A DNA stretch of 20,000 bases from NCBI GenBank assembly GCA_016937995.1, contig JAFGVM010000037.1, positions 47,437 to 67,436 on the forward strand, in the 5' to 3' direction. The position numbers and the translations under genes were made by a program. The notes under the pieces were generated by a model. The model did not search any database. It was not told where the DNA came from and worked only from the letters and a program-made list of their open reading frames with translations. This document shows positions 1 to 20,000 of the stretch, one piece after another (the first letter of the stretch is position 1; each line of letters begins with the position of its first letter). Source of the stretch: Candidatus Delongbacteria bacterium. Its GTDB lineage: Bacteria; UBA4055.

Positions 1-34
1 CTAGAATTAAACATAAACTGACAATATTCCTCAT
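1..34 (-). CDS. 5' end of a gene running off the left edge (MRNIVSLCLIL..., signal-peptide-like)
   Basis: ATG at 34-32 with SD-like GAGAGGG at 46-40; frame open to position 1; basic then hydrophobic N-terminus. Confidence 0.55.
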   Translation of the reverse strand, partial: MRNIVSLCLIL

Positions 35-147
35 AAATTCCCTCTCGCATGTGCGTTCTTCTAAATTAATGTTTAGTCAAATATAAGGCATAAATATACA
101 CGTGGGTATTATAAAAAACATATTTTTAAATTTTTTGTTTGTTACCT

Positions 148-224
148 AAGGGGCGAACCCTTGTGGTCGCCCTTTATAATTAAAATAAAAAATTTAAAAA
201 GGCATGTACAGGACAAGCCCCAAC
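148..224. repeat. Inverted pair of degenerate REP-like palindromes (REPIN-like doublet)
   Basis: + strand AAGGGGCGAACCCTTGTGGTCGCCC (148-172) and - strand GTTGGGGCTTGTCCTGTACATGCC (224-201): GC-rich hairpins with GTAG-like leaders in AT-rich intergenic DNA. Confidence 0.55.
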
Positions 225-272
225 GGTAACATTTTAAAAATATGAAAATAAATTTCAAAAATAATAGCAAAA

Positions 273-310
273 GGTCACTATTTGACCGGGTGAGTTCATT
301 ATATTACCAT
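273..310 (+). promoter_or_regulatory. Candidate promoter with overlapping palindromic operator for the PUR-domain gene
   Basis: TTGACC (282-287), 17 nt, TACCAT (305-310); inverted repeat GGTCA-ctatt-TGACC (273-287) overlaps the -35. Confidence 0.4.
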
Positions 311-366
311 TGAGCGAGTTAACTAAGCATAAATTAAAACCTAAAATAAAAAAAAGGAGAACCATC

Positions 367-798
367 ATGGAAAACTCAAACACACAGAACGCGATCTTCA
401 CCACTAACTTCAAAGCTGGACAGAGAATGTTCTATCTTGACATGCGTGAAGCAAAGAACAACAGTAAGTATCTGAAGATCACTGAAAGAAAATTTACAGA
501 AGATGGTGATTTTGAAAATCACGGCATCATGATCTTTGAACAGGATTTTGAAAAACTCAGCAAAGCGATCAGTGAAGCAATGTCAAAAGTTGATTTCAAA
601 GAAGTTGCAAAAAAAGAAAGTAAAAAGACCGGCAGTGAATTTCCTAACCAGGGTCTTAAATGGTCAGAAGAGGATGAAGTAAAGCTTGAAAAACTTTTCA
701 AAAAAGGTAATTCAATAGAAGCCATGATGAAGGTCTTCGGAAGAAGTGAAAAAGGCATTACTTCTCGTCTCGAAAAACTCGAACTCATAGAAGCATAG
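367..798 (+). CDS. PUR-family (DUF3276) ssDNA/RNA-binding protein with C-terminal HTH/Myb-like domain
   Basis: KAGQRMFYLDMREAKNNSKYLKITE...IMIFEQDF fits the PUR repeat; C-terminal GLKWSEEDE..L..LF..G.SI......FGRSEKGI.SRL resembles an HTH; start moved to ATG 367 because of SD AGGAGA at 355-360. Confidence 0.8.
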   Translation: MENSNTQNAIFTTNFKAGQRMFYLDMREAKNNSKYLKITERKFTEDGDFENHGIMIFEQDFEKLSKAISEAMSKVDFKEVAKKESKKTGSEFPNQGLKWSEEDEVKLEKLFKKGNSIEAMMKVFGRSEKGITSRLEKLELIEA

Positions 799-810
799 GA
801 TAGATACCTA

Positions 811-841
811 TGGATTCCCGGGTCAAGCCCGAGAATGACAT
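811..841 (+). repeat. Palindromic repeat, TCAAG-loop family (copy 1)
   Basis: TGGATTCCCGGGTCAAGCCCGAGAATGACAT; 27/31 identical to 9430-9460. Confidence 0.8.
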
Positions 842-860
842 ATTATATTCAGCTTATATG

Positions 861-890
861 AAAAAAAAAACGGGCTAATGCCCGTTTTTT
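861..890. terminator. Bidirectional intrinsic terminator between convergent genes
   Basis: A10-CGGGC-taat-GCCCG-T6. Confidence 0.9.
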
Positions 891-978
891 ATTTCTTCTT
901 GTGTCTGTTCTTTCTCAATCTCTTCTTTCTCTTGTGAGTGTTGATCTTATGTCTCTTTCTTTTCTTACCACTTGGCAT
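889..978 (-). CDS. 30S ribosomal protein bS22 (AURKAIP1/COX24/mS38-like basic peptide), 29 aa
   Basis: Manual translation MPSGKKRKRHKINTHKRKKRLRKNRHKKK*; SD GGAGG at 988-984, 5 nt from the ATG; absent from the ORF track. Confidence 0.9.
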   Translation of the reverse strand: MPSGKKRKRHKINTHKRKKRLRKNRHKKK

Positions 979-995
979 GATCGCCTCCGATTATG

Positions 996-1307
996 TTATT
1001 TTTTTGAATTTTTATTTACAGAATCTTTCAAACTTTTCACCGGTCTGAATACGGGTACGTTCTTCTCAGGAATTTCAAGTTTCTCTCTGCCTTTTGGTTT
1101 ATAAGCAATTCTTGCAGCTCTTTGGACTACTTTGAATGTTCCGAAACCTCTCAGCTCTACAATATTATCATCTTTAAGGCTGTCCTTCAAAACTTCCAGC
1201 ATGTTGTTTATAACACTGCCTGTTTCTTTGTAAGAAAGCCCCGTTATCTCGTGAACTTTTTTGATGATGTCAAACTTCGTCACTTTGTTTTCGTTATTTT
1301 TTCCCAC
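996..1307 (-). CDS. HU/IHF-family nucleoid-associated DNA-binding protein
   Basis: VELRGFGTFKVVQRAARIAYKP...IPEKNVPVFRP motif; GTG start with SD AGGAGA. Confidence 0.92.
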   Translation of the reverse strand: MGKNNENKVTKFDIIKKVHEITGLSYKETGSVINNMLEVLKDSLKDDNIVELRGFGTFKVVQRAARIAYKPKGREKLEIPEKNVPVFRPVKSLKDSVNKNSKK

Positions 1308-1351
1308 TTCGTTTTCTCCTATGGTTTAATTATTTATGCTTAATTTAATTA

Positions 1352-1386
1352 TTTTCACTTCTAACTTTTCACTTCTAACTTTTAAC
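1352..1386. repeat. Heptamer short tandem repeat (5 units) just after the mltD stop
   Basis: TTTTCAC TTCTAAC TTTTCAC TTCTAAC TTTTAAC. Confidence 0.8.
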
Positions 1387-1387
1387 T

Positions 1388-2911
1388 TTAAAGGTATATA
1401 ACCAGATTCTGCCCCGGTTTAATAATATTTCTGTTGTCTATCTTGTTCCATGCCTTTAATTTATTATGATTAACTTTAAATTTTCTTGAAATACCCCAAA
1501 CACTATCACCGCTTTTTACTCTGTAATTAACTTTTTTGCGACCATTAAGATAATATTTCTCATCATCGTAGTATGATAAATATTTATTGTTAAAGTCCGT
1601 GAACCACTTTTCACTCGTAGGAGGTTTTATAACTTTAATTATATCACCGGCAGAAATGTCCCTGCTGTTGTTCAGATCTTTGATCCCCTGTTTTTTCACA
1701 TTGAGATCATTTGCGATCTTATCATAAGTATCATCTTCCTTTACAGTATAAACATCAACCGAATAAATATCACTTTTTTCCAACTTGTTGAATTTTTCTC
1801 TGAACCCCATTTTTGACATAACAGGTATTACTACCGGGTAATTCTTTGCATAAGGAGGTAAACACCATTGTCTGAGCTGAGGGTTGTTCTTCTTGATCTC
1901 TTCGTAAGTAATATTTGCAAGATCGGCTATTATCTTTAAATTTACACAGCTGTCTAATTGTACAGTGTCATATAATGCTTTTTCTGACTTGTATTTAAAT
2001 CCGTATTTTTCAGGTTCTTTTCCGATCTTGATCAAAGCTCTAAGTTTTGGAACGTACTCCCTGGTTTGTTTAGGAAGAGTTGTCAATTGCCAGAAATTGT
2101 TTGTCTTATGTTTTTTTACTCTTTTACTAACACCACCTTCACCACAGTTATAGGCTGCCAGTACAAGATTCCAGTCTTCAAATCTTTTGTAGAGAACTTT
2201 GTAAAATTTTGCGGCTGCAATAGTGGATTTTATGACATCTTTCCTTTCATCTTCCCACCAGTTAATGTTCAGACCAAAATTCTTTGCCGTAGATGGGATG
2301 AACTGCCATAATCCTGCAGCTTTAGCGTAAGAATGTGAGAATGGAACATATCCTGATTCCGCCATCGGAACATATGCTAATTCTTCAGGAAGTCCAAAAG
2401 CTGTAAATACTTTCTTCACATCATCAACATATCTTGCTGCTCTGTGTAAATAAGTTTGAGCTGTTTTTCTTCTCTTTCCATTATAAATTTCAAGAAAATA
2501 TTTTACGAGATTAAGTTCTTTGTCAGGAAAAGGTGCATATTCGATTTTTTCATCGCTAACAAGATCAAGATCGATCTTGTCCAGATGAAATACCTTTTCC
2601 TCATTTGAATCATAGTCAATGTTCTCGACTATACATTTAAGGTTGTTGTAGTGGTCAAATATTTCTGTTTTTATGGAATTAAATTCTTGGGATGTTTCGG
2701 TATGTGCAGCTTCAACTGAATCGATGTATGCTATAATAGAATCATAAAAATATAATGAACCTTCAAAATTATTCTCTCTGACCAGCTTGTTTGCATGAAC
2801 GCTCAATGATTCAAGATAGGCGATATCTTTCTCGAAAACATTGTCGCAAAACAGAGAAGCCTCTGACATAAGTATTGTCAGGATCAAAGTATTTATTACA
2901 TTTTTATTCAT
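1388..2911 (-). CDS. mltD: MltD-like lytic murein transglycosylase (SLT domain plus LysM repeats)
   Basis: AES catalytic motif, AAGLWQFIP, LAAYNCGEG; C-terminal LysM YRVKSGDSVWGIS...IKPGQNL; start 2911 preferred (signal-like MNKNVINTLILTIL), 2935 possible. Confidence 0.9.
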   Translation of the reverse strand: MNKNVINTLILTILMSEASLFCDNVFEKDIAYLESLSVHANKLVRENNFEGSLYFYDSIIAYIDSVEAAHTETSQEFNSIKTEIFDHYNNLKCIVENIDYDSNEEKVFHLDKIDLDLVSDEKIEYAPFPDKELNLVKYFLEIYNGKRRKTAQTYLHRAARYVDDVKKVFTAFGLPEELAYVPMAESGYVPFSHSYAKAAGLWQFIPSTAKNFGLNINWWEDERKDVIKSTIAAAKFYKVLYKRFEDWNLVLAAYNCGEGGVSKRVKKHKTNNFWQLTTLPKQTREYVPKLRALIKIGKEPEKYGFKYKSEKALYDTVQLDSCVNLKIIADLANITYEEIKKNNPQLRQWCLPPYAKNYPVVIPVMSKMGFREKFNKLEKSDIYSVDVYTVKEDDTYDKIANDLNVKKQGIKDLNNSRDISAGDIIKVIKPPTSEKWFTDFNNKYLSYYDDEKYYLNGRKKVNYRVKSGDSVWGISRKFKVNHNKLKAWNKIDNRNIIKPGQNLVIYL

Positions 2912-3032
2912 TCTGCTATAGTGCCTCCCTGGCATCGCAGTATTATTAAACTGTGTATCTATTTTACAAGATCGAATAACTTTTCTTTATCATTCCTGGA
3001 TCTCAATAATTAAAAATCTCAAGAATGCTGTT

Positions 3033-4406
3033 CTACAAACTGTCTTCTATTTCTTTCAGTTTTAACTGAATGAGCTGCATTATCTCATCAAGTCTTTCCT
3101 GTGTCTGGGCTTCATATCTCTGTACTAAAGCAGGTTGTGTATTTGATGCTCTAAGAAGTCCGAAACCATCATCAAAGATAACCCTTACTCCATCAACATC
3201 ATTTACTTTATATCCTGCATTCTTAAAATATTCTACCGCTTTTTTAACTATCTCAAATTTCTTATTGTCATCACTATCTAATCTTATTTCAGGAGTCATA
3301 ATAGTTTTAGGAACATCTTTCAATAATTCAGAGATCGAACTTCCGGTAGTTGACATAATTTCAAGCAACCTTAAAGAAGCATAAAGTGCATCATCATGTC
3401 CAAAAAATCTGTCTTTGAAGAAAATGTGCCCACTTACCTCTCCACCTAATTCTGCATTTTCTTCTTTCATCTTAGCTTTGATCAGTGAATGACCTGCTTT
3501 CCACATAATTGCTCTTCCGCCAAGCTCTTCAATACCGTCATACATAGTCTGAGAACATTTAACTTCACCTATAATAGTTGCGCCGGGTTTTCTTGAAAGA
3601 ATCTCTTTTGCAAAGATAAGCATAAGATGATCACCAAAAAGCATCTTACCTGTTTCACTTACGATACCAATTCTGTCAGCATCACCGTCATAACCTATAC
3701 CAAGATCAGCTTTTTCTTCCTCAACTTTAGCTATAAGATCGACCATATTCTTAGGAACAGTAGGATCCGGATGATGATTCGGGAACGTTCCATCAGGCTT
3801 TGTATAAAGTTCAATAACTTCCATTCCGAAATGCCTGAATATCTCAGCTGCGACCTCTCCACCTGTACCATTCCCACCATCAACTACGACCTTTAGCTTT
3901 TTTTCGCCCATATTGATATTTTCTTTCATATAACCGAGATAATCTTCCTTAACTGAAATGGTATCAAGTTTACCTTGTGCTCTGTCTGGTGGTTTTGCAT
4001 AAAATTTATTTTCAAGAATGATATTTTTAAGAACTTGTATCTCTTGACCGAAAATAGAAGCAAACTTTGTTGACATCTTCAGTCCATTCATATCTGAAGG
4101 ATTGTGAGAACCTGTTATCATAACACTTGCATCAGCTTCAAGTTTATACTGAGCAAAATATAGCAATGGAGTTGTACATTGACCGATAGAAGTAATATTG
4201 ATACCCAGTTCTATCATTGCTTTTGAAAAAGTACTAAACATATAATCAGCTGAAAGCCTTGCATCAAAACCGATCACACAGTTATTAAGACCTTTTTCTG
4301 CCAGATATGTAGCTAATGCCCTACCGATATTAGTTACAATCTCAGGAGTAAAATCAGCCTCAACTACTCCTCTAATGTCATATTCTCTAAATATATTTTC
4401 GTTCAC
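3033..4406 (-). CDS. Phosphomannomutase/phosphoglucomutase (AlgC-type)
   Basis: IFREYDIRG, phosphoserine motif TGSHNP, metal loop DGDADR, GEVSGH, RASNTQP. Confidence 0.95.
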   Translation of the reverse strand: MNENIFREYDIRGVVEADFTPEIVTNIGRALATYLAEKGLNNCVIGFDARLSADYMFSTFSKAMIELGINITSIGQCTTPLLYFAQYKLEADASVMITGSHNPSDMNGLKMSTKFASIFGQEIQVLKNIILENKFYAKPPDRAQGKLDTISVKEDYLGYMKENINMGEKKLKVVVDGGNGTGGEVAAEIFRHFGMEVIELYTKPDGTFPNHHPDPTVPKNMVDLIAKVEEEKADLGIGYDGDADRIGIVSETGKMLFGDHLMLIFAKEILSRKPGATIIGEVKCSQTMYDGIEELGGRAIMWKAGHSLIKAKMKEENAELGGEVSGHIFFKDRFFGHDDALYASLRLLEIMSTTGSSISELLKDVPKTIMTPEIRLDSDDNKKFEIVKKAVEYFKNAGYKVNDVDGVRVIFDDGFGLLRASNTQPALVQRYEAQTQERLDEIMQLIQLKLKEIEDSL

Positions 4407-4436
4407 AACTTATCTCCTTATGTTTTACACTCGCCT

Positions 4437-4465
4437 AAGATACGAAATGATTAACTGATACACAA
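4437..4465 (-). promoter_or_regulatory. Predicted promoter of PMM/PGM
   Basis: TTGTGT (4465-4460), 17 nt, TATCTT (4442-4437). Confidence 0.55.
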
Positions 4466-4545
4466 CTGAAAAATACGTTTTTTATTAAAAGATTATATTC
4501 TCTCACAAAGGGCACTAAGACATGGAGAGTGTTTGTCAGATATGA

Positions 4546-5313
4546 CTATGCACTAGAAAGAGTTAAAGATTTTGTGATAGGATCTAGGGGAACTTTTGGA
4601 GTAGATGTATCACTACGGATTAATCTGTTAATAAATTTATTTTGAAGTTTTTTATACTCATAATATGTTTTTTCATATTCATCAATCTTTTCTATGTTTT
4701 TATAAAAATTTTTCAGATTAAGAATTCCTACTTTCCTTAATCTACCAATTTTAACAGCATATTTCCTGATGTATTTATATCTATCATTCTCAGGAAAAGT
4801 AATTCTAAATTTGTTTTTTTTAATCGCCCAAGCGATTAGCCTTTGTAAAAATTCCCTATCATCGTCTTTAACGTTGAAGAAATCACCTATTGATTGGTAA
4901 ATGCCTTTAGCTCCATGAGCCCTATCACCATAAATGTAATTGCCAGTTTTTATGTAACTTTCATGGGATATAAAATATGGAATTAAGAACTTATTAATAT
5001 AATCTGCAATACTTGTTGAATTGCTTAATTGTAGTAATAAATCAAAATGTGTGGCAACACATAGTGCTTTATTACTTAATTTATGTTCATTTCTAACTTT
5101 ATTTTCAGTTTCATATACTATTGGAGGTACCGTTGGGTAAGTTTTTGCAAATATTATCTTTAGCTTTGGAGCAGAATTTACAACAATATCTTCGTATCTA
5201 GCTTTAATAATAAATCTACCTTTTATCTCAAGATAATCACCTTTATCCACTATTTTCATCTCAGGATAGATCTGTTGAATATATTTGATACTTTTACATA
5301 TTATTTCCCCCAT
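4546..5313 (-). CDS. CBASS-associated standalone E2 (ubiquitin-conjugating fold; type II-short Cap2-like)
   Basis: UBC-like YPTVPPIVYE...H......LC with a candidate catalytic Cys, then FLIPYF...GDRAHGAKGI; directly after the CD-NTase; ATG 5313 overlaps the CD-NTase end by 13 nt. Confidence 0.75.
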   Translation of the reverse strand: MGEIICKSIKYIQQIYPEMKIVDKGDYLEIKGRFIIKARYEDIVVNSAPKLKIIFAKTYPTVPPIVYETENKVRNEHKLSNKALCVATHFDLLLQLSNSTSIADYINKFLIPYFISHESYIKTGNYIYGDRAHGAKGIYQSIGDFFNVKDDDREFLQRLIAWAIKKNKFRITFPENDRYKYIRKYAVKIGRLRKVGILNLKNFYKNIEKIDEYEKTYYEYKKLQNKFINRLIRSDTSTPKVPLDPITKSLTLSSA

Positions 5314-6233
5314 AGTTTTGCACCTGTTGTGTACTCTTTTATTTCTTCTTGCTCCTGTTCTTTCTTTAATGGGAAACATTCTCCAAATAGCTCTCTAAAT
5401 ACAAGAGAAGCTCGATTACCACTATTATTATTTAGAGCTGTATTAATATCATCTAAAAAATCTTCTAGGTTTGAAATTCTTTTACTTTTCTGATAATCGG
5501 ACAAATCTTTCCACAAATCCTCATATGGTGATACCGGTTTAGAAATACTGTTCTCAGATTTCAATGTATTAATAATTTTATACAGAGTGTTATATAGTGA
5601 TTTGTCGTCTCTATCTTCATTCGGAACAAAGCAGTTAATACCTAAAATAGTTAATTCAATGCTAGTAAAATCAATATCTAAATAATCACGCCATGATTTT
5701 AAGTATCTAATAATCCTTGAATTTTGTTCATTGAATCTATTTTTGTAAAACCAATCCTTAAACTCTTTTGAATCACTATTAATCCATGAATTATCATTTG
5801 TCCTAGCCAAATATGCTTTTCCATCCTTTATAATATAAACCGGGATATCTAAATGATAGTATTTTCTATAATAAACTCTAACACAGCTTGTTTTACTTTC
5901 ACAACCATCCTGAGTATGTCCTACTAATGACTTTAAAATATCCTGATGGATTTCATTAGGTTTAGGCCAAGAATCTGAGTCCTCATCAACATGTCTTAAA
6001 TATAATCCATCGTCAATATCAACTTCAATATCTTCTTTAGGATTCAAAGCGGTATTAATTACAAATGAACCTTGGGATTTAAACAGAGGAATATTAATTT
6101 TCAACTCATCTTTAAAATATGTTCTTATTTTATCCCTTACAGCATTTCGACTTTTTAAAATTTTTTCTTTTTTGGTTTTTGTAAGCTTAATCTTCTTGTT
6201 GAAATCACAAAATTCTTTATGAAAGTTTAACAT
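5301..6233 (-). CDS. cGAS/DncV-like nucleotidyltransferase (CD-NTase, SMODS family)
   Basis: QGSF...DIDDGLY (DncV-like GS + DxD), K.SCVRV.Y....HLDIPVY third acidic residue, IIRYLKSWRD; SD GGAGGT upstream; C-terminus ...GAKLWGK. Confidence 0.93.
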   Translation of the reverse strand: MLNFHKEFCDFNKKIKLTKTKKEKILKSRNAVRDKIRTYFKDELKINIPLFKSQGSFVINTALNPKEDIEVDIDDGLYLRHVDEDSDSWPKPNEIHQDILKSLVGHTQDGCESKTSCVRVYYRKYYHLDIPVYIIKDGKAYLARTNDNSWINSDSKEFKDWFYKNRFNEQNSRIIRYLKSWRDYLDIDFTSIELTILGINCFVPNEDRDDKSLYNTLYKIINTLKSENSISKPVSPYEDLWKDLSDYQKSKRISNLEDFLDDINTALNNNSGNRASLVFRELFGECFPLKKEQEQEEIKEYTTGAKLWGK

Positions 6234-6241
6234 TTTACCTC

Positions 6242-6832
6242 CTAATATGTACCTTTTAATTTTTTACCTACAAATTTAGTTTCAATGGTTCCTTTTGTAG
6301 GTTCTTCTCTATTACTAAAATAATATCCTTTTAAATCGTTTTTTCCAATTGAGCAGTTTAATACACAAAAACCTTTATGCTCATTAATAGTATTTGAATT
6401 TTCAATCCCATCATTTTTATAAGCAAAACTAATCTCTATAGATCCGTCAGGTTTCATTATTAAATGTTCATTGATACTTTCAGAACATGATATCAATTCA
6501 TTATCATAGCTAAATTGTCTTATATATACGTAACTTGATGTTTGGGAAATTTCTATTATAATATGAATTTCTTTACCACCGTTGTAGTTTGATTTTAATG
6601 TCCCTTCATACCTTCCAGAAACATCTTTAATATTTAATAGATATGGAAAATATTTCCATAATTTTTTATCGTATGCGATCAATACAAAGGAAATAAAAGC
6701 TATAGCTGATACAGAAGGTATCCAGTTAAACGTTTCAGGAATTAATGATACAATAATCGAGTGTATAGCTATCAACGCAACAATAAAAAATATTAAAGTA
6801 TTAACTTTATAGTATTTAAATGACAATTTCAT
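6242..6832 (-). CDS. cap15: CBASS membrane effector, Cap15-like (SMODS-associated 2TM + beta-barrel)
   Basis: Two N-terminal hydrophobic helices, then LWK...DVSGRYEGTLKSNY, I.Q, Y.N, H.G, L.GYYFSNR...T.G pattern; adjacent to the CD-NTase. Confidence 0.85.
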   Translation of the reverse strand: MKLSFKYYKVNTLIFFIVALIAIHSIIVSLIPETFNWIPSVSAIAFISFVLIAYDKKLWKYFPYLLNIKDVSGRYEGTLKSNYNGGKEIHIIIEISQTSSYVYIRQFSYDNELISCSESINEHLIMKPDGSIEISFAYKNDGIENSNTINEHKGFCVLNCSIGKNDLKGYYFSNREEPTKGTIETKFVGKKLKGTY

Positions 6833-6849
6833 AAATTACCTTTTTGTAT

Positions 6850-7050
6850 TTAACAATGATATTTTCCCTCAATATAGCGATTGTAAAAAGTTCCTTTTGA
6901 TCTAGAATTTATAAATCTTTCAAATACTTCTTGCGGAACTCTACAAAAATCATAAGTCCGTCCTTGTTTAAATGTGATCTTCAATCTCATTATGTCAGGC
7001 TCGTAACCAATTTTCCTGATTGCTCTAGATCTAACTGGAATCATTTCCAT
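6850..7050 (-). CDS. KTSC domain protein (putative nucleic-acid-binding)
   Basis: PVRSRAIRKIGYE....L.ITF..G..Y....VP..V...F....SKG.FYN.YI matches the KTSC consensus; 66 aa. Confidence 0.9.
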   Translation of the reverse strand: MEMIPVRSRAIRKIGYEPDIMRLKITFKQGRTYDFCRVPQEVFERFINSRSKGTFYNRYIEGKYHC

Positions 7051-7051
7051 T

Positions 7052-7648
7052 CTATTTTTTCCCCACTATCTTCTCAACCACCTTATAAACCGTACTCCCA
7101 GCACTCTTCAACCTCTCCTCAAACGATCCTTTATCCTTATCCTTTGCCCTTTTCACAGCAGCATGAATCATTTTATCTGTGATCTGATTTACATCAACAC
7201 CTTTATCATAATTTGGAAGATATTTCTTAAGCTTCTTTGTACAATCCTTAGAATTCTTAACCCCTTTCCCATCTTCAAAATGCAGAAGCAACCAATACTC
7301 AAACTTAGGATTGCTCAAAGCAAAACCGTAATTCTCTTTCTCCTCTGCCCAATCGTGCAATTGCTTCAACTGCTTATCAGTCCACTCATCCCTGTCAACA
7401 ACAAGCCAGGCTTCATCTGTTTCTAAAAGGTTTTCCTCTTTTATATAATCCTTCATTCTCTTTAAAACACTAAGCGGTGAACTCTTTTTCTTACTTTTAA
7501 GACATTTCACTCTGATAATTGAACCTCTATTATCAAAGATCGAGAAATATTCCTGTTCAGTCTTTTGACCTTCAGTAGAGATGATATAAAGCTTTTTATA
7601 CCTCCTCGTTCCTGTCTTACGTTTAAACGATCTTCTTTTAGGCGGCAT
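7052..7648 (-). CDS. rloB: RloB-family (AbiLii-like) TOPRIM-fold protein
   Basis: IISTEGQKTEQEYF, WLVVDRD, SNPKFEYWLLLHF; ATG 7648 overlaps the rloA stop (TAATG). Confidence 0.9.
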   Translation of the reverse strand: MPPKRRSFKRKTGTRRYKKLYIISTEGQKTEQEYFSIFDNRGSIIRVKCLKSKKKSSPLSVLKRMKDYIKEENLLETDEAWLVVDRDEWTDKQLKQLHDWAEEKENYGFALSNPKFEYWLLLHFEDGKGVKNSKDCTKKLKKYLPNYDKGVDVNQITDKMIHAAVKRAKDKDKGSFEERLKSAGSTVYKVVEKIVGKK

Positions 7649-8976
7649 TAACAATTACCTTTTTTATTTTGCAATGTCTTCTTCAAGTTTATCTTAGGAG
7701 TACCACCTAATCTGCCCTGCAGATAGCTTTTTCTGATATCCTTATCGTATCTGATCTCTTTATATTCAATAAATGAACGTAAACTTGACATACCTTTCTC
7801 ATCTCTTTCAGCGATCCACATCTCATCTCTGCGAAGCAGTTCCTGATCCATCAAAAGAAGATCATGAGTAGTGAACAACAATTGAGAACGGCTATCCTTG
7901 CTACAATTACACAAAAACACTTCGATCAGCTGTTTTGTCAAAGTAGTATGTAAACTTCTGTTCACTTCATCTATTATATAGACCTTATTATTTTTAGTCA
8001 TTGACAGATCCAGAAATGCAGGTAAAAGATCAATTACTCTGAGTGATCCATCTGATTCCTGATGTAATTCAAACTTTTCTTCATCACCATCCGTTTTGGA
8101 ATGATATGCAACTAACTTTTTTGCCTGCAATTCATTCTTCTCTCTTGAAATAATATATCTTTCGTTCGTAACCATTGAATGCAAACGAACCGCTGTGTTT
8201 TTTGTAACGTCCTCTCTTAGTTTATTCCTAAGATCTTCCGGTAACGGTATATTTTCAAAAGGAAAACTGATATATTCAATATGTTTTATGCCTGTATCAA
8301 GTGTCGCAAGCATATCATTCATTCTTTTAAACAGAGGATTTTTATCGTCAAGAAACTGTTCATATTGGCCAAATCGTGTATCCGGTGCAATAAGTACAAG
8401 AGTATATTTGAACCAGTTATAAACAGGTGCAAATGTATTAACATTCTGAGAAACACTGTTAGTTAAAAATAACTGATTCGCTCTTGTACCTTTAAATGCA
8501 AATTGCAACAGTCCATCTTTCGTAAGAGGAATATGCATATTAGCTTTATCTTTCTTTCGATGATACAGCATTTTCTCACTGGTACTTGTAATCTGAACCA
8601 GTTTTTCTTCAAGTACTTCTTTTTGAGAAACAGAAAAACTAAATTCATATATTTTTTCATCGATCAGCATTTCAAGTTTAAATTTTGACGGCTTTTTAAT
8701 ACTTTGTTTATCAAGTCTGAACGGTTCAGTAAGGATCATACTTTCAGGTCTAGTTCCATCAACTACAAAATCTTTTATAAAAGATAGTGCCTGAAACAGA
8801 TTTGTTTTACCTGATGCATTACCGCCATAAATAGAAGCAACAGGTAAAATTCTTGTCTGATATTTACTTAATTTCGGTACTCTGTCCCCATGTTGTCTTT
8901 CCTTGCTCGCTACCATCGAAAATTCAGAAGATTCTTTAAATGACAACCAGTTCTCCACTTTTAAACTTATAAGCAT
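7648..8976 (-). CDS. rloA: RloA/AbiLi-like ABC-type ATPase (AAA_21 family)
   Basis: Walker A GGNASGKT, signature ESDGS, Walker B IIDE..SLH, H-loop [25 protein letters not shown]. Confidence 0.9.
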
Positions 8977-9014
8977 TTTTCCAATCCTTTATGTTATTTT
9001 TTCTCCCCCAATTT

Positions 9015-9045
9015 CAAAGATACAATATTATTTTTCTTTTGTCAA
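9015..9045 (-). promoter_or_regulatory. Strong predicted promoter of the defence cluster
   Basis: TTGACA (9045-9040), 17 nt, TATCTT (9022-9017), extending to TATCTTTG, which also fits the Bacteroidota TAnnTTTG element. Confidence 0.75.
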
Positions 9046-9168
9046 TTGTTTAATGAGATTATTTCTCTTAATTCATTATTTTTATTCAGTCGCATGCCTA
9101 TTTTACAATACTTTGCAAGCCATACAGCTTTGCGTTCCTCTTATCATATATTTTTCGAACGGTATGAG

Positions 9169-9207
9169 ATCAAGTCTTAGTGAGTTAATCGAAGACTTAG
9201 ACTTGAT
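9169..9207. other. Inverted repeat/hairpin upstream of the defence promoter
   Basis: ATCAAGTCT (9169-9177) pairs with AGACTTGAT (9199-9207), extendable by AGT/ACT after one mismatch. Confidence 0.5.
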
Positions 9208-9359
9208 TATTTTTACTTACTTTGCACTTAACGTAATTTTGGTTACCTGACGAAAGTGACTTTTGATTGTTGTGCAAAATACATTTCTTGATATTTGGGT
9301 AGACATGGATTTTGAAATGAAAAGTACCGGAAGTCCCAAAATTAGCGTTCGTGCTGCCC

Positions 9360-9543
9360 TTTTCTTTCCTCCCGATTTATCGGGATTTTGGGCAAGCAAA
9401 AGAAAGCTGAAGACATCATTTAATACTCCTAGATACCCGGATCAAGTCCGAGAATGACATTTATCCTAGCGGGATATAACTCCCCTAACCACAGGTTTCA
9501 ACCTGTGGGATAAAAAAAAGGGCGTAATAAATTACACCCCTAC
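9360..9543. repeat. Cluster of different palindromic repeats downstream of trpS
   Basis: TCCCGAT-tt-ATCGGGA (9370-9385); TCAAG-loop copy 2 (9430-9460); CCACAGGTT-tc-AACCTGTGG (9489-9508); - strand GTAG-GGGTGTAAT-tt-ATTACGCCC (9543-9520). Confidence 0.75.
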
Positions 9544-9564
9544 ATCAACAATATTTGACCAAAA

Positions 9565-10590
9565 TTACCTTGCAGGTGCAACCAACCCAACTTTCTTATA
9601 TACCTTCGAAAGTAACTTGTATGCCGAACTCTGTACGTTCGCAGCTCCCTGCTTAAGAATCTGATCAAGATATTTTTTATCCTTTAGAAGTTCATCGTGC
9701 TTTTCCTTGATAGGTCTGAGAGTCTCAACAACAATTTCAGAAAGGTCTTTCTTAAAATCTCCGTATCCAGAATTAACATATTTCTTTTCGATCTCAGAGA
9801 TCTCTGTATCAGTCAATGTAGAATAAATTGTGAGCAGGTTATTGATCCCGGCTTTTTCAGGATTACTTTGATCATATCTGATCTCCATATCTGAATCTGT
9901 AACAGCACTTTTGATCTTTTTAGCTGTAATATTAAGATCCTCTGTAAGGATAATAGTTCCTTTAGGTGATTCAGCGGATTTACTCATTTTATTCTCAGGA
10001 TGCTGCAGGTCCATTATCCTCGCTCCCTGCTTAGGAATGATAGCTTCCGGAATATTAAAAGTAGGTGAGTAAGTATAGTTGAATTTTTCAGCAATATCTC
10101 TTGACAGTTCAAGATGCTGTTTCTGATCATCTCCGATAGGAATCAGATTTGCATTATATAACAATATATCAGCAGCCATTAAGACCGGATAAGCAAAAAG
10201 TCCAACATTTATAAATGTTCCTTCCTTTGCAGACTTATCTTTATACTGTGTCATTCTGTTCAACTGACCCATTCCGGTCAAAGTGTTCAATATCCAGGTG
10301 AGTTCAGTATGTCCTGTAATATGAGACTGAACAAATATATTAGATTTCTCAGGATCCAGACCTACAGCAAGATAAAGTGCCAGCATTGAATAAGTTCTTT
10401 CCCTCAATTCACTTGGAACCTGAGGAACAGTCAGAGCATGAAGATCAACGATTATATAATTTTTTGTATAATCCTGATATTTATCCTGCATATTCACAAA
10501 ATTCTTCATTGCTCCGATATAATTACCCAGAGTCAGATTATTTGTAGGCTGAATACCGCTTAATATTGTTTTCTTTTCTGTATTTTCCAT
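9565..10590 (-). CDS. trpS: Tryptophan--tRNA ligase
   Basis: SGIQPT, TLGNYIGA (HIGH-like), YPVLMAADIL, GDDQKQH, KMSKS. Confidence 0.98.
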   Translation of the reverse strand: MENTEKKTILSGIQPTNNLTLGNYIGAMKNFVNMQDKYQDYTKNYIIVDLHALTVPQVPSELRERTYSMLALYLAVGLDPEKSNIFVQSHITGHTELTWILNTLTGMGQLNRMTQYKDKSAKEGTFINVGLFAYPVLMAADILLYNANLIPIGDDQKQHLELSRDIAEKFNYTYSPTFNIPEAIIPKQGARIMDLQHPENKMSKSAESPKGTIILTEDLNITAKKIKSAVTDSDMEIRYDQSNPEKAGINNLLTIYSTLTDTEISEIEKKYVNSGYGDFKKDLSEIVVETLRPIKEKHDELLKDKKYLDQILKQGAANVQSSAYKLLSKVYKKVGLVAPAR

Positions 10591-10620
10591 AATGTTGTCT
10601 TCTATTTTTTATAACGCTCT

Positions 10621-10667
10621 GGGCTTATAGTAATAAGCCCCTACTTCTGACTTCTAACTTCTGACTT
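10621..10667 (-). repeat. GTAG-type REP-like palindrome plus heptamer repeat between pyrK and trpS
   Basis: - strand GTAG-GGGCTTAT-tact-ATAAGCCC (10644-10621); + strand ACTTCTG ACTTCTA ACTTCTG ACTT (10643-10667). Confidence 0.8.
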
Positions 10668-10670
10668 AAC

Positions 10671-11483
10671 CTACGGTATCTCCACAGAGCACGAATTGAA
10701 AACCGGTCCATCTACACAGGTCAAGAAATATCCGTCTTCCTTTTTCTTTTTCACAGCACATCCCTGACAAACACCGATACCGCAAGCCATCGGAGTCTCA
10801 AGAGATACCTGACAGTAATGATCCATTTCTGTGCAATAATCAGCTACAGCCTTCATCATTGGACCAGGTCCTACTACGTATATATTGTAATCATTTATCT
10901 TCTTAAGATTGTTGTTTTTTATCTCAGCTTTTAATATATCAAGCACATTACCTTCAAAACCCAATGATCCATCATCTGTGGCAACAAAAAGTTTAATATT
11001 CTGGTCCATAAAAAAATCTATATCGAAGAAGCCTGATTTATCCCTGTTCCCCCAAATAAGAGTTACCTGATCACCTTTTTCAGTAAAATGCTGCATCAGT
11101 TTTTTGATCGGAGCAATACCGATACCACCTGCTAATAATAATTTCTCTTTTCCGTTAACCTTTGTATTAAAACCATTTCCCAAAGGTCCGAGGACATTTA
11201 TTTTTTTACCTGCTTTGAGCATATCTTTGAGAATATCAGTACCTCTACCCACTACATCGAATATTATCTGAAAATCATCTCCTTTAGTGTATGATACTGC
11301 GAACGGTCTTCTGAGAACAGGAACCGATTCATCCTTATTGGTCACCTGAATTGTAATGAATTGTCCGGGTTTTGTATTTTTTGCAATTTCTTTTGATCTT
11401 AAAACTGCTTCAATTACATTGTGTTTCAACTCTTTTACTGAAACCACTTCTGCTTGTACTTCATGATATTTTGATTCTGTCAT
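10671..11483 (-). CDS. pyrK: Dihydroorotate dehydrogenase B electron transfer subunit
   Basis: PGQF, LRRPFAV, GPLGNGF, AGGIGIAP, [2Fe-2S] motif MACGIGVCQGC...CVDGPVF. Confidence 0.92.
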   Translation of the reverse strand: MTESKYHEVQAEVVSVKELKHNVIEAVLRSKEIAKNTKPGQFITIQVTNKDESVPVLRRPFAVSYTKGDDFQIIFDVVGRGTDILKDMLKAGKKINVLGPLGNGFNTKVNGKEKLLLAGGIGIAPIKKLMQHFTEKGDQVTLIWGNRDKSGFFDIDFFMDQNIKLFVATDDGSLGFEGNVLDILKAEIKNNNLKKINDYNIYVVGPGPMMKAVADYCTEMDHYCQVSLETPMACGIGVCQGCAVKKKKEDGYFLTCVDGPVFNSCSVEIP

Positions 11484-11508
11484 TTCGTTAAAACCTTATG
11501 ATTAAAAT

Positions 11509-12504
11509 TTACTGCTTTTTATATTTTTCCAGATTTATACCGATCTTTTCTAATTTATTATCATCAGTTCCACAGACCAAAAGACCGCTTATATTATTTT
11601 GTATCAGGAACTTTTTACCTGCTTCTTTTCCCATAACAAACACAGCAGTGGCAAAAGCATCACTTAAATATGCCTTGTCGGTTATTATTGTTACACTCAT
11701 TAGATCAGAAACACCGTATCCTGTTTTTGGGTCGATTATATGACAATATCTGGTATCATCCTGAATAAAGAATTTTTCATAGTCTCCGGAAGTTGCAACT
11801 GCACCATTTTTTACGAAAAGTGTATCTATCAAAGCACCCTGAATTCTCGGATGTCTTATACCTATAATTTTTTCTGTCAATGAATTCACCAGAAGATCTC
11901 CTCCAGCTTCAACAATATAGTCCTTTATACCGTTTTCATTGAGAAAGGCAGCAACAGAATCCACTGAATAACCTTTAGCGATTCCTCCAAGGTCCAGACC
12001 ACAATTCTTATCAGGAAAATATATAGAATCAATATTGTAACTGATCGCATCAAATGATGATGTCTTAAGCAAATTTATAAGTTTGATCGGATTCGGCAAC
12101 TTTGGCTCTGACAAATAATTGAAACCCCATAATTTTATTACAGGTCTTAACGCAATATCAAAATTTCTGTCAGTGTAGTTATATAGATTATGTGAAATTT
12201 TCAATATTTTCTTTAAAGAACCAGGTACTGACACCTTTTGTTTTGATGCCTCATCATTCAATTTATACAATGTTGAGTTCTTATCTTCCGGACTCATTTC
12301 ATTGTTAAAGTATTTCATTATACTTTCAGAACTATCCAATATTTCATTTACTTTCTCCTTATCACTTTCATACATACCGTAAGCAGTGATCGTAACATCA
12401 GTAGTAAATTCGACAAAAGATCTGCTGATCTTGATCTTTTCTCCTTTGCTGCAAGACATGATAAAGACCAAAATCAAGATGTATATTATATATCTGATTT
12501 TCAT
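11509..12504 (-). CDS. apbE: FAD:protein FMN transferase lipoprotein
   Basis: Lipobox IMSC, DLGGIAKGY.VD, ATSGDYE, HIIDPKTG, DAFATA. Confidence 0.95.
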   Translation of the reverse strand: MKIRYIIYILILVFIMSCSKGEKIKISRSFVEFTTDVTITAYGMYESDKEKVNEILDSSESIMKYFNNEMSPEDKNSTLYKLNDEASKQKVSVPGSLKKILKISHNLYNYTDRNFDIALRPVIKLWGFNYLSEPKLPNPIKLINLLKTSSFDAISYNIDSIYFPDKNCGLDLGGIAKGYSVDSVAAFLNENGIKDYIVEAGGDLLVNSLTEKIIGIRHPRIQGALIDTLFVKNGAVATSGDYEKFFIQDDTRYCHIIDPKTGYGVSDLMSVTIITDKAYLSDAFATAVFVMGKEAGKKFLIQNNISGLLVCGTDDNKLEKIGINLEKYKKQ

Positions 12505-12510
12505 GGCGGG

Positions 12511-12539
12511 AAGATATCTATATTATAAAATAATAGCAA
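12511..12539 (-). promoter_or_regulatory. Predicted apbE promoter (leaderless transcript)
   Basis: TTGCTA (12539-12534), 17 nt, TATCTT (12516-12511), then 6 nt to ATG 12504; no SD. Confidence 0.65.
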
Positions 12540-12621
12540 GAAAAATATTTTGAATAAATGATGAGAATCTCTCCTGAGTTGTTTTTATCACTGCTCTTAT
12601 GCATTATCGGGTGAAGTTGTT

Positions 12622-12720
12622 AGACGTGATGAATCTCGTCTCTAATGGATCCTTGGACATTGGATATTCATAGAGGAACGCATTCCTGCATTCGCAACTG
12701 TTCACTATCCACTGACCACT
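12622..12720. repeat. Degenerate REP-like palindromes and composite repeat (copy A), with short heptamer-like repeats
   Basis: AGACGTGAT-ga-ATCTCGTCT (12622-12641); 12653-12707 aligns 47/56 with 19359-19414. Confidence 0.7.
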
Positions 12721-12752
12721 AAAAAAACAGTACTTCTGTTTTTTATTTCCCC

Positions 12753-12781
12753 TTGCCTTAAAATAAATATTATATTATCTT
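12753..12781 (+). promoter_or_regulatory. Predicted panB operon promoter
   Basis: TTGCCT (12753-12758), 17 nt, TATCTT (12776-12781). Confidence 0.6.
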
Positions 12782-12830
12782 CTAATACTATAAATTTAGA
12801 GAACTTAATCATAATTTTTGCAGGCAAAAA

Positions 12831-13631
12831 ATGGGAAAAAGAAAGACTGTCAAAGAAATCTTCAAAATGAAGAAAAATGATCAAAAGATCACAATGCTGA
12901 CCGCTTATGATTATCAGTTCGCAAAGATCATGGACAGATCAGGTATTGATGTGATACTGGTCGGAGACTCCCTGGGGATGGTATTTCAGGGACACTCGAC
13001 AACTATACCTGTAACAGTTGACCAGATGATCTATCACACAAAGATAGTCGTTGATTCAACAGAAAATGCTTTTATCATAGCTGACATGCCTTTCGGAAGC
13101 TATCAGGTTTCAGTAGAAAAAGGAGTTGAGAACGCATGCAGGATCATGAAGGAAACAGGTTGCAATGCAGTAAAGATCGAAGGTGGGCAGAGAGTGATTC
13201 CACTGGTAGAAAAACTTATACTTGCAGGAATCCCGGTATATGGTCATTTGGGTTTAACTCCCCAGTCTATCAACAAATTCGGCAGCTACAGACTTAGAGC
13301 TCAAAAGGAAAAAGAGGCTTATAAGCTGATTGATGATGCAGTATTACTTGAAAAAGCGGGAGTTTCAGGGATCATTCTTGAAAAGATACCTTCCATACTT
13401 GCAAAAGAAGTTACTGAAAAAGTAAAAGTTCCTACTATCGGAATAGGAGCAGGTCCTGATTGTGACGGACAGGTTCTGGTAATAACTGATCTGCTGGGAA
13501 TAGATGAGGATGTAAATTTCAAATTCGTTAGAAAATATGCGAATTTAAATGATATTATTTCAGGTTCTGTCAAAAATTTTATCTCTGATGTCAAAGAAAA
13601 AAAGTTTCCAACAGAAGAAGAGTCCTATTAA
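12831..13631 (+). CDS. panB: 3-methyl-2-oxobutanoate hydroxymethyltransferase
   Basis: MLTAYDY, LVGDSLG, ADMPFGSY, VKIEGG, GHLGLTPQS, IGIGAG...DGQVLV. Confidence 0.98.
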   Translation: MGKRKTVKEIFKMKKNDQKITMLTAYDYQFAKIMDRSGIDVILVGDSLGMVFQGHSTTIPVTVDQMIYHTKIVVDSTENAFIIADMPFGSYQVSVEKGVENACRIMKETGCNAVKIEGGQRVIPLVEKLILAGIPVYGHLGLTPQSINKFGSYRLRAQKEKEAYKLIDDAVLLEKAGVSGIILEKIPSILAKEVTEKVKVPTIGIGAGPDCDGQVLVITDLLGIDEDVNFKFVRKYANLNDIISGSVKNFISDVKEKKFPTEEESY

Positions 13632-13646
13632 AAAACCGGAAAACAG

Positions 13647-14489
13647 ATGAAAATTCTTAAGACCATATCTGAAGTTAAAGAATACATCAAACCTCTAAAG
13701 TTGAAAGATCAAATAATCGGTTTCGTGCCGACTATGGGAGCATTACACGATGGACATATCGCACTTGGTGAAGAAGCAAGATATGAATGTGACTGCCTTA
13801 TCTATTCAATTTTTGTCAATCCTACCCAGTTCGGACCGAATGAGGATCTTGATAAATATCCAAGGGACCTGGATGGTGATATCGCAAAATTGGAAGCAAT
13901 TGATGTTGACGCTGTATTTATTCCTGATAGATCAGTGATCTATCCCGAAAATTACAAGACCTATGTTAAAGTTGATGAACTTGGTAATATCTTATGCGGT
14001 AAAAGCAGAGTTGATCACTTTCAAGGAGTGACCACTGTTGTATCGAAACTCTTTAATATTGTACAGTGTGATGAAGCATATTTCGGAAAAAAAGATATAC
14101 AGCAGTTCATAATACTGAAGAAAATGGTCGAAGATCTTAATATGCCTGTAAAGATGATCTCTGTGGATACTGTCAGAGAAGATGACGGTCTGGCTAAGAG
14201 TAGCAGAAATACTTATCTATCTGCCGATGAAAGAGCTGCCGCACCTGTTCTGTACAGATCTATGGTCACTGCTAAAAAAAATATCGACCTGTATTTTTCA
14301 CCCGAAGAGCTTATCGAAGATGTACATACTATGATATCTATGGAACCTCTAGCAAAAATTGAATATATAGAATTGAGAAGATACAACGATCTCTCTGAAG
14401 TTGAAGATCTGAGTGAGGAGGGCATTTTACTTATTCTTGCAGTAAGATTCGGGACTACAAGACTTATTGATAATATGTTACTAAGGTAA
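13647..14489 (+). CDS. panC: Pantoate--beta-alanine ligase
   Basis: FVPTMGALHDGH, SIFVNPTQF, FGKKD.QQ, GLAKSSRN, RLIDN. Confidence 0.98.
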   Translation: MKILKTISEVKEYIKPLKLKDQIIGFVPTMGALHDGHIALGEEARYECDCLIYSIFVNPTQFGPNEDLDKYPRDLDGDIAKLEAIDVDAVFIPDRSVIYPENYKTYVKVDELGNILCGKSRVDHFQGVTTVVSKLFNIVQCDEAYFGKKDIQQFIILKKMVEDLNMPVKMISVDTVREDDGLAKSSRNTYLSADERAAAPVLYRSMVTAKKNIDLYFSPEELIEDVHTMISMEPLAKIEYIELRRYNDLSEVEDLSEEGILLILAVRFGTTRLIDNMLLR

Positions 14490-14502
14490 TGTTAAATTGT
14501 AA

Positions 14503-14526
14503 GGGTGGATTGATATACGCCCCTGC
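14503..14526 (-). repeat. Degenerate REP-like palindrome after panC
   Basis: - strand GCAG-GGGCGTAT-atca-ATCCACCC. Confidence 0.55.
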
Positions 14527-14572
14527 ATTCCTTCTCTGGTAGGTATAAAATAATAAAGGAATAAAACACTAC

Positions 14573-15316
14573 ATGAACAAATTATACACACTTATACTCG
14601 CAGCCGGAAAAGGCACAAGAATGAAATCGGATCTGCCGAAGGTCATACATAAGATAGACGGCAAAGAACTGGTAAAATACGTTATCGAACAGGCTAAAGA
14701 TGTCGGTTCTGAAGAGATCTGGCTAATAACTGGTCATAAAGGTCATCTTGTTAAAGAAGCAACTGCCGATGATAATGTTTTTTACGTTGAACAGAAAGAA
14801 CAGCTTGGTACAGGCCATGCAGTAATGCAGGCTGAAGATAAACTGCAGGGCAAGAACGGTGATGTACTGATACTATGTGGTGATGTGCCTGTGTTAAAGG
14901 GTGAAACCTTAAAAAAATTCAGAGATTTCCATTACTCATCCGGAGCATCCGCAACAGTTATGACTACCAGATTTGAAGACCCTTTTGGATATGGAAGGAT
15001 CATCACAAATAAGGAAGGTGAGATCTTAAAGATAGTTGAACAGAAGGATGCAACTGAAGAGGAAAAAAAGGTAAAGGAAATAAATTCAGGTGTTTATATC
15101 ATTGATCTGAAGGATCTTTTCACCTCTCTGGACAGTATTACGTCCGACAATGCGGGAAACGAATATTATCTGACTGATGTTATAGCAATTTTGAAGAATA
15201 AAGGCAAAAAAGTATTAACTTATTTGATCAAGGACAATACTGAGATCCTGGGAATAAATACTATTGAACAATTGAAAGAGGCAGAAAGTATAATTTTAGC
15301 AAGAAAACAGAATTAA
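14573..15316 (+). CDS. glmU: N-acetylglucosamine-1-phosphate uridylyltransferase (GlmU N-terminal domain only)
   Basis: LAAGKGTRMKSDLPKV, QLGTGHAV, GDVP, GYGRI, IVEQKDA, EYYLTD; ends at 247 aa with no hexapeptide acetyltransferase domain. Confidence 0.85.
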   Translation: MNKLYTLILAAGKGTRMKSDLPKVIHKIDGKELVKYVIEQAKDVGSEEIWLITGHKGHLVKEATADDNVFYVEQKEQLGTGHAVMQAEDKLQGKNGDVLILCGDVPVLKGETLKKFRDFHYSSGASATVMTTRFEDPFGYGRIITNKEGEILKIVEQKDATEEEKKVKEINSGVYIIDLKDLFTSLDSITSDNAGNEYYLTDVIAILKNKGKKVLTYLIKDNTEILGINTIEQLKEAESIILARKQN

Positions 15317-15327
15317 TTAACGTTTTA

Positions 15328-15384
15328 GTAGGGTGTAAAATTTTACACCCGAAATCAAAGATTCTGGATCAAGTTCAGAATTAC
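15328..15384 (+). repeat. GTAG-type REP-like palindrome followed by degenerate TCAAG-loop repeat (copy 3)
   Basis: GTA followed by the perfect 20-bp palindrome GGGTGTAAAATTTTACACCC (15331-15350); AGATTCTGGATCAAGTTCAGAATTAC (15359-15384). Confidence 0.75.
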
Positions 15385-15396
15385 GGGAGTAACAAA

Positions 15397-15873
15397 ATGA
15401 AAAAAATAATATTTGTGTTAACAATGATCCTGTTCGGATTTACTTTTGCCCAGTTTAAAGCTGATGTTGAATCCTTTGATCCTAGAATGAATTTAATAAC
15501 TCCTTCATCAGGTTCGTTATTTGATATGTCGAAGATATCAGTGGATCATTCATTTTCTATGAATTATTCAACTTTCGGAAGTAACTCGACTTTCATCAAT
15601 GAATATGTTGCAGGAATAAACTACCGTATCTCCGATCCGATGAATCTCAGATTGGAAGTTGGAATGTCATATACACCTTATTCCTCATTTACTGTTCCCG
15701 GAGAGGAAGATCCTGCACAGATATATTTAAAATCTGCAACTTTTGATTATAGACCCAACAATCAGTTCCATTTACAGATCGGATACAAAACTTATAGACC
15801 GAATGATATATTATTCGAATCTCTGAACAGACCCTTCGGATCAAGTTTTTTATCACCGTCAACCGATGAATAA
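15397..15873 (+). CDS. Secreted hypothetical protein, beta-strand-rich
   Basis: Signal peptide MKKIIFVLTMILFGFTFA; SD GGGAG; alternating aromatic/hydrophobic strands. Confidence 0.75.
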   Translation: MKKIIFVLTMILFGFTFAQFKADVESFDPRMNLITPSSGSLFDMSKISVDHSFSMNYSTFGSNSTFINEYVAGINYRISDPMNLRLEVGMSYTPYSSFTVPGEEDPAQIYLKSATFDYRPNNQFHLQIGYKTYRPNDILFESLNRPFGSSFLSPSTDE

Positions 15874-15887
15874 ACCGGAAAAGGACT

Positions 15888-16421
15888 ATGCCAAGGATCA
15901 GAAAAACAAAAACACCTGTAACTGAAACAAAAGAGTCTAACTGGCTTCTATATATCATTGTGCTTCTGTTAATTTTTCAGACCGTTTTCCTTATCTACAA
16001 AAATTACGACTTCATTAGGTCCGGCTTTTTATCAAATGATACCGAATATATTTACGAGAATGCAGGTGTAGATGAGGATAATTCTCAGGCTGATACCAAT
16101 TCGATCAAAACAACTGATTATTCAGACCTTGACAGACCTGTAAGAGTAAGTATATTGAACGGTTGCGGAAAATCGGGACTTGCGAGCGAGTGGAAAACCA
16201 GGCTCAGAAATATAAAATATGATATCAGAGAAACAGGAAATGCCGATAAGAATTATATCAATTCTATCATTTTAAGCAGAATTAAAAATATGAAACCGGC
16301 ATTTGATCTGGCAAAGAAACTGGGTATTACTGACAACAACGTAATACTGCAGATAAATAAAGATATCGTGGATATAGACGTAACACTTATCATTGGAAAA
16401 GACTACAAAAACTTAAAATGA
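15888..16421 (+). CDS. Membrane-anchored LytR C-terminal domain protein
   Basis: One TM helix; VSILNGCGKSGLA...GNAD...DVTLIIGKDY pattern of LytR_C. Confidence 0.85.
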   Translation: MPRIRKTKTPVTETKESNWLLYIIVLLLIFQTVFLIYKNYDFIRSGFLSNDTEYIYENAGVDEDNSQADTNSIKTTDYSDLDRPVRVSILNGCGKSGLASEWKTRLRNIKYDIRETGNADKNYINSIILSRIKNMKPAFDLAKKLGITDNNVILQINKDIVDIDVTLIIGKDYKNLK

Positions 16422-17764
16422 TAGAAAAATTCCATTCACTGAGAGAAAAATACCCGACTTTTACATTTGAAGGTTTTTCATACTCAAAACTTGATACTGA
16501 GCTTGTAATTAAATTCAGCTTTACCCAATCTGACGATATAAAATTCTCCCCTGAAATTATCGTACCTCTGAATAATGATACCGATCCCGGGATGCTGGAA
16601 GTAATTATCTTCAACATCGGTATGATGGAATTGATCAGTTACTATAAAGCCTGCTGTTCCCCGACTATAGTGATCAAAGCGGGTTATTTGAACGAAAAAC
16701 AGCTTAAGTTCTGGAAAAATATTTATTTCAACGGCCTCGGTGAATTTTTATATACTAATCAGATAGAAACAACTCCTGATGAATTATTTTCATTCGTAGT
16801 TGATTCAGAGATAAAATATGAACAATTGAAATCTAATTTATCTGACGGATGTATTATTCCTGTCGGAGGCGGAAAGGATTCTGTTGTGACCCTGGAGCTA
16901 CTTAAGAACGAAAACAATAATTTACCGTTTATCCTTAACCCAAGAGATGCTTCAATTGACAGTGTCAGGTCAGCAGGATACGGTAATTATATTTCCTTCC
17001 TGAGAAAACTTGATCCAAAGCTATTGGAACTAAACAAAAAAGGTTATCTTAACGGTCATACACCGTTTTCAGCATTACTGGCTTTCGTGACAACTTTAGC
17101 ATCTGTTATCCACAAAAAAAAGAATATTGTTCTGTCGAACGAGAACAGTGCAAGTGAGGGAAATGTTCATTTCTCAGGGATCGAGGTAAACCATCAGTAT
17201 TCAAAATCATTTGAAGCTGAGAAGGCACTGCATGATTACATAGTAGAATTTATCCACCCGGAATTAAATTATTTCAGTTTTCTCAGACCGGTCTATGAAC
17301 TTAAGATAGCTGAATTGTTCAGCAGGTTCGAAGCACATTACTACAGTTTTAGAAGCTGTAATGTCGGCAGTAAAACGAATGAATGGTGCCGTAACTGCTC
17401 TAAATGCCTGTTTACTTTTATAATTCTTTCACCTTTCATTTCTGCTGCTAAAATGAGAAAAATATTTGGCGAGGATCTTTTTGAGAACAGAAAGCTTGAA
17501 CCAGAGCTAATTAAACTGATCGGAGACACAGACATAAAACCGTTCGAATGTGTAGGGACTCACCGGGAGATCAAAGCTGCTCTTGCCTATACTGTTCAGA
17601 ACTATACTGAAAATAAATTACCTCATCTTCTTGAATTGTTTAAAGAAAAATACAGTTCAGAATTCAAAAATATGTTGAAAGATTTCGACATACTTTTGCA
17701 GTTCTACAGCAGAGAAAATCTTTTGAATGAAGGATTTAACAATTTACTTTATGAAAAAATGTAA
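16418..17764 (+). CDS. murL: UDP-MurNAc-L-Ala-L-Glu epimerase (MurL)
   Basis: SYYKA, PP-loop-like GGGKDS, NGHTPFSA, SNE.SA, NHQYSKS, SCN, WC..C.KCLF, KPFECVG; directly upstream of a murD-like gene; ATGA overlap with the upstream gene. Confidence 0.85.
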   Translation: MIEKFHSLREKYPTFTFEGFSYSKLDTELVIKFSFTQSDDIKFSPEIIVPLNNDTDPGMLEVIIFNIGMMELISYYKACCSPTIVIKAGYLNEKQLKFWKNIYFNGLGEFLYTNQIETTPDELFSFVVDSEIKYEQLKSNLSDGCIIPVGGGKDSVVTLELLKNENNNLPFILNPRDASIDSVRSAGYGNYISFLRKLDPKLLELNKKGYLNGHTPFSALLAFVTTLASVIHKKKNIVLSNENSASEGNVHFSGIEVNHQYSKSFEAEKALHDYIVEFIHPELNYFSFLRPVYELKIAELFSRFEAHYYSFRSCNVGSKTNEWCRNCSKCLFTFIILSPFISAAKMRKIFGEDLFENRKLEPELIKLIGDTDIKPFECVGTHREIKAALAYTVQNYTENKLPHLLELFKEKYSSEFKNMLKDFDILLQFYSRENLLNEGFNNLLYEKM

Positions 17765-17871
17765 CGACGGCTTATCCATACAAATGATTTCAATTACTCA
17801 AAGTCCGGTGTTGAACCTTTCATTGAGTGATTTTTCAAAAAAATCTTATCGAAATGATGCGAAGGTTAAAA

Positions 17872-19254
17872 ATGAACACAAATAAACTGGAAAAATATTT
17901 CAACGATAAGAAGATTCTGATCCTTGGATATGGAAAGGAAGGAATATCTTCATTCGAGTTCATATCCAAAAATTTTACTCCGAAAAATATTTCCATCTAT
18001 GATAAAAGAGACCTGAGTGATTCGTTTAAGGTTGAAGGGATCAAGTTGATCTCTGGTATTGATCCTGAAAAGATCGAAGGTGATTTTGATATCATCTTAA
18101 AAAGTCCAGGAATTTCTTTAAGTAATGAATTCATTTCCAAATTTGAAAACAGGATTTCATCCCAGACCGATATTTTTTTAAAAGAATTCGGAAGGATAAC
18201 TATAGGTATCACAGGTACAAAGGGAAAAAGTACGACAGCTACATTGACCCATAAAATTCTTATTGATTCCGGCAAGCACGCACTTTTAGGTGGAAATATC
18301 GGTGTACCATGTTTTGATCTGATAAAAAATATTACAAAGAATACTGTCGTTGTCCTTGAATTATCATCACATCAATTACAGTTCATCAGTAGAGCACCAA
18401 GATTGAGTATCCTTCTGAATATTTACCCTGAACATCTTGACTTTTATAAAGATATGAGCAGCTATGCTAAAGCAAAGATGAATATTGTGAACGATGGTAA
18501 TGAATTCGTCATATATCCAAAGAAAGAATTTGTTGTGCTGGAGACCGGATCCAAAAAGATCCCTTTCACATTAGATATGAATAACGGGATAGCACAAATT
18601 GAGTATAAAATTGAAGGAAAACATAATATTTTTGAGTTTAAAGCGGATAAACTGAAACTTAAAGGAATTCATAATTTATACAATGTTTCCTCAGCAGCAA
18701 TAGCATGTATTATGACCGGTTGCGGGATTGAGCACATTATTCAGAGTATTTATACTTTCAATGGTTTGGAACACAGACTTGAATACTGCGGAACAATAAG
18801 AAATATACAGTTTTATAACGATTCTATTTCCACTATCCCTCAGACCACTATTGCAGCTTTGAAAACTTTTAATAATAAGGTTGGGTCCCTTATACTCGGA
18901 GGTTTTTTTCGTGGCAAGGAAATCACTTTTACTGAATTAGCCAAAGAGATCGATACATCTGATATTAAGAATATCTTTTTTTTACCCGAAACAGGAATAA
19001 TGATATTTGAAGAGATCCTGCAACAGGGATTTCAATTAAAAGTGGATAACTACAAAGTTTATACCACGATCGAAAAAGAAGGTAGAACGATAAAGTGTTT
19101 CTTTGCGAATGACCTTGATTCCATAAAAGCATTTATTTTTGAATACACCCCTAAAGGGTCTATCTGTTTACTATCCCCTGCATCATCAAGCTATAATACC
19201 TACAAAAATTTTGAAGAACGGGGAAACAGATTTAAAGAAATGATCCGGTCGTAA
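17872..19254 (+). CDS. murD: UDP-MurNAc-L-Ala--glutamate ligase, probably the L-Glu-using MurD2 type
   Basis: ILGYGKEG, KSPGI, ITGTKGKSTT, GGNIG, ELSSHQL, HRLE, NDSISTIP, LSPASSSY...FEERG; start ATG 17872 after GAAGGT. Confidence 0.88.
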   Translation: MNTNKLEKYFNDKKILILGYGKEGISSFEFISKNFTPKNISIYDKRDLSDSFKVEGIKLISGIDPEKIEGDFDIILKSPGISLSNEFISKFENRISSQTDIFLKEFGRITIGITGTKGKSTTATLTHKILIDSGKHALLGGNIGVPCFDLIKNITKNTVVVLELSSHQLQFISRAPRLSILLNIYPEHLDFYKDMSSYAKAKMNIVNDGNEFVIYPKKEFVVLETGSKKIPFTLDMNNGIAQIEYKIEGKHNIFEFKADKLKLKGIHNLYNVSSAAIACIMTGCGIEHIIQSIYTFNGLEHRLEYCGTIRNIQFYNDSISTIPQTTIAALKTFNNKVGSLILGGFFRGKEITFTELAKEIDTSDIKNIFFLPETGIMIFEEILQQGFQLKVDNYKVYTTIEKEGRTIKCFFANDLDSIKAFIFEYTPKGSICLLSPASSSYNTYKNFEERGNRFKEMIRS

Positions 19255-19358
19255 GATTTATTAGAACACCCTCATATTGTCCCTGTGTACTCTGTATTAA
19301 ATAATCTTGTGGTCTTTTCGTATACGTTGAATCGTCACTGAACCTTGATCATTCCGTG

Positions 19359-19414
19359 TTGGATGTTAGATATTCAGTAGAGGATCGCATTCCTGCGTTC
19401 CCTACTGGTCACTA
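19359..19414. repeat. Composite repeat copy B containing a GTAG...CTAC-bounded REP-like palindrome
   Basis: GTAGAGGATCGCATTCCTGCGTTCCCTAC (19377-19405); 47/56 identity to 12653-12707. Confidence 0.75.
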
Positions 19415-20000
19415 TTTAATAATTACAAATTTCCCAACGTACTCAAAATCACTGTCCACATCCTGTACACTGAACAAATAGATCCCTGAAACAGCAGCCT
19501 GATTATTCTCTGTTATGAAATTCCAGTATGCACCATAAACACCCTGTTGATAAGGTGTTCCTGTAGCTGCATTTCCATTGTGAGTAATGGTTTTTACCAG
19601 ATCTCCCGCCAGTGTATATATCTTTAAGATACATCTTTTGGGGAGATTCATGAACATTATTTTACGGTCTTTCTCAAACCATGTCCCACCGTCAATATTT
19701 TCCCAGTCCAGAGCCTGATAGTCAACATCATCCCTGTATGGATTCGGGAATACGACTATATCTGACGTATATGTAAGTTTACTCGGAATTATTGAAACTG
19801 CATTAGATCGGGGGTCAGATTGCATTGACGGTGTCTCTGTTATAGGATCACCGTGATCTATTGCTGTTACTGCGATATAATTCTCTTTACCGTAATTTTT
19901 ATTATGAAGAACAAATTTATAGTTGTAAAAAACCACTGTTCTTGTACTGTCATAAGTTTCTATCTCAATTGAATCCTGAGTAACTGTATAGTCATAAACA
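19412..20000 (-). CDS. 3' part of a probably secreted protein with T9SS/FlgD-Ig-like C-terminal domain (5' end outside the window)
   Basis: VFPNPY...FMNLP....KIYTLAGDLV......WN........SGIYLF.V......GKFVIIK; frame stays open from 19936 to the window edge, so the track start is not the real start. Confidence 0.8.
   Translation of the reverse strand, partial: VYDYTVTQDSIEIETYDSTRTVVFYNYKFVLHNKNYGKENYIAVTAIDHGDPITETPSMQSDPRSNAVSIIPSKLTYTSDIVVFPNPYRDDVDYQALDWENIDGGTWFEKDRKIMFMNLPKRCILKIYTLAGDLVKTITHNGNAATGTPYQQGVYGAYWNFITENNQAAVSGIYLFSVQDVDSDFEYVGKFVIIK

Follow-up and report, generated by a model that had tools for sequence, protein, structure and literature searches.

A defence island of a Candidatus Delongbacteria genome that appears to stack an AbiL-type pair, a KTSC gene and an E2-only CBASS

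By comparing the six defence genes that lie head to tail between trpS and pgm in an uncultured Candidatus Delongbacteria bacterium with their counterparts in related genomes and loci, we found that the island is a mosaic of known parts: a resident AbiL-type RloA/RloB pair, a small KTSC-domain gene and a separately acquired CBASS. It is more probable that these parts are stacked side by side than that they form a single machine. The reading that we consider probable is that this island of about 4.9 kb consists of separable head-to-tail modules (AbiL pair, accessory KTSC gene, acquired CBASS) with immune arms that act independently. The DNA belongs to a metagenome-assembled genome (GCA_016937995.1, contig JAFGVM010000037.1, 47,437-67,436 of the forward strand), and all coordinates are positions within this 20,000-nt stretch, referred to as the window. 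The features are as follows.

4531..9428, minus strand: defence island, approximate extent between trpS and pgm, from homology breakpoints
9055..9067, minus strand: GAGA-N5-TCTC palindrome, candidate operator, just upstream of the -35 box
9017..9045, minus strand: promoter-like TTGACA-17-TATCTT upstream of rloA (consensus scan, 10/12 matches)
7648..8976, minus strand: rloA, AbiLi-type ABC ATPase, 442 aa (AAA_21 and PADLOC AbiLi)
7052..7654, minus strand: rloB, AbiLii-type TOPRIM-like protein, 200 aa, probable TTG start (PF13707 and PADLOC AbiLii)
6850..7050, minus strand: KTSC-domain protein, 66 aa (PF13619), start codon 1 nt beyond the rloB stop
6242..6832, minus strand: Cap15-type CBASS effector, 196 aa, two N-terminal hydrophobic segments and a cyclic-nucleotide receptor barrel
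5301..6233, minus strand: CD-NTase, 310 aa (PADLOC cyclase, PF21654 and SMODS)
4546..5313, minus strand: E2-only Cap2, 255 aa (PADLOC E2), 13-nt overlap with the CD-NTase gene

All six ORFs were confirmed on the minus strand in the order rloA, rloB, KTSC, cap15, CD-NTase and E2, every ORF of the island is accounted for, and the identities that the initial annotation had given to these co-oriented genes held in the ORF check and in the Pfam and PADLOC searches. Homology with the related genome G002 downstream of trpS ceases near 9428, and homology with the pgm leader of G001 picks up again near 4530. In G015 the island is absent and only 12 nt lie between trpS and pgm; in G001, pgm is preceded by other defence-like genes. 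Four of the junctions (+1, +17, +8 and -13 nt) are exactly as first described, leaving that of rloA and rloB, which had been placed at -1. As the RloB N-terminus MLM is invariant across all five orthologues, with ATG as the first codon in two, rloB probably starts at TTG 7654 and overlaps rloA by 7 nt, and a start at ATG 7648 is disfavoured. The earlier claim that no internal terminator is present agrees with a simple scan of the minus strand from 8976 to 4546, which weak terminators or internal promoters could escape and which returned no terminator-like site; the same scan gave none between E2 and pgm.

A bare match to the promoter consensus is at chance level: the scan gave 26 promoter-like sites where shuffled sequences gave 26.0 +/- 4.6, and 14 of the 26 fall within the cluster on the minus strand. 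The TTGACA-17-TATCTT promoter proposed upstream of the operon is nevertheless borne out, being located at 9045-9017 with TTGAC and TAT(A/C)TT kept at 17-nt spacing upstream of rloA in two other genomes, G002 and G015. The adjoining GAGA-N5-TCTC palindrome is likewise kept upstream of rloA in G000, G002 and G015, and also precedes an rloA-like gene at locus L008. At the equivalent position, the spirochaete AbiL pairs considered below have TGTGA-N4-6-TCACA. We infer that co-expression of the six genes as one unit is plausible. None of the datasets recorded as containing the stretch is RNA, and the single RNA run from the same study yielded no contig that maps to it.

The first two genes have the composition of an AbiL system, namely an AbiLi/AAA_21 ATPase with RloB directly downstream on the same strand and with intact ATPase and TOPRIM acidic motifs. 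RloA matches AAA_21 (PF13304) at 3.5e-38 (132.8 bits, cut-off 27) and PADLOC AbiLi at 6.8e-78; the motif GNASGKT is present, and D336-E337 and T370-H371-D372, which by our own reading are the Walker B motif and the H-loop, are invariant in the homologue alignment. RloB matches PF13707 at 3.1e-37 and PADLOC AbiLii at 1.3e-24, and has E33 and D87-R88-D89 invariant in the five orthologues, the assignment of these to the acidic motifs again being ours. Orthologues of RloA occur in 4 of 60 related genomes, at 88, 81, 67 and 58% identity (G002, G001, G015 and G003).

The three CBASS genes comprise a CD-NTase core, an E2 with its cysteine and neither E1 nor JAB, and an effector in the operon; E2-only CBASS of this kind form the class named type II-short. 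The CD-NTase matches the PADLOC cyclase at 7e-86, PF21654 at 1.4e-18, SMODS at 7.8e-13 and PDB 7ljo at 1.9e-33. Its GS...DxD...D core is intact, with G55-S56, D72, D74 and D129 invariant in 34 homologues, and its C-terminus GAKLWGK matches the family tail GAKPWG. Cap15 was recognized by Cap15_CD_rec (5.8e-13, 49.7 bits, cut-off 31.2) and the PADLOC 2TM effector model (1.1e-26), the match to the Cap15 structure 7n34 being weak in sequence (E 0.24). The E2 protein matches PADLOC E2 at 5.8e-29 over residues 3-153, had no Pfam match at E<=0.01, and has its MG start, Cys85 and His77 invariant in 6 aligned homologues; neither Pfam nor PADLOC found an E1 (ThiF) or JAB gene or domain in the island. 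Among 1445 long ORFs of the genome, GC content places E2 at the 1.9th percentile, the CD-NTase gene at the 3.4th and cap15 (GC 0.259) at the 0.3rd, with rloA at the 31st and rloB at the 73rd. Judged by composition, the CBASS genes are foreign and were probably acquired horizontally.

The small gene between these two arms encodes a complete KTSC domain (PF13619, 1.1e-20, 73.5 bits, cut-off 25, model positions 2-58 of 58), with PDB matches to 4rgi (1.7e-11) and the C-terminus of HerA from SIR2-HerA (8wiv, 4.4e-6). One KTSC copy, P0086, is 82% identical and lies on a 5.5-kb contig. A same-strand adjoining defence-type ATPase was found at 8 of 22 KTSC loci other than that of the window and at none of 20 control regions from the same genomes, where the control was stricter (E-value 1e-8 and minimum ORF 90 aa, against 1e-4 and 60 aa in the test). 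These ATPases match PADLOC Old, SIR2-HerA, LmuB-like or AAA_13-like models, and there is one further case among metagenome relatives (L049). Stand-alone KTSC genes lie downstream of HerA in three SIR2-HerA loci (L125-L127) and abut OLD nucleases in three others (L049, L121 and L123). A passage of one earlier study (PMC9503650) also describes HerA-like ATPases coupled to a KTSC gene and an endoDNase.

The initial annotation went further and proposed that the AbiL and CBASS arms may be functionally coupled, for example by RloAB guarding the CBASS or making its trigger, with both arms under the shared control of the AbiL promoter. A deliberate operon would account just as well for the close spacing of the genes, for their one conserved promoter and for the absence of terminator-like sites. 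In 3 of the 35 loci of CD-NTase relatives (L021, L022 and L023), all from spirochaetes, an AbiL-type pair (PADLOC AbiLi ~1e-77), divergently oriented in each case, is the immediate neighbour of a CBASS of the same E2-only clade. L021 and L022 have diverged in parallel (63% identity for CD-NTase, 66% for both RloA and RloB), which suggests that the two systems were inherited or moved as a unit, and those of L021 are flanked by two 99.9%-identical IS copies. At a fourth locus, L031, an AbiLi-like ATPase that lacks an RloB partner is encoded 2.5 kb upstream of a type II CBASS. Against such coupling, no CD-NTase was found in the 60 related genomes, the remaining 31 of the 35 loci lack any AbiL component, and the spirochaete pairs are distant from that of the window (RloA 28-30%, RloB ~36% identity) and accompany a patatin effector instead of Cap15. 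The CD-NTase tree neither resolves the RloAB-linked loci as one clade nor places them with the window's. Given how frequent RloB is among those spirochaetes (present in 4 of 5 genomes, with 8 copies in all) and that L022 and L023 adjoin a type I restriction gene, plain defence-island clustering suffices for these pairs. The search for the six-gene set in independent genomes returned only the present one; such uniqueness, named beforehand as speaking against the proposal, thus applies to the six-gene form and only partly to an AbiL pair next to CBASS. With all four relatives that carry RloAB orthologues lacking CBASS and with the CBASS genes foreign, functional coupling is unsupported and we consider a true composite improbable. 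Most likely each immune arm works on its own, so that immunity is layered and not coupled.

The KTSC gene could instead belong to, or have arrived with, the CBASS cassette; its product would then sense nucleic acid for the cyclase or regulate that enzyme, outside the RloAB arm. It is as new to the locus as the CBASS, since it is absent after rloB at the equivalent position in the other four orthologous loci; its GC3 of 0.239 is nearer to that of the CBASS genes (0.18-0.22) than to that of rloB (0.39), though its overall GC (15th percentile) is uninformative at 201 nt, and only 17 nt separate it from cap15. This reading nonetheless appears highly unlikely, as does the suggested relay from KTSC to the cyclase, which found no support: KTSC occurs in none of the 35 CD-NTase-relative loci, CD-NTase in none of nine metagenome loci of the closest KTSC relatives (46-55% identity), and the recurrent partners of the family are ATPase-nuclease systems. 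Equally improbable in our view is a gene that travels independently with mobile DNA and serves neither system, encoding for example a small protein that binds DNA or acts as a regulator in islands and prophages. Close relatives do lie directly after island integrases (L047 and L048) or near an IS110 transposase (L052), and other members are found in prophage or conjugative contexts (L103, L117 and L118) or fused to LysRS or DnaJ (L105 and L114). However, a start 1 nt after the rloB stop leaves no space for a promoter of its own, and the association with defence ATPases described above also speaks against this reading. On the strength of that association KTSC is better placed with the RloAB arm than with the CBASS, an assignment at the level of family context given its absence from the other four RloAB loci; neither RloB, RloA nor CD-NTase was present in 38 KTSC locus records from elsewhere, nor KTSC or CD-NTase within 1.5 kb of RloB at 29 loci from elsewhere. 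Because such genes repeatedly accompany defence ATPase-nuclease modules, the most likely role of KTSC is that of an optional addition to the RloAB arm.

Among the five RloAB genomes, DNA homology ends at the rloB stop codon, and what follows differs: an integron-cassette-like gene in G002, an AAA_13-like ATPase with a divergent KTSC in G001, a gene of no assigned family with a TIR gene in G015, and nothing co-oriented in G003. A broader proposal, which we regard as doubtful, is that a regulated AbiL platform offers a docking slot at the 3' end of rloB and that KTSC is an uncatalogued third subunit of ATPase-nuclease systems. Unrelated immune modules may insert 0-22 nt from the rloB stop, with all cargo expressed from the palindrome-controlled AbiL promoter as layered immunity, and KTSC may be a widespread nucleic-acid-binding adaptor in OLD, AbiL, Lamassu-like and SIR2-HerA systems.

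Under the favoured reading of separable modules, the resident pair would be an RloA ABC ATPase and an RloB TOPRIM-like nuclease with their own conserved promoter and candidate palindromic operator. By analogy to PARIS and OLD, the pair probably holds its nuclease inactive until a signal from the phage reaches the ATPase, and the 66-aa KTSC protein would bind nucleic acid as an accessory to RloAB. Upon infection the CD-NTase would make a cyclic nucleotide, and the E2 protein would regulate the cyclase through the conserved C-terminal tail of the latter. Cap15, in the manner described for this effector, would bind the cyclic nucleotide and then breach the membrane. The later modules would have landed in the slot that starts at the rloB stop, where cargo differs between relatives, and transcription from the rloA promoter probably extends into them.

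The island is a worked example that tight operon-like packing of defence genes alone does not prove functional coupling, as comparative loci separate the resident AbiL-type pair from the recently landed CBASS. Two by-products could outweigh the original claim, namely the variable cargo slot of Delongbacteria, whose beginning coincides with the rloB stop codon, and the repeated pairing of a small KTSC gene with defence ATPase-nuclease systems. The latter suggests that some systems catalogued as having one or two genes have an overlooked small subunit.

The same overlapping, co-oriented pair of an ATPase and an RloB/TOPRIM-like protein is known from AbiL (AbiLi/AbiLii) of Lactococcus lactis and RloA/RloB of Campylobacter type I R-M loci, but in the window it is followed without a gap by the KTSC gene and CBASS. 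Passages of PMC13064643 place AbiL in one group with RloAB and PARIS, that of systems in which an ATPase is combined with TOPRIM/OLD, and describe the mechanism of AbiL itself as unsolved; PARIS, as presented in two reports (PMC11464382; 10.1101/2024.01.02.573894), serves as the working analogy for the mechanism. PARIS (AriA/AriB) likewise combines an ABC ATPase scaffold with a TOPRIM nuclease, and RloA matches the AriA model at 5.8e-35. Membership in PARIS was rejected, since AriA is far weaker than AbiLi, the best match of RloA, and RloB matches only AbiLii and no PADLOC model of AriB, the DUF4435-type TOPRIM partner. In SIR2-HerA of Paenibacillus sp. 453MF (PDB 8WIV; PMC11472057, which nowhere uses the word KTSC), the KTSC domain is fused to the HerA C-terminus; compared with SIR2-HerA and OLD systems with KTSC, the ATPase-nuclease partner here would be a split AbiL-type pair. 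The remaining genes share with type II-short CBASS with Cap15 the same CD-NTase, E2-only Cap2 with invariant Cys and Cap15 2TM-barrel effector. Because the nearest CD-NTase relatives (spirochaetes, 50-56% identity) have a patatin effector and those relatives that do bear Cap15 belong to complete type II operons, which include E1-E2 and JAB, the CBASS of the window combines an E2-only core with a swapped effector.

The window lies in contig C81 of a 2.75-Mb MAG of 99 contigs, and six co-oriented minus-strand ORFs sit in it between trpS (9565-10590) and pgm (3033-4406), our working name for a phosphoglucomutase-type gene. Their identities and layout agree with the initial annotation, with these Pfam and PADLOC matches:

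7648-8976, minus strand: rloA; Pfam AAA_21 (3.5e-38), PADLOC AbiLi (6.8e-78)
7052-7654, minus strand: rloB; Pfam RloB (3.1e-37), PADLOC AbiLii (1.3e-24)
6850-7050, minus strand: KTSC gene; PF13619 (1.1e-20)
6242-6832, minus strand: cap15; Pfam Cap15_CD_rec (5.8e-13), PADLOC 2TM effector (1.1e-26)
5301-6233, minus strand: CD-NTase gene; PADLOC cyclase model (7e-86)
4546-5313, minus strand: E2 gene; PADLOC E2 model (5.8e-29), without a Pfam family

The catalytic residues of these proteins look intact, with G55-S56, D72, D74 and D129 of the CD-NTase invariant among 34 homologues, Cys85 and His77 of E2 among six, and D336-E337 and T370-H371-D372 of RloA, together with E33 and D87-R88-D89 of RloB, among the orthologues. 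The CD-NTase ends in GAKLWGK, matching the family-wide GAKPWG tail; a near-invariant G-A/P-K-P-W motif, 1-4 residues from the C-terminus, is common to CD-NTases of the E2-only clade (P0001-P0080) and is likely a recognition tail for E2. The previously reported junctions of +1, +17, +8 and -13 nt are exact. For rloA/rloB, given before as -1, a 7-nt overlap is more likely since all five RloB orthologues share an MLM N-terminus, the first codon of which is ATG in two of the five. A second DNA sample of the source study yielded identical contigs over pgm-E2, CD-NTase-cap15 and cap15-KTSC-rloB-rloA, which represent the same strain and are not independent support. Scans of the window for tRNAs and Rfam families gave no matches.

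When compared with related genomes, the six-gene cluster is a mosaic of separable modules. RloA orthologues occur in G002, G001, G015 and G003 (88, 81, 67 and 58% identity, respectively) with RloB next in each, and tblastn of the window KTSC, Cap15, CD-NTase and E2 against these four loci found no matches; CD-NTase was likewise absent from all 60 related genomes searched. The island spans about 9428 to about 4531, and at the latter end the sequence becomes homologous again to the pgm leader of G001. In G015, trpS and pgm are spaced by 12 nt and the RloAB locus is elsewhere in the genome, while G002 has its island likewise 3' of trpS and G001 carries other defence-like genes upstream of pgm. 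No remnant of the G002 alcohol dehydrogenase gene was found upstream of the window rloA. Base composition agrees with a mosaic: ranked by GC among the 1445 ORFs in this genome (GC 0.346) that reach 250 aa or more, cap15, E2 and CD-NTase fall at the 0.3rd, 1.9th and 3.4th percentiles, and rloA and rloB at the 31st and 73rd, with KTSC at the 15th in a gene too short to call.

In all five Delongbacteria genomes that carry RloAB of this lineage, homology at the DNA level ends in the last rloB codons (L014:9750-9790, L015:2425-2445, L016:10560-10570, L017:1580-1620 and window 7045-7055). The genes that follow begin 0-22 nt past the rloB stop, and a distinct co-oriented gene is found there in four of the five genomes. 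The pattern suggests that a slot for variable cargo adjoins the rloB 3' end, its content differing in each of the other four:

G002: 119-aa integron-cassette-like protein (PF21648), after which the contig ends
G001: 719-aa AAA_13/PDC-S06-like ATPase, then a divergent 69-aa KTSC protein (PF13619, 5e-17)
G015: 434-aa protein without a Pfam or PADLOC match, then a TIR/ThsB-like protein (L016:10565-12357)
G003: convergent gene 3' of rloB

The G002 protein raised the idea of an integron-cassette origin for the window cargo, which we rejected since attC sites could not fit into gaps of 1-17 nt. Separately, the rloB stop and the start of the 434-aa gene overlap in G015, and the 434-aa protein may be the uncharacterised partner of the TIR/ThsB-like protein in a Thoeris-like pair.

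The single TTGACA-17-TATCTT promoter reported ahead of the six genes is present at 9045-9017. As a bare consensus match it means little, given that the region holds 26 promoter-like sites and shuffled sequence yields 26.0 +/- 4.6; 14 of the 26 fall within the cluster on its minus strand. A further candidate promoter, TTGAGA-17-TAGAAT, lies at 7077-7049, at the rloB-KTSC junction. In the upstream alignment of the window genome, G002 and G015, the -35 box and a TAT(A/C)TT -10 box are conserved at 17-nt spacing, as is a GAGA-N5-TCTC palindrome just 5' of the -35 box (window 9055-9067). A palindrome of this type is also present before a further AbiL-like gene of the family (L008), and TGTGA-N4-6-TCACA occupies the equivalent place before spirochaete AbiL pairs. 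By this comparison the promoter is real, and it belongs to the AbiL pair. The reported lack of an internal terminator also held in a simple minus-strand scan, which found no terminator-like site among the six genes or in the E2-pgm interval, so that transcription may run on from the island into pgm. Some 125 nt ahead of pgm (window 4407-4530) are conserved between the window genome and G001, and pgm therefore probably retains its own leader or promoter. None of the datasets recorded as carrying the stretch is RNA, and no assembled contig from one RNA run of the source study matches it. At the other border, a strong terminator-like site lies 3' of trpS (9541-9518), directly followed by a hairpin-containing element (9461-9513) that is conserved in G002, has short matches in at least four further contigs of the source metagenome, has eight hairpin-core matches in the genome, and looks like a REP-like repeat.

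Whether the AbiL and CBASS arms are coupled was assessed from loci of CD-NTase relatives. The closest CD-NTase in a collection of 5.8 billion proteins is 61% identical; a single-sequence search of genome contigs gave no match, and an alignment-based search of 185,579 species genomes supplied 28 loci. To these were added six from 401 sampled spirochaete-class genomes and one from a viral collection, a distant CD-NTase (23% identity) without RloB or KTSC. Scanning all 35 with HMMs built here for KTSC, RloB and RloA-like proteins, we found RloB in three (L021, L022 and L023) and an RloA-like ATPase in these and L031. The rloA-rloB-KTSC-CBASS neighbourhood, whose recurrence had been suggested as a check, was not recovered, with KTSC in 0/35 of these loci, and neither KTSC nor CD-NTase in 30 RloB loci (1.5-kb flank each side) except the window's own; RloB (PF13707) itself is present in 37/401 sampled genomes. 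The best support for coupling comes from the three spirochaete loci, where PADLOC-grade AbiLi/AbiLii pairs (~1e-77 and ~1e-23) lie immediately 5' of a patatin-CD-NTase-E2 operon, in divergent orientation. Two of these loci, L022 and L023, are almost the same (96% identity in CD-NTase) and adjoin hsdR, and L021 differs from them alike in all modules (CD-NTase 63%, RloA 66%, RloB 66-68% identity). This evidence is thin because the spirochaete proteins are only 28-30% (RloA) and ~36% (RloB) identical to those of the window, RloB is abundant in those genomes (eight copies in four of five), and the CD-NTase tree neither unites the RloAB-linked loci nor groups them with the window. We also observed that in L021, from a Treponema MAG, rloB-rloA and patatin-CD-NTase-E2 lie between two 1282-bp Mutator/IS256-type transposase elements, 99.9% identical (L021:1207-2488 and L021:7555-8836), resembling a composite transposon that carries both defence systems. 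Several related systems look decayed: two ORFs make up the CD-NTase of Treponema vincentii OMZ 806 (L025:6001-6929) and that of L019 (L019:4172-5101), and an rloA-like gene is in two pieces at L023:2293-3683.

The KTSC gene fits better with the RloAB arm than with the CBASS arm, as RloA and RloB constitute a split ATPase-TOPRIM system; it is at most an optional RloAB accessory since the other four orthologous pairs lack it at that place. A word-indexed search returned three KTSC proteins, one 82% identical (P0086). The nine metagenome loci of the closest relatives (46-55% identity) contain no CD-NTase or RloB; KTSC directly follows an island integrase in two and an OLD-family ATPase-TOPRIM nuclease in one (L049), and in three near-identical loci it lies near an IS110 transposase. 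PF13619 was found in 22/401 genomes. A same-strand defence-type P-loop ATPase is adjacent to KTSC, or within two small genes, in 8 of 22 loci other than the window's own: OLD (L121, with a 10-nt gap, and the L123 cluster), SIR2-HerA (L125 and L126) or HerA (L127), each of these three with type I restriction genes alongside, LmuB-like ATPases (L122 and L124) and the AAA_13-like gene of G001. Against this, 20 same-sized control regions, drawn from eleven of the same genomes, held two transport ABC ATPases and no defence-type ATPase, a contrast that is only indicative because the E-value cut-off was stricter and the minimum ORF longer for the controls. Three unrelated loci have a stand-alone KTSC gene adjoining an OLD-family (AAA_15 + TOPRIM) nuclease (L121:1701-3924, L123:2638-7729 and L049:3715-6516), and the 10-nt gap in one suggests a KTSC-OLD two-gene unit. 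A PDB search matched KTSC to the HerA C-terminus of the Paenibacillus SIR2-HerA system (8wiv, 4.4e-6), whose description nowhere names the domain (PMC11472057). PMC9503650 notes the coupling of HerA-like ATPases to an endoDNase and a KTSC gene, and KTSC is described as an RNA-binding domain in PMC7824862.

The gene identities, the intact motifs, the conservation of the promoter and candidate operator ahead of rloA and the separability of the modules are established. Of the six-gene operon reading, the operon-like layout and single promoter stand, but the coupling is not supported and the modules are separable in relatives. No description of an AbiL-KTSC-CBASS operon was found in the open-access library searched, although supplementary tables of large defence censuses might list such co-occurrences. 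Two features deserve some attention: the slot for cargo that begins at the rloB stop, and the repeated association of KTSC genes with ATPases. By analogy with PARIS and OLD, the RloA ATPase would act as a sensor holding the TOPRIM nuclease RloB in check, a model described in part of PMC13064643 as yet to be tested in AbiL. Read-through from the rloA promoter would transcribe all six genes, perhaps continuing into pgm. In CBASS, Cap15 disrupts the membrane upon cyclic-nucleotide binding and E2 regulates the cyclase through the cyclase C-terminal tail; the Cap15 and E2 of this cluster would act in the same ways, the latter via the tail of its CD-NTase.
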